From Pseudomonadota bacterium (GTDB taxonomy: Bacteria > Desulfobacterota > Desulfobacteria > Desulfobacterales > RPRI01), in the NCBI GenBank assembly GCA_043825875.1, contig JBDRRF010000067.1:42852-106851 (forward strand): a stretch of DNA of 64,000 nt, given 5' to 3'. The notes under the pieces were generated by a model. The model was not told the origin of the DNA, did not search any database, and saw nothing but the letters and a program-made list of their open reading frames with translations. The translations under genes were made by a program, and so were the position numbers. Below are positions 1 to 64,000 of this stretch, in pieces. Every line of letters starts with the position of its first letter. The stretch's first letter is position 1.

Positions 1-634
1 AATAAGCACTTATATTGGAAGTGTATGCAGCAAAAAGCTCTTTATTTTTTTTGTCAAGATTAAATATTTGCACTAACTGCCAATTTTTTCTCATATTGAA
101 TTCATCTGTTTTATGATATTGTTCCGCTAATATGAGAATCTGTTGCATATTCTTCAAAGATTCTGATGAAGTATTAGCGATTTTTTTTCTCAGTTGAGTT
201 TGAGGAACAAGAATCGCCACTATCCCAGTAGCTTTGGCACTGTTGTAGTTTAGTGTCTCAAAGCTTTCAGAAACTCTTCCGGCAATATCGTCTAAAGATG
301 TTGTTTTTGTTATTTTCACTAAATCCGTGAGAGCCTTTGTAGCGGCTATAGAGCTATTAAGATGCTTTGCAAAGTCATTGTATGTTAAAACTGCCGTTTC
401 ATCCACCTGATCAGAAGGGTCATCTCTTTGTTTCAGTAAATATTCCCGAAACAACGAGATTGCATCAGAATATTGAATTTCAGTTTTGTGTTCGGCGCTC
501 ATTACAGTTCCTACCATATTAATCACGACCATTAAAAAAGCTGAAACAACAAAGAGCAATACAAACGCTGCAATAGTAGAGGTGATAAACGCATAAATTT
601 TTTTGCCGATGGAATCCTTTATAGAAAGTTTCAT
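1..634 (-). CDS. Membrane-anchored sensor protein, 5' part only (runs off window start)
   Basis: Not in the ORF track. Manual translation from ATG at 634 (ATGA overlap with the upstream stop) is open to the window edge: MKLSIKDSIGKKIYAFITSTIAAFVLLFVVSAFLMVVIN..., an N-terminal TM followed by a helical extracytoplasmic-like region; lies in a signalling operon. Confidence 0.6.
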   Translation of the reverse strand, partial: MKLSIKDSIGKKIYAFITSTIAAFVLLFVVSAFLMVVINMVGTVMSAEHKTEIQYSDAISLFREYLLKQRDDPSDQVDETAVLTYNDFAKHLNSSIAATKALTDLVKITKTTSLDDIAGRVSESFETLNYNSAKATGIVAILVPQTQLRKKIANTSSESLKNMQQILILAEQYHKTDEFNMRKNWQLVQIFNLDKKNKELFAAYTSNISAY

Positions 635-2499
635 AGCTTAAATCTCTCTTCATTAAAAAGTTTAAGACAGGCATCAACAGCAGCCGGATCATAAAGGATG
701 CCCTTATTCCTGGAAATTTCATCCAGAGCTTTTTCGATTCCATGAGCAGGGCGGTAAGGACGGTGTGAAGCTATGGCCTCCACCACATCAGCTACGGCAA
801 GTATTCGTGACTCAAGAAGAATGTTCTCCTCTTTAAGGCCCTGAGGATATCCTGAACCGTTTATTCTCTCGTGATGTTGAAGAACGATTTGAGCCACAGG
901 ATATGGGAAATCTATAGTTTCAAGAATTTTATAACCGGCTGTGGCATGCATTTTTACAAGTTCAAATTCTATATTGTTCAGTTGTGATGGTTTGGTAAGA
1001 ATCTCCGATGGAACATTCAGTTTGCCGATATCATGTATAATTCCGGCCATTCTCAGTCCCTTGATCTGCACTTCGGTTAGTTTCATCTCCTTTGCAATAG
1101 CTACAGCCAGGCTTGTTGTCCTTTCCTGGTGGCCGGCTGTATACATATCCCGGTTTTCCACGATCATAGCCATTGCACGTACGATATCTTCTACGTTTTG
1201 TATCAGCCGTTCCTCTGCCTGTTTGCGTTTGCTTATGTCGGAAAAAATACCCTCATAGTATAGCAAAACACCGCTTTCATCTCTTACGGCACGCGCATTC
1301 TCTGATACCCAGGCTTTGGTTTTATCTTTGCGGTAGACAGGATATTCAAAATCCCTGACTTCACCATGGCTTTCCATAATACGGCTAAACTCGGCATAAT
1401 CATCAGGGTTAATATATACCTGATGGCAAATATCCGTAATATTTGTCATCAGATCCTGGGGAGAATCGTAACCAAACACACGGGCAAGGGCCGGATTGGC
1501 AGAAATTATTTTCCCATCCGGCAAACGCTGATAGATTCCATCAAGCATGTTTTCAAAAATCGAACGGTATTTTTTCTCACCTTCACGTATCTGTAAATAA
1601 AGTTGCGTTCTTTCCAGAATCGGGGAAATAATGCTGACAAGAATACCAAGCACATTCAACTGCCCCATCGTGAAATGGCGGTGGTTTTTTGTAATATTTA
1701 CATTCAGCACGCCGACTAGTTTGCCGCTTGACATCATTGGCATGGAAACAGACGTTTGAATGTCGCTGCGCTGCATGAAGGGCGTAACACGCGGGTCATT
1801 AACTTCTCCCCGCAACACCATGGGCTCAAGGTTGCGTGCCACCCATCCGGCAACCCCTTGCTCCAAAGGTATTCGCACCCCGATTTTTTCTGTACTCCCA
1901 TTGCCGCGTACTATAGCAACATAAAGCGCTTTACCGTCTGCTGTGGGCAGCATGATGGAAACTTCATCTGCCTCACACTGTAAAAGAGCAGCATCGGCTA
2001 CTCTATTCATAATTGAATCCAGATCGGAAGAAAAAGCTATAGCTTTTCCCAATTCATGAATAGCAACTGTTTCACGCAATTGCATGTTTTCTGTTCGCAG
2101 ACTACGCATCTGCATGGCACGGGAAAGTATAGGCAGAAGATTCTTCAGCCTGAAGGGTTTCTGAATGTAGTCGAAAGCTCCAGTCTTCATTGCTTCAACA
2201 GCAGTTTGTATAGTTCCATATCCTGTCATCACAATGCAGACAAGATTAGGATCAATTTCAAGTCCTGCACGCAGAAAATCTATTCCATTTATGCCCGGCA
2301 TCATCAAATCGGTTATGAGCAGATCGAATTCCTGTTTTTTAAGAGATTCTAAAGCTTCTGCTCCTTTGCAAAAACCCGCTGCTTCATAACCCTCTTCTAC
2401 TAGCAATTTACAAAGAGGTTCCATCATTCCGATTTCGTCATCCAAGACCAAAACACGCCCTGCTTTACCATTTGATTTCTCAGTTGTCATATTTTCCAT
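631..2499 (-). CDS. REC-GAF-PAS-HD-GYP response regulator / putative c-di-GMP phosphodiesterase
   Basis: Receiver motifs (VLDDE, TDLMMP, KPF), GAF (GVAGWVA...PM...GVLNV), PAS/PAC, HDIGK and HHERINGSGYP motifs. Confidence 0.9.
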   Translation of the reverse strand: MENMTTEKSNGKAGRVLVLDDEIGMMEPLCKLLVEEGYEAAGFCKGAEALESLKKQEFDLLITDLMMPGINGIDFLRAGLEIDPNLVCIVMTGYGTIQTAVEAMKTGAFDYIQKPFRLKNLLPILSRAMQMRSLRTENMQLRETVAIHELGKAIAFSSDLDSIMNRVADAALLQCEADEVSIMLPTADGKALYVAIVRGNGSTEKIGVRIPLEQGVAGWVARNLEPMVLRGEVNDPRVTPFMQRSDIQTSVSMPMMSSGKLVGVLNVNITKNHRHFTMGQLNVLGILVSIISPILERTQLYLQIREGEKKYRSIFENMLDGIYQRLPDGKIISANPALARVFGYDSPQDLMTNITDICHQVYINPDDYAEFSRIMESHGEVRDFEYPVYRKDKTKAWVSENARAVRDESGVLLYYEGIFSDISKRKQAEERLIQNVEDIVRAMAMIVENRDMYTAGHQERTTSLAVAIAKEMKLTEVQIKGLRMAGIIHDIGKLNVPSEILTKPSQLNNIEFELVKMHATAGYKILETIDFPYPVAQIVLQHHERINGSGYPQGLKEENILLESRILAVADVVEAIASHRPYRPAHGIEKALDEISRNKGILYDPAAVDACLKLFNEERFKL

Positions 2500-2523
2500 C
2501 GGCCAACCTCTTAAACAAAAAAA

Positions 2524-3900
2524 TTAAAACTCAAATCCCTTTTCATTAAAAGTCCTAAGACAGGCATCCACAACTGCCGGATCATAAAGAATGCCTTTTT
2601 TCTCCGAGATTTCCTCAAGAGCTTTGCCAACTCCCAAAGCCGGGCGGTAAGGGCGGTGGGATGCCATGGCTTCTACAACATCGGCAACACTCAATATGCG
2701 TGTTTCTAAAAGAATATCATCGCCTTTAAGGGCATTTGGGTAGCCTGAACCATCCAACCTTTCGTGATGTTGTAAAACAATTTGTGCAACCGGCCAGGGT
2801 AATTCTATATCTTTTAAGATATTATAACCGGCTTCCGGATGAGTCCTTATAAGCTGGTATTCAAGTTCACTTAATTTCGAAGGTTTGCTCAAAATATCGG
2901 CAGGAACCGACAACTTGCCTATGTCATGTATTGACCCTACCATGCCGATTCCCTCTATCTGCTGCGTTGGTAAATTCATTTCTGAGGCAATTGCCTCCGC
3001 AAGTTTGGCCACACGCCTCTGATGGCCGGATGTGTATGGGTCGCGGGTTTCTATCGTTAATGCCATGGTTTGAATAATGCCTTTGGTGGCTTTTTGCAGC
3101 CTTTCCAGGCTTTCTTTTAGGCTTTCTTTAAATTTTTTGTCTTCATCTATATTGATAATCAGACCGCGTAAGCCGACAATTTTATTATCTCTGATTATCG
3201 AGCGGCTTGAAGAACTTATCCAAATTGTTTCCCCTGTTTTTTTAACAATCCGGTATTCACTTGGTTCAAGACGGTTTGACAGCCTTTTTTCAAACTGCTT
3301 CTTAATATAGGGGAGATCATCCGGACAGATAAGCATAAATAATGAACGGCCGGTTATTTCTTCCTGACTATATCCTGTCAATGGCAGTATAGAGGGAGTG
3401 ATATAGGTAACAATCCCTTTGGTATCTACCGTATAAATTATATTGCTGATGTTTTCGACAAGCTCCCGGTATTTTTCCTCCGACTCTTTCAATGCGTTTT
3501 CACTTTGCGTTCGCTGTATTTTTAACTCCGATTCCTTCAAAGCCCTTTTAACTGCCTGTCCAAGCCGGAAAAGTCTTCCTTTAATAACATAATCAGTTGC
3601 ACCGCTTTTTAACGATTCAACGGCAATTTCCTCGCCTATCGTACCGGAAACAAAAATGAACGGCACATCAGGGCATCTTTTCAGAGCAATCTTCAGCGCG
3701 GACAGTCCGTCAAATGCAGGGAGTGTGAAATCTGCAAGAATCAGGTCCACGTTGTGGTTTTCTATTGTAAAAAGAAAGTCTTTTTCATTATCCACACGAA
3801 TAAATTCATACTCAATTCCTGCAGCAGAAAGGGTTTCCTTTATCAGCTCAGCATCAAGCAAATTGTCTTCAAGATTTAGAATATGTAAATTTTGTTTCAT
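2524..3900 (-). CDS. REC-PAS-HD-GYP response regulator / putative c-di-GMP phosphodiesterase
   Basis: LED..D receiver, ADFTLP, PAS, RDPYTSGHQRRV, HDIGK, HHERLDGSGYP. Confidence 0.9.
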   Translation of the reverse strand: MKQNLHILNLEDNLLDAELIKETLSAAGIEYEFIRVDNEKDFLFTIENHNVDLILADFTLPAFDGLSALKIALKRCPDVPFIFVSGTIGEEIAVESLKSGATDYVIKGRLFRLGQAVKRALKESELKIQRTQSENALKESEEKYRELVENISNIIYTVDTKGIVTYITPSILPLTGYSQEEITGRSLFMLICPDDLPYIKKQFEKRLSNRLEPSEYRIVKKTGETIWISSSSRSIIRDNKIVGLRGLIINIDEDKKFKESLKESLERLQKATKGIIQTMALTIETRDPYTSGHQRRVAKLAEAIASEMNLPTQQIEGIGMVGSIHDIGKLSVPADILSKPSKLSELEYQLIRTHPEAGYNILKDIELPWPVAQIVLQHHERLDGSGYPNALKGDDILLETRILSVADVVEAMASHRPYRPALGVGKALEEISEKKGILYDPAVVDACLRTFNEKGFEF

Positions 3901-3912
3901 AATAGTCAGTTG

Positions 3913-4356
3913 TTACAAATCCGGAGGAGATTCATTTATTATTGCCCAGAATAATCCAAGCATCTTGACTGCTCTAACAAATTCATTGAAATCTATAGGT
4001 TTTACAACATAGGCATTTACTCCCAGCTTATAGCTTGCAATCAGATCTTTTTCCTCATTTGATGATGTAAAAATAACCACAGGTATTAATCTGAGCTTCT
4101 CATCATTTCTGATTATTTTAAGCACTTCAAGCCCGTTTATTTTTGGGAGCTTAATATCTAAAAAAATGACCACTGGATTAACTGCAGAACGTGATGAATA
4201 TTTCCCCCTGCATTGCAGATATTCAATAGCTTCTTCCCCGTCACGGACCACATCGACCGGGTTTGCGATATTGTTTTCAGCAAGAGCTTCCATGGCCAGT
4301 TCCACATCATTAATATTATCTTCCACCAGTAGAATTCTTTTTAAAGCGATAGGCAT
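3913..4356 (-). CDS. Single-domain response regulator (Rcp1-like)
   Basis: LLVEDN, LDIKLPK.NG, TSS.EE.D...Y.LG.NAY..KP, C-terminal FW. Confidence 0.9.
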   Translation of the reverse strand: MPIALKRILLVEDNINDVELAMEALAENNIANPVDVVRDGEEAIEYLQCRGKYSSRSAVNPVVIFLDIKLPKINGLEVLKIIRNDEKLRLIPVVIFTSSNEEKDLIASYKLGVNAYVVKPIDFNEFVRAVKMLGLFWAIINESPPDL

Positions 4357-4433
4357 AGATTCTCCGTATTAGTTGCCAAAATAATTATCCGATTCCCGTA
4401 ATAATTGTTTGGTTAAGCATCAATCTTACTTTT

Positions 4434-7400
4434 TCACACCGATCCCTGTTGCCCCGGCAAACTAAAATAAAACGTAGCCCCCTTATCCACGGCTCCTTTG
4501 GCCCAGGTTTTCCCTCCATGCCGGTGTATTATCCTGCGAACATTAGCAAGCCCTATGCCTGTGCCTTCAAATTCCTCATCCCGGTGCAGACGCTGAAAAA
4601 CGCCGAAAAGTTTATCTACATATTTCATATCAAAACCAGCACCATTATCTTTAACATAAATACATATTTCATCTTTAATATCGGGCATACTTCCGATTTC
4701 TATAATAGCCATGTTTCTTTCCTTTGTAAATTTTAAAGCATTCGATATAAGATTTGCAAAAACCAGCTTTAACATGGCAGGATCTCCGGTAACATCGGGG
4801 AGGTTGCTGATTTTCCATTCGATATTTCTTGCTTTCGTTTCAATTTTAAAATCATTTATCACTTCGCTGACAAGGTTGCCGATATTTACATTCTTTTTCA
4901 TCATTTCAGTGCGTCCCATGCGTGAAAAAGAAAGAAGGTCATCAATAAGCGCTCCCATTCTGGCTGCCGAATCCTTGATAATTTCCAGATAGTGCCTGCT
5001 TTTTTCATCAAGCGATTGATTTATGCGTTTATCAAGCAGTTGCGCAAAGCCTGTTATATGTTGAAGTGGTGATCTTAAATCATGAGAAACAGAATAGCTG
5101 AAGGACTCAAGCTCTCTGATCATTTCTTCAAGCCTGGCTGTTCGCTCCTGTACTCGTTTTTCCAGCTCGGCGTTTAATTTCTGGATTTGTTTCTGAGCCT
5201 CTTTCTGATCCTCCACAATACTTAACAGTACATAACGCGATTCTTCGGCATCCTTAAGCAGTTTCTGTATTTCTTCATTTGCAGCAAGCATCTTCTCTTC
5301 CGCCTGCTTTTGCTTGGTTATATCCATTATATTGCCGAATACACGGGCTATCTTGCCTTCTTTGCGTTCGGCCTGTCCGGTCGTCCAGACCCATAGCAAT
5401 GTTCCGTCCGCCTTGGTGGAGCGTATGATAAGATCATAGGGTTCGCCATTTTCAAGAGCCCGCCGGAATGCTTCGTTAATTTTTCCCCGGTCTTCAGGAA
5501 AATAAAACTTTGTTTCAAAGTCAGGGTTGTTAGGATCGTATTCTTTTGATACGCCGTGAATATTATAAACTTCATCACTCCATAACATCCTTTTGCTTTC
5601 TACATCATATTCCCAGCCTCCAACATGGCTTATTTTCTGGGTTTCTTTAAGAAGACTTTCACTTTTTTTGAGGTTTTCCTCCGCTTGTTTTTGTGAAGTG
5701 ATATCTCCATGTATCCCAAGCATTTCTATCGGGTGGCCCTCATTGTCCCATTCAACAATCTTTCCTACAGAAAGAATCCATACCCATTCCCCTGATTTTG
5801 ACTGCAATCTGAATTCTGCTCTGAAAATTGGAAGTTTTCCCTGAATGCATGCTTCATATATTTTCATGACGTTTTGACAGTCGTCAGGGTGTACCTTTTT
5901 GAAAAATTCATCTATTGTTTCCAATATATCAACTGAACCCAGACCCGTCATGACAGAGTATTCAGGATCGGTATTTGCCTTGCCGGTTATTAAGTTCAAA
6001 TTATAAATGCCAAACTTAGCAGTCCTTAATGCCAGTTGCAGCCTATCTTTACTCTCGCGTAAGGTTTTTTCCGCAGCTTTTCGTTCAGAAATATCGGTAA
6101 TAAAGGCATAGTAGTAGTCCGGCAGGCCTTTTTCATCTCTTACAAGGTGAACTAACAATTCAACCGGAACACGGGAGCCGTCTTTACGAATATATTCTTT
6201 TTTATAACGTATTGGATTTCCTGTGATGTATAATTCTTTAAGAGCTAACCGTTCGGATTCAATCCATTCCGTATGTGTGAAATAGTTCGGTTGTTTAATA
6301 TTTTCAATCTCTTCCCTGCTGTAACCAAGAAGTCTTGCAAAAGCATTGTTGAATAAGCCGATACGACCGTTGGGATAGCCTACAGCAAAGGGTTGTGATG
6401 ATTTTTCAAGAAGATTTGCAAAAAAAGCGGTTTTTTGCCGGCTTTCATTAAGAGCTTCCGCTATGATGCGGCGTTCCTGTTCAGCTGTAAGCTGCTGTTT
6501 AAGACTACGGTTGTTTTGCTGTTTTAATATAAAACCTACACCTGTAAAAAAGAATAGAAGCAGAGTAAGTAATATTGCTCCGCTTTGCCAAGCCTGTTGG
6601 CGTGCAGCTGTATAAATTTCCTCCCGGTCTATTTTTGCCACCATAAACCAGTCTGTCCCTGGAATGTTTCGAATATCGGCAAGTACCGGCACATCGCGAT
6701 AGTCAATTCCTTCTATAATTCCTTTTTGCCCAGATACGGCCATAGCAGCAGGAAGGCTCATCTTCGAATCAAAAGGTATTCGCAATTTAAGCGCTGTGTT
6801 TTTACGGTGGCGCAGTTCATTTAAAAACAATATATTATTGCCTTCGCGTCGTACAAGAAGAGTTTCAGCACTATATCTGGCAGATGGCCATGTTTGAATT
6901 AAGGGATACAATAACTTATAGGGATCGATCTGTATCATCCAGGCGCCTTTTGCCCTGCCATCTTCGCCCTGTTTGATTCCTACCGGGATATATATGCTAA
7001 GATGAATATATTTCCAGGCATGGTCATCCCTGTGAAGATCTATGGGTAAAACAGTATCGGATAAAATAGCAGCCTGAAAATATTTGTTGTGCGAAATATC
7101 AAAAGCCGGCAAAGCTTTCGGAACAGATAAAAGCGGCATTCCCTTTGAATCGAAAAGAATCATCTGCTTGTATTCATGATTTTTCTGCCGGTTTTCCATC
7201 CATTCAAGCAATTCCTGCTGAAGAACAACATTTTTTGAACCAGACAGTAACTCTATGGTTTTTTCCTGAACTATTTGATTGTTTGAAATAACCTTGGCAT
7301 CTCTTAAATGATATTTATACCAGCTTTCAATCTGGCTGACTTTAAGATCTGCTACCGCAGAAATTTCTATTTGTGCCGCCTCTCTTGCTTCTGAAAACTG

Positions 7401-7541
7401 GCGTTTTATATCGAAATAACCCAGAATTGCTAAAGCAATAACCAGAAATATAAAGATTGCCGCAATTTCTGTCACAGACCAGCGGGGCGGTGAAAATTTT
7501 TGCTGTGCGGTAGTATTTTCTAAGGGTGTTTTCAGGTTCAT
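4434..7541 (-). CDS. Membrane-bound multi-PAS sensor histidine kinase
   Basis: Two TMs flanking a Cache-like region, three PAS/PAC repeats, H-box SYSVSHDLRSPL, N box NLISNALKF, G boxes DNGAGF and GTGIGL. Start placed at ATG 7541, just after the upstream stop (ORF track extends to 7598). Confidence 0.9.
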   Translation of the reverse strand: MNLKTPLENTTAQQKFSPPRWSVTEIAAIFIFLVIALAILGYFDIKRQFSEAREAAQIEISAVADLKVSQIESWYKYHLRDAKVISNNQIVQEKTIELLSGSKNVVLQQELLEWMENRQKNHEYKQMILFDSKGMPLLSVPKALPAFDISHNKYFQAAILSDTVLPIDLHRDDHAWKYIHLSIYIPVGIKQGEDGRAKGAWMIQIDPYKLLYPLIQTWPSARYSAETLLVRREGNNILFLNELRHRKNTALKLRIPFDSKMSLPAAMAVSGQKGIIEGIDYRDVPVLADIRNIPGTDWFMVAKIDREEIYTAARQQAWQSGAILLTLLLFFFTGVGFILKQQNNRSLKQQLTAEQERRIIAEALNESRQKTAFFANLLEKSSQPFAVGYPNGRIGLFNNAFARLLGYSREEIENIKQPNYFTHTEWIESERLALKELYITGNPIRYKKEYIRKDGSRVPVELLVHLVRDEKGLPDYYYAFITDISERKAAEKTLRESKDRLQLALRTAKFGIYNLNLITGKANTDPEYSVMTGLGSVDILETIDEFFKKVHPDDCQNVMKIYEACIQGKLPIFRAEFRLQSKSGEWVWILSVGKIVEWDNEGHPIEMLGIHGDITSQKQAEENLKKSESLLKETQKISHVGGWEYDVESKRMLWSDEVYNIHGVSKEYDPNNPDFETKFYFPEDRGKINEAFRRALENGEPYDLIIRSTKADGTLLWVWTTGQAERKEGKIARVFGNIMDITKQKQAEEKMLAANEEIQKLLKDAEESRYVLLSIVEDQKEAQKQIQKLNAELEKRVQERTARLEEMIRELESFSYSVSHDLRSPLQHITGFAQLLDKRINQSLDEKSRHYLEIIKDSAARMGALIDDLLSFSRMGRTEMMKKNVNIGNLVSEVINDFKIETKARNIEWKISNLPDVTGDPAMLKLVFANLISNALKFTKERNMAIIEIGSMPDIKDEICIYVKDNGAGFDMKYVDKLFGVFQRLHRDEEFEGTGIGLANVRRIIHRHGGKTWAKGAVDKGATFYFSLPGQQGSV

Positions 7542-7545
7542 GGTA

Positions 7546-8982
7546 TCAGTTATCAGTTGACGGTTGGCAATTATCAGGTTTTGGTAATGTATCAGCATAA
7601 CGTGGCGGCTGTCCTGCTTTTTCCAGCAGCTTGTTCACCTCGCGCTTTAATTCGATTACACGTGTTTCACGACCCAATACTGCTCTGTTCCAGCGTTCTA
7701 GTTCTTCGATTTTTCCACCAAGCTCCATATTTGTCCTGATTTGCTCTGTGATATCGCGTGCTGTTGAAAGTGCGCCTTTCACATTTCCATGTTCATCTTT
7801 TAACATCCGGCACCACCATTCCAGCAGCCGAATTTTACCATCTTTGCGTTTCTGCCAGCTTTCAAGATGTATAACATGTTCACTGCCGTTAAAAAGAGGG
7901 TCCACCTGATCGTAAGTATTCTGATTGCCTGTAAAATAAAAAGAAGCTTCTTTGCCTATAATATCTGTCCCGAAGAATTCTATTCCGGCATTGTTTGCCC
8001 AAGTATATACTTTATTGGCATCCACCTCCACGATAATATCGGGAATTGCCGAAAGAAGCGCCTTCTGGCGATGAGATAAAGCCTGCAATTGTCTTTCCGT
8101 CTGCTTTTGTGCTGTAACATCAACAAGCATGATCCGATTTCCGGTCGTACGGCCATCAACGCTTTTTTCAGGAACAGCTTGCAGCAAGGTATCTATTATT
8201 CTTCCATCACGTGTAAGAAGCCCGCAATCTTCACTTACAAAACGGTTTGAAAAAACCAGCCGGCAAACGCTGACTTCAAGTAATTCAATACACGATTCAG
8301 GCGTACAGAAGTCAGACAGAGGATGTTCCAAAACTTCGGAAATTGCATATCCCAGGGTGTTCAAAAAGGATTTGTTGCATTCAGCAATAACAGGAATACC
8401 TCCATTATTACGTGTAATAACATACATAACCGGTGCTTCTTCAAACAAACTACGATAACGCTGTTGGGATTCTTTTATTGCATCTTGTGCAAGTTTTCTT
8501 TCTGTTATATCTGTGGCAAAAACATAATAATAGTTCGGTTGGCCATTTTCATCTACCATTAAGTGAACAAGCAATTCGACCGGTACAAGCGTTTTATCTT
8601 TTCTTATATATTCTTTTTCGTAGCTTATCGGTCGGCCGGTGCGCTGTAGCTCTTCCAGGTTGGCTATTGTAATTTCCCGCCATTCGGGTGGAGTGAAATC
8701 CATAGCCCATTCAATCTTATTAAATTCCTTTATGTTCAACCCCAAAAGATTTGCGAACGCTTCGTTGCAGGATTTTGTTTTTGTGTCTGAGTTAACAATC
8801 AAAACAGGTTGGGATAACTTCTGAATAATTGCAGAGTACAATTCTACCTCTTTATGACTTTGCAGAACGGCTCCTTCAGCAACTGTGAGTTTATGTTTAG
8901 CCGTAAAGGCTTTTACAAGTCTGCGGATAGACGTAGTTTTGGGTAGAACAAAAGTCTTTTCAGTTTGCATTTCCGGTTTCAT
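7546..8982 (-). CDS. Cytoplasmic multi-PAS protein without catalytic output domain
   Basis: Three PAS/PAC repeats (DITERK, DVTAQK, DITEQ) and a C-terminal coiled tail ELERWNRAVLGRETRVIELKREVNKLL; GGAGG RBS before ATG 8982. Confidence 0.8.
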   Translation of the reverse strand: MKPEMQTEKTFVLPKTTSIRRLVKAFTAKHKLTVAEGAVLQSHKEVELYSAIIQKLSQPVLIVNSDTKTKSCNEAFANLLGLNIKEFNKIEWAMDFTPPEWREITIANLEELQRTGRPISYEKEYIRKDKTLVPVELLVHLMVDENGQPNYYYVFATDITERKLAQDAIKESQQRYRSLFEEAPVMYVITRNNGGIPVIAECNKSFLNTLGYAISEVLEHPLSDFCTPESCIELLEVSVCRLVFSNRFVSEDCGLLTRDGRIIDTLLQAVPEKSVDGRTTGNRIMLVDVTAQKQTERQLQALSHRQKALLSAIPDIIVEVDANKVYTWANNAGIEFFGTDIIGKEASFYFTGNQNTYDQVDPLFNGSEHVIHLESWQKRKDGKIRLLEWWCRMLKDEHGNVKGALSTARDITEQIRTNMELGGKIEELERWNRAVLGRETRVIELKREVNKLLEKAGQPPRYADTLPKPDNCQPSTDN

Positions 8983-9245
8983 AATGCCCTCCAAAAACCA
9001 AAGGTTAAACCAAGGTCATTCCCGGCACAGTATCCGTTGATGCTTTCTAAACTATATTATATACTTTTAAACATTTATGCTCAATATGTCAAACAATTAA
9101 TATAAGATACAGCAATTCCCGGTGGAATAAAATTTTTATTATAAGATCTATAGGCATAGAAAGAATTGATAAAGTATTATGGTTGAAAGACAATAACCAA
9201 TAATGTCTATAACAACATGAAATAAATTGAAAATGTTTCTTTCCA

Positions 9246-9274
9246 TTGACGATAATTTAATATTCTGTTAGTTT
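9246..9274 (+). promoter_or_regulatory. Putative sigma70 promoter for the DUF3842-cooT-ispH operon
   Basis: TTGACG-17 nt-TAGTTT. Confidence 0.45.
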
Positions 9275-9397
9275 AATGACAGTAATATTTGCATTATAAA
9301 ACTAATAACATGCTAAATAAATTAAAATGTGCTTATAAGAAAAGCTTATAAGCTAAAGTGTGTAAATAATAGTTGTTTATTATTTAACAAGGTATCA

Positions 9398-9865
9398 ATG
9401 CGTATGGAAGAAGAATTAAATATAAAACGAATTTGTGTAATAGACGGCCAGGGTGGCGGAATCGGAAGTGCAATCATCAAAAGACTGAGGGAAGTTGTTG
9501 TTGAGACAATTGAAATTCTTGCTCTTGGTACAAATGCCATAGCAACATCACAAATGCTAAAAGCCGGAGCAAATCGTGGAGCATCAGGTGAAAACTCAAT
9601 AGTTCATACCGTACAACAGGTTGACATTGTTATTGGGCCTATAGGGATAATTCTCGCAAATGCCATGATGGGTGAGGTAACACCTCAAATTGCACAATCT
9701 GTTTCATCTTGCAGCGCAAGAAAGCTTCTGCTTCCGCTTTCTCAGGAAAATGTTGAAATAATCGGGGTTTCTTCTTCTCCGCTTCCCCATATGATTGAAG
9801 AAATGATAGATAAAAATCTTAAAGAGGTTACAAAGCCAAAACAAAAGGAAGGTAAAAATGTGTGA
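9398..9865 (+). CDS. DUF3842-family protein
   Basis: VIDGQGGGIG...ALGTNAIATSQMLKAGA..GASGEN...ANAMMGEVTP signature. Start at 9398 or 9404. Confidence 0.8.
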   Translation: MRMEEELNIKRICVIDGQGGGIGSAIIKRLREVVVETIEILALGTNAIATSQMLKAGANRGASGENSIVHTVQQVDIVIGPIGIILANAMMGEVTPQIAQSVSSCSARKLLLPLSQENVEIIGVSSSPLPHMIEEMIDKNLKEVTKPKQKEGKNV

Positions 9866-10052
9866 AGCCAATGCATATCTTATAGAAGAGAATGACAATA
9901 AACTTATAATGGAAGCAGTCGATAGTGTTGAGCCTGAAGGTGATGGAATCAGACTTGTCAACATATTCGGAGATCAAAAATTCATAAAAGCCAGAGTGCA
10001 CTCTCTATCACTTGTAGATCATAAAATATTTCTAAAACCTCATAATTCGTAA
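9858..10052 (+). CDS. cooT: CooT-family nickel-binding protein
   Basis: 64 aa, starts MCEANAY, contains IFG and ends LVDHKI, typical of CooT. Confidence 0.8.
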   Translation: MCEANAYLIEENDNKLIMEAVDSVEPEGDGIRLVNIFGDQKFIKARVHSLSLVDHKIFLKPHNS

Positions 10053-11773
10053 TGAAAATTCTTGTAGCCAAGACAGCGGGTTTTTGTATGGGTGTACGAA
10101 GAGCCGTAGAAATGGCTCTTGATATGCCCAATAAGTACAAATGCCCGATATTTACTTTCGGGCCGCTTATCCACAACCCACAGGTGCTTGATCTTTTACG
10201 CGAAAAAGGTATTACAGTTATCAAGGATATTCCTGAAAACGGGTCAGGCACTGTGCTGATAAGGGCTCATGGGGTACCGCCAGGCACAAAAAAAAGTCTT
10301 AAAGATTCCGGTTTTAAGGTAATTGATGCTACTTGTCCCCGTGTTATTAAAGTACAAACTATAATCGGCAAACATGCAAAAGACGGGTATACCTCCATAA
10401 TCATCGGGGATAAAAATCATCCGGAAGTAATTGGTCTGCTCGGGTATGCCAGAGGTCATGGATATGCTGTAGCAAGCATTGAAGAGCTTGAGGCTCTTCC
10501 CGAATTTGAGAAGGCGATAGTTGTCGCCCAGACTACACAAAACGTCCATTTTTATGAAAAAGTAAAGCAATTAGTTGCAAGTAATTACCCTCATTTTAAG
10601 CTTTATGATACTATATGCAATTCAACATCTATGAGGCAAGCTGAAGTAAAAGAACTTGCAGAGCAAGTTGATGCAATAGTTGTAGTGGGGGGACATAACA
10701 GCGGAAATACACAAAGGCTCACAGAAGCAGTTATACAGGCCGGAAAGCCGGCTTATCAGATTGAAACAGAATCCGAGCTTGACCTGGCATCTCTTTCTTC
10801 TGCCAAAAATATCGGAATAACAGCAGGGGCTTCTACACCAAACTGGTTGATTAAAAGAGTTTACAGGTCTTTAGAAGATCTTTCATATAACAAGGCGCGT
10901 GGCTGGCGCAAGCAACTTTACAACATACAATATTCTTTGTTCATAGGAAATATCTATGTATCTATAGGAGCCGGATGTCTTTGTTATGCAAACATCAAAC
11001 TGCTGGGCGCTTCAAATTATTTTCCATATGTGGTTATGTCAATGCTTTATATTTTTTCAATGCATGTAATAAACAATCTTATAGGCATGAACGCCGATTA
11101 TTACAATGATCCGGACAGAGCGGTTTTTTACAACAAGTATAAAGTACCACTTGCTTTTCTCGCTCTTTCGGCGGGAGGCGCGGGCATTTTAACTGCATAT
11201 TCTGTAGGTCTTACTCCTTTTATTGTTCTTTCATCTATCAGCATAATGGGTCTTTCCTACAATTTGAGAATTATCCCGGAAAAAATAACAAATGGAAAAT
11301 ACAGAAGTATAAGAGATATCCCAGGCTCTAAAACAGTTCTGATTTCTGCTGCATGGGGTGTTGTAACTTCACTTCTGCCAGCCTTGTGTTTAAAAGCCAG
11401 CCCAGCAATTATTATAGTTTTTACATGGTCTGTGTGCATGGCTTTTGTGAGAACCTCCTTTTTTGATATTCTTGATATGCAGGGCGACCGCATTGTAGGC
11501 AGGGAAACAATTCCAATAATCATAGGAGAAGAGCGTACTATACGCCTTTTAAAGGCTATTCTTGTTTCGATGGTTGCGCTTTTGCTTGTATCAGGTGCAT
11601 TTAATATTATCACAAATCTTGGGTTTATTCTTTTTATATGTCCTTTATCTTTGTTTTTTATTCTATTAAAACATATTGAGGGCTATATGCTTTCAGGAAC
11701 AAAGCTTGAATTTCTTGTAGAATCTCATTTTATAATTGCAGGCATAATAGCTTTGTTATGGCCGTTTGCCTGA
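10052..11773 (+). CDS. ispH: 4-hydroxy-3-methylbut-2-enyl diphosphate reductase fused to a UbiA-like prenyltransferase domain
   Basis: AGFCMGV, IHNPQV, RAHG, DATCP, HPEV, QTT, TICNST, SGNT, AGASTP; the C-terminal ~290 aa is multi-TM with D..N.PDR and DILDMQGD motifs. Confidence 0.92.
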   Translation: MKILVAKTAGFCMGVRRAVEMALDMPNKYKCPIFTFGPLIHNPQVLDLLREKGITVIKDIPENGSGTVLIRAHGVPPGTKKSLKDSGFKVIDATCPRVIKVQTIIGKHAKDGYTSIIIGDKNHPEVIGLLGYARGHGYAVASIEELEALPEFEKAIVVAQTTQNVHFYEKVKQLVASNYPHFKLYDTICNSTSMRQAEVKELAEQVDAIVVVGGHNSGNTQRLTEAVIQAGKPAYQIETESELDLASLSSAKNIGITAGASTPNWLIKRVYRSLEDLSYNKARGWRKQLYNIQYSLFIGNIYVSIGAGCLCYANIKLLGASNYFPYVVMSMLYIFSMHVINNLIGMNADYYNDPDRAVFYNKYKVPLAFLALSAGGAGILTAYSVGLTPFIVLSSISIMGLSYNLRIIPEKITNGKYRSIRDIPGSKTVLISAAWGVVTSLLPALCLKASPAIIIVFTWSVCMAFVRTSFFDILDMQGDRIVGRETIPIIIGEERTIRLLKAILVSMVALLLVSGAFNIITNLGFILFICPLSLFFILLKHIEGYMLSGTKLEFLVESHFIIAGIIALLWPFA

Positions 11774-11786
11774 AAAATATTCTCTT

Positions 11787-13685
11787 CTATTCCAAAGCCA
11801 CGGCAATGGCATCCAGCTTTTCCCAGCGCTTATAAGCAGCTAAGATTTCCGTCTCAATGACTTTCAGGCGTGCGGTGATGGCAGCAATTTTATCTTTATC
11901 TTTTTTATAAAAATCCGGGTCTGACATATCGGCGAATAGCTGTTTTTGTTCAGTTTCCAATTCGTCGATTACACGTGGCAGGCTTTCTAAGTCCCGTTGC
12001 TCCTTAAATCCCAGTTTGCGGGGTTTTCCCGGTTTATTTTTTAAAACACGAGGCTTGGATGTTTTATTTTCCTGTTTGGGTAAAGGCTCTATAACCTGGC
12101 GTTGGGCCAGCCAGTCATCATAGCCACCGGGGTATTCACGCACTGTGCCGTTTCCCTCAAAGGCAAGAGTGCTTGTTACCACGTTATTTAAAAAGCTACG
12201 GTCATGGCTTACAAGCAAAAGGGTTCCCGTATAGTCTAACAGCAGATCTTCTAAAAGCTCCAGTGTTTCTGCATCCAGATCGTTTGTCGGCTCATCCATA
12301 ACAAGCAAATTGGCCGGTTTGGCAAACATCTTTGCAAGCAGCAGGCGATTTTTTTCACCACCGGAGAGAATGTGTACCGGTGTACGAGTGCGTTCGGGAG
12401 GAAATAAAAAATCCTGAAGATAGGAAATCACATGGCGTTTTTGTCCATTAAATTCTATGAAATCATTTCCTTCGCCAATATTTTGAACTACGGTTTTGTT
12501 TTCATCAAGCAAAAGTCGCAACTGATCAAAATAGGCTACCTGAAGCTTGGTGCCGTGACGTATACTGCCACTATCCGGAGCAATTTCTTCAAGCAGTATT
12601 TTAAGCAGGGTGGTTTTACCCGAGCCATTGGGACCAATAAGCCCTATTTTATCCCCTCTCATAATCACAGTGCTAAAACCCTTGATATATGGCACATTGG
12701 CATAAGAATATAAAATATCTTTGGCTTCGATGACCAGCTTGCCACTTCGTTCGGCATCCTGGGTCTTCATGTTCGCACGGCCTATTTGTGCCCGCCGCGC
12801 CTGAAAAGCCTCCCGTAATTTTTTTAAAGCACGAACGCGTCCTTCATTTCTTGTACGGCGGGCTTTGATTCCCTGGCGAATCCAGACCTCTTCTGCTGAA
12901 AGCTTTTTATCGAATCGCTTGTTTTGGTTTGCCTCACTTATTGCATCTTCTTCCCTGCGTTTTAAATAATTTGTATAATTACAGGCATAGGAAATTAAAC
13001 GGCCTCTATCTAGTTCCAGAATCCGGTTTGCGATTCTTTTTACAAATGCCCGGTCATGGGATACAAAAAGCAAGGTTTGAATATTTTTTGCAATGTAGTC
13101 CTCCATCCAGACAATGGTATCTATATCCAGATGGTTGGTGGGTTCGTCCAAAAGAAGTATATCGGGCTGTCGGATCATGGCACGGCAAAGCAAGGTGCGG
13201 CGCTTCATACCTGCGGACAGGGTGGCAAAATCCAGGCCTTGATTAAGTCCTGCACGCGCCAGCAAATCTTCGATTTGTGGTGCCAACACCCATCCATTGG
13301 CAGCATCCATCTGATGCTGTAAAGTTTCATACAGGGAAATGTGCTCAGGGTTATCTGCCACAAGGTTGTTGGATAAGCGGCGGTACTGGATAAGAGTTTC
13401 GCCTTTATGTCCCAAACCAAGAGCTACCATATCGAAAACAGTGCCTCCGGATTGGCTGGGTACTTCCTGCTCTAAAATAGCTGTGGTTGTACCCTGCTGG
13501 AATCTGATTTCTCCGCTGTCTTGCAACAGGCTGCCGTTTATAAGGTTGATCAGGCTCGATTTGCCTACACCGTTTCGCCCTAGCAGGCAGATCCGCTCGC
13601 CCTTTTCAATTTGAAGGCTTACTTTATCGATTAAAGGCGTACCTCCCAGGCCCCAACTCACATCCTGCATGCTGATTAATGACAT
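11787..13685 (-). CDS. uup: ABC-F family ATPase (Uup)
   Basis: Two ABC domains (GRNGVGKS, GPNGSGKT, DEPTN x2), GIKARRTRNEGRVRAL linker, C-terminal coiled coil. Confidence 0.9.
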   Translation of the reverse strand: MSLISMQDVSWGLGGTPLIDKVSLQIEKGERICLLGRNGVGKSSLINLINGSLLQDSGEIRFQQGTTTAILEQEVPSQSGGTVFDMVALGLGHKGETLIQYRRLSNNLVADNPEHISLYETLQHQMDAANGWVLAPQIEDLLARAGLNQGLDFATLSAGMKRRTLLCRAMIRQPDILLLDEPTNHLDIDTIVWMEDYIAKNIQTLLFVSHDRAFVKRIANRILELDRGRLISYACNYTNYLKRREEDAISEANQNKRFDKKLSAEEVWIRQGIKARRTRNEGRVRALKKLREAFQARRAQIGRANMKTQDAERSGKLVIEAKDILYSYANVPYIKGFSTVIMRGDKIGLIGPNGSGKTTLLKILLEEIAPDSGSIRHGTKLQVAYFDQLRLLLDENKTVVQNIGEGNDFIEFNGQKRHVISYLQDFLFPPERTRTPVHILSGGEKNRLLLAKMFAKPANLLVMDEPTNDLDAETLELLEDLLLDYTGTLLLVSHDRSFLNNVVTSTLAFEGNGTVREYPGGYDDWLAQRQVIEPLPKQENKTSKPRVLKNKPGKPRKLGFKEQRDLESLPRVIDELETEQKQLFADMSDPDFYKKDKDKIAAITARLKVIETEILAAYKRWEKLDAIAVALE

Positions 13686-13800
13686 AAAGTATTATCCTTG
13701 AAACCTAAAGTTGTAAAAATACGTGCATCTTTTGAATTCGTCTGGCTTTTATAATGCAAACCATACATATTTATAAGTTTATCATTAGTATAACGCATTA

Positions 13801-14034
13801 TTAATCACTTTTTGTTATTATATCATTATTTGTTTTTGTCATCTTTTCAAAGATTTTTGTCAGATCAAAGCCAAAATACCGCAAACACATCAAAAGCAGC
13901 AAAGCTGCACCTCCTTCATCTAAATTACCTACAAATGGAATATTGTCGGGAATAATTTCAATTATTCCGACGCCGATATTAAGAAGATAAAGAAGCGATA
14001 TAAGACCTAAACATGCTACAATAATCTTTTTCAT
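13801..14034 (-). CDS. DUF1232/YkvA-family small membrane protein
   Basis: IPDNIPFVGNLDE motif. Confidence 0.75.
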   Translation of the reverse strand: MKKIIVACLGLISLLYLLNIGVGIIEIIPDNIPFVGNLDEGGAALLLLMCLRYFGFDLTKIFEKMTKTNNDIITKSD

Positions 14035-14193
14035 CGGGGCTCACCTTTATTTGTATTTAAATTCAAGGCCTTAACCTGCCATTTCTTTGTGATTTTCCGC
14101 AAGCATACAACCGAGTGGCCGTATGATACCTTATGTTATAAGGAAAAAGCAAATATTGCTTCTCCTTATCACTTTTGATATACTGGTTTACAA

Positions 14194-14670
14194 ATGAATA
14201 CATGTAAAAATATATTCTTTGTTTATATTTTGCTTTTATTTATATCAGGCTGTGCCGCAAAATATGGGATAGAAACAGATTCTACAGCCAGGTATAATGA
14301 AACTGTTGAAAAGCAATTACGCAAAGAAGTAGAGCTGTGGCTTGATACTCCTCATCGTATGGGTGGAACAGGACCTGACGGTATTGACTGCTCAGGCTTA
14401 GTAATGGTTGTCTATAAAAAATTATTTAAAATACAATTGCCGCGTGATACCGACAAGCAGGTTTTAGCTGGCATACCTGTTAAAAAAAGTAAGCTTAAAG
14501 CAGGTGATCTGGTTTTTTTTGATCCTCCTCGGTATAAAAGACATGTAGGAATTTATATCGGAAAAGGAGAATTCGCTCACACTTCAAGCAGTAAAGGGGT
14601 AATTGTTTCCAAACTTTCCAATCCTTACTGGAAAAAACATTATATGAAATCACGCCGGATACTCCAATGA
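14194..14670 (+). CDS. NlpC/P60 (C40) peptidoglycan hydrolase lipoprotein
   Basis: Lipobox ISGC, GIDCSGLV, GDLVFF, HVGIY, HTSSSKGV. Confidence 0.9.
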   Translation: MNTCKNIFFVYILLLFISGCAAKYGIETDSTARYNETVEKQLRKEVELWLDTPHRMGGTGPDGIDCSGLVMVVYKKLFKIQLPRDTDKQVLAGIPVKKSKLKAGDLVFFDPPRYKRHVGIYIGKGEFAHTSSSKGVIVSKLSNPYWKKHYMKSRRILQ

Positions 14671-15095
14671 TTCAAATTACAGATCAAATATCAATTTCAG
14701 AAGGTGAAATAAAAGAAGATTTCATTCAGGCTTCGGGACCGGGTGGTCAAAATGTTAACAAGGTTGCATCTGCCGTTCAGCTCCGTTTTGATGTAAAAAA
14801 CTCTACTTCACTGCCAGATGATGTGCGCAACAGGCTCATTCAGATTTCAGGGAAAAAAGTTTCATCGGAAGGCATACTTATAATAAATGCCAAACGATTC
14901 CGCGACCAGATAAAAAACCGCAAAGATGCAACAGACCGCCTTGTTAAATTAATACAAAAAGCAGCCGAGATACAAAAGAAGCGTATCAGGACAAACCCAT
15001 CCATTGCTTCAAGAAAAAAACGGCTCGAAGCAAAACACCGCAGAAGCACAATAAAAAAAATCAGAACAAATGTCCCTTCGGCAGAAGAATACTAG
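14667..15095 (+). CDS. arfB: Alternative ribosome rescue peptidyl-tRNA hydrolase ArfB
   Basis: ASGPGGQNVNKV GGQ motif and basic C-terminal tail. Confidence 0.92.
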   Translation: MIQITDQISISEGEIKEDFIQASGPGGQNVNKVASAVQLRFDVKNSTSLPDDVRNRLIQISGKKVSSEGILIINAKRFRDQIKNRKDATDRLVKLIQKAAEIQKKRIRTNPSIASRKKRLEAKHRRSTIKKIRTNVPSAEEY

Positions 15096-15382
15096 AACTT
15101 AAAATCCACAACAATAGTACTATCACTCATCTCTTTAATCAATCCAGCCACTTCCTGATGCAACGGGTGCACCGTGTATTTACCCAATGAATCCAAGTCC
15201 ACAAAAACAGATACTATAGCAAAATCGTAAGATCTTTCGGAATGCAGAACATCACATCCGAATTTATAATATGTGATCTCAGAAATTTTATCAGGTAAAG
15301 CTCCCAGCTTTTTTTCAAGTTTATCTATCTCGCTTTTATCTACTTCTTTTTTAAACTTTATAACAACAACATGTTTTATCAT
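15092..15382 (-). CDS. Dabb family (stress-responsive A/B barrel) protein
   Basis: MIKHVV.IKFK...Y..HP.H...VDF pattern. Confidence 0.8.
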   Translation of the reverse strand: MIKHVVVIKFKKEVDKSEIDKLEKKLGALPDKISEITYYKFGCDVLHSERSYDFAIVSVFVDLDSLGKYTVHPLHQEVAGLIKEMSDSTIVVDFKF

Positions 15383-15398
15383 TTTACTTTCCTTCCGG

Positions 15399-16559
15399 CT
15401 ATTTCAGAAATACCCTTTTTACGCGATCTGAAACCGATGTAACAATCTCATAGTTAATAGTGTTTAGTATGGATGCTATTTCATCAACTGTAATAGAATT
15501 GCCCTGTTGTTTCCCAAAAATCACAACTCCGTCTCCCTGCTTTACTTCCGGTATATCGCCAACATCAAGCATAGTCAGATCCATGCACACACGTCCGGCT
15601 ATTGGGGCTTTCTGTCCGCAAACAAGCATAGAAGCCCGCGAAGAAAGAAGCCTGTTGTATCCGTCGGCATATCCGACCGGAATTGTGGCAATGGTTGTTT
15701 GTCTGGCTGCTTCATAGGTTGCGCCATAGCTGACTTTGAATCCGGCAGCAACATCTTTTAATTGTGTAATTACTGCTTTAAGAGACATGGCAGGCCGTAA
15801 TGATATTTTATCTTTATTTACTTCTTCAGATGGATAAAGTCCGTAAATTGATATGCCTGCACGAACCATATCAAGATGGGTTTGAGGCATATCAATAATT
15901 GCCGCACTGTTTGCCGCATGCTTAAGCTTAAATTCAATGTTTTTTGACTTAAGCTGATCTGTAAATTCAGTAAATATTTCAAACTGCTTTAGTGCAAATG
16001 ATTTGTCAAAACTATCTGCCATTGAAAAATGGGTATATATTCCTTCTGCTTCAATGCCGGAAAGTTGTACAATTGATTCAACTTCAGCCAATGCGCTTTG
16101 AGGTTTAATTCCGTTTTTATCATAGCTTCTGAAACAATCGGGTAATATTCCGATTCTTCCCATACCAGTATCTATCTTAAGATGTACCTTGATTTTATTG
16201 TTTTTTGATAATGCAAATAAAGAAAGAGATTTAGCAAAAGAATATGAGCAGACAGTTTGAATAAGATTGTACTTTATAATATCTCCATATTGAGCCGGTT
16301 GCGTAAATCCGAAAATTAAAATCGGAGCATCAATTTTCTTTTCTCTTAATAATATTGCCTCTTCTATCCGGGCAACACCTAAATAATCGGCTCCACTATC
16401 AAGAGCACAGCGCGCAACCTCGAAAGACCCATGACCATATGCATTTGCTTTTACAACAGCCATAAGAAGTGAACCAGGATTTGCAATCCGTCTTAATTCA
16501 CATATATTATGAGCAATCGCTTTAAGATCAATCTCAGCCCAAAGAATATTTTCAGCCAA
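15399..16559 (-). CDS. alr: Alanine racemase
   Basis: AVVKANAYGHG PLP lysine, HLKIDTGMGRIG, GYADG, GRVCMD; TTG start. Confidence 0.95.
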   Translation of the reverse strand: MAENILWAEIDLKAIAHNICELRRIANPGSLLMAVVKANAYGHGSFEVARCALDSGADYLGVARIEEAILLREKKIDAPILIFGFTQPAQYGDIIKYNLIQTVCSYSFAKSLSLFALSKNNKIKVHLKIDTGMGRIGILPDCFRSYDKNGIKPQSALAEVESIVQLSGIEAEGIYTHFSMADSFDKSFALKQFEIFTEFTDQLKSKNIEFKLKHAANSAAIIDMPQTHLDMVRAGISIYGLYPSEEVNKDKISLRPAMSLKAVITQLKDVAAGFKVSYGATYEAARQTTIATIPVGYADGYNRLLSSRASMLVCGQKAPIAGRVCMDLTMLDVGDIPEVKQGDGVVIFGKQQGNSITVDEIASILNTINYEIVTSVSDRVKRVFLK

Positions 16560-16569
16560 TACACACTCC

Positions 16570-17670
16570 CTATAGTTTTGAGTACTCCAGGCCGAATGCG
16601 TCGGCCACTCCCTTGCATGTTATTTTTCCACACACTATGTTAGCACCGGATCTGATCTCGGTATTTTCTTTAAATGCTTTTTTCCATCCCTTATTTGCAA
16701 TCTTGATAGCATATGGCAAAGTAGCATTTGTTAACGCAAGCGTAGATGTTTTGGGGACGACTCCCGGCATATTGGCCACACAATAATGGACAACACCATC
16801 AACTATATATGTAGGATTTTTATGCGTTGTGGGTTTGGAAGTCTCAAAACATCCTCCCTGATCGATAGCCACATCTACCATAACAGAACCCTTTTTCATG
16901 CTTTTTAACATTTCTTTTGTAACCAGCATAGGCGCTTTAGATCCGGGTATGAGTACAGCTCCTATGACTACATCAGCCACTTTAACAAGCTTTCTGATAA
17001 CAGCCGGAGTAGACATAATAAGAAAACAATTTTTTGGCATAACATCGCTAAGATAACGCAGACGATCCAGATCTTTATCGAGAAGATATACCTTTGCACC
17101 TATACCGCAGGCCATTTTCGCTGCATTGGTTCCAACTTCACCTGCTCCGATTATAAGAACTGTTCCCGGATCTACACCGGGCACACCACCTAGAAGAACC
17201 CCCTGGCCGCCATTTCCCATCTCCAGATATTTGGCACCTTGCTGAATCGCCATTCTCCCGGCTACTTCACTCATCGGGGTAAGCAAAGGAAGTGATCCAT
17301 CAGATTTCTGTATGGTCTCGTACGCAATATTTACAGATTCTTTACTGATAAGTACTTTCGTCAATTCTTCAAAAGCAGCAAGATGAAGATAAGTAAAAAT
17401 AATCTGATTTTTCTTTATCAGATCATATTCTAAAGGCATGGGTTCTTTCACATGCATTATCATTGTCGCCCGATCAAAAATCTCAGCAGAAGTTGTTATA
17501 ATACTTGCACCCGCTTTCTCATACGCCGAATCTTTAAAACCGCTTTCAACACCGGCACCTTTTTCGATCAAAATATCATGCCCGTTTTGCGTCATCAATT
17601 CGACTCCGGCGGGAGTCATTGCCACCCTATGTTCTTCTTCTTTTATTTCCTTAGGAATTCCGACAATCAT
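16570..17670 (-). CDS. ald: Alanine dehydrogenase
   Basis: MIVGIPKEIK..E.RVA, PMSEVAGR, DVAIDQGGCFETS, VANMPG. Start at ATG 17670. Confidence 0.95.
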   Translation of the reverse strand: MIVGIPKEIKEEEHRVAMTPAGVELMTQNGHDILIEKGAGVESGFKDSAYEKAGASIITTSAEIFDRATMIMHVKEPMPLEYDLIKKNQIIFTYLHLAAFEELTKVLISKESVNIAYETIQKSDGSLPLLTPMSEVAGRMAIQQGAKYLEMGNGGQGVLLGGVPGVDPGTVLIIGAGEVGTNAAKMACGIGAKVYLLDKDLDRLRYLSDVMPKNCFLIMSTPAVIRKLVKVADVVIGAVLIPGSKAPMLVTKEMLKSMKKGSVMVDVAIDQGGCFETSKPTTHKNPTYIVDGVVHYCVANMPGVVPKTSTLALTNATLPYAIKIANKGWKKAFKENTEIRSGANIVCGKITCKGVADAFGLEYSKL

Positions 17671-17735
17671 CTTTAAGCCTTTCTCATATCGCAAATGGAT
17701 AGATAATTTCTTAAAAGCAAAGTCTGTAAAAAAGC

Positions 17736-18677
17736 CTACCGGTCATTATTCATTACTTTTTCTATTCTCCGCCTGCGTCTTTCCATATATTCAGGGTATA
17801 AATCGGCATAAAACTTTTTCCACCTTTTATGCAACCAAAGCCATTGATCCGGATATTCTTTTATTATCTTCTCAACAACATCATTCATTAACTGTGTGTT
17901 TGTTACCAAATCATCACGCAAGCTTTTTGTTCTTGTTATTTGGATCGGGGGTTCAAAAATTATTCCCAGTTTATTGTCTTTATCTCTGATACAAAAAGCT
18001 GGAATCACGGGACTTTTACACCTTAAAGCGACAACTGCCGCAGCTGGAGTTGCTGTTACTTTTTTACCGAAGAAATTAACTTCAACTCCCTCAGAAGCTG
18101 TGGTGCTCTGGTCTATAAGAATCGCCAGAATATTACCACTGCGCACGGTCCGGTTCATTTCAGGCAAAGCCCCTTCCTTATCTATTATTGAATTTCCAAA
18201 CCGGGTTCTCATTTTTAATGCCAATTTATTGATAATCGCAGAATCTATCTTTCTTGCAACAGAGGTCACAGAATGGCCAAAATAACAGGGGATATACAAA
18301 GAGGCTGACTCCCAGTTACCTATGTGAGCAGAAACTACTACAACTCCATTCCCACCATTAATCGCATTACGAAAATGCTCCTCACCTTTTATTATATGAA
18401 TATTTGCAAGAATATGTCTTTTTTTAAAAAAAGACATATGTATGATTTCAATAATAGTAATCCCAAAATTTTGAAAAACTCTTTTAGAAACTTTTCTTAT
18501 TTTTTCATTATCCCATTCAGGATATATAAACTTTAAATTACTCTTTGTTGTCCGCCTGTGAGATATATCCGTATAATATAAAACAGCTCCGAGTATTTTA
18601 CCTAAAGTACATACTATGCCTTTCGCTATTTTTCCGGTAAAAGGCATTTTTTTATCTTTTATCATATCTTCTTTCAT
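17736..18677 (-). CDS. Lipid A lauroyl/myristoyl acyltransferase (LpxL/HtrB family)
   Basis: SAHIGNWE, LIDQ, FFG, P.QWLWLHKRWK. Confidence 0.88.
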   Translation of the reverse strand: MKEDMIKDKKMPFTGKIAKGIVCTLGKILGAVLYYTDISHRRTTKSNLKFIYPEWDNEKIRKVSKRVFQNFGITIIEIIHMSFFKKRHILANIHIIKGEEHFRNAINGGNGVVVVSAHIGNWESASLYIPCYFGHSVTSVARKIDSAIINKLALKMRTRFGNSIIDKEGALPEMNRTVRSGNILAILIDQSTTASEGVEVNFFGKKVTATPAAAVVALRCKSPVIPAFCIRDKDNKLGIIFEPPIQITRTKSLRDDLVTNTQLMNDVVEKIIKEYPDQWLWLHKRWKKFYADLYPEYMERRRRRIEKVMNNDR

Positions 18678-18697
18678 TAAATATTTTCAATAATACG

Positions 18698-18838
18698 GAG
18701 CCACTTTAAACAATTCAGTTTGGTCAAGCTCAAGGCGGGAGAAAATTTCAACCACAGGAATACACCGAGTATTTCGAGGATTGAAATTTGAGCCCAACGC
18801 TTAAGATCGGCCAAAATGGGGCGTTTTGAAACTGGCTC
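18698..18838. mobile_element. MITE-like non-autonomous element, copy 1
   Basis: 141 bp with imperfect terminal inverted repeats GAGCCAcTTTaAA / TTgAAAcTGGCTC, flanked by a 4-bp direct repeat TACG (18694-18697, 18839-18842); diverged inverted copy at 39039-39202. Confidence 0.7.
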
Positions 18839-19068
18839 TACGGTATAGCTTAAATATCAGGTTTATAAAATCAAATTTATATGGATATTTCCAAAAGTTA
18901 TAAATTATGATACACATCACTGATGTATATATTATAGTATTGATATACAATCACGCACTTATTAATAATTTAAACAGAAAAACAGGCTGTTATCAACAAT
19001 TATAGCTTAAATAAAAACTATACCGTAATTTATCAAGGATTTTTTTTAAGGACAACCAATTATAACGC

Positions 19069-20214
19069 ATGAAATTAGCTTTTTGTTTATTTAATTATTT
19101 TCCTTTCGGAGGTCTTGAACAAGACTTTCTTAAAATCAGCACAGAATGCCTTGATAGAGGGCATAGTATTGATATTTATACAATGAATTGGGAGGGAGAA
19201 AAACCGGACGGAACAACGGTTATTTCTGTCCCGTACCGGGGGAAAAGCAACCACAGCCAGGTTGCCTCATATGCAGCTAATCTATTAAAACTAATTAAGC
19301 AAAAACATTATAATCTTGTAATAGGATTTAACAGGATTCCCGGACTTGATATCTATTATGCTGCAGATGTTTGTTTTGCCGCACGAATAAAAAAACAACG
19401 CTCATTTTTATCCAGATACACACCCCGCTACCGCCTGTTTTCTGAGTTTGAAAAGGCTGTTTTTTCCAGGGACTCAAAAACCGAAATTATCATTCTTTCC
19501 GAAAAGGAAAAACTGATTTATCAATCCATATACAATACCGGGGAAAGTAGAATCCATATTGCACCTCCGGGTGTTGATAAAGATTATATTCGCTCATCTC
19601 TTGGCATTGAAACCCGAAATAATATCCGCAATAAGCTCGGACTTAATAAAAAAGATATATTTCTTTTAATGATAGGATCACATTTTCATACCAAGGGAGT
19701 AGACCGGTCAATCAAAGCTTTGGCCTCCCTGCCTTCTTTAATGCGGGAATCAACTTATCTTTTTATTATAGGCAAGGGTAAAGAAAAGCCATACATCAAA
19801 CTGGCGAAAAAACTGGGTGTTGAAAATAATGTTCGTTTTTTAGGTTCAAGAAGTGATATCCCTTTATTTCTGGAAGGAGCTGATTTTGTGCTACAGCCTT
19901 CACGCATTGAAAATACCGGCAATGTAATAGTTGAAGCCATTACCGCAGGAGTTCCGGTCATGGCAACGGATACTTGCGGTTATGCAATACATATTGAACG
20001 TGCAGATGCAGGCATAATACTGCCGTCTTCCCCGTTTAGCCAAAAAACAATGAACAATATGCTAAAAGAAATGCTGACATCAGATAAAAAAGAAGCCTGG
20101 AAACACAATGCTTTGGCATATGCCGAAAAAACCGATCTTTATAATCGAGTCCGGATTGTAGCTGACCTGATTGAAGATATTGCAAAGAAAAAAATAGCGG
20201 CAAACAGTAAATGA
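19069..20214 (+). CDS. Glycosyltransferase family 4 (WaaG/RfaG-like LPS core glucosyltransferase)
   Basis: YFPFGGL..DF, GFNR.PGLD.YYAAD, KGVDR, ENTG.V..EA. Confidence 0.88.
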   Translation: MKLAFCLFNYFPFGGLEQDFLKISTECLDRGHSIDIYTMNWEGEKPDGTTVISVPYRGKSNHSQVASYAANLLKLIKQKHYNLVIGFNRIPGLDIYYAADVCFAARIKKQRSFLSRYTPRYRLFSEFEKAVFSRDSKTEIIILSEKEKLIYQSIYNTGESRIHIAPPGVDKDYIRSSLGIETRNNIRNKLGLNKKDIFLLMIGSHFHTKGVDRSIKALASLPSLMRESTYLFIIGKGKEKPYIKLAKKLGVENNVRFLGSRSDIPLFLEGADFVLQPSRIENTGNVIVEAITAGVPVMATDTCGYAIHIERADAGIILPSSPFSQKTMNNMLKEMLTSDKKEAWKHNALAYAEKTDLYNRVRIVADLIEDIAKKKIAANSK

Positions 20215-21140
20215 ATTTTAGCAATTACAATACTCCAATATCAATTATAGAAAAACCGGGAAATGACGACGAAAGGCTGATAATCAACCGAAACTATCAG
20301 GATGTTTTATCTGATATTGGTTTTACAAGTTTTGATGTAGCCTGGTCTGATATGAACAGTGAATTAATTGAACAAAAAAAAGACAGAAGTATTCTCCGTC
20401 TACAATTTCCTCTTACAAAAGAATATAAAATAAATAACCATAACAATCTGACTAAAAACACTTATTTTTATATAAAAAAATTCCGGCAGAAATTAACTTT
20501 AGGGCAAAGAGTAAAAAGTATATTCATGAAAGCAAATTTTTTGCCTGAAGGATTAATAGAATTTAATAACTACTGTCTTTTTCGTAAAAACGATTTAGCT
20601 ACAGCCTCCCCCATTGCTACCGGCTATAAATTTGACAACTCTTCTTATGTTGATTCTTTTTTTGTTACGCAGGACTTTGCACCATTTATCGAACTTGAAA
20701 ATATTATCCTAAATCAACCAGAAACACTTCATGGTAAAGAAAATCATATCAAAAAAAGAAATATTCTTCGTGAAATAGCCTTATATGCCAAAAGAATGCA
20801 CGATTGCGGTATCAACCATAAAGACTTTAACGCAACACATATTCTTCTTCAAAACCAGGATACACCAAAGCCTTTGATTGCTCTTTTTGATCTGCAAAGA
20901 ATAGATTTAAATCCGCTTAACCGCATGCGCTGGCCGATAAAAGCTTTTGCTGAATTAAACTATACCTTGCCGTCATCTATTTTTACTGAAGAAGACAGGC
21001 TCTTTCTCTACTTAACTTATAAAAACAAAAAACAGCTTTCCACGATCGACAGATTACAATATTTATGTATAAAAAGAAAAACCGAAAAGATTGCAAGGCA
21101 TAGCAAAAAGAAAAACCTTGCGCCTAAGGCAGGTAATTAG
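20211..21140 (+). CDS. LPS kinase (Kdo/WaaP/InaA family)
   Basis: FYIKK, MHDCGINHKDFNATHILL, LFDLQR; follows the WaaG-like gene. Confidence 0.75.
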   Translation: MNFSNYNTPISIIEKPGNDDERLIINRNYQDVLSDIGFTSFDVAWSDMNSELIEQKKDRSILRLQFPLTKEYKINNHNNLTKNTYFYIKKFRQKLTLGQRVKSIFMKANFLPEGLIEFNNYCLFRKNDLATASPIATGYKFDNSSYVDSFFVTQDFAPFIELENIILNQPETLHGKENHIKKRNILREIALYAKRMHDCGINHKDFNATHILLQNQDTPKPLIALFDLQRIDLNPLNRMRWPIKAFAELNYTLPSSIFTEEDRLFLYLTYKNKKQLSTIDRLQYLCIKRKTEKIARHSKKKNLAPKAGN

Positions 21141-21180
21141 GATTTATAGCGTTTGTCAAAATAGTATTCCGAAAAACATA

Positions 21181-21507
21181 TTATCCGTCCAATAATCGTT
21201 GCTGTAAAAGCGACTGCATGTCACGGCGGCCATCTGCAATCATCAGAACGTAGACATTCTTATCAATAATTCGGTATATGATACGGTAAGGTTTGAAAAA
21301 TATTTCCCGATATTCGCGAATCCCCAATGAAAGAAGTTCTTCAGGATAGGTACCCCGTTCCGGTAATTCCGACAATTTGGAAAAGGTCTTCTCGATCTGT
21401 CCTAAAACGTATTCCGCTTTTCGAGGGGTATCGTGTTTAGCAATGAAACCATAAAGTTCATCAAGATCACGCGCTGCATCATAAGTCAACAAAACCGTGT
21501 ATGGCAT
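21181..21507 (-). CDS. Type II TA toxin, RelE/ParE family
   Basis: A.RDL..L, LSELPERG, YRE...KPYRIIY...V....DGRRD. Confidence 0.88.
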   Translation of the reverse strand: MPYTVLLTYDAARDLDELYGFIAKHDTPRKAEYVLGQIEKTFSKLSELPERGTYPEELLSLGIREYREIFFKPYRIIYRIIDKNVYVLMIADGRRDMQSLLQQRLLDG

Positions 21508-21782
21508 TACGGAGCCTTCCGCTTATTGCGGATACGATTAATCACGTTCTCAACGGGTAACACCTTACCTTTCTCAATTTGATGCATACCAAGTGCAAGA
21601 ATTTTAAGAAGAGCCATTGTTTGCTGGGTTTTTTCGTAGCTCTCGATATTTTGTATGACTACCTTGGCTTCGCCATTTTGTGTGATAATCAATGGCTCCT
21701 GCTGCTTTTCAAGATTTCTTACAATTTCTGCTGCATGAGCCTTCAGGTAACTGATAGGTTTAATTTGGTTAGATAGTTTCAT
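21507..21782 (-). CDS. Type II TA antitoxin, Phd/YefM family
   Basis: IKPISYLKAHAAEI...P.IITQNGEAKVV; 1-nt overlap with the toxin gene. Confidence 0.88.
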   Translation of the reverse strand: MKLSNQIKPISYLKAHAAEIVRNLEKQQEPLIITQNGEAKVVIQNIESYEKTQQTMALLKILALGMHQIEKGKVLPVENVINRIRNKRKAP

Positions 21783-21811
21783 GAGTATAATCCCTCCTGC
21801 TTTTCTAATAT

Positions 21812-21846
21812 GACTAAATTTAGTCCATAAACAGGTCGCATGTCAA
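21812..21846 (-). promoter_or_regulatory. TA promoter with autoregulatory operator
   Basis: Minus-strand TTGACA (21846-21841) and TAAATT -10 overlapped by the perfect 14-bp palindrome GACTAAATTTAGTC (21812-21825). Confidence 0.65.
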
Positions 21847-21876
21847 GATTAAATTTGAGTATTACCGATTGAAAGA

Positions 21877-21965
21877 ATGTAATGGCAAGCTAAGCAGGCT
21901 GCGCACTGTGCTTTCTATGAAAAGCCGAAAGTACTTCCCATCTGCTTAAGCGACAGGGGTTATGC
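21877..21965 (-). other. attC-like integron cassette recombination site (degenerate)
   Basis: GCATAAC (R'' box overlapping the antitoxin stop) ... CTTAAGCAG/CTGCTTAG (L boxes with one unpaired base) ... inner stem GTACTTTC/GAAAGCAC ... ATTACAT (R' box; GTT changed to ATT); 89 bp. Confidence 0.55.
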
Positions 21966-22274
21966 CGTTGAAGTATCAACTTTCACTGCTTCTGCATGCA
22001 ATTTTAAGCCAAGTGCACTTATAACCTTAAGGACTGTGTCGAAATTTGGAGTTCGGTCACCAGAAAGTGCTTTGTAAAGGCTTTCCCGGGACAGGCCAGC
22101 ATCACGTGCCACTTGTGACATGCCCTTGGCTCGTGCGATATCGCCAAGAGCTTTTGCGATAAAAGCAGCATCACCATGCGCCTCTTCAAGGCAAGCCTCA
22201 AGATAAGCCGCCATTTCTTCCGGGGTTCGAAGATGTTCAGCGATATCGTATCGTGTAGTGTTGGTTTTTACCAT
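21960..22274 (-). CDS. Addiction-module antidote protein (HigA/HI1420-like HTH)
   Basis: YD.AEHLRTPEEMAAYL...ALGDIARAKGMSQVARDAGLSRESLYKALS. Confidence 0.88.
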   Translation of the reverse strand: MVKTNTTRYDIAEHLRTPEEMAAYLEACLEEAHGDAAFIAKALGDIARAKGMSQVARDAGLSRESLYKALSGDRTPNFDTVLKVISALGLKLHAEAVKVDTSTA

Positions 22275-22283
22275 AATCCACTC

Positions 22284-22459
22284 CTATAAATTTTGTGCAA
22301 GGCGAAGAGCGGTTTTGATATCCTTGGCTTGGGTACGCTTATCAGCACCAGGATTTCCGGTTGCCAATCTTTCTATTCGAACAAGGCTGCGGCCACGTGC
22401 ACGTATATCACGCAACTCATCGATTTGGTAAAATATTCAGGTTTGCGTATTTCGATTAT
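22284..22459 (-). pseudogene. Inactivated addiction-module killer (HigB/RelE, HI1419-like)
   Basis: Reads IEIRKPEYFTK, then after a frameshift DELRDIRARGRSLVRIERLATGNPG joined directly to ADKRTQAKDIKTALRLAQNL*. Start codon appears as ATA and the central core is missing. Palindromic operator-like TGTATCCTATAGGCTATACA at 22468-22487. Confidence 0.8.
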
Positions 22460-22622
22460 ACGCAGAATGTATCCTATAGGCTATACAATATCAATTTATA
22501 TTATGCGGCGTGGGCATGAACGCCCAACATTGACCTGCCTATCTATCCGTATGAGAATATCTATCCCACCTGTAAGAAAATCGGACAGCCGGAAGGAGAA
22601 ACTCACAAGGGCGCATGTAAGT

Positions 22623-22760
22623 TTATAAGTTTACTACGTTATATATTTCCTTCGCGTCCAACCCAACGAAAATAATCTTTGCGTGTTCAGGATCTTGACC
22701 TTGATAACCTTTAAAAAAATGGGGCTAATGTTAAATGCATATCATATGTTACCAAAGTAT
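22623..22760 (-). pseudogene. Short gene relic of unknown family
   Basis: GGAGG RBS-like site followed by a broken frame containing KGYQGQDPEHAKIIFVGLDAK; no intact ORF. Confidence 0.3.
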
Positions 22761-22926
22761 AGCCTCCAAAACATAATATTATTTTTCAGTATTAGGTATT
22801 TGTCATAAATGAGATTTCCAGATGGAAAGAGAGTAACGCAAGTTTTAGTGTGCTTGCCGGTGCGTCGGGTGAATGTCAGGAAAACCATAACGAATTCGAC
22901 AGCTTGTTATATCTTATAATAAGCTT

Positions 22927-23211
22927 TTAAAATCTAGAATCATTTTCACAAGGGATACCATCGTTATCACCATCCATTTTTGTATCAGGACAGTTCCGAA
23001 TAAAGAACTCAGCCTCCGCACGAGACGTCATTTCACTGCAATATTGCCTACCATCACATTTGAACGATTCATTGTGTGAATAGTGTTGATCGCTTTCTAC
23101 TTCAGTGGTTTCATACTCTGCCGCCGTATCGGCATATTTTGGCTCAATATATTTACCATAAATGGACCAGCCTATTGCGAGGGCGATAGCAAGAAATAGT
23201 AGTTTCTTCAT
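22927..23211 (-). CDS. Excalibur calcium-binding domain protein
   Basis: N-terminal TM/signal and CDGRQYCSEMTSRAEA...NCP..KMDGDNDGIPCE. Confidence 0.85.
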   Translation of the reverse strand: MKKLLFLAIALAIGWSIYGKYIEPKYADTAAEYETTEVESDQHYSHNESFKCDGRQYCSEMTSRAEAEFFIRNCPDTKMDGDNDGIPCENDSRF

Positions 23212-23337
23212 AGATAAAAATTCTTCCTATATAAAGCGTTAACAATTAATATAAGGAACATGCTTTTACTTGATACTGGAAAAATATGTATAATAATTCA
23301 TTAAGTTGTAAAGGAATTTGTGGTTATTAAGTTCAAT

Positions 23338-23447
23338 TGAAATAATTTTTGATACCGTCATTTTTCCCAATCTTCAAGCATCTGATCTACATTCATACTT
23401 TTAAAGATACAGAAAATATTACAATTTGGGCATTACTTCTGTTTAAT
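23338..23447. repeat. 110-bp direct repeat, copy A (pseudogenised piece of small ORF)
   Basis: Matches 24242-24351 with 4 mismatches by manual alignment. Confidence 0.9.
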
Positions 23448-23499
23448 TTTATTCCTCTAAAAAAAGTCGCATAGCTCGTTTTAAAGACTTTCCCATAAT

Positions 23500-24177
23500 T
23501 TAAAGACCGATGTTTTTAATTTTTTCATCCTTTATAATTTCGTACATATCTTTACCAATTAGGACTGTTCTTTTTGATATGCAAAAAGAAGATGCGTTCC
23601 AGTATTCGTGAGATTCAAATGTATTGACATAAAAAGTCACTATAAAATAGTTATCTTTTTGATCGCTTTCCGGATTTTTAAGATTATTTACTATTCTTTT
23701 GGATAATTTATTAATTGCTTCTGTGTTTCGATTGTGAACATGTTTTTCATATTCACCATATAAAAGCCCATTTTGTTGAAGTATTTGGTCGTTCCTATTC
23801 ATGCAATAGGTAATTAATGCAGAATACTTTATCGCTTCAGCTTTGGACTTGGGGTATATCTCTAATTTAGTTAAAATATCCAGTATTTCTGAAGTATGGT
23901 ATATGCTGCCGTCAGGCGCGCGAATAAATCGGTTTGGAGCTGGGATTGGGTCTTTTGCAAGGGTATGGTATACGCCGTATAATTTAAAATCGTTTATCCA
24001 GAATAATTTTGGAGGATCCAGAAGGACGATTCGCGGATCCATCTCTTTCTTGTTTTGCAAATTATCCTTAAGGAATTGTTTTTGATCCTTATAAAAATAT
24101 TCACCTGCCCGGCAGTCCAGGATGTTGCTACTAATCGCCATAAGAATTAAAATTGCTGAGTAAATAGTTATTTTCAT
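23500..24177 (-). CDS. Hypothetical exported protein
   Basis: Open frame of ~225 aa with a signal-peptide-like N-terminus MKITIYSAILILMAISS; AGGAG RBS; no family recognised. Confidence 0.6.
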   Translation of the reverse strand: MKITIYSAILILMAISSNILDCRAGEYFYKDQKQFLKDNLQNKKEMDPRIVLLDPPKLFWINDFKLYGVYHTLAKDPIPAPNRFIRAPDGSIYHTSEILDILTKLEIYPKSKAEAIKYSALITYCMNRNDQILQQNGLLYGEYEKHVHNRNTEAINKLSKRIVNNLKNPESDQKDNYFIVTFYVNTFESHEYWNASSFCISKRTVLIGKDMYEIIKDEKIKNIGL

Positions 24178-24207
24178 TATATTCACTCCTAATGCTATTC
24201 ACAGATC

Positions 24208-24387
24208 CTAACCATAACAACGCTTATATTTTTCAATAAACTGAAATAATTTTTGATACCGTCCTTTTGCCCAATCTTCAAGCATCTGATCTACATTCAT
24301 ACTTTTAAAGATACAGAAAATTTTACAATTTGGGCATTGCTTCTGTTTAATCTCATCTAGTATAATTCTTTTTTGTAAATCATCCAC
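24208..24387 (-). CDS. Small hypothetical Cys-motif protein (59 aa)
   Basis: Below the ORF-track cutoff; GTG start, MDDLQKRIILDEIKQKQCPNCKIFCIFKSMNVDQMLEDWAKGRYQKLFQFIEKYKRCYG*. Confidence 0.4.
   Translation of the reverse strand: MDDLQKRIILDEIKQKQCPNCKIFCIFKSMNVDQMLEDWAKGRYQKLFQFIEKYKRCYG
24242..24351. repeat. 110-bp direct repeat, copy B
   Basis: Matches 23338-23447; the two copies flank the 23500-24177 gene. Confidence 0.9.
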
Positions 24388-24781
24388 AATAAATTCTTTG
24401 CACCCCCTAATTAATTTTTAAAACAGTGCTTTCTTTTCTGATTAGATTCTATAATTATCATGATTTTCGATAGAATTCTATAAGTATTATGATAATGTTC
24501 GATTAATTGGTTTTAGCAAGATAAAGATTGAGAAGATATATCTTCCGGCAGCTTTTAATCCTTGAAGAATTGCCATATGATCTCTTTGGTATTAAGATTT
24601 GCTGCTGTTTTCACGTATATTTTTTCCGGAAAAAAGCTTAAGCCTTCCCGGCCTGGTATGGCCACCTCCTTCAATTCTATTAAAAATACTTTTACTTCTT
24701 TGCTGCATTTTCAATAGATATAGCCATTTATTAAATGACGGCCTGTAGTTTCTTCCGGGTATTTGAGAATTTAACATTAAA

Positions 24782-24887
24782 TAACATAATTGTAATTATA
24801 TATGGTTTATATTACATAATTGTTTTTATAATAAAGCGGTTTTGTGTGTTTTGTGATAATTTATTAAGTTATTATATCAATATGTTA
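24782..24887 (+). promoter_or_regulatory. Putative upstream activator sites and IHF site for the glnK promoter
   Basis: TAACATAATTGTAA (24782-24795) and TTACATAATTGTTT (24812-24825), 30 bp apart; TATCAATATGTTA (24875-24887) fits the IHF consensus WATCAA-N4-TTR. Confidence 0.5.
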
Positions 24888-24905
24888 TCAATATTAATTT
24901 AAGTA

Positions 24906-24921
24906 TGGCACAGTGATTGCT
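24906..24921 (+). promoter_or_regulatory. sigma54 (-24/-12) promoter of glnK-amtB
   Basis: TGGCACAGTGATTGCT = TGGCAC-N5-TTGC consensus. Confidence 0.85.
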
Positions 24922-24983
24922 CAGATATTAAGGCAATTGGTGCTATTGCCAAGTTCGCAATAAATGACGGGAGGGATATTTAA

Positions 24984-25322
<339 letters not shown>

Positions 25323-25377
25323 TTTATTTAAATATAACCATAAATATTAACAAAATAATTTTAAACCTGGGGAGACA

Positions 25378-26697
25378 ATGAAAATGAAAAAGATGTTATT
25401 AATACTAATTTTTATAGCGTGCATTTCAACAGCTTTTGCAGCCGATCCTGAACCTACGGCTGTTAGCAATAAAGAAGCAATTGAACTGGTGCAGACACAT
25501 GCTAATTATTTATGGACACTTGTTGCGGCTGCGCTTGTTTTTTTTATGCAGGCTGGATTTGCAATGGTTGAGGCCGGATTTACCCGCGCAAAAAATGCAA
25601 TTAATATAATGATGAAAAATCTTATGGATTTTTCTTTAGGTTCTTTAGCATATTGGGCTGTTGGGTTTGGCTTGATGTTCGGGGTTACAAATACAGGCTG
25701 GTTTGGAACCTCCGGGTTTTTCTTAAGCGATTTTACACCGGGCGGAGACCCATGGGTTCTGGCCTTCTGGATGTTCCAGGTTGTGTTTGCGGCAACAGCA
25801 GCCACTATTGTGTCAGGCGCTATGGCCGAGCGTACCAAATTTTCGGGGTATCTTATATACAGCGTTATTATTAGTGCTCTTGTTTATCCGATATTCGGCA
25901 GCTGGGCTTGGGGAAGTCTTTTTAATGGCAAAGGCTGGCTGGAGGGTTTAGGCTTTATAGATTTTGCAGGTTCAACTGTAGTACACTCAGTAGGTGGATG
26001 GTCAGCTCTTGCCGGTGCTATAGTATTGGGGCCACGCATCGGAAAATACGGGAAAGACGGGAAAATTAAACCAATTCTGGGACATAATATTACACTTGCT
26101 GCTCTTGGAGTCTTTATTCTCTGGCTGGGATGGTTCGGTTTTAACCCTGGCTCAACTACTACAGCAGATAAAAGCATTGCAATGATTTTTGTTAATACAA
26201 ACCTTGCGGCTGCTGCCGGATGTGCTGTTGCCATGTTTGTTTCATGGTTAAAGTTCGGAAAACCGGAAGTCGGTATGAGTTTAAACGGCGCTTTAGCGGG
26301 ACTGGTTGCAATAACTGCAGGTTGCGCAAATGTAACTCCAACCAGCTCCATTATTATCGGTGCTATAGCAGGGGTACTTGTTGTGTTTTCTGTTCTGTTT
26401 TTCGATAAGATAAAGATAGACGACCCTGTAGGAGCCATCTCCGTTCATGGCGTATGCGGTGCATGGGGAACTCTTGCTGCCGGAATATTTAATATGGAAG
26501 GAGCAACACTTGCAATCGTTGGAGTGCAGGCTTTAGGTATTGTATCCTGTTTTCTCTGGACATTTCCAACAACATTTTTACTGTTCAAACTTATCTCTAA
26601 AACTATTGGCTTAAGAGTTTCACCTGAAGAAGAACTTGAAGGACTAGATCACGCAGAACATGGTGGTATGGCATATCCTGATTTCGTACAGCAGTAA
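25378..26697 (+). CDS. amtB: Ammonium transporter
   Basis: FMQAGF, SGAMAER, DFAGSTVVH, GWFGFNPGS, IDDPVGAISVHG. Confidence 0.95.
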   Translation: MKMKKMLLILIFIACISTAFAADPEPTAVSNKEAIELVQTHANYLWTLVAAALVFFMQAGFAMVEAGFTRAKNAINIMMKNLMDFSLGSLAYWAVGFGLMFGVTNTGWFGTSGFFLSDFTPGGDPWVLAFWMFQVVFAATAATIVSGAMAERTKFSGYLIYSVIISALVYPIFGSWAWGSLFNGKGWLEGLGFIDFAGSTVVHSVGGWSALAGAIVLGPRIGKYGKDGKIKPILGHNITLAALGVFILWLGWFGFNPGSTTTADKSIAMIFVNTNLAAAAGCAVAMFVSWLKFGKPEVGMSLNGALAGLVAITAGCANVTPTSSIIIGAIAGVLVVFSVLFFDKIKIDDPVGAISVHGVCGAWGTLAAGIFNMEGATLAIVGVQALGIVSCFLWTFPTTFLLFKLISKTIGLRVSPEEELEGLDHAEHGGMAYPDFVQQ

Positions 26698-26734
26698 CAT
26701 ATCATACTTTCCTGACTCCCCCTATACAGGAAAA

Positions 26735-26768
26735 AAAGAGCCAGGTTTGTTAAAGAGCCGGGCTCTTT
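26735..26768. terminator. Bidirectional intrinsic terminator
   Basis: AAAGAGCC-AGGTT...AGCCG-GGCTCTTT stem between convergent genes, with A and T tracts on the two sides. Confidence 0.65.
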
Positions 26769-26775
26769 AATTTTA

Positions 26776-27009
26776 TTAGCGTTTCTGCGGAGTATAATTA
26801 ACAGTATTATACATATTAAGTTCTGCCACGCTTGCTTCTTCTACTTCCGTATAATACAATGCTCCGGCATCAATGCCGCTATTTTCTATAAACTCTGCAA
26901 TAGGTTTTACTGCAGGCAACTTTTCAATATATGGGGCAATAATAAAAATAAAAACCCATATAAGAAAAAAACACGTAAAAAGATACACCCACTTTTTGAG
27001 AAGTGACAT
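26776..27009 (-). CDS. Small membrane protein co-transcribed with the transporter
   Basis: One TM, then IDAGALYYTEVEE; 24 bp downstream of the exporter gene. Confidence 0.65.
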   Translation of the reverse strand: MSLLKKWVYLFTCFFLIWVFIFIIAPYIEKLPAVKPIAEFIENSGIDAGALYYTEVEEASVAELNMYNTVNYTPQKR

Positions 27010-27033
27010 GAGATGTAAAAACCTATATTTTAT

Positions 27034-28776
27034 CTAAATTGCTGCTGTAATTTCAGGAAATACCAAGTAAAACATAATATATGCCATAACAAGAGTTAGG
27101 ATCAGATTAAGGGTTTGACCAAATACGTAAAGTATGAGAGGTTTACCTCCTTTGAAGTGATGAGCTAACTCCTTGAAGTTTGTTGCCAATCCTATACTGG
27201 TAAATGCCAGGCAAAAAAACCATCCTCTTCCGATTTTAGATAAACCTCGAATAGCGCCATGATCTATTAAGGCATAACTGACATCTTTTCCCATATAACT
27301 GTATATAAGAGAAAAGACTATCGAAGCAGCAATAAAGCCTATGACAAACTTGGGAAACCTGTACCAGATTTCCATAGCACTTACCTTCTGTCCGGGAATA
27401 CAATCAACTTTTGCACACCAGTATACGGCAACGCCAAATGCAATTACACCGATCATTACATTTTGGATCATTTTGACCGTGGCTGCCACATAAAGAGCCT
27501 TATCGCTAAGAAAAGCACCCGCTGCGGCAACTGCTCCGGTAGCATCTATTGTTCCACCCATCCATGCGCCTCCGAGAACATGAGGCATTCCGACAGCCTT
27601 AATAAGGGCTGGCATTAATATCATCATAATAGAAGTAAAAACAAGTGAAAGCCCGACTGCTAATGTCAATTCTTCCTTCTTTGCCCTGCACGCTGCGGCA
27701 GTAGCTATTGCAGCAGAAACTCCGCAGACGGACATATCTGCCGATATTGTAATATTCAGTGTTTTAGAAGGCATTTTAATTACTTTTTGTCCGAAAATAT
27801 ATGTGGTAACAAGTACAATAGGTGTTACAACCCAGGCAACAAAAATGCCGGGAATTCCTATTGAAAGTATTTTACCAAACAGTATTTCCGCTCCCAGCAA
27901 TACCAGACCGGTCTTGATATAATATTCAACCTGTACGGCAGGCATAACCCATTTGGGAGTTCCAACAGTATTGCTGATTATCAGTCCGAAGAGAATTGCC
28001 CATGCGGCATATCCTATGCCATAATGTTTCATAGTAGAATTTGATGCGGCAGTATATGAAAGAACAGCTATTATGAACACAAAAACAAATCCCAATAAGA
28101 ACTTTCCCATATCTTTATTCATAACCTGTCTTCCGATACCGAAAAAAAGTGCAATAATAATCATAAGGCCAAAAAGATATGGGATCTGGTTATATGCTTT
28201 TACCTTGGCTTTGGACTTAGCAGAGGATGCGGATAGATGAGCTTTTCGCCATTTGTCAATGGCCTCAACAGCAGCTGCATTAAGAGAAGAATCATTGAAC
28301 TCGGATAATTTGGCGATATTTTCAGCAGTCGTGGCAACTTCAAGCGCTTTTTTTTCTTTTATGAGCGCTTCCTGATATTTTTTTTCAGCTTTTGCTTTTT
28401 TTGCTTCTGCTGCTTTGCTACTCATAAAAAAAGCTTCAAGCGGATTATTGCTCCATTTATGAGGTTTGTTTGTAAAGTTTTTTATTGTTTTTCCGATGTC
28501 TGAATTTGTAGCTTTGAGTTTCTTTTTGGAATCGGTTGCTTTATACCATGCAATAGTTTTAAAAGGGGTGCTATTTGCTTCTTTAGCAAGAGTTGCATTT
28601 GCTTCTTTAATTTTTTCGTGCATATTTTCCGGCCCAAGCGGAAAATAAATAATAATCCCGATAATCAGCAATATAAAACCAAGCCAGATAGACCAGTAAT
28701 CCTCCTTTTTCCATAAATCAGAAAGACTGCCTTTTGCCTGGTCAATGACAATATCGGATGATTGATTTGCCGCCAT
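27034..28776 (-). CDS. Putative sulfate exporter (YeiH/PSE family) transporter
   Basis: KKEDYWSIWLG, EYYIKTGLVLLGAE, SVCGVSAAIA, GGTIDATGAV, VKMIQN, RFPKFVIGF. Confidence 0.85.
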   Translation of the reverse strand: MAANQSSDIVIDQAKGSLSDLWKKEDYWSIWLGFILLIIGIIIYFPLGPENMHEKIKEANATLAKEANSTPFKTIAWYKATDSKKKLKATNSDIGKTIKNFTNKPHKWSNNPLEAFFMSSKAAEAKKAKAEKKYQEALIKEKKALEVATTAENIAKLSEFNDSSLNAAAVEAIDKWRKAHLSASSAKSKAKVKAYNQIPYLFGLMIIIALFFGIGRQVMNKDMGKFLLGFVFVFIIAVLSYTAASNSTMKHYGIGYAAWAILFGLIISNTVGTPKWVMPAVQVEYYIKTGLVLLGAEILFGKILSIGIPGIFVAWVVTPIVLVTTYIFGQKVIKMPSKTLNITISADMSVCGVSAAIATAAACRAKKEELTLAVGLSLVFTSIMMILMPALIKAVGMPHVLGGAWMGGTIDATGAVAAAGAFLSDKALYVAATVKMIQNVMIGVIAFGVAVYWCAKVDCIPGQKVSAMEIWYRFPKFVIGFIAASIVFSLIYSYMGKDVSYALIDHGAIRGLSKIGRGWFFCLAFTSIGLATNFKELAHHFKGGKPLILYVFGQTLNLILTLVMAYIMFYLVFPEITAAI

Positions 28777-29014
28777 AAGCCAACTCCTTTCTTGATATGA
28801 TTTTATAATAAAGATATTAAGGCATTAACTCTATATTACTACTATCACACATTAGATCCGGGAATATTTTTAGCATGTGTAATATACTTGATTGATTTGT
28901 AAAAATCAAATTTATTTGACAGTATTCATACCACGTTGTATTTTAATGAAATAAGTTTGATATTCTGAGCACTTTAAATAACTCACATTTGCTGTGTCAG
29001 AATACGGGGTGCAA

Positions 29015-30499
29015 ATGAGAACAAAAATATTCATCTTATTTTATACAGCTTGCCTGGTAACCTTTTTTTTGCCGCTAGCAGTTTTTGGAGCAGAAAATGT
29101 GCGAACACCAGCATATGCCGGTTCTTTTTATCCATCAGACAAGCAGAAGCTTGAACAGACCATAAGCAGCCTGACTCAAAAAACAAAGAATAAATCATTT
29201 ACTATTCCTTCCGGCAAAACACTAAAAGCTCTTGTTCTGCCTCATGCCGGTTATATCTATTCCGGGCCTACTGCTTCTTATGCATCTTTGGTTCTTTCTA
29301 AAAATCAATTTTCAAAAGTAATATTAATGGGTCCTGATCACAGGGTAGGTTTTAACAATTGCGCTCTTACCGATACGAAAGCATATGAAACTCCGCTTGG
29401 ATTTGTGAGAATCCACAAAGATGCAGCAAAATTAAGCAATAATAAGGAATTATTTAAATCTATTCCTGTTTCGGATAAATACGAGCATTCTATTGAAGTT
29501 GTTCTTCCTTTCCTGCAAACTTATCTTAATGAATTTGAAATTATTCCTATCGTTGTCGGTTCAGTTGATTATCAAGCTGTAGCAAAAGCTATAGAGCCAT
29601 TGCTTGATGACAACACACTGCTTGTTGCAAGCTCCGATCTTTCGCATTATTTAAAATACCAGGATGCTGTGAAAAAAGATCAGGAAACGATAAACATGGT
29701 ATTGAACCTTGAAAAAGAGAAACTAGTAAAGCATGATAACAGTGCCTGTGGTAAAATTCCTATCTTAACAATCATGGATCTTGTCGGTCAATTCGGATGG
29801 AAGCCGTTTCTTATTCATTATTCAAACAGTGGCGACACGGCCGGGGAACGTTCACGGGTTGTCGGATATGCAGCAATTGCTTTTTATGGAGAACCATATA
29901 TGAAAGAAAATAATAATGTTTCAAGCCGATTAAATGAAAAACAAGGACAAATACTGGTAAAACTTGCAAGGCAAACTATTGCAGACAAACTCGGAATAAA
30001 AAACAACCTGGGGCAGGTTCTAACCTCTATCAGTGAAGATATAAGTCTTAAAAGAAAAAGCGGCACATTCGTCACACTTAAAATCCATGACCAGCTTCGC
30101 GGCTGCATAGGGAATCTCGACAACTCAGAAACAATTACAGAAGGAGTTAAACGTAATGCCATAAATGCGGCATTTAATGATCATCGTTTTTCTCCTCTTA
30201 TTAAACAGGAATTTGAAGATGTTGAAATTGAAATAAGTATTCTTTCCGAATCAAAACCGCTTGAATATAAAGATGGCAAAGATCTTGTCAAAAAACTCCG
30301 TCCGAATGTTGATGGTGTAATTATCCGGAAAGGTTTTGCAAGTGCGACTTTTTTACCTCAGGTCTGGGAACAGTTGCCGCGTACCGAAGATTTTCTCACA
30401 CATCTTTGCATGAAAGCCGGTCTTTCTTCCGATGAATGGAAAAGCTCAAAACTGGAAGTCCTGACATATAATGTTCAATATTTTGAAGAGGAAAAATGA
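29015..30499 (+). CDS. amrB: AmmeMemoRadiSam system protein B (MEMO) fused to protein A (AMMECR1), with signal peptide
   Basis: AGSFYP, PHAGYIYSG, EHSIE, SSDLSHY, NSGD, VVGY; then GTFVTL, LRGCIG, TFLPQVWEQLP, LCMKAG. Confidence 0.92.
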   Translation: MRTKIFILFYTACLVTFFLPLAVFGAENVRTPAYAGSFYPSDKQKLEQTISSLTQKTKNKSFTIPSGKTLKALVLPHAGYIYSGPTASYASLVLSKNQFSKVILMGPDHRVGFNNCALTDTKAYETPLGFVRIHKDAAKLSNNKELFKSIPVSDKYEHSIEVVLPFLQTYLNEFEIIPIVVGSVDYQAVAKAIEPLLDDNTLLVASSDLSHYLKYQDAVKKDQETINMVLNLEKEKLVKHDNSACGKIPILTIMDLVGQFGWKPFLIHYSNSGDTAGERSRVVGYAAIAFYGEPYMKENNNVSSRLNEKQGQILVKLARQTIADKLGIKNNLGQVLTSISEDISLKRKSGTFVTLKIHDQLRGCIGNLDNSETITEGVKRNAINAAFNDHRFSPLIKQEFEDVEIEISILSESKPLEYKDGKDLVKKLRPNVDGVIIRKGFASATFLPQVWEQLPRTEDFLTHLCMKAGLSSDEWKSSKLEVLTYNVQYFEEEK

Positions 30500-32594
30500 A
30501 AGCCCTGTATTACTGGTAGTAATTGCAACGGGGATTTCTTCCGTTGTAACCCAGTTATTAACAATTCGCGAATTTTTGGCCCAGTTTCAAGGCAATGAAT
30601 TCGTTGTTGCCCTTATATTGTTTTCATGGCTTGTATTAGGCGGCATTGGGACTTTACTTTCACAATTGCACATTAAAAAAAGACTTCCTTCAGCTAAATT
30701 TCTTGGCTTTCTTTCCCTCCTGGTTGCACTACTTCCAGCTATACAGATTCTTTTGATAAGAAAACTTCGTGATGCTTTGTTTATACACGGGAGTTCAGTA
30801 GGATTTTATCCCACATTCGGATTTATTTTTTTAACAATATTACCTTATGCTGTTCTTATAGGTTTTGTGCTTCCGTACAGTCTTTTCGTGTTAAGATCTT
30901 TTCAGCCGGACTACTCCGGAACAAAGATATATATAGTCGACAATATAGGAGATATAGCCGGGGGCGCTTTTTTTTCTTTTTTACTTGTGTATTTTTTTTC
31001 ACCGTTTCAATCGATTTTCATATCAAACCTTTTTGTTCTTGGCGCAACATTTCTACTTTTAATAAACTCCGGAACCCGGCATATTAAGGCTATCATAGGC
31101 GTATGCATTACCCTTGCAATTCTTGTTTCAGGCCTTTTCCTTGAGAAAAGCTCTCTGCTGACACATGAAGGAAATCTTGTTTATTATAAGGAATCAAAAT
31201 ACGGACGTATTGAAGTGCATAAGGATAATGAGCAGTTTACTTTAATAGGTGACGGAGTTCCCTTATTTTCAAATCAGAATACATCAAATGCAGAAAAAAC
31301 TATTCATTACCCTCTTTCACAGGTATTGAATCCAAAGCATATTCTTATAATATCCGCCGAAGGCGGGATAATGGAAGAACTTGAGAAATATCACCCGGAA
31401 AGTATAGACTATATCGAACTTGACCCGGAAGTATCCGGTGTATTATTTGGTTTTGGCCTGCTGAAAAAAATTCCGGGGCTAAATGTGATCAACCAAGACG
31501 GGCGCTCGTATCTTTCACATTTGGATAAAAAATATGATGCAATAATTATCAACATGCCTGAGCCAGATACTTACCAGATTAACAGATTTTATACAGATGC
31601 TTTTTTTGGTACAGTCAAAAAGCGTTTATCGCCTCAGGGAATTTTAAGTTTTTCTATGGAAGGATACGATAACTATCTGGCAGAACCTCAACGTCAAAAA
31701 ATATCATCTGTTTATAATACGTTATCAAGGCATTTTAAAAAAATCCTTTTACTGCCTGGCCCCGAAATTTATTTTTTAGCTTCACAGGTTCCTGTTAATG
31801 CTGATATTCCTGATTTGCTGGACAAAAAAGGTATAAAAACCGATTACGTCAGCAATTTTTTTTATGGCAATCTCACAGAAGATAGAATCAGACATTTAAA
31901 AGAACTTATCGATTTATCTGCTCCGGTTAATACAGATAATTACCCTCAGCTTATGCGGATTATGTTTTTGCAATGGTTTGCAAAATTTTCAACATCTCCT
32001 GTTGCCTTTATTCTTGTTTTGTCAGTTTTATGCATAATTTACCTTTCACGAATAACAAAAGAAGAATTTGTGCTTTTTTCAACAGGATGTATGGAAATGG
32101 GAACAGAAATTCTTGTTATATTTGCGTTTCAGATTTATTTCGGATATATTTATCTTAAAATCGGTCTGATAATAACTGTTTTTCTTGCGGGTCTTCTGCC
32201 GGGAGCCTGGGCCGGAAACAAAATGGCAAACCAATACGATCATTTTAACAGGTCATTTCTTGCAATAACTGATGGGATTCTTATATTTCTTACAGGACTT
32301 CTGATTCTGGCTTTTTTAAAGGGCGGGGATAAGATTCCTTTATTTGTTTTTCTGGCATATGGTTTTATCGTATCAATGACATGCGGATTTCAGTTTCCCA
32401 CTGCTCTTAAGCTGATGGGAGACAATAATCCATCTGTGACAAGGCTGTTTTCAGCCGATCTTATCGGGGCAGCCGCAGGTACGCTTCTGATAAGTGTTGC
32501 TGTTATACCCTATTTCGGAATTATCTGGGCGGCAATTGCGCTGATCGGATTAAAATTTGTAAGCCTGATTTTGATACAGATTAAAAGAGCTTGA
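30471..32594 (+). CDS. Membrane-bound spermidine-synthase-like protein (TM-SpeE-TM)
   Basis: About 7 N-terminal TMs; ESKYGRI, IELDPEV, DGRSYL, YDAIII..PEP, NRFYT, NTD..P; C-terminal TMs. Start uncertain. Confidence 0.8.
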   Translation: MFNILKRKNESPVLLVVIATGISSVVTQLLTIREFLAQFQGNEFVVALILFSWLVLGGIGTLLSQLHIKKRLPSAKFLGFLSLLVALLPAIQILLIRKLRDALFIHGSSVGFYPTFGFIFLTILPYAVLIGFVLPYSLFVLRSFQPDYSGTKIYIVDNIGDIAGGAFFSFLLVYFFSPFQSIFISNLFVLGATFLLLINSGTRHIKAIIGVCITLAILVSGLFLEKSSLLTHEGNLVYYKESKYGRIEVHKDNEQFTLIGDGVPLFSNQNTSNAEKTIHYPLSQVLNPKHILIISAEGGIMEELEKYHPESIDYIELDPEVSGVLFGFGLLKKIPGLNVINQDGRSYLSHLDKKYDAIIINMPEPDTYQINRFYTDAFFGTVKKRLSPQGILSFSMEGYDNYLAEPQRQKISSVYNTLSRHFKKILLLPGPEIYFLASQVPVNADIPDLLDKKGIKTDYVSNFFYGNLTEDRIRHLKELIDLSAPVNTDNYPQLMRIMFLQWFAKFSTSPVAFILVLSVLCIIYLSRITKEEFVLFSTGCMEMGTEILVIFAFQIYFGYIYLKIGLIITVFLAGLLPGAWAGNKMANQYDHFNRSFLAITDGILIFLTGLLILAFLKGGDKIPLFVFLAYGFIVSMTCGFQFPTALKLMGDNNPSVTRLFSADLIGAAAGTLLISVAVIPYFGIIWAAIALIGLKFVSLILIQIKRA

Positions 32595-32647
32595 ATTATT
32601 TTTATCAATACTTTCGCACATATACTTAAGGCTATATGTTATAAATT

Positions 32648-33847
32648 ATGAATAAAATAAACAGAAGAAAATTTTTATGCAATGCAGCATTACTTCTTTC
32701 GGCTCCTGTTTCATCTTATGCCCTTTGGCCTTTTAGTGCGAAGAAAAGTGAAGCAGCGGGTTCGAATAACATTCGGGGCAGTATTTTTAAAGGAGATGCT
32801 CCTGATAAGCCTGGGAAATGGTCGCACGAAGCATTATTATATAAAAAGCTTGATAATAAAAAAGTGGCATGCGGAATATGTCCTCACAGATGTTTGCTGT
32901 CGCCGGGAGACAGAAGTGTATGCCGTGCAAAAGCAAACATAGATGGAGTATTATATAGCCTTTCGTACGGAAACCCCTGCACAGTTAATGTTGATCCTAT
33001 CGAAAAAAAACCACTTTTTCACTTCAAACCTCAAACAAAAGCTTTTTCAGTTGCAGCAGCCGGATGTAATTTCCGTTGCCTGAATTGTCAGAACTGGGAA
33101 ATTTCACAGGCCAAACCTGGCGAAGTGCGCCATACCGAGCTATTCCCCGAAGATGTTGTTAAGGCGGCATTGAAAACAGGTTCCGAATCAATCGCATGCA
33201 CATATTCCGAGCCGATTTCTTACATTGAATATATGCTTGATATAGCAAGTATTGCAAAAGAAAAAGGTCTTTCCAATCTCTGGATATCAAACGGATATAT
33301 AAACAATAAACCGCTGCGTAAATTATGTAAATATATTGACGGCGCTAATGTTAATATCAAATCTTTCAGTGACGAAATATACAGAAAATTAAACGGGGGA
33401 AGGCTTGAACCGGTTTTAAATACTTTTAAAACCATGAATGAAAACGGTATTCACTTTGAAATGACCAACCTTGTTGTACCTGGTTATACGGATGATGCCG
33501 AAATGGTTAAACGTATGTGCGGATGGATTCTATCTAATCTTGGTCCCGATCACCCTCTTCATTTCCTGCGCTTCTTTCCACAATATAAACTTGACAGACT
33601 TGTGCCTACACCTATATCGACACTCGAAAACTTTCGGGACATTGCGATCAATGAAGGAATTCATTATGCATACGTCGGCAATGTTCCGAATCATGAAGGG
33701 ATGAACACATACTGTCACAATTGTAAAAAACTGCTTATAAAACGAAAGGGCTATTTTATCCCTGAGTATAATATTTCTGAAAACAGATGTAAATTCTGCA
33801 ATACTATTATACCCGGCGTTTGGGGAAAAAATATAAGGATGGTTTAA
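32648..33847 (+). CDS. amrS: AmmeMemoRadiSam system radical SAM enzyme with twin-arginine signal
   Basis: CGICPHRC, DPIEKKPLFHF, CNFRCLNCQNWEISQ (CxxxCxxC), TYSEP, YVGNVP; N-terminal NRRKFL. Confidence 0.93.
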   Translation: MNKINRRKFLCNAALLLSAPVSSYALWPFSAKKSEAAGSNNIRGSIFKGDAPDKPGKWSHEALLYKKLDNKKVACGICPHRCLLSPGDRSVCRAKANIDGVLYSLSYGNPCTVNVDPIEKKPLFHFKPQTKAFSVAAAGCNFRCLNCQNWEISQAKPGEVRHTELFPEDVVKAALKTGSESIACTYSEPISYIEYMLDIASIAKEKGLSNLWISNGYINNKPLRKLCKYIDGANVNIKSFSDEIYRKLNGGRLEPVLNTFKTMNENGIHFEMTNLVVPGYTDDAEMVKRMCGWILSNLGPDHPLHFLRFFPQYKLDRLVPTPISTLENFRDIAINEGIHYAYVGNVPNHEGMNTYCHNCKKLLIKRKGYFIPEYNISENRCKFCNTIIPGVWGKNIRMV

Positions 33848-33895
33848 TCAATCCCTGCGGTTTTTCTAATAAATTGTATCCCGGAGATTCTTACA

Positions 33896-35152
33896 ATGGA
33901 TTTTATGGATAAGAAAAAACCAGGCACAAAAAGTATTACAAGTTATTTTATAATTCTTCTTGTGATCTGGACATTTGGAGTCCTTGCAGCTCTGGGATGG
34001 AATATATATCAGATAAAAAAATCAAGCTTTCTGGTTGCCAGAAGAAGTGCGGAGATATCTTATAATAAGGATCTTATCTATCGATATTGGGTGGCAAAGC
34101 ATGGTGGAGTTTATGTGCCGGTTTCTGATGCAAACCCTCCTAACCCTTATCTTAGAGTTCCACACAGGGATATTACCTCCTCAGACGGAAAGAAATTCAC
34201 TTTGATAAATCCTGCTTATATGACACGCCAGGTAAATGAATTGAGTGAAGAAGCAGGGGGATTCAAAGGTCACATCACCAGCCTTAATTGCATTCGGCCT
34301 GAAAATCATCCTGATCCATGGGAGATAGAAGCTCTCAAATCATTTGAAAGCGGCACAAAAGAAGCAGCTTCTTTTGTGATGAAATCAGGCAAAGAGTACT
34401 TTCGTTATATGCGTCCTTTTACTACAGAAGAGAGTTGCATGAAATGTCATGCCGCGCAGGGATATAAGGTGGGTGATATTCGCGGAGGAGTGAGCATCTC
34501 AATACCTATGGAGCCATTAAAGTTTATTGAACAGTCACAGGTAAGCAAAGTGCTTTTTGCCTACGTTTTTTTATGGTTTATAGGCATAGGTGGAATTGCT
34601 GTCAGCACACGGCGTTTATGGAACCAGATGCTTTATCGTGAAAAAATAGAGGATGAAATTCTCACCCTGTCTATGACTGACCAGCTTACCGGTCTTTACA
34701 ATAGAAGAGGCTTTTTATCTCTTGCCGAACAGCAGCTCAAATTAGCATACAGAAGCAAGAGCAAAATGATGCTATTTTTTGCGGATCTGGATGGTTTGAA
34801 GGACATTAACGACAGGTTCGGGCATAAGGAAGGAGATAAAGCTCTTATTGAAGCAGCATCGGTATTTAAAGAGACTTTCAGGACAACCGACATAATCGCT
34901 CGTCTGGGAGGGGATGAATTTGCTGCACTTGCAATAGATATACAAGATAAAAATCCCGAAATCTTTTCTTCCCGCCTTCAGTATTTGATAGACACACAAA
35001 ACAAGCAAGAAAATCGATCTTACATGCTGTCAATCAGTATGGGCGGCTCTTTCCAAAATCAGGAAAAACCCTTTTCCATAGATGAGCTCATATCTCAGGC
35101 TGATAAATTAATGTATGAGCATAAAAAACAAAAGAAAACCCATCCGGCTTAA
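33896..35152 (+). CDS. Diguanylate cyclase with periplasmic heme-c (DUF3365/Tll0287-like) sensor
   Basis: TM, HGGVYVP, NPAYMTRQ, N.PD.WE, CMKCH, TM, DQLTGLYNRR, RTTD I-site, GGDEF. Confidence 0.9.
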   Translation: MDFMDKKKPGTKSITSYFIILLVIWTFGVLAALGWNIYQIKKSSFLVARRSAEISYNKDLIYRYWVAKHGGVYVPVSDANPPNPYLRVPHRDITSSDGKKFTLINPAYMTRQVNELSEEAGGFKGHITSLNCIRPENHPDPWEIEALKSFESGTKEAASFVMKSGKEYFRYMRPFTTEESCMKCHAAQGYKVGDIRGGVSISIPMEPLKFIEQSQVSKVLFAYVFLWFIGIGGIAVSTRRLWNQMLYREKIEDEILTLSMTDQLTGLYNRRGFLSLAEQQLKLAYRSKSKMMLFFADLDGLKDINDRFGHKEGDKALIEAASVFKETFRTTDIIARLGGDEFAALAIDIQDKNPEIFSSRLQYLIDTQNKQENRSYMLSISMGGSFQNQEKPFSIDELISQADKLMYEHKKQKKTHPA

Positions 35153-35399
35153 ATACGCTGATCATAACTTAATCTAATCAAATTATAAGTAAAATCCAAA
35201 TGCGGTTACCCTGTGTCGTAAAACAAGGTTTCTTGACTTTTCGGTCTTGTGCTGATAGTAAAAATAAAATTTGCCTGCTTTACGGGCAGATATCTTGAAC
35301 AAAAAAAGGAGGATAGCAAACGGTTAAAACATATAAGTAATATTGGCAAACTATCCGGTCTGTTCTGATTTGATTTCAATAAGGTTGAGGAAAAGTTTA

Positions 35400-36716
35400 A
35401 TGAAAAGATTTATGTTGTTATTACTTACATTTTTATTGGTTTCAGCTTTTGCGATGCCGGCGTCAGCTCTTGAACACATTTTCGGCGGTTACTGGCGAAC
35501 CAGGTTTGCTATTCAGGAAAATTTTTCCGGTGATGATACAGGCACCAGCCTTGACAGCAAGCAGGTTGATACAAGAGCCAGATTTTATTATACAGCCAAA
35601 ATAAATGAAAACTTAAAGCTGGTAAACAAGTTAGAGCTTGATGCTATCTGGGGTGAAAACGATGGTTACGGCAAGGTAGGAGCAGATGGCACTGATATTG
35701 AAATTAAAAATTTATATGCTGATTTTAAAATTAATTCATTTAATGTTTTAGTCGGAGTCCAGAATTTTAATGTTGCGCGCACTTTTATATATGATGATGA
35801 TTTTGCAGGCATAAAAGCCATCTATAAAATAGATGACCGTTTCAGTGTGGTTTTTGATTATCAGAAACACAAAGAAGGCGGAAGAGGTGAAAACGATCAG
35901 GATGTAGAATCATATATTCTTACTCCGGTTATTAATCTGAACAAAGATATTTGCATTAAACCCTACTATATGTTCCTGCATTCAAAAGACGGCTTTTTGT
36001 TGCCGTATGAAGTATCAACTACAGCATCAAACTATCTTGATAATGTTAATATCAATTATTTGGGTATTGATTTTGATGCCAAAATAGATGCAACAACGCT
36101 TTGGTTCACAGGTGTTAAACAGTTTGGGAGCTTAACCTCACAAGGTGGAGCGGGAAATCCATTCGGAGATATCAAAGGCACAAAAGTTGATCTTAAAGGA
36201 TGGCTTATTGCTGCCGGAGGAAAATATGATTTCGGCAAAACGGATATTCATGGCCAGTCCTTCTGGGCAACAGGTGATGACAATAAAGGTTTTACAGATA
36301 AAGAAATGAACGGGTTCTACGTAACCTCATCCAGCCAGTATTACTGGGCGGAAATACTTGGCCGTGGTATGTTCGATGGTTCAGCCGGTGCCAATGGTTT
36401 AAACAGTCAGCCAACCGGTTCACCCGGGTATTCTCCCACAAACATTATAGCCGTGAATCTCGGCGCAACCCACAAACCGACCGATAAGCTTAGTATCACC
36501 GGTGACCTTTGGTATGCAAAGCTTGACGAGAAAAATAGTTTCGGAGAAGATGAAATAGGCATAGAAGCAGATCTTAAATTAACTTATAAACTGCTTGACG
36601 GGTTAAGCCTTGATATAGTAGGTGCATATCTTTTTGCAGGAGATGCGGTATCATCTGATGGCAAAAACGATGATAATCCTTTTGAAATAGGTACGCGCCT
36701 TTCTCTAAGTTTCTAA
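35400..36716 (+). CDS. Outer-membrane porin-like beta-barrel protein
   Basis: Signal peptide (...PASA), amphipathic beta strands, C-terminal [11 protein letters not shown] at 35400. Confidence 0.75.
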
Positions 36717-38146
36717 GAAGCCGACAGTTTCTCTTTCAATATTCTGTTTACTATTTCAGGATTTGCTTTTCCTTTTGTTTCCCTCATAATTTTTCCCACA
36801 AAAAATCCAAGTACTTTTGTTTTGCCACCTTTGTATTCCGCAACCTCTTTAGGGCTTGATGCTATTAATTTTACCACAATTTCTTCAAGCAAAGTTTCAT
36901 CCGTAACCTGGACAAGGTCTTTTTCTTTTATTATTTCTTCAGGCGTTTTTCCGGTTTTTGCCATTTCATCAAAAACAGTTTTTGCTATCTTGCCGCTTAT
37001 TATTTTTTGGTCGATAAGCTTTAACATTTGTGCAAGGTTTGAAGGTGATACGGGGGATTCTTCTATGGTTTTATTTTCGGCGTTAAGAAGCCCTAAAAGA
37101 GAACCCATTATCCAGTTGCTTACCTGTTTCGGATTATTAAATTCATTTGTGCAGGCTTCGAAATACCCGGCGAGTTCAATAGCACCGGTTAAAACATCAG
37201 CATCGTATTCAGGAAGCCCGTATTGAGCAATAAAGCGTTCTTTCTTTTCATCAGGAAGCTCAGGAAGCTTTTTCTTCAACTCCTCAACCCAGGCGTCATC
37301 TATTGAAAGAGGAAGAAGATCGGGATCGGGGAAATATCTGTAATCATGCGCATCTTCCTTGCCTCTCATGGATATAGTGTTGTTTTTTTCAGGATCCCAA
37401 AGCCTTGTCTCCTGAATAACCTCTTCTCCGTCAAACAAAACATCTTTTTGTCTTTCAATTTCATATAAAATTGCTTTTTCAACATTTTTAAATGAGTTTA
37501 AATTCTTAAGCTCTGTTCTTGTTCCGAAAGGCTGGCTGCCTACAGGACGTATGGAAATGTTCGCATCGCATCTGAAGCTGCCTTCTTCCATGTTTCCATC
37601 GCAGATATCAAGATATCTTAATATTGATCTTATCTTTCTTAAGTAAGCACCCGCTTCTTCAGATGAGCGTATGTCCGGCTCACTCACTATTTCAATAAGG
37701 GGAACACCCGTTCTGTTGAAATCTACCATAGAATAAGGGCGGTCAGGATCATGTATAAGTTTGCCGGCATCTTCTTCCATATGAATTCTTGTAATACCGA
37801 TTCTTTTTTTTGAGCCACTAACATCAATATCGATATAACCATGTTCACAAATTGGAAGCTCATACTGAGAAATCTGGTATCCTTTGGGAAGATCAGGATA
37901 AAAATAATTCTTTCGCGCAAACCCGTTGGTTTTTGAAATTTTACAGTTTGTCGCTATTCCCATGAGCATAGCATATTCAACGACTTTTTTATTCAGTACC
38001 GGAAGAACGCCCGGCATGCCAAGGCATACAGGACAAGTATGGGTATTGGGCGGTGCTCCGAAAGAAGTAGGGCACGAGCAAAATATTTTTGTTTTGGTTT
38101 TCAACTGGGCATGAACTTCAAGCCCGATTACGGCTTCAAACTCCAT
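36713..38146 (-). CDS. gatB: Asp/Glu-tRNA amidotransferase subunit B
   Basis: [44 protein letters not shown]. Confidence 0.97.
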
Positions 38147-38382
38147 TAATTAAATTCCTTATTTTATTACCTGTTGTTACAGATTAGATGTGGTTCTCAG
38201 TATTATAGTGCAAATATAAAGATGCGTTATGATAGTGTCAAGCTATAAGGCTATAAGCTATGTGGCTTTTTACCTTTTTCACGGCAATTTTGCAGAGTAT
38301 GTACGATTTTTCAGGCTTGATTTTAAGCACCCGTGGTTTAAAGAATAAAAAGGTGTGCCAAACATAATCGGGCAGTTTGGCC

Positions 38383-38646
38383 TTATGCAACATGCAAATT
38401 TAAATTCAGCGCGTCACATACTTTTATGTAAGTTACGATATTGCAGTTAGCTCCGTTCTCGATCTTAGAAAGTTGCTGCTGTGTAACTTGCGCTTTTTTT
38501 GCAAGTTGTATTTGTGATAATCCCGCCTTTTCCCTTGCCTCGGCAATCTTAATTGCAAGCTCGATCTGTTTTTTTTCTTTTTCAAAGGCTGCCTTAAATT
38601 TCGGGTCATTCATTTTTTCATTAAGTTTTCCTCTAAATGTTTTCAT
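38383..38646 (-). CDS. XRE-family HTH protein (orphan HigA-like antitoxin/regulator)
   Basis: DPKFKAAFE...AREKAGLSQ.QLAKKAQVTQQQLSKIENG. Confidence 0.8.
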   Translation of the reverse strand: MKTFRGKLNEKMNDPKFKAAFEKEKKQIELAIKIAEAREKAGLSQIQLAKKAQVTQQQLSKIENGANCNIVTYIKVCDALNLNLHVA

Positions 38647-38871
38647 TATATATCCACTATGAATTACTTGTGAGCATGTGGCAAATCAAAGAAAAAGCTC
38701 TTTCAGTTTTTCCGTGTTTCCCTTCAATTCATCCGGTTTGCCCAACAGCTAAAAATGTTCAGCCAACTTTAACTAAATCTTCCAATAATGCTCACCCCTC
38801 ATGTTCGGTCCTTTATGTTCAACTTTCTGCCAATCATAAAAATATATAGCAATTTGATAGTGCTAAATCAC

Positions 38872-38983
38872 TACTGGGTTTATCATTCCAAACTTACCCA
38901 TAAAGTAACCGCCAATTGGCCTTTTTATTATGCTTTATTACATCAGCGCCCCATTGCTTAAAAAAGAATAAAACACCTATCAT
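38872..38983 (-). pseudogene. C-terminal fragment of a phage Gp37/Gp68 (DUF5131)-like gene
   Basis: Translates as GVLFFFKQWGADVIKHNKKANWRLLYG*VWNDKP, resembling the family's FFFKQWG...K..GR.L.G..W.. end; in-frame stop at 38894-38896. Confidence 0.6.
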
Positions 38984-39038
38984 TTTACCCGTTGTTTCAA
39001 CCTCAATATATCATAAATCTGGCTATAAAGCCTTACAT

Positions 39039-39202
39039 GAGATCATTGAAAAATAGCCCCTCTCGCTCGATTTCAGTGTAAGGCTTAAATCTCGCACGGA
39101 GTGAAGCTTTAGCGCTATCCTTGAAATACTCAATATATTCCTGCGGCTGAAATTATCACCTTCCTTGAACTTGAGAAAAATTGAAAATTTTTAAGAGGTC
39201 TC
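39039..39202. mobile_element. MITE-like element, copy 2 (inverted, diverged, with ~22-bp insertion)
   Basis: Reverse complement aligns to 18698-18838 (e.g. TCAAG.TCAAGG, CAGGAATA....GAGTATTTC.AGGAT); ends GAGAtC...GGTCTC. Confidence 0.65.
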
Positions 39203-39219
39203 AATTTTTTCTCTTTTAG

Positions 39220-39759
39220 TTATTTTATCCAGTTTTCAAATTCAATTTCAATATCTCCACCAGAGATTTCATGAATTGGTGACATTGCATCATCCGTCAC
39301 AAGTATCAGGTTGTATGCCAATGCAACGGCCGTTATCCAAAGATCATTCTCCTGTATCTGAAGTTCTTTTGAAGTAGTTGGATCTTTCCATTCTTCAATG
39401 CGTTTTTTTCCGGCTGACTGACCTTTTTTTCGCCTTGGCGCATATTTATCATAAAGCTTTGCCCGGAGTAGAGAATAATGTTGTCGGGCGATATCGCAAT
39501 CAATAGTCAGGCAAGGATATCTTGTCAGAATACCAGCCAGTTGTTTGTATTTTTCTTTATGCGGATCAGCAAATGGTCCCACTCTGATACCGTATTCTAC
39601 TTCTCCGGCTGTGACAGGCGAAAGAAGTATTCTGGCGTTTTTCGGCAACGATTCAAGCTTCTCTCTTAACTGAATGCATTCACTGCTTTGACTGCCTGCT
39701 TCCAGTTCATGAATATATCGAATAATATTGGTGTCAAGCAAATAGTCTTTCTGTTTCAT
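39220..39759 (-). CDS. PIN-domain (VapC-like) ribonuclease
   Basis: YLLDTNII, VTAGEVEYG, ENDLWITAVA, LVTDD, i.e. all four acidic positions. ATG 39759 overlaps the MTase stop (ATGA). Confidence 0.85.
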   Translation of the reverse strand: MKQKDYLLDTNIIRYIHELEAGSQSSECIQLREKLESLPKNARILLSPVTAGEVEYGIRVGPFADPHKEKYKQLAGILTRYPCLTIDCDIARQHYSLLRAKLYDKYAPRRKKGQSAGKKRIEEWKDPTTSKELQIQENDLWITAVALAYNLILVTDDAMSPIHEISGGDIEIEFENWIK

Positions 39760-42290
39760 GGGATTTCCTGCCAAATCTCTTTTATATCCTTAAGCAACTC
39801 TTCGTCTGGTTGCTTTTGAATATTTTTCAGAATTTTTTCAGGTGTTGCCTCCTTATACTGATCCGAAATAAAAATGTGTAAGGGAATCCATGAAGCGTTT
39901 TCCGGGGGGATATAGCCCTTGAATTCAAAAGGTACTTTTCTTCGAGTATCGCCCCAAAATAAATCGAGCAACTGTCTTTCCAGTTTTGGAGGCAGGTTGT
40001 ATAGCTTTAGTATCTCCGCATCAATATGGAAAAGAAGTTCCTTTGCAGCTTCAGGGTCTGTATATTGAGTTGCTATATATTTGTTCACCAAAGATTGAAT
40101 GAATAAATCAGCTTTTTCAAAATTTAGTGGAACAGGTATGGAGCTATAAACTCTTGCAGAGATGTTCCGTTGGAAACTATGGGCGTAAACAAATGCTTGT
40201 GCAATAGGTGAATTTAGCAGAGCTGCCAGTAATTCTACATTTATAGTTTTTTGAGTTGGCCAAATTACGTAAAACATACGGCTGACAATACGGCCAGTAT
40301 TGTCAGTTGCAGCAGCATATCGCCATGGGCCTCTCGAAGTACGCGCTGTCGGCACAAGTACTTTAGGAAGATCCCAGTCCAAATCCCAGGCGCCTATCGC
40401 CCGTTTTCTTCTCAATTTTTCATTCGTATCTAAATAAACAATATCCTCTGCCACAAATGTTCTAAAACCTTCGCTTACTTCGTAAATTCCCGGTCTTGAT
40501 TCTGGAAAGGGTTTTGCCTGAATCACTTCATGACGTCTGTTTTTAATAATACCTGATTCATATTCAACTCCCTTTTTTATATCTATATATTTTTCGAGTT
40601 TAGGCAACACACCCAGATAACTCCATACTTCCCTTAACACAGGAACAATCAGCCTGTTTTGCTGATTTTCTGAGAAATAGATTTGCGGGACTTTGTCTTC
40701 CCATGTGGCTTCTGCATTCAAACGAAACCTTTCTTTGTGATGATCTTTTACTTCCCGATAGGTTGTCAGATTACCCTTTTTTGCTTTACGCTTCCTGGCC
40801 ACAAGTATAGCTGTTTCAGCTTCAGAATGAAGAAATATTTTATCAGGAAGAGCGGCTAAGGTTAGTATTTCAAAATCTTTAAGCAAAATGGATCGTTCGT
40901 TTCGATAATCTTTCCCGTCAAGAAAAGACCGCGGTAAAACCATGCCGATCATACCTGCCTGAGATATTGCAGGAAGAGCTCTTTTTAAAAGATATGCCGG
41001 TTTTGGCTGCTCCTTACCATTTACAATAAGTTTCTCAAAAGGCGGGTTGCCGATAAGAATTGTTGTTTCGGAAGTATTTTGTTCAAGAATCTTTCCTGAA
41101 AAAATATCCGCACGTTGCAAGTCCCAGCTGTTGGATTCCGGGAAATCGGCCAGCATCAAACACATTCGTGCAACTTCAATGGAAAAAGCATCAATCTCTA
41201 TACCGTGCAGTTTATCAACAAAGAATTGATGACGCTTTTTGCCGCTCCAGTTCGCCGGCAGCAGTTCCCGCATACGCCTCATGGCTGCAATCAAAAATAT
41301 TCCGTGCCCGCATGTTGGGTCCAGAAAATTCCATTCGTTTCTCGGCAATTCTTCAATTGGAAGCTGAGAGACAACATACTCCGCCACATATGACGGCGTG
41401 CTGTGAATTCCCATCTCTTTCCGGCTTTTTTCGGTGACAAAAGTATTTTCATATATGTATGTGAGAGTATCCACCGATATGTTTTTTAATGAAAAGATCC
41501 CACCAATTTCATCTGACATACAGCTTAATATGTCTTTAGGTATGTTTTTTATTAAAGGTTTTTCAGAGCTTCCGTAATATCCTGAAACAATTTTCAATAT
41601 TTGATCCGGGGATTTGAAATCGATATCGTTTGACTGTGGGATTGAGCTGTCTTTTATCAACTTTGCGGTAAGAAACCGAAATAATACCTGGAATATTTTT
41701 TGTGCATCAAATTTTATTTTATCTTTTAGATGCGCCTGTTCAACAACGTAAAGAATTCCTTTGATAACTCCATCCAGTTTTCTTGATGCTTCCGTCTCAA
41801 GTGCGGGCATTAATCCAATATCAACAAAATCAAGTTGTCTTGGTCCAGGTTTTTTGAAACCGGTTTTTGCACGAATCATCACTTCCGGTTCCCAAATCTC
41901 TTTTTTGCTTTTAATGAAATTTGGAAGCTGATCTGTTTTAATTTCATCTTCCGGAATTAATCGCTGCCCAGTGTTACGCCAGGTTCGTGTGATTCCATTT
42001 TGTATGATAAAGATGACAGGTGAACCAAAAGCTCGAAATTCATTTATCGAATCTTCATGAATGTCATCGCGCTTACGGAAATCAACGCCAAAGCAGGCAG
42101 AACGATAGTTCAGAGGTTCCTGCCCGAATACGCCAAGCTTAATATGACGGGTAAAGGCTGCTTTTTCAAAAAAATCGGCAAATTCATAATCAGACCGAAT
42201 TAGGTGATTTTTATAACCGATTTCTTTGAAAGCCGCTATTATTGGGCTTAAGTCTGTTGTGATATCTCCTGTATGCTGGATATTAATCAT
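39756..42290 (-). CDS. N6-adenine DNA methyltransferase, Type IIG-like architecture
   Basis: GIHSTP, motif I LDPTCGHGIFL, GIEID, motif IV IGNPPF, MVLP..FL, and a TaqI-C-like TRD (LLAALLNSP). Confidence 0.85.
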   Translation of the reverse strand: MINIQHTGDITTDLSPIIAAFKEIGYKNHLIRSDYEFADFFEKAAFTRHIKLGVFGQEPLNYRSACFGVDFRKRDDIHEDSINEFRAFGSPVIFIIQNGITRTWRNTGQRLIPEDEIKTDQLPNFIKSKKEIWEPEVMIRAKTGFKKPGPRQLDFVDIGLMPALETEASRKLDGVIKGILYVVEQAHLKDKIKFDAQKIFQVLFRFLTAKLIKDSSIPQSNDIDFKSPDQILKIVSGYYGSSEKPLIKNIPKDILSCMSDEIGGIFSLKNISVDTLTYIYENTFVTEKSRKEMGIHSTPSYVAEYVVSQLPIEELPRNEWNFLDPTCGHGIFLIAAMRRMRELLPANWSGKKRHQFFVDKLHGIEIDAFSIEVARMCLMLADFPESNSWDLQRADIFSGKILEQNTSETTILIGNPPFEKLIVNGKEQPKPAYLLKRALPAISQAGMIGMVLPRSFLDGKDYRNERSILLKDFEILTLAALPDKIFLHSEAETAILVARKRKAKKGNLTTYREVKDHHKERFRLNAEATWEDKVPQIYFSENQQNRLIVPVLREVWSYLGVLPKLEKYIDIKKGVEYESGIIKNRRHEVIQAKPFPESRPGIYEVSEGFRTFVAEDIVYLDTNEKLRRKRAIGAWDLDWDLPKVLVPTARTSRGPWRYAAATDNTGRIVSRMFYVIWPTQKTINVELLAALLNSPIAQAFVYAHSFQRNISARVYSSIPVPLNFEKADLFIQSLVNKYIATQYTDPEAAKELLFHIDAEILKLYNLPPKLERQLLDLFWGDTRRKVPFEFKGYIPPENASWIPLHIFISDQYKEATPEKILKNIQKQPDEELLKDIKEIWQEIP

Positions 42291-42630
42291 TATGTAGAAT
42301 TAGCCAATAGTTTGATTTGTTAGAAACCTGTAACGGTATAGATATTGATGCCTTATTCTATTAAGTCGGTATCATATATTATACAAAAAGATCAATTAAA
42401 ACTATCTGAAATTTCATATAAAGATACTAAAATCAGTTCTTACAAAAAATATACTGCTCATGATAGGTGTGCGGTATAACAAATAAATATAAAAAAGAAA
42501 AGACTATATAAGCTTTTGTGGGTGGCTTTTCTTTTATTATTATTTTATTTTGACAAAATTTTAAGATAATGTGTAACTTCTTTAAAAATATCTGTTACAA
42601 AAATTTGAAAAACATGGGGCTGGAGTAAAA

Positions 42631-42816
42631 ATGAAGTATTTTCTTTGTGTTATCGGGATGGTTATGGTTATTGAAGGGCTTCCGTATTTTGCGTTCCCCG
42701 AAAAAATGAAAAAATGGGTTATTAAAATTGTTGAAATGAATGAAAGCTCTTTAAGGTGGATGGGTTTGTTTTTCATGCTTATCGGTTGCCTGCTTGTTTT
42801 TATCGGGAGACAATAG
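42631..42816 (+). CDS. DUF2065 small membrane protein
   Basis: GMVMVIEGLPYFAFP.KMK...LR..G; upstream of queA. Confidence 0.8.
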   Translation: MKYFLCVIGMVMVIEGLPYFAFPEKMKKWVIKIVEMNESSLRWMGLFFMLIGCLLVFIGRQ

Positions 42817-42818
42817 GC

Positions 42819-43886
42819 GTGTTTTTGTTATCCGATTATGATTACGAACTTAGCGAAGAAAATATTGCCCAAAAGCCGGTATCTTGCAGAGATGCGTCCA
42901 GGCTTTTGGTTCTTGACAAAAAAACCGGGGCCACTTCTCACCATAACTTTTTTGAAATATGCGATTTTATTACACCTGAAGATATCATTGTAATAAATAA
43001 TACAAAGGTAATACCGGGCAGGTTATTCGGGGAAAAAGAAACCGGAGGCAAAGCTGAAATTCTTATTCTGGATTTTGCAGGCGGAATCACAGAGCAAAAA
43101 GAATCCGGGAGTTTTACTTGCGAGTGTCTTGTAAAAACCTCCAAACCTCCGAAAAAAGGATCATTGATTTTATTCGCAGATAACCTTAAGGCAAAAGTGG
43201 TTAATGAAATAAAAAACGGAATTTGCCTGCTAAATTTTTCATCTTCCGAAAGTTTTGAAGATGTGCTTGGTCAAATCGGTCATATGCCGCTTCCGCCGTA
43301 TATCAGGCGTGATAAAGACGGCACCCGATTATCCGATGATAAAATTTCATATCAGACCGTATATGCCTCAAATAAAGGAGCTGTAGCAGCTCCCACCGCA
43401 GGACTTCATTTTACAAAAGACCTTCTTGATAAAATTAAATCAAAAGGCATCAAAACAGCGGAAATAACTCTTCATGTGGGTTACGGCACATTTCTTCCTG
43501 TAAGGGTAAACGATATCAGGGAGCATAAAATGCATTCCGAGAGATTTCATATTCCGCAAGATGCAGCTGATGCAATTAATAAGGTAAGAGAAGAAGGCGG
43601 TAAAGTAATCGCTGTTGGAACGACAAGCATCAGAACTCTGGAATATTTCTGCGATAATAAAGGAAGGGTTAAGGCTGGAAGCGGCCAATGCGATCTTTTT
43701 ATATATCCGGGATACAGTTTTAAAATTGTTGATTCAATAATTACAAATTTTCATCTGCCGCGCTCCACCCTTCTAATGCTTGTATCAGCTTTTGCCGGCA
43801 GGGAAAAAATTCTTGCTGCTTACAGGGAAGCTGTGCAAAAAGGGTACAGATTTTATAGCTACGGAGATGCAATGTTCATTAAATAG
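42819..43886 (+). CDS. queA: SAM:tRNA ribosyltransferase-isomerase
   Basis: GTG start; PLPPYI, YQTVYA, AAPTAGLHF, LHVGYGTF, VGTT, TNFHLP, YSYGDAM. Confidence 0.96.
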   Translation: MFLLSDYDYELSEENIAQKPVSCRDASRLLVLDKKTGATSHHNFFEICDFITPEDIIVINNTKVIPGRLFGEKETGGKAEILILDFAGGITEQKESGSFTCECLVKTSKPPKKGSLILFADNLKAKVVNEIKNGICLLNFSSSESFEDVLGQIGHMPLPPYIRRDKDGTRLSDDKISYQTVYASNKGAVAAPTAGLHFTKDLLDKIKSKGIKTAEITLHVGYGTFLPVRVNDIREHKMHSERFHIPQDAADAINKVREEGGKVIAVGTTSIRTLEYFCDNKGRVKAGSGQCDLFIYPGYSFKIVDSIITNFHLPRSTLLMLVSAFAGREKILAAYREAVQKGYRFYSYGDAMFIK

Positions 43887-43952
43887 TTGGAGGATAGGCA
43901 ATTCAGTGTCTGGCGTAAAAGTTTTAATTGATCGATTTAATCCAAAAATAAT

Positions 43953-44063
43953 TTGAATGTAGAATATAGAATAAGAAATAATGAATGTAGAAGGAAGATA
44001 GCAAAGATTAAAAATAAAAAAACTTCATAATTCGAAATTCCTTGTTCAATATTCGATATTCGA
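43953..44063. repeat. Heptamer-periodic imperfect inverted repeat element
   Basis: Left arm GAATGTA GAATATA GAATAAG AAATAAT GAATGTA GAAG; right arm CTTC ATAATTC GAAATTC CTTGTTC AATATTC GATATTC. Confidence 0.75.
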
Positions 44064-44073
44064 TTTTTTATAA

Positions 44074-45470
<1,397 letters not shown>

Positions 45471-45501
45471 TAATATAAGATATTTTTCTTAGGAGTCCTG
45501 T

Positions 45502-46668
45502 ATGATGCAAAGAATAGTAATATGTTGTCTATTGTTTCTTTCAGTTATTGCCTTATCAGGATGCAAGGAAAAAATTGAACCCGGAACAACTGAAGAAAAA
45601 AGTGCTGCAACAGTTAAAGCTGCTGTCCTTATAGCAAAAGCTGTAAACCAACCTCTTTTTTATGAAACCACAGGAACCATTCATGCCAAGACGGAAAGTA
45701 TTTTATCAAGCAAACTTTTAGCTGAAATAAAAAAAATAAACGTAAAAGAAGGCGATACAATTAAAGAAGGTGATGTGCTTGTCCTTCTTGATAACAGCCA
45801 GGTAAAAGCTCAGCTCCAGCAGGCCCGGCAGGCAAAAAAAGAAGCGCTGAATGCATATGATGCAGCAGCATCCGGCGTGGATTCGGCAAGAGCTGCGGCA
45901 AAACTTGCCAGTGACACATACAAACGTTTTTTAAATTTGTATAATGATAATGCAATAAGCAAGCAGAATTTTGAAGACATTGAAACCAAAAACATTCAGG
46001 CAAAAGCGGCTTTGCTTCAGTCAGAGGCGATGGCGCAGGCCGCAGGTAACCGTATCAAACAGGCTGAAGCAGCACTTTTATCTGCAAAATCATATGACAA
46101 AGATTCTGTAATTTATGCTCCGTATGACGGGCTTGTAACAGCTAAAATGGTGGAACCCGGAGATCTTGCGTCACCTGGCGTACCTATCATTGGTGTTGAG
46201 GAGACTAAGGGTTATTATGCGGAATTTGTTGTTCCTGAAGCCCAGGTAAAAACCGTAGGTATGGGCTCAAAGGTAAGTATAGTAATCGCGGCATTAAACG
46301 ATCTTTTACTCGAAGGAACAATTTATACCGTATCTCAGGCAGCAGATTCCAACACACGTTCTTTCATGTTTAAAGCCTCTTTCACTTCAGACCAATCGGT
46401 CCGCTCAGGACTATATGCAAAAGTATTAATTCCCATAGGCAAAAAAGATATACTTTCCGTTCCGTCTTCGTCATTAATCTACCAGGGCCAGTTAACAGGA
46501 ATATATATTCTTGATGACAAAAACATAGCCCGTTTCAGAGTAATTCGCACCGGCAGAACTTTTGCCAAATCCATAGAAGTTCTTTCGGGATTAAATCCCA
46601 AAGACCGCTATATATCAAATCCTGACGTAAACATAAAAGATGGTGTCAAGGTGGAGGCATCCACATGA
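45502..46668 (+). CDS. RND efflux periplasmic adaptor lipoprotein
   Basis: Lipobox LSGC, V.EGD..K.GD.L, coiled coil, I.AP.DG.V. Confidence 0.88.
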
Positions 46669-49600
46669 GCAATAAGCTTGGTGTGGCGGGGAAAATAGCA
46701 AATTATTTCATAGAATCCAAACTCACGCCTCTTATTATCATAGCTTCCATACTTTTGGGCATTGCTTCGGTTATTGCCCTGCCAAGAGAAGAAGAGCCCC
46801 AAATCATAGTTCCCATGATAGATATTTTTGTAAGTATGCCTGGGGCAAGCTCAAAAGAAGTTGAAGAGCGTGTCACATCGCCTATGGAAAAGCTTTTATG
46901 GGAAATACCCGGAGTCGAATACATTTATTCCACCTCAAGCCCCGGCATGTCAATGGCTATAGTACGCTTTTTAGTCGGGCAGAATGAAGAACAAGCTATT
47001 GTCAGGCTTCAATCCAAACTTATGGCAAACATGGACCGGATTCCGCATTCCGTATCGCAGCCTTTGATAAAACCGCGTTATATAGATGATGTGCCCATTC
47101 TTGCATTAACCTTTTGGGGAAAAGATGCCGATCACTACTTATTAAGGCGCGTAGCTGCCGAAGTAGAAAACATCGCAAAGATGGAAGAAAATACTTCTAT
47201 CACTACAATTATAGGTGGAGAAAAGAGACAGGTTGAGGTAAATATTGATCCGGTTAAGCTTTCTGCTTTCGGCATTGATCCTGAACGTGTTTTTTCTATG
47301 TTATCTGCCGCAAACCAGAGTTCCGATTCAGGATCTTTTCCATCACTTTCAGGCCAGACCATAGTTCATACCGGCGGGTTTTTAAATAATGTCGAAGATG
47401 TTAAAAAAGTCGTTATTTCCGTTTATAACGGCAAGCCTGTTTATCTGGAAGAAATTGCTGCAATCACGGACGGCCCCGGCGAACCCGGCCAGTATGTTTT
47501 TTTCGGAGCAGGTCCTGCTGCAAAAGAAAAAAATATTTCAAAAGATTCTTTGCCTAAAGATGCATGCCCGGCAGTTACTCTTACAATAGCCAAAAGAAAG
47601 GGCACAAACGCAATTGATGTTGCAAATAAAATACTTGCAAGAATCAAAGACGCAAAGGGTACTATCATCCCGGACAATATAAACATGACCATAACAAGGC
47701 ACTATGGCGAAACTGCAAAAGAAAAGTCGGATGAACTGCTTTTGCATATGATGATAGCCATTGTGTCGGTATCAATTCTTATCTGGTTTACATTGGGTCA
47801 TCGCGAATCAGGTATAGTCGCTCTTGCAATACCTGTTACGCTTGCCTTAACTCTTTCTGTATTTTATTTATACGGTTACACATTAAACAGAATTACGCTT
47901 TTTGCTCTTATTTTTTCTATAGGAATTCTTGTTGATGATGCAATCGTCATTGTTGAAAATATAGTGAGACATTTCAGGTTACCTGAAAATGCAAATCGCC
48001 CTAAAATCCTTATTACTATCGAAGCAGTTGATGAAGTCGGAAATCCGACCATACTTGCAACCATGACAGTTATCGCCGCCATTTTGCCTATGGCTTTTGT
48101 CGGCGGTCTTATGGGTCCTTATATGCGACCGATTCCTGTAGGTGCTTCGGCAGCAATGGTCTTTTCGCTTATAGTAGCTTTTATAGTCACACCATGGGCT
48201 TCCATGAAGCTTATAAGCCACAAGGAAAATGAAACGGCAAAACATGAGAAAGAAGGATGGAGCACACTGTTTTACCGTAAGGTTATGACTCCACTTATTG
48301 AAATACCTTTCTGGCGTTATACGTTTCTTTTGTTGGTGGTAGGTCTTCTTTTAATCTCCTGTGCTCTTGTTGCGATTAAGAAAGTCCATGTCAAGATGCT
48401 TCCTTTCGATAATAAAAGCGAATTTCAGGTCATAATTGATATGCCGGAAAATTCCACCCTGGAAAATACACTTTCGGCAGCTCTTGAAATGGGTGATTAT
48501 ATAAAAACCGTAAATGAGGTTGTTGACTATGAAATCTATGCCGGTACTGCGGCGCCTTTCAATTTTAACGGGCTTGTACGCCATTATTTCATGCGTAAAG
48601 GAAATAATGTTGCTGACATTCAGGTTAATCTCGTCTCAAAAGGGCAAAGAAAAGACCAGTGTCATGAGATAGCAAAACGCGTAAGGCCTGCATTGCAAAT
48701 AATTGCCCAAAAGTATAATGCCAGAATTAAAGTTGCGGAAGTGCCGCCCGGTCCTCCTGTGTTATCTACACTTGTTGCTGAAATATACGGCCCTGATTAC
48801 AACCGGCAGCGGCTTATCGCTAAACAAGTTATGAAAATATTTGAGCAAACATCAGGGGTTGTTGATGTTGACTGGTACATGGAAGATGATCAGCCAAGGG
48901 TGAACATTGAAGTTGACAGGCAAAAGGCAGCACTTCACGGTATCAGCGCGGCACAAATTGCAAATGTTCTTAGGCTTGCTCTTTCAGGAAGACAAGCCGG
49001 CCTTCTTCACCAGCCAAAAGAAAAGGAAGAGGTTCCGATTATGGTAAAACTTCCTCTTTCGAAAAGGGCCGGAATTGAACGATTGGAATCCATAAAAATA
49101 TCTCAACCGGATGGAAAGCTTATATCGCTGTCCAGCCTTGTTAAAATATCCGATACAAAAAACGATAAAAGCATATATCATAAAAATCTTATGCCTGTGG
49201 TTTATATAACAGGTGATGTAGCAGGTGAGAAAGAAAGCCCTGTTTATGCCATACTGGAGATGAAAAAAGCTATTGATGCCATATCACTTCCGGAAGGATA
49301 TAAAATTGTTCAGCATACCGCAGCGCTACCGGAATCGGATCGCCGGTTTTCCATGAAATGGGATGGAGAATGGCATATCACTTATGAGGTTTTCCGTGAT
49401 CTGGGAATAGCTTTTGCCGTTGTGCTTATTTTAATATTTGTTCTTGTAGTCGGATGGTTTCAATCCTTTTCAACCCCTCTTGTAATTATGGCAGCTATTC
49501 CGTTTTCCTTAATCGGCATATTGCCCGGACACTGGATAATGGGCGCTTTCTTTTCGGCAACATCCATGATAGGTTTTATTGCAGGTGCAGGTATTGTTGT

Positions 49601-49910
49601 ACGAAACTCAATAATCCTTGTTGATTTCATTGAACTTCGTGTTTCACAGGGCATGCCCCTTGATCTTGCCGTAATTGATGCAGGCGCTGTTAGATTCAGA
49701 CCGATGATGCTAACTGCGGCTGCTGTTGTTGTAGGAGCTTCGGTAATATTGTTTGATCCTATATTCCAGGGGCTTGCCATATCTCTTATGGCCGGCGAAG
49801 TCGCTTCTCTTCTTTTCTCACGTATGACTGTTCCTATTTTGTATTATCTTGATAAACGCTGGGAATCACAGCATTTACATAGTAAGATGTTAAATGATAA
49901 TTCGACATGA
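46665..49910 (+). CDS. RND efflux permease (AcrB/D/F family)
   Basis: [29 protein letters not shown]; 1081 aa. Confidence 0.92.
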
Positions 49911-49960
49911 CCTATGATCTTTATATACAGATTTATAATATACGAATAAACCTTATTAAA

Positions 49961-50026
49961 TTTCTGTATTCGGATTAAAACAAAGCGAATATTCTAAATA
50001 CAGAAGCGAATATTCTAAATACAGAA
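49961..50026. promoter_or_regulatory. Putative enhancer-binding-protein sites: 21-bp tandem repeat plus inverted half-site
   Basis: AAGCGAATATTCTAAATACAG twice (49983-50003, 50004-50024); TTTCTGTATTCGGA at 49961 is an inverted near-copy of TCTAAATACAGAAA. Confidence 0.55.
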
Positions 50027-50034
50027 ATATATAC

Positions 50035-50071
50035 ATATGTATTCATATAACTATCTGATATGAATACATAT
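50035..50071. promoter_or_regulatory. 14-bp perfect inverted repeat enclosing an IHF-like site
   Basis: ATATGTATTCATAT-N9-ATATGAATACATAT; the bottom strand TATCAGATAGTTA fits WATCAR-N4-TTR. Confidence 0.55.
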
Positions 50072-50078
50072 TTAATGT

Positions 50079-50094
50079 TGGCACGATTTGAGCA
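50079..50094 (+). promoter_or_regulatory. sigma54 promoter of the corrinoid methyltransferase cluster
   Basis: TGGCACGATTTGAGCA; GG-N10-GC spacing is correct, -12 box imperfect. Confidence 0.7.
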
Positions 50095-50202
50095 AACAAT
50101 TATTATAAAATATGATAGCTTTGCACAAAATATTATAAAAATTTATACCTAAGAAAAAAAAGACACCCATAATGCAAGTTTGCAAAAGGAGGAATGGTTG
50201 CA

Positions 50203-51315
50203 ATGAAAGATTATGGAATTCAATTGACCAAGGAAGAAGAAGCACAAGTTGATGATATTTGTGCCAAGATCAGAGAGCGGGTGAAAAAGGAACCCATTAC
50301 ACCCCGCCAGCGCTTTGAGGCTGTTTACAGAGGGGAAACGCCTGACCGCATTCCGATTCAGGTATGCGCCCTTGGTTTGCACGCAGCCTCCAATTACGGT
50401 GTAACACCTGGAGATTTATACAGTAAACCCAAAGTATCACTTTTAGCCTACCTTACACATCTCGAGAGATTTGGATATGATACTCCTTCCACTTTCCGTT
50501 TCAGCGCCGGTGAGAAGGAGTTTGGACAGGAAATAGCACATACGGATTCGGCCGTGCCGTTTGGTATTAAGGGAGTAGTGGAAACAGCAAAAGATCTCGG
50601 CAAGGTAAAATTGCCAAATGTTTACAAGGACGGTTCACTACCATGGCAGCTCTGGATGATCAGTGTTCTAAAGGAAAAACTTGGCGATATCATGCCTATC
50701 CACGGATTTACAGTTATTCCGGGTGCGGTTGGACCGGTTATCATGCCTATGGATAAGTTGTTATTGGCGCTTCGCAAGGATCCGGTTCTGGCACACTGTC
50801 TGGCTGCTTTGCTGATGAAGTTTGTTATTGATTACGGCACAGCCTTGTTCGAGGCAGGCGCCGATATGCTGAATATTGTAGGTATTGATGATCAGGTTTC
50901 ATATGCAATGCACAGGCAATTCGAATTTCCTTATGTCTGCGGTTTGCTTAAGTCCCTTCCGGGGCCCTGCTTTATAAATGGTGCCGGTGACTGGTCTCAT
51001 GTTCTTGAGTCATATGCCCAGGCAGGAATACATGGATTTTTCCTGCACAGCGGTCAACCCACACCTCTTGATAAGATTAATGAAGTGGCAGATAAATATA
51101 ATTGTACAGTACGCTATGGCGTTAGCGCCAACACGCTGGTACACGGGCCTGCTGAAAAGATCCGTGAGGAGGTAAAAAGCGTAATTAAACAGGGATGGCG
51201 AGGAGGCCGCTTTGTGTTGACCACAGACACATTGGATATAAATACTCCGACTGAAAACTTGGATGTCTTTATGGAAGCAGCCAGAGAGTATGGTAAACTT
51301 CCCTTAAAGGTTTAA
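50203..51315 (+). CDS. URO-D/MtaA-CmuA superfamily putative methyltransferase, copy 1
   Basis: TPRQRF....G..PDRIP, HG.AE.IREEVK, GGRFVL...TP.ENL..F.EAA.EYG; next to a corrinoid protein. Start set at the second ATG by RBS spacing. Confidence 0.8.
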   Translation: MKDYGIQLTKEEEAQVDDICAKIRERVKKEPITPRQRFEAVYRGETPDRIPIQVCALGLHAASNYGVTPGDLYSKPKVSLLAYLTHLERFGYDTPSTFRFSAGEKEFGQEIAHTDSAVPFGIKGVVETAKDLGKVKLPNVYKDGSLPWQLWMISVLKEKLGDIMPIHGFTVIPGAVGPVIMPMDKLLLALRKDPVLAHCLAALLMKFVIDYGTALFEAGADMLNIVGIDDQVSYAMHRQFEFPYVCGLLKSLPGPCFINGAGDWSHVLESYAQAGIHGFFLHSGQPTPLDKINEVADKYNCTVRYGVSANTLVHGPAEKIREEVKSVIKQGWRGGRFVLTTDTLDINTPTENLDVFMEAAREYGKLPLKV

Positions 51316-51354
51316 GAATACCAACAAAGGATGAGCTGATTGAAAAGAGATATT

Positions 51355-51430
51355 ATGACTCAAGATACAATCTACCCCGGATGGGGATTCGGATCAAACA
51401 CAAAGAGTATGCGGCGAAGCGATTGTATGC
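51355..51430 (+). pseudogene. 5' relic of the corrinoid-protein gene left by tandem duplication
   Basis: AGCTGATTGAAA.GAGATATTATGAC.CAAGA matches the start of the 52674 gene; residual MTQDTI...DGDSDQTQRVCGEA versus MTQEAI...DGDAEQTQKVCGNA. Confidence 0.75.
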
Positions 51431-51526
51431 AAAATATGATAGTTTTGCACAAAATATTATAAAAATTTATACCTAAGAAAAAAAATACACCCATAATGAA
51501 AGTTTGAAAAAGGAGGAATGATTGCA

Positions 51527-52639
51527 ATGAAAGATTATGGAATTCAATTGACCAAGGAAGAAGAAGCACAAGTCGATGATATTTGTGCCAAAATCAGAGA
51601 GCGGGTGAAAAAGGAATCCATGACGCCCCGCCAGCGCTTTGAAGCTGTTTACAGAGGGGAAACACCTGACCGCATTCCAATTCAGGTATGCGCCCTTGGT
51701 TTGCACGCAGCCTCCAATTATGGCGTAACACCTGGAGACCTATACAATGACCCGAAAATATCACTCATGGCATATCTTACACATCTCGAAAGATTTGGAT
51801 ACGACACTCCTTCAGCTTTCCGTTTCAGTACCGGTGAAAAGGAGTTTGGGCAGGAAATAGCTCATACGGATTCCGCCGTGCCCTTTGGTATCAAGGGTAT
51901 AGTGGAAACAGCAAGTGATCTGGGCAAGCTGAAAATGCCTAATGTTATGACAGACGGATCATTGCCATGGCAGCTATGGATGCTAAGTGTTCTAAAGGAA
52001 AAACTTGGCGATATTATGCCTATCCATGGATTTACGGTAATTCCCGGTGCAGTAGGTCCGGTTATAATGCCTATGGATAAACTTTTACTTGCGCTTCGCA
52101 AGGACCCTGTACTGGCTCACTCTCTGGCAGCCATACTTATGAACTTTGTTATAGATTACGGTACGGCAATGTATGAGGCAGGTGCTGATATGCTGCATAT
52201 TGTTGGAATTGATGATCAGGTATCATATGCTATGCACAGGAAATTTGAATTTCCTTATGTTTGCGGATTGGTTAAATCATTGCCGTGCCCTGTCTTTATA
52301 ATTGGCGCAGGTGACTGGTCACATGTTATTGAGTCATATGCTCAGGCAGGAGTTCAAGGATTTTATCTCCACAGCGGACAACCTACACCTCTTGATAAGA
52401 TTAATGAAGTGGCAGACAAATATAATTGTACAGTACGCTATGGCGTAAGTTCCAACACACTTGTACATGGACCGGCAGAAAAGATTCGTGAGGAAGTGAA
52501 AAACGTAATTAAACAGGGATGGCGGGGCGGTCGTTTTGTATTGACCACAGACACATTGGATATCAATACTCCGACTGAAAACCTGGATGTTTTTATGGAA
52601 GCAGCTTTAGAGTATGGTAAACTTCCATTAAAAATTTAA
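51527..52639 (+). CDS. URO-D/MtaA-CmuA superfamily putative methyltransferase, copy 2
   Basis: About 35 substitutions versus copy 1 over 373 aa by manual count; same motifs. Confidence 0.8.
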   Translation: MKDYGIQLTKEEEAQVDDICAKIRERVKKESMTPRQRFEAVYRGETPDRIPIQVCALGLHAASNYGVTPGDLYNDPKISLMAYLTHLERFGYDTPSAFRFSTGEKEFGQEIAHTDSAVPFGIKGIVETASDLGKLKMPNVMTDGSLPWQLWMLSVLKEKLGDIMPIHGFTVIPGAVGPVIMPMDKLLLALRKDPVLAHSLAAILMNFVIDYGTAMYEAGADMLHIVGIDDQVSYAMHRKFEFPYVCGLVKSLPCPVFIIGAGDWSHVIESYAQAGVQGFYLHSGQPTPLDKINEVADKYNCTVRYGVSSNTLVHGPAEKIREEVKNVIKQGWRGGRFVLTTDTLDINTPTENLDVFMEAALEYGKLPLKI

Positions 52640-52673
52640 CAACTTTTACAGAAGCTGATTGAAAGGAGATATT

Positions 52674-53330
52674 ATGACACAAGAAGCAATTCTCGAATCT
52701 CTCAGGCAGGCCATCCTTGATGGAGATGCAGAGCAGACACAAAAAGTATGCGGTAACGCTTTGGAAGCAAAAATTGAAACCTCAGCTATTCTCCAGGAAG
52801 GCATGACTAAAGCCATGAAATTGGTCGGTGCAAAATGGGACGCAAAAGAATTTTTTCTGCCTGAAGTACTAGCTGCTGCCGATGCAATGAAAAGCGCTAT
52901 TGAATTTATGAAACCACACTTGCTGGGAAAGGATGGCGGAGGAGCAATTGGAACTGCAGTTATCGGGACAGTCAAAGGCGACGTTCACAATATAGGCAAG
53001 AACTTGGTTGCATTATTTTTGGAATTGGGCGGTTTTAATGTTTTTAACCTTGGTGAAGATGTGCCTGCCGAGAAATTTGTTCAGACCGCTCTTGAAAACA
53101 ATGCAGATGTTATTGGTTCATCAGCATTTGTATCGACAGTTGCCACTGAAATGGCCCGGATTGAAGATGGCCTTAAGGAAGCAGGAATCAGGGACAAAGT
53201 CTTTACAATGGTTGGCGGAGCAGTTCTGGACCCTGAGTGGGCAGTAAAAATCGGAGCCGATGCTTACGGCAAAGATGCCTTGCATGCTACACAGCTTGCC
53301 CAGGAGTTTGTCAGTAAAAAAAGGGGATAA
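52674..53330 (+). CDS. Corrinoid (cobalamin-binding) protein, MtaC/MttC-like
   Basis: Cap domain (FLPEVL.AADAM), GTVKGDVHNIGKN (DxHxxG), SA, VGGA, IGADAY. Confidence 0.93.
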   Translation: MTQEAILESLRQAILDGDAEQTQKVCGNALEAKIETSAILQEGMTKAMKLVGAKWDAKEFFLPEVLAAADAMKSAIEFMKPHLLGKDGGGAIGTAVIGTVKGDVHNIGKNLVALFLELGGFNVFNLGEDVPAEKFVQTALENNADVIGSSAFVSTVATEMARIEDGLKEAGIRDKVFTMVGGAVLDPEWAVKIGADAYGKDALHATQLAQEFVSKKRG

Positions 53331-53343
53331 GGAAAAGAATCAA

Positions 53344-54336
53344 ATGAGTCAAGGAATATGGATATTAGAAGATCATGATAGCCGCGGAACAAAAAACATT
53401 ACTCTGGAATTACTAAGCGAAGGGCAGAAATTAGCCCGAAAGCTAAAGCAAGAGTTGTGTGTGTGTCTTTTGGGTTATCAGGTTGAAGATATTATTCCCA
53501 AGCTTGGTGAATTCGGGGTGCAAAAGGTATATCTTGCCGATAACAAAGAGCTATCGGAATATAATCTGGATGCTTTTGTTGCAATTTTAGGTGGTTTAAT
53601 AGAAAAATATCAGCCCTCGGTATTAATGATAGGAGCCACATCGACAGGCTCGGAGCTGGCACCAAGGATTGCAGCAAGATATGGACTTCCATGTATAACC
53701 GAGGTCAAAAAGATTGGGGGCAACAGCGAAAATATTCAGGTAACTAAATCTGTTTATAATGACCGGCTTTATGCTGATGTTAAACCTGCTTCGGCAAGGC
53801 CCCTGATCATAACTCTTCCCCCTGGTGAGACCGACATTGTTAAGCCCAAAGAGTCTGTAGAACCGGAACTTATTAACATTAATTTTGAATTCACCGAAAA
53901 GCTTAAGCGCATCCGATACAAGCAATTTATTAAAGGCGACCCAAGAACAATTAGGGTAGATGAAGCAGACTTGATTCTGGCTCTTGGAAATGGAGTGGAT
54001 TCCGAATCTTTACCCGTTGCTCAGGAACTGGCCGATCTTTTAGGAGCAACTCTTGGAGGAACAAGAGTTGCCGTTGATAATGGCATTATACCTTTTGAAA
54101 GACAAATCGGCCTTACAGGCAAAACGGTATTACCCAATATGCTTATAGCCTGCGGGATCTCCGGTGCTTATGAATTTACAGATGGAATGAAAGACTCCAA
54201 GATGATAATTGCCATTAATAATGATGGAAAGTCGCGCATTTTCGAAGTTGCAAATCTGGGCGTAAATGGAGATCTGAAAGAGATAATTCCGGCTGTTATT
54301 GAAAAAATAAAAAATCATAAGCAGGCTCTCAATTAG
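53344..54336 (+). CDS. etfA: Electron transfer flavoprotein alpha subunit
   Basis: ELAPRIAA, LGGTR.AVD.G, QIGLTGKTV.P, GISGA, AIN.D...IF. Confidence 0.9.
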   Translation: MSQGIWILEDHDSRGTKNITLELLSEGQKLARKLKQELCVCLLGYQVEDIIPKLGEFGVQKVYLADNKELSEYNLDAFVAILGGLIEKYQPSVLMIGATSTGSELAPRIAARYGLPCITEVKKIGGNSENIQVTKSVYNDRLYADVKPASARPLIITLPPGETDIVKPKESVEPELININFEFTEKLKRIRYKQFIKGDPRTIRVDEADLILALGNGVDSESLPVAQELADLLGATLGGTRVAVDNGIIPFERQIGLTGKTVLPNMLIACGISGAYEFTDGMKDSKMIIAINNDGKSRIFEVANLGVNGDLKEIIPAVIEKIKNHKQALN

Positions 54337-54367
54337 CATCAAATTTGTTTTATTCGGAGATAGATTT

Positions 54368-56527
54368 ATGCAACCGAAAAATATATTTAAATCACTGATC
54401 GTTTTTCTTTTCTTTATTGTTCTTACCCTTACATCCGCCCAGGCCACTGAATATTATTCTTTCCATATGGCGGGTTCCGATTGCACCATGTGTCATGAAG
54501 ATGTTTCTGGTGGTGAATTAAATGATGTCGGAACCCAGTTTGAGGAAAATGGATACCGATTCCCCATAACCCAAAAGGAAATACTTTTTTATGCTTTATC
54601 AGGACTGGCTATGCTCGCAATATTTTTTGGCCTTTTCCGCAGATACAAGCTTTGGAGCAGGGGAAGACCAGGCGCGAAACTGGATCGCATTGCCAAAAGA
54701 TGGGACGGACTTTTTGTAAATGTGTTTGGGCAAAATAAAATCCTGAAAAACTCTTTAGCAGGACAAGGTCATCTTCTTCTGTTCTGGTCTTTTACATTGC
54801 TTGGCATCGCTGTAATATTTATACTTATTCAGGAATATATTGTTCTGCCCTTATGGGGAGTAAGACTTATAAACAGTTATTTTTATCCCTTTTTCAGGCT
54901 GTTTTTGGATATCGCCGGTTTAATCGGTTTAATCGGAGCAATTATACTGGCTTACAGAAGATATATTATAAAGCCGAAAGAACTGGATGATAACCCCGAT
55001 GACGGATTATCGCTGCTTTTTCTGATTGTTGTCTTTTTGACAGGATTTCTGGCCACAGGAATCCGCAATCAACTCTACCAATCCGAATGGACGAACTGGG
55101 CCCCTGTAGCTTCTTCACTTGCATGGGTATTAAAACTGGTTGTAAGAGAAGAGGATGGTCTTAAAGTTTGTTTTAATGTGTTATGGTGGATCCACTCGCT
55201 TAGCGGACTTATATTTTTAGCTGCTATACCATATTCAAGGCTTCTTCATGCTTTTACTTCCTCTATTAATATTTTTTGTAGAAATCTTGAGCCTAAAGGG
55301 GCTTTGCCGGTAATAGATATAGCTTCTTCCGAAACTTACGGTGCCGGGAAAATTAATGATTTTACCTTTAAACACCTGCTTGAGCTTGATGCCTGCACCC
55401 AATGTGGAAGATGCCAGGAAAATTGTCCGGCACTTATCAGTGAGAAACATCTCAACCCAAAAAGTATTGTTCAGAATTTAAAAAAGCATATGGAGGCTTC
55501 TTCTGCAAGCAACAGTGCGGCACTTATCGGAGGGCCTGTGACCGATGAGGAAATATGGGAGTGCACCACATGTTTAAACTGCATCGAACATTGCCCGGTA
55601 TTTATAGAACCAATGCTAAAAATTGTTGAAATGAGACGCAATGCCGTACTTGAAAAAAGCAATTTCCCGGGTGAATTTAAACAGATTTTCAAAAACCTGG
55701 AAATATTCGGAGATCCGAAGGGTAAGGGCAAGGTTACAAGAGAAGGCTGGGTATCAAACTTAAAGATCAACAGAATATACCAAAAGGATAGTAGCCCACC
55801 TGAAATACTTTTCTGGGCAGGATGTATTGGCGCCATATATGATGAAAGAAGTAAAAGTACAACCAATGCGGTTGCAAAGATCTTTCAAAAGGCAGGCGTA
55901 AGTTTTGGGATTTTGGGCAAGGAAGAATTTTGCTGCGGAGATCCTGCCAGAAGAATTGGCAACGAATATCTTTTTCAAAAACTGGCTTTAAAAAATATAG
56001 AAACAATGAAAAAGTACGGTGTAAAAAAACTTGTGACTCATTGCCCGCATTGTTTTAATACTTTCAAAAATGAATACCCAGCATTAGGAGCTGATTTTGA
56101 GGTGATTGAAATCTTTGAATTTATAAAAACATTATTAGATCAGGGCAAACTTGAGGTTAAATCAAAAATAGAAGAATCTTTCACATATCATGATCCATGC
56201 TATCTTGGTCGCTATAATTTGGTATATGAAACGCCAAGAGATATTTTAAAGTCTCATATAGGCGTCAACCTCACTGAAATGGAGAGGATAAAAGAAACAA
56301 GTTTCTGCTGTGGCGCAGGCGGGGGCAACATGTGGCGAGGAGTTTCCGCAGGCAAAAGGATGGAAAACTTGAGAATCCAGGAAGCTGTAAAAACAGAAGT
56401 AAAAGGGATTGTTACTGCCTGCCCGCATTGTGATATTATGTTTGACAGCGCAATTCAACAAGAAGGGATGGGTTATACATTCAAACTTGTTAATTTAATC
56501 GAACTGGTGAAGCAGGCAGTGCTGTAA
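54368..56527 (+). CDS. Membrane FeS oxidoreductase (ETF:quinone oxidoreductase/HdrD-like) with N-terminal c-heme
   Basis: Signal peptide, CTMCH, NarI-like TM region with His residues, CTQCGRCQENCP and CTTCLNCIEHCP, two CCG domains (CCGD, CPHC, HDPCYLGR, CCGAGGG). Confidence 0.88.
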   Translation: MQPKNIFKSLIVFLFFIVLTLTSAQATEYYSFHMAGSDCTMCHEDVSGGELNDVGTQFEENGYRFPITQKEILFYALSGLAMLAIFFGLFRRYKLWSRGRPGAKLDRIAKRWDGLFVNVFGQNKILKNSLAGQGHLLLFWSFTLLGIAVIFILIQEYIVLPLWGVRLINSYFYPFFRLFLDIAGLIGLIGAIILAYRRYIIKPKELDDNPDDGLSLLFLIVVFLTGFLATGIRNQLYQSEWTNWAPVASSLAWVLKLVVREEDGLKVCFNVLWWIHSLSGLIFLAAIPYSRLLHAFTSSINIFCRNLEPKGALPVIDIASSETYGAGKINDFTFKHLLELDACTQCGRCQENCPALISEKHLNPKSIVQNLKKHMEASSASNSAALIGGPVTDEEIWECTTCLNCIEHCPVFIEPMLKIVEMRRNAVLEKSNFPGEFKQIFKNLEIFGDPKGKGKVTREGWVSNLKINRIYQKDSSPPEILFWAGCIGAIYDERSKSTTNAVAKIFQKAGVSFGILGKEEFCCGDPARRIGNEYLFQKLALKNIETMKKYGVKKLVTHCPHCFNTFKNEYPALGADFEVIEIFEFIKTLLDQGKLEVKSKIEESFTYHDPCYLGRYNLVYETPRDILKSHIGVNLTEMERIKETSFCCGAGGGNMWRGVSAGKRMENLRIQEAVKTEVKGIVTACPHCDIMFDSAIQQEGMGYTFKLVNLIELVKQAVL

Positions 56528-56548
56528 TATAACAGCAGGAGATATCTT

Positions 56549-57412
56549 ATGAAAATAATTGTTTGCGTAAAACAGATTGGCTATATCTATGATCCTACTG
56601 CAATTGATCTTGCAACGGGTGAAATCGATCCCGAAAAAATGGTTTCCATGCTTAATCCATATGATGAACTTGCAGTAGAAGAAGCAATCAAAATAAAAGA
56701 AAGTGAAAATGATTGTGAAGTTATTGCAATTACTGCCGGTGGGCCGGAAGCGGATAATGCTCTTAAATATTCTTTTGCAATGGGTGCGGACAAGATGGTC
56801 CGTTTGGATTATGAAAGCTTAGACCCGTCATTAATTTCGCTTTTTTTATCTGAAGCAATTAAAAAAATCGGTTATGATTTTATTCTTTGCGGAAAAAAAT
56901 CTATGGACAGCAATGCAGGCCAGGTGGGTTCATTTATTGCCGAAAGGCTTCAAATCCCTCAAGTTTCAGGAATTGTTAGTCTCAAGCTTTCATTAAATGA
57001 CAAGAAGGCTGTTGTAGAAAGATATCTTGGGAAGGGAGACCGGGAAGAAATAGAATGTGATTTACCAGCCCTGTTTACAACGGAAATGGGATTAAATGAC
57101 CCGAGATATCCTACACTTCCCAGAAGACTTTTAGCGGAAAAAACAAACATAGAAATATTGGATACCACTTCTTTAGGTGTTAGTCCGGATAAAGCTATTG
57201 GATTAACGGATATTTTAAAATTTTCTCAACCAAGGCCCAAAACCAGAAAAACATTTTCACCGGACAGTAATTTATCGGCAACAGACAGGTTAAAACTTAT
57301 GATGAGTGGAGGCGGAGCCAAACCAAAAGAGGATAGTAATGTGCTTGAAGGAAGTGCAGATGAACTTGCAGAACATATTTTAAAATATCTTATTCAGGAA
57401 CAAATAATATAA
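56549..57412 (+). CDS. etfB: Electron transfer flavoprotein beta subunit
   Basis: MKIIVCVKQ, NPYDELAVEEA, AMGAD, GKKSMD..AGQVG, N.PRYP. Confidence 0.9.
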   Translation: MKIIVCVKQIGYIYDPTAIDLATGEIDPEKMVSMLNPYDELAVEEAIKIKESENDCEVIAITAGGPEADNALKYSFAMGADKMVRLDYESLDPSLISLFLSEAIKKIGYDFILCGKKSMDSNAGQVGSFIAERLQIPQVSGIVSLKLSLNDKKAVVERYLGKGDREEIECDLPALFTTEMGLNDPRYPTLPRRLLAEKTNIEILDTTSLGVSPDKAIGLTDILKFSQPRPKTRKTFSPDSNLSATDRLKLMMSGGGAKPKEDSNVLEGSADELAEHILKYLIQEQII

Positions 57413-57418
57413 TCGTGT

Positions 57419-57479
57419 GGCGGCATATAAAATGCCGCCCTACGGAAGATGATGGTAGGGCGGGGTTTTATACCCCGCC
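57419..57479. repeat. GTAG-type REP doublet
   Basis: GGCGGCAT-ATAAA-ATGCCGCC-CTAC and GTAG-GGCGGGG-TTTTATA-CCCCGCC in inverted arrangement. Confidence 0.75.
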
Positions 57480-57507
57480 GTTTTTTGATAGAAAGGAAGG
57501 AATTCTT

Positions 57508-58329
57508 ATGCTTATTATAGGTGAATCTCTTAATGCTACTGTTCCAGCGGTCAGTCAGGCGATTACCGCTCATGATGAAAAATTTATTACAGATCTTGCC
57601 AAACTTCAGGTCGAATGCGGAGCAATGATGCTTGATGTAAATGCCGGAGGATTGGGTGGACGCGATGAAGGTGAGGAGCTATCATGGCTTGTACAAACGG
57701 TTCAGAGCGCAGTTGAAGTTCCGCTTGTGTTAGATAGTGCAAATCCGGACTCTTTGCATAAGGCTGTAAAAGTATATAAGGGATCACAACTGATACTAAG
57801 TTCGGTTACTGCCGAAAAAGACAGTCTCGAAAAACTTTTGCCCCTTGCCGCCGAACTCAATTGCGGCCTTGTAGGATTATGTATGAGTGAAAAAGGTATC
57901 CCGGATAATCCTGATGGGCGGGTTGCTATGGCCGAGATTATTATCGAAAAGGCTACGAATGCAGGTGTAAAACCTGAAAACCTGTATCTTGATCCTTTGG
58001 TTATGACAGTTTCTGTAGACTGGAAAGCTGGCAGGGTAACAATTGATACGCATCGCAAGCTTCGCAGAAAATTTCCACAGGTGCGTACTTTTACCATTAT
58101 TGGAAATGTTGCTTTCGGTATGCCGATGAGAGGTCTGGTAAACCGTACATTTCTTTCTATGATGATAAGTCTTGATACGGATGCGGTTATGTTAAATGTA
58201 AGAGACCAGGAAATGATGGCTACTTTGTTTGCTTCGTCTGTCTTAAAAGGCGAGGACGAATATTGCCGTAAATACATAAAGGCATTTCGTGCCGGAAAAC
58301 TTGGTAAAAGCGTGCCAAAGTCAAAATAA
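57508..58329 (+). CDS. Pterin-binding methyltetrahydrofolate:corrinoid methyltransferase (AcsE-like)
   Basis: MLIIGESLNA, GA.MLDVN, PL.LDS, LDPLV, GNVAFGMP.R...N..FL; start at ATG 57508. Confidence 0.88.
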   Translation: MLIIGESLNATVPAVSQAITAHDEKFITDLAKLQVECGAMMLDVNAGGLGGRDEGEELSWLVQTVQSAVEVPLVLDSANPDSLHKAVKVYKGSQLILSSVTAEKDSLEKLLPLAAELNCGLVGLCMSEKGIPDNPDGRVAMAEIIIEKATNAGVKPENLYLDPLVMTVSVDWKAGRVTIDTHRKLRRKFPQVRTFTIIGNVAFGMPMRGLVNRTFLSMMISLDTDAVMLNVRDQEMMATLFASSVLKGEDEYCRKYIKAFRAGKLGKSVPKSK

Positions 58330-58374
58330 ATTCAAATTTGTCACACCATAAAATATCCTTTTCTTGATTATTAC

Positions 58375-58492
58375 TTGCCGTTCTTGTATACAGAACGGCA
58401 ATGCTTTTTATAATAAGCTTTCAAGAAATCTTTGAAAAAAGACTTCTTGAAAATCATTATTATTCTGAGTTACATAGAATAATAATGATTTT
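58375..58492. terminator. Terminator-like hairpin followed by two further inverted repeats
   Basis: TTGCCGTTCT/AGAACGGCAA (58375-58401); TTTCAAGAAATCTTT/AAAGACTTCTTGAAA (58419-58452); perfect 17-bp AAAATCATTATTATTCT/AGAATAATAATGATTTT (58450-58492). Confidence 0.6.
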
Positions 58493-58596
58493 ATAATTTC
58501 CCTTTTTTTTATTAAATATTCCATTAATTGACCATCTATCCTTTATTGCTCATGATTTAAATGACTTGGCAACCTTAAATAAACTCTTAAAAGGGG

Positions 58597-61029
58597 ATGC
58601 TTATGAACAGGGAAAATGATTATCTGCAAAAAGCCGGCAAAAGCTTTGGCCGCCTGGCTGTATGGATTTACGATCATCGATGGATTGTGCTTGTGATATG
58701 CATTTTATTTCTTGGTGCCGGTTTGTACTTTGCCTCAAAAGCAGTCACAGACAGCAGTCTTGAATCTTCTTTCAGCAGAGATGATCCAACCTATAAATAC
58801 TACCTTGATTATCAGAAAGACTTTGGTTCCGATGAAGTAGCCTATATTCTATACAAGGCTCCTGGCAAAAAATACGGACCTTTTGATCTTGAGGTGATGC
58901 GAAAAATCGCCAGTTTGACTGAAGCATTGGAAAACGAAGTTCCTTTTGTGCGTGAAGTGACAAGCCTTGCCAATGTAGAATTTATTGAAGCTGAGGGCGA
59001 TTTTATCGAAATCCACGAGTTGTTGCTTGATTTTCCTAAAACCCAGGAGCAACTGCTGCATACCCGTGAGCTTGTGATGAAAAAGCCAATCTATATCGGA
59101 GGGTTGATAAACAGTGCCGGGGATCACGCTGCGATTATTTTAGAAATGACACGCGCAAGCAACCAACCCCTTGAAGAAATACGCTTTGATCCCAAAGGTG
59201 GTGATGGAATCGATAACCTCTATCCTCAGGTAAGCAATTTAAAGATAAGAGAAATTTTATCAAGACCTGAATACAAAGACATTGTATTTTATCCGTCCGG
59301 CGATGTCCCCATAAATTCAGTCTATTATGAGGTTCTGTCAAACGAAACCAGCATGCTCACATTAATAACCTTTCTTGTTGTAGGTATTATGGGGATGATC
59401 TGTTTTCGTATGAGGTTTTTAGGGGTTGCAGGACCACTAACGGTAGTACTGTTATCTCTTGTGCTGACTGTTGGTTTTATGGGCCTGGTTGGATATACCA
59501 TAGGCCTTCTTTTTATGATGATTCCGACATTACTGACAGCTATTGGCGTTGCCCAGTCAGTGCATCTCCTTTCAGAATTTCAGATATACCTGTCAAAAGG
59601 TCTGGATCGCAGAGAAGCTTTACGTCAGGCTTCAGAGCTTGTGGGTATGCCCTGTTTTCTGGCTGCATTAACAACTGCTGCAGGCTTTTTTGCAATGGTG
59701 ATTTCGCAATTGAAAATGATGTCCGATTTTGCGGTATTTGGTTCAGTCGGTGTCTTATTTGCTTTTATCCTTTCATTTACTCTTCTGATTTGCCTGCTGT
59801 CTTTTAGCAGGAAGAATAAAAGCTACCAGATAAAAGCCATTAAAACTGAAAAACGCTTTCTTTCGCGTATTCTCGATTGGGTAACCGCATATAACCTTAA
59901 GAACCAACGCATTATTTTAATTATATCAGTAATAATATTAATATTTTCATTTATAGGAATATCAAAGCTTAAAGTTGCCTATAATTTTATAGAAGAATTT
60001 AAGGAAAATACCGAAGTTCGACAGACACTTACATATGCTGATAAGGTTATGGGAGGTTTTCTTAATATTGTTTATATATTTGATACTAAAAAACCGGATG
60101 GCATCAAGGATTCGGATGTTCTGAAAAGGCTTGAAGAACTGCAAATGTTTGCTGAAAAAAACCCGCTTGTGCAAAAAACCTATTCCATTGTTGATATACT
60201 AAAAGACATCAACCAGAGTTTCCATGGCGGTGATCCGGCTTACTACAAACTTCCCGAAAGCCGTGAACTGACAGCTCAATATTTATTAATGTATGAAATG
60301 TCCGGAGGAAAAGAGCTGGAAGACTATGTGACATCGGATTATTCTAAAACTGTACTTGAATTACGTGCAGGCCTTTCAGATTCGATTGTACTTAAAAAGT
60401 TACTGGATGATTTGCAAGTATATATGGATGAAAACCCGATTACCGAAGCTGATGTAAAACTTACAGGAATTGGATTGCTTTGGGTAAAAATTGCAGACTA
60501 TATAGGGAGTAGCCAAATTTATGGGTATATACTTGCCTTTTGTATGATTGCCTGCATGTTGTGCATACTTTTTCGTTCAATTAAAGTTGGTATGCTGTGC
60601 ATGATACCTAACCTGACACCTGTTATTCTTATTCTTGGTTTCATGGGCTGGAAAGGAATGCATCTTGATTATTTCCGTTTGCTGCTTGCAACAATTGCTA
60701 TAGGTATTGCCGTGGATGATACTGTTCATTTAACTACCAGGATTCGCAGGGAGTTTTTACTTTCCGGTGACTACAGGCAGGCTTTAAAAAACAGCCTGCA
60801 TAGCGTAGGGCAAGCAATGATTATTACTTCGGTTGTATTGGTAAGTGCATTTCTGGTGTTTTTATATTCTTCAATGGCAGTGCTCGCAAGTTTCGGGGTT
60901 TTGCTGGCAATTACCATTTCTGCTGCATTGGTTGCCGATTTATTTTTAATGCCGGCCTTAATCCTTGCATTTAAACCATTTGGTAAAGAGTTTAAAGTTG
61001 AAGTAGTTAAATCAAGTTATGACCGATAA
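58597..61029 (+). CDS. MMPL/RND-superfamily transporter
   Basis: Two repeats of TM + periplasmic loop + TM bundle; AIGVA..VH, LTTAAGF, GIAVDDTVH. Confidence 0.88.
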   Translation: MLMNRENDYLQKAGKSFGRLAVWIYDHRWIVLVICILFLGAGLYFASKAVTDSSLESSFSRDDPTYKYYLDYQKDFGSDEVAYILYKAPGKKYGPFDLEVMRKIASLTEALENEVPFVREVTSLANVEFIEAEGDFIEIHELLLDFPKTQEQLLHTRELVMKKPIYIGGLINSAGDHAAIILEMTRASNQPLEEIRFDPKGGDGIDNLYPQVSNLKIREILSRPEYKDIVFYPSGDVPINSVYYEVLSNETSMLTLITFLVVGIMGMICFRMRFLGVAGPLTVVLLSLVLTVGFMGLVGYTIGLLFMMIPTLLTAIGVAQSVHLLSEFQIYLSKGLDRREALRQASELVGMPCFLAALTTAAGFFAMVISQLKMMSDFAVFGSVGVLFAFILSFTLLICLLSFSRKNKSYQIKAIKTEKRFLSRILDWVTAYNLKNQRIILIISVIILIFSFIGISKLKVAYNFIEEFKENTEVRQTLTYADKVMGGFLNIVYIFDTKKPDGIKDSDVLKRLEELQMFAEKNPLVQKTYSIVDILKDINQSFHGGDPAYYKLPESRELTAQYLLMYEMSGGKELEDYVTSDYSKTVLELRAGLSDSIVLKKLLDDLQVYMDENPITEADVKLTGIGLLWVKIADYIGSSQIYGYILAFCMIACMLCILFRSIKVGMLCMIPNLTPVILILGFMGWKGMHLDYFRLLLATIAIGIAVDDTVHLTTRIRREFLLSGDYRQALKNSLHSVGQAMIITSVVLVSAFLVFLYSSMAVLASFGVLLAITISAALVADLFLMPALILAFKPFGKEFKVEVVKSSYDR

Positions 61030-61102
61030 TTCATGTATATGGAGCAATTGTTACGAGAACTATAGCATTGTTGACAAACACTGTATTTATCAAAGAAAAT
61101 AG

Positions 61103-62647
61103 CTAAATTTTTTTGTAAACCTTTGGGTCTTTAATTGGCATCGCATCTATTTTGCTTTTTTGTGCAATAGCTACTTCAAGCCAACGTTGTACTGTATCAT
61201 GCCTGACTCCCAAAACTTTGGAAACGCTTAGCGGGGGCATTCCCTTAGCCAGAAGTTTGAGGCCTGTCAGAATTTTTTCTTCCGGGGTACGCAAGCCGTA
61301 AAATAAACTGCCTGCTCTGCTGCAAAAAGACTTACCGCATTCGTTGCAAAAAAAACGCTGGGAAATGGCCCCTTCTTTCGTTCGGTATGTGCCATTAGCA
61401 ATGACTTTGCTTTCCTCTACTTTTCCATAAAGAGGGCAATTCGGATTAGGGCAGGACTTTTTTTTAAAATCATATTCAGCTTGCTGAGCGTTCGATCCTG
61501 CCTGAACCTTTTTTTGACCAACGCTTAGCGAACTACCAACGACTAACGAATTGTCATATTTTAACGAAAAGTGATCTTTCCTATTTGAGGGTACAGTTTT
61601 TTCAGGAAATGGTTGTAAGTTTTTATGTTTCAAAGCTGAAGCGGAAGGTAAGACTTTTCCTTTTGTAACAGACTTTTTTAGTTTTTGTGGTTGTTTCTTA
61701 ACTAGCGGGAAAAGCTTTAGAGCGCGTTTCTCCAGAGCATCCAGTCCAATCTCATATAAAGCTGGAACAGTTTCTTTGTAGTTGTCTTCCTGTTTTGAAT
61801 TTATATTAAATACCGGTTTCATACCGAAATTATCAGAAAGCTTTTTAGCTTCTTTAGTTGCGGCAGCGTGGACAACCAGGTAATTATCTTTGGAATTGAT
61901 ATTGGCGAAGAATCGGTGGTTTTTAACTAGTGCCGATTGAGCCACGCTAGTATTTGCAGTGTACATGGAATAGATATAGACAACACCTGTTTTCAGGGAA
62001 ATAATATTGCAAATTGATTTATATGTCAGATTGCCTTCGAATGTTTTTTGCTTTTTAAGTTGTTCATAAGCATCCGATGTAATGGGCAAGCAGATTTCGT
62101 GCCCCACGTAATGTCCCCAGCAGTCAAAAGCTATGAAATTGAGATCGGGCAGACTAAGGCAGGCCGCTTTGATTATATCTTTTCCAAGAGACCTTTTTGT
62201 CCCGTAGATATCGCAGTGACATGAAAGGATCATGCTAATATGCTTATCTGTTGTAATTGGGATATATTTTGTCATGACTCCATCATCAGACCTTTTAAGT
62301 TTCCTTAATAATTCACGGGAAGAAAATAATGTTTCATCAATTGAGGAATAAGCAAAACGCCTGTTTTGCAATGAATACCAAACAGGATGCCCGGCATTAA
62401 GGGCTACACATATCTGCATCGGTATTCCGGTCATTTCGGATAGGTCATGAAGATTCTCAATACGGGCGCTGTGCCGGTCTGCTTCCCAATTCTGTAATTG
62501 CCGGACACTGATGCCGATTATCTCCGCAAGCGTCTCCTGACTCAAACTTCGCCATTGCCTATAGTCTTTAATCAGTAAACCAAGAGATTTATAGAGTACA
62601 CTTTTTTCTGACGCAAAACTTTTTCGTGGTATTGATGTCATGGGCAA
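61103..62647 (-). CDS. XRE-HTH regulator with central unknown domain and C-terminal IS1/InsA-like Zn-ribbon + HTH
   Basis: LSQETLAEIIGISVRQLQNWE; C-terminal CPNPNC...NG...QRFFCNECGKSF...GM.....VLGVRHDTVQRW. Confidence 0.7.
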   Translation of the reverse strand: MPMTSIPRKSFASEKSVLYKSLGLLIKDYRQWRSLSQETLAEIIGISVRQLQNWEADRHSARIENLHDLSEMTGIPMQICVALNAGHPVWYSLQNRRFAYSSIDETLFSSRELLRKLKRSDDGVMTKYIPITTDKHISMILSCHCDIYGTKRSLGKDIIKAACLSLPDLNFIAFDCWGHYVGHEICLPITSDAYEQLKKQKTFEGNLTYKSICNIISLKTGVVYIYSMYTANTSVAQSALVKNHRFFANINSKDNYLVVHAAATKEAKKLSDNFGMKPVFNINSKQEDNYKETVPALYEIGLDALEKRALKLFPLVKKQPQKLKKSVTKGKVLPSASALKHKNLQPFPEKTVPSNRKDHFSLKYDNSLVVGSSLSVGQKKVQAGSNAQQAEYDFKKKSCPNPNCPLYGKVEESKVIANGTYRTKEGAISQRFFCNECGKSFCSRAGSLFYGLRTPEEKILTGLKLLAKGMPPLSVSKVLGVRHDTVQRWLEVAIAQKSKIDAMPIKDPKVYKKI

Positions 62648-62789
62648 TCTATTCTTAAAATGGATTTTGATTAAACAGAATGATATTTTCCAAATATTAT
62701 CTAAGATATAAAAGTAGTTGTCAATTGTAATGTTGTTAATGTGTTTAAGCTTAGTAAATCAAAAAAACAACCTGAAAGGAGAGGAAATT

Positions 62790-64000
62790 ATGTCAAAATA
62801 TGATGTAATCGTAGCAGGAGGGGGCCATAACGGATTAATGGCCGGGTCTTATCTTGCGAAAGCAGGGCTTAATGTGTGTGTAGTTGAGCATCAGGATATG
62901 CTCGGAGGCGGAGTTCAGACCAGAGAGATGACGCTGCCCGGTTTCAAACATGATGTATGTTCTACATGGCATGGATTTATTTGCCCGAATCCTGTATTAA
63001 AGGATGATGAGCTTGAATTGCAGTCAAAATACGGGTTAAAGTATATTAAACCCGAAATCATGACCGGCGTGGTTTTTGATGATGATGATGTTTTCGTACT
63101 TCATAAAGATCTGGACAAGACCTGCCAGTCCATAGCAAAGATTTCCCAGCATGATGCCGATGCTTACAGAAAATTTCATGACTGGTCTATAAAAATGCTC
63201 GACATGCTGACAATGGGTATGTTCAATCCTCCTCCTCCTTTTGGAGCCCAGATGGCAATGATGGATCAGAGCCCGGAAGGTCGCGAGTTGATCAGAGCCC
63301 AGATGATCAGTGCCTGGGATGTTGTTGATGAGATATTCGAAAACGACAAGATCAAGATAGCTTTATCAAGATATGCATCTGAAGCTATGATTAACCCCTT
63401 TGTTAAAGGCACCGGTTTTACATTGTTTGTATTTATTCCTCTTACTCATAAATATGGCGGAATGTTTCCTCAGGGCGGTTCCGGAGAATTGAGCGAGTCT
63501 ATGGGCAGATTGATTAAGGCAAACGGCGGAACCATCAAACTAAACAGCACTGTAAAAGAATTCAAGATATCCGGTGGTGAGGCGACTGGCGTTATTTTAA
63601 CAACAGGTGAAGAGATTCTGGCCAGCAAGGCTGTTATATCCGGCATGAACATCAAGCAGATGTTTCCGGGCATGACAGGCGGAACCCCACTTCCCGAGGG
63701 TTTTGCACAAAGCGTAAAGAATCTGTCTCCGGCAAATTTTGCACCTATACATCAGCATATAGCATTAAATGAACTTCCTAAATACAAATGCTCTGACCCT
63801 GACGTACAAAATGCTTTCTGGGTTGAATTTTCAACATGTGATAAAGAAGAATACTGGAACGCATTTCATTCGCTTGATCTTGGTCATGCCAGAGATGAAC
63901 TTTATCTTGCCATCACATACAGCAAATGGGACAAAACAAGAGCACCGGAAGGAAAGCATACTCTTTATCTTTATGGTTTCTGTCCTTACGATCTTGCTAA
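62790..64000 (+). CDS. Phytoene-dehydrogenase-like FAD-dependent oxidoreductase, partial (runs off window end)
   Basis: Not in the ORF track. MSKYDVIVAGGGHNGL.A..YLAKAG..V.V.E....GGG..T.E.TLPGFKHD, later P.GGSG; RBS upstream. Confidence 0.88.
   Translation, partial: MSKYDVIVAGGGHNGLMAGSYLAKAGLNVCVVEHQDMLGGGVQTREMTLPGFKHDVCSTWHGFICPNPVLKDDELELQSKYGLKYIKPEIMTGVVFDDDDVFVLHKDLDKTCQSIAKISQHDADAYRKFHDWSIKMLDMLTMGMFNPPPPFGAQMAMMDQSPEGRELIRAQMISAWDVVDEIFENDKIKIALSRYASEAMINPFVKGTGFTLFVFIPLTHKYGGMFPQGGSGELSESMGRLIKANGGTIKLNSTVKEFKISGGEATGVILTTGEEILASKAVISGMNIKQMFPGMTGGTPLPEGFAQSVKNLSPANFAPIHQHIALNELPKYKCSDPDVQNAFWVEFSTCDKEEYWNAFHSLDLGHARDELYLAITYSKWDKTRAPEGKHTLYLYGFCPYDLA

Follow-up and report, generated by a model that had tools for sequence, protein, structure and literature searches.

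The closest known systems to the gene pair described here are Ronin, PrrC and the Panacea-type antitoxins. In Ronin of E. coli ECOR55, HsdMS is reported to suppress the toxin RonA until anti-restriction proteins appear, cell death being triggered by Ocr, ArdA or Aop1 (10.1101/2023.04.06.535777). PrrC, according to the available passages of PMC3710099, is an RNase toxin held by a restriction-modification protein (EcoprrI) as a second-line defence; it is an ABC-ATPase-HEPN fusion lying inside a working hsdMSR locus, and these passages describe no methylase-fused antitoxin. Panacea (PanA), as described in PMC10440598, joins a constant domain, proposed to act as sensor, to interchangeable neutralising domains whose cognate toxins are unrelated to one another; the word "methyl" is absent from the main text of that paper.

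The locus studied here joins an N6-DNA methyltransferase (MTase) to a PIN protein. As in Ronin, a nuclease-less, restriction-like methyltransferase is closely coupled to the toxin it would suppress, and release by anti-restriction proteins, proposed for Ronin, also figures in our model. Ronin, however, employs separate HsdM and HsdS proteins (Type I) and one 61-aa membrane toxin, whereas the MTase family is a single Type IIG-type chain with its own target-recognition domain (TRD), a predicted dead nuclease domain, a putative fused antitoxin tail and at least five unrelated effector folds, the effector here being a 179-aa PIN protein. None of the 104 partners surveyed below clustered as a short membrane peptide. 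Unlike PrrC and RloC, MTase and PIN have no ATPase domain, and no working nuclease is predicted. An exchangeable tail paired with unrelated toxins, the working feature of Panacea, recurs in the MTase family, but the constant part is a 790-aa DNA methyltransferase with a TRD, and the Panacea domain had no Pfam match in the MTase or in 24 homologs. The PIN protein shares its fold and four acidic residues with the tRNA-fMet-cleaving VapC group (3tnd, 6ifc, 3zvk, FitB), and as in VapBC the toxin is translationally coupled behind its partner; unlike VapBC, there is no small VapB gene, the PIN protein carries an insertion of ~26 aa and the putative partner is the MTase tail. We found no description of the MTase-toxin pair in the literature searched, including the available parts of PMC12839542, PMC13092281, PMC11980606 and PMC8195603; supplementary candidate tables or subscription papers could list it.

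Organization of the locus

The window (the whole 64,000-nucleotide stretch analysed) carries the pair on its reverse strand. A sequence-only reading had described an 844-aa N6-MTase with DPTCGHG and NPPF motifs, joined by an ATGA overlap to a PIN gene and set in an island between gatB and queA, and this layout was borne out throughout. The MTase ORF (39756..42290, read from 42290 to 39756; Pfam N6_Mtase 1.6e-15) contains motif I, DPTCGHG, at aa 324-330 (41321-41301) and NPPF at aa 415-418 (41048-41037). The VapC-like PIN gene (39220..39759, reverse strand), a predicted RNase, starts at the ATG at 39759, which overlaps the stop codon of the MTase as ATGA; the junction is identical in three homologous loci (L002, L005, L006). 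A longer PIN start called by the ORF finder, TTG 39774, was not conserved and was rejected.

Between gatB and DUF2065-queA, ORF and Pfam content revealed no separate antitoxin (VapB-type or other), restriction endonuclease, HsdR or HsdS, in agreement with the same reading. The sole further ORF encodes an orphan HTH_3 protein of 87 aa (HigA/HipB-like; 38383..38646, reverse strand), an island passenger that is not conserved next to homologous loci and has no Gp49-type toxin or other toxin partner beside it. A dispersed non-coding repeat lying 3' of the PIN gene (39040..39205, no strand assigned) gave 149 BLAST matches on 57 contigs of the same genome, 36 of them of at least 100 nt, and was also found in same-genus genomes; it is probably outside the system. 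The island status is backed by synteny with same-genus genomes, in which the insertion site is empty or filled by other defence or toxin-antitoxin cargo, although GC content does not mark it (39-41% versus 36-39% in the surroundings). Scans of the locus for promoters, terminators and repeats stayed at chance level, and no att-like repeats were found.

The methyltransferase

The AF2 model of the MTase (pLDDT 84) matched the Type IIG enzymes DrdV (7lo5) and BpuSI (3s1s) over its whole length and CamA and M.BseCI in its core, with DrdV aligning to aa 4-765 and the CamA/BseCI alignment running to aa 766-772. As in DrdV and BpuSI, a nuclease fold, a helical domain, an N6-MTase and a TRD are arranged in one chain; unlike them, the family has no conserved nuclease residues and has an extra C-terminal tail and an obligate downstream toxin. 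Within the SAM-dependent N6-MTase domain (aa 271-520; 40731..41480, reverse strand), G328 and N415 were each present in 145/145 representatives and NPP(F/Y) in 142; in 76 of the 145, Ala or Ser takes the place of the second glycine of motif I, so SAM use may differ. The TaqI_C-like TRD (aa 566-684; 40239..40595, reverse strand; Pfam TaqI_C 5.4e-5, below cut-off) was the most divergent region in a table of the six closest full-length homologs (59-73% versus 70-90% elsewhere), while in wider sequence sets it varied no more than the N-terminus.

The N-terminal ~150 aa had been noted to lie where Type IIG enzymes carry their nuclease and to show no PD-(D/E)xK motif. Both observations held. Folded alone (pLDDT 87), the domain at aa 14-145 (41856..42251, reverse strand) found BpuSI (Z 8.5, rmsd 3.5, 122 aligned) and DrdV (Z 8.3, rmsd 4.9, 140 aligned) as the best of 48,161 chains; Foldseek alone gave no match below 1e-3. 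The PD-(D/E)xK catalytic residues were not conserved in alignments of 83 and 145 sequences. Strands 50-56 and 64-69, which by known fold topology and not by residue-level alignment would bear the D and the (D/E)xK, conserve no acidic residue or Lys in the 83 sequences. A short QLDF motif follows at aa 152-155 (41826..41837, reverse strand) in a low-confidence linker (pLDDT <50 at aa 145-159). Its Q152 was present in 139/145 representatives, with variants of the motif occurring; it may resemble a sliding-clamp-binding motif.

Computationally, the MTase is thus shown to have preserved the IIG layout and the methyltransferase motifs, together with a TRD that diversifies, without the catalytic residues of the nuclease. 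Matches to methyltransferases of known defence systems stayed far below the family cut-offs: the NCBIfam models for PglX, DrmM and MAD2 of BREX, DISARM and MADS gave 13-40 bits against 400-900, and the island holds no partner genes of these systems. The PADLOC 2.0 HMMs returned only partial methyltransferase matches for the MTase and none for PIN.

Partners of the methyltransferase

The 179-aa protein matched Pfam PIN at 2.3e-8, and its four acidic positions (D9, E53, D139, D157), intact as the sequence-only reading had stated, were acidic in 68/68 aligned partners and invariant in 75/75 aligned database matches. The long basic insertion (aa ~105-132; 39447-39364, reverse strand) proved to be a trait of this PIN clade, averaging 26 aa and a net charge of +3. 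In the window, as in 75 of the 80 best PIN loci, the gene directly upstream of PIN encodes the MTase; in 3 further loci the MTase is upstream with a second toxin-antitoxin pair inserted between.

Seen from the methyltransferase, the coupling is equally tight. A toxin-like gene lies directly 3' of the MTase in 104/104 complete homologous loci, starting between -23 and +24 nt from the MTase stop in all of them and within 20 nt in 101. The claimed MTase-PIN coupling therefore stands as the coupling of an MTase to an effector, but the partner is not always PIN. The PIN clade of the window accounts for 74 effectors (3 of them broken: L019, L124, L125), or 75/104 when L122 is counted, where PIN sits one gene further on; 29 loci have another effector only. 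The remaining partners were 16 HNH proteins related to Septu PtuB, 9 HEPN-like proteins (a label given from Pfam scores under cut-off, 7e-4 and 0.019, and the RefSeq names of relatives), 2 RES, 2 other PIN proteins and 1 metallo-hydrolase. On a core tree of 94 sequences, the effector changed at least 10 times. An additional, third gene, MerR-like, was found upstream at 23 of 92 loci; as it is limited to these and absent from the window, we regard it as accessory.

The C-terminal tail

Across the 104 loci, the MTase ends in 50-190 residues that vary with the toxin class. Tail A accompanies PIN in 74 loci, tail C accompanies HNH in two clusters (14 and 2), tail B accompanies HEPN-like proteins in two more (8 and 1), and an Xre/MbcA/ParS tail accompanies RES in 2; the metallo-hydrolase and two other PIN clades are single cases. 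The MTase's terminal residues are swapped together with the downstream gene, as these comparisons show computationally.

Several of these tails exist on their own or belong to known families. The RES-linked tail is Pfam Xre_MbcA_ParS_C, with 8.7e-6 in P0377 (over the cut-off) and 1.5e-4 in L047 (under it). A search of 48,095 ORFs with a tail-B profile picked up a free-standing gene of 119 aa that precedes a HEPN gene (E 2.4e-9); the ESM Atlas offered no family for tail B (best 0.88), which may resemble a minimal nucleotidyltransferase fold. Among the best 80 metagenomic HNH loci, tail C was on the upstream ORF in 80/80, the carrier being an MTase of this family in 58 and another protein in 22, including small stand-alone genes and a helicase. 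Because tails are swapped with the toxin, with an Xre/MbcA/ParS tail and stand-alone tails among them, the "missing" antitoxin is most likely the C-terminal tail of the MTase. The earlier suggestion that the MTase acts as antitoxin is thus supported, but the role maps to a swappable tail and not to the whole protein.

For the window, this is tail A (aa ~792-844; 39759..39917, reverse strand), which is very probably the cognate antitoxin holding PIN inactive. No stand-alone tail-A gene was found, the genome of the window included, and tail A has no Pfam match, so its role is read from position and co-variation: its identity tracks that of PIN beyond the core (partial r 0.55, with control windows that are part of the core). 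Co-variation of tail A and PIN would also be expected from physical linkage alone.

Distribution and genomic context

A profile of the family, currently annotated only as "N-6 DNA methylase", scored below 1e-30 against 748 clusters (50% identity), and loci came from Desulfobacterota, Nitrospirota, Planctomycetota, Chloroflexota, Proteobacteria, Verrucomicrobiota and others. Cultured carriers of the pair include Sinorhizobium chiapasense, on a plasmid (L045), Thalassospira profundimaris (L116) and Wenxinia marina (L055). Searches of mobile elements gave 3 copies among 72,556 plasmids, 0 of 50,697 records of a phage collection at 80% coverage, and, on viral contigs, one family member among 5 pattern matches plus one PIN fragment behind an ATPase. 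Around 58 pattern-found loci, the nearest neighbours were mostly housekeeping genes or had no Pfam match, and a handful of the 114 neighbour ORFs, counted without a control set, were defence-like. At least 11 hand-picked loci adjoin Type I or IIG restriction-modification, DRT or PADLOC candidate genes, and one lies beside Shedu. Some loci thus have a defence-island context, though the majority do not.

Discussion

Relatives exchange tail and toxin together, which suggests a hitherto undescribed family of self-destruct defences in bacteria. We consider it reasonably probable that the pair is an abortive anti-phage or anti-plasmid system: a IIG sensor devoid of nuclease activity would hold a toxin captive and release it upon meeting unmethylated DNA or a DNA mimic. 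Such a two-gene system would derive from a Type IIG restriction-modification enzyme, with the toxin substituting for the lost nuclease as the output. The MTase would methylate its own site in the host genome and, as host sites would then be methylated, would be idle on self DNA. Engagement of unmethylated sites in the DNA of an invading phage or plasmid, or alternatively the filling of the DNA-binding cleft by a DNA-mimic anti-restriction protein, would lead to a conformational change or turnover of the MTase that frees PIN. The freed PIN may then cut tRNA or other RNA, stopping translation and aborting the infection. The sequence-only reading had named SAM depletion as a further possible trigger.

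The main rival to this abortive-defence reading is addiction or hitch-hiking. Here, ordinary type II toxin-antitoxin pairs would have inserted in frame at the 3' terminus of an orphan methyltransferase gene without any sensing; the MTase would be no more than a stabilising or autoregulatory N-terminus of the antitoxin, and the toxin would secure the persistence of the cassette, along with its methylation pattern, in the genome. Three loci (L204, L205 and L217, the last being L122) do carry a second in-frame pair after an intact tail A. Tail C is borne by several unrelated proteins, the distribution is patchy (the pair is present in 1/16 other same-genus genomes) and often between housekeeping genes, and there are the three plasmid copies. 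We nevertheless judge addiction rather unlikely, since no intact family locus without a toxin was met among 104; over 30% identity divergence the family has kept its catalytic motif, its TRD and even the dead nuclease domain; the PIN clade is nearly confined to the MTase (78/79 informative loci), unlike free VapBC; and an antitoxin of 840 aa would be costly for addiction alone.

Local restriction by two subunits, with the partner recruited to unmethylated sites to destroy invader nucleic acid without suicide, would suit the PtuB-related HNH nucleases (16/104) and a basic PIN insertion that could bind nucleic acid. It is highly unlikely: the remaining partners are toxins of RNase type (PIN, HEPN-like) or RES, the tail paired with RES belongs to an established antitoxin domain, and these tails also precede the same toxins as free-standing genes where no MTase is present. 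That the MTase is an active Type IIG enzyme whose nuclease site is unusual, lying beside an unrelated PIN gene, is extremely improbable: the N-terminal domain does have the IIG nuclease fold, and in 83 sequences D39 is acidic in 82% and K142 kept in 95%, but the presumed catalytic strands, assigned by topology, read L-A-A-F and S-A-C-F-G-V with no acidic residue or Lys, and the MTase-effector coupling is obligate in both directions.

Taking the abortive-defence reading further, we tentatively propose as a possibility a widespread class of "restriction by suicide", in which a methylation-reading IIG enzyme gave up its nuclease and gained a universal antitoxin socket instead, and unmethylated foreign DNA activates whichever toxin is plugged in. 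The plug-in toxins of such a socket are PIN, HNH, HEPN-like, RES and metallo-hydrolase proteins. Toxin-antitoxin pairs would become defence effectors by in-frame insertion at the 3' end of the MTase gene.

If true, this would add a large multi-phylum family to bacterial defence and would reveal how free toxin-antitoxin pairs can be drawn directly into immunity, intermediates being visible at L204, L205 and L217. Some "orphan" or presumed IIG methyltransferases would then be sensors. The pairing of tails with toxins also singles out candidate antitoxins of HNH, HEPN-like and PIN clades that lack characterisation, and, if the socket works as we propose, it would be a modular switch gated by DNA methylation.

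The MTase-PIN pair and its insertion site

The 844-aa N6-MTase ORF (42290-39756, minus strand; Pfam N6_Mtase 1.6e-15, TaqI_C weak) is joined by an ATGA overlap to a 179-aa PIN ORF (39759-39220, minus strand; Pfam PIN 2.3e-8), just as the sequence-only reading had described. The PIN protein was said there to keep four acidic positions and to carry a basic insertion, and both claims are borne out by the alignment: all 68 partners retain the acidic positions, and the insertion is a trait of the clade. Its nearest solved relatives are VapC toxins, and the nearest named relatives of the MTase come from Desulfobacterota MAGs. The proposed search for a named system yielded only partial MTase matches in NCBIfam and PADLOC, all sub-cut-off, and no PADLOC match for the PIN protein.

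The interval between gatB and DUF2065-queA is a hotspot where defence and toxin-antitoxin cargo collects. Four same-genus genomes (G001, G002, G004 and G012) have a gap of ~180 bp here. In G014 it is occupied by a Phd-PIN pair (with similar ORFs in G003 and G009), and in a close relative by a cassette of AIPR, DUF4420, HNH, Dcm (a C5-methylase) and ORF6N (L258, G008:C70:77600-85400). The MTase-PIN pair itself recurs in 1 of 16 other same-genus genomes, there on a different contig.

Elsewhere in the window, a ~170-bp non-coding, MITE- or REP-like repeat with hairpins (39040-39205) has 149 BLAST matches on 57 contigs of its own genome and many copies in the genus. An orphan HigA/HipB-like HTH gene (38383-38646; 288-bp match in G016) has no toxin ORF upstream. 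Judged by eye only, 50194-52639 encodes two tandem 373-aa paralogs resembling uroporphyrinogen-decarboxylase-family (MtaA/CmuA-type) methyltransferases, and 28994-33847 an AmmeMemoRadiSam-like cluster (fused B-A protein, spermidine-synthase-like membrane protein, radical SAM).

The MTase is always followed by an effector gene

A profile search recovered 748 representatives at E < 1e-30 among 1.84 billion. We examined 123 loci (41 homologous loci, 3 plasmids and the 80 matches listed by a motif scan, minus one duplicate), of which 6 were not family and 13 without a 3' end were dropped, leaving 104, some of them near-identical, with related loci not independent of one another; 40 more short loci without flanks were left out of the count. 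A same-strand effector gene lies at the MTase stop in all 104, within 20 nt in 101.

Two separate clusterings were made, one of the MTase region that follows the conserved core and one of the protein encoded next. Tail A accompanied the window's PIN clade at 74 loci (three with a broken PIN), tail C an HNH protein at 14 (a related tail at 2 more), tail B a HEPN-like protein at 8 (a related tail at 1), and an Xre/MbcA/ParS tail a RES protein at 2; single loci carried a metallo-beta-lactamase-fold protein or one of two other PIN clades. The 145 MTase representatives divided into 90 with tail A, 18 with tail C, 3 with tail B and 34 with another ending. On a FastTree phylogeny of 94 tail-less cores, parsimony gave at least 10 effector changes with PIN at the root, and a HEPN-type member joined the closest relatives of the window's MTase (support 0.89). 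The coupling is obligate, and tail and effector are swapped together; of the conserved MTase-PIN pair first proposed, the effector behind the MTase is universal in the 104 loci and the PIN identity is not.

The tail as a putative antitoxin slot

We infer that the MTase tail is an antitoxin slot whose occupant would cage the toxin, because four lines of evidence converge on it. First, a Pfam Xre/MbcA/ParS antitoxin domain forms the tail in L047 and P0377, and RES, the known partner of this domain, is encoded next in L047 and L114. Second, a search with the tail-B profile turns up a stand-alone 119-aa gene (E 2.4e-9), which lies ahead of a HEPN gene on a plasmid of Gloeothece. Third, among the best 80 of 545 metagenome HNH relatives, tail C lies on the upstream ORF in all 80, carried by this MTase in 58 and by other ORFs in 22; some of the latter are contig-edge fragments, four are small free ORFs (L281, L288, L302, L313), and one is a ~950-aa DEAD-type helicase with BrxH/SngC-like matches (L306:565-3492), a fusion suggesting that other defence sensors use this socket. 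Fourth, in L204, L205 and L217 an intact tail A is extended by a second helical tail, followed by a different PIN gene and then the original one: a new toxin-antitoxin pair caught inserting in frame.

For tail A, position points to an antitoxin role. Of the best 80 of 403 PIN relatives, many overlapping the loci already described, 75 lie directly behind the MTase, 3 are the insertion intermediates, one is at a contig edge and one is a truncated orphan. With the core removed, tail identity tracks PIN identity (partial r 0.55, against -0.24 to 0.20 for 13 core windows), a correlation that linkage alone could also produce. The idea of the MTase as antitoxin is thereby narrowed to its swappable tail, with a partner that is not always PIN.

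In two further MTases of the family (P0300, P0342) the C-terminus is a RelE/Gp49-like domain (for P0342, Pfam Gp49 at E 0.1; otherwise by eye), and here the slot possibly holds a toxin rather than an antitoxin.

Genomic context of the family

The expected defence-island setting was seen at some loci. Among 31 neighbours chosen by eye, and so not an enrichment test, were Type I RM (L008, L018, L029, L030, L035), Type IIG (L020, L047), DRT (L009) and PADLOC candidates (L017, L037, L046); one further locus lies beside Shedu and one in a viral contig. Pointing the other way, when the ORFs next to 58 loci from the motif scan were inspected, only a handful of the 114 were defence-like (AbiEii, TIR, TacA, DUF5615) and most were housekeeping or unnamed. 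A MerR-like gene precedes the MTase in 23 of 92 loci; the Q-x-x-L-x-F-P ends of such proteins (for example L073:4382-4903 and L092:4355-4903) look like possible sliding-clamp-binding motifs, as does a conserved QLDF in a flexible MTase linker (41826-41837). In a viral contig (L252:3301-6249), a fragment of the window's PIN clade follows an 804-aa ATPase-like ORF without the MTase.

Proposed mechanism and MTase anatomy

We consider it reasonably probable that the tail cages the toxin and that the cell's own DNA is marked by the MTase; the PIN would be set free by unmethylated sites or a DNA mimic, and would then cut RNA and abort infection. A trigger at the DNA-binding cleft is favoured because catalysis and a diversifying TRD both appear to be kept. 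Of the 145 representatives, 142 have NPP(F/Y) as motif IV, and in motif I Ala or Ser frequently replaces the second glycine. Among the six closest full-length homologs listed, no part diverges more than the TRD (59-73% versus 70-90% elsewhere), though this does not hold in wider sets. As Ronin shows, an intact NPPF is no proof that catalysis is needed (10.1101/2023.04.06.535777). Addiction without sensing is unlikely, local restriction improbable, and an active IIG enzyme more improbable still.

The protein shows the Type IIG layout with the nuclease residues lost. In the AlphaFold model (pLDDT 84), aa 270-770 align with CamA and M.BseCI (Z 24-26), and aa 4-765 with DrdV (Z 21.3, rmsd 9.4, 629 aligned). 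When the N-terminal domain was folded alone and compared with 48,161 chains, the two best matches were BpuSI (Z 8.5) and DrdV (Z 8.3), with further restriction-fold proteins and HsdR next in line; the scores are modest, but the leading matches are consistent. No acidic or lysine residue occurs on the two core strands, assigned from known topology, in 83 aligned N-termini, D39 (82%) and K142 (95%) lying outside them. We read the domain as a dead nuclease, which gives a fold to the motif-less N-terminus noticed earlier in the Type IIG nuclease position.

The pair resembles Ronin and PrrC in that an RM protein would guard a toxin, and Panacea antitoxins in combining a constant sensor with an exchangeable neutraliser, yet it belongs to none of these, nor to Type IIG or VapBC. 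No description of it was found in the literature searched. The MTase-effector system is real and modular, and probably undescribed.
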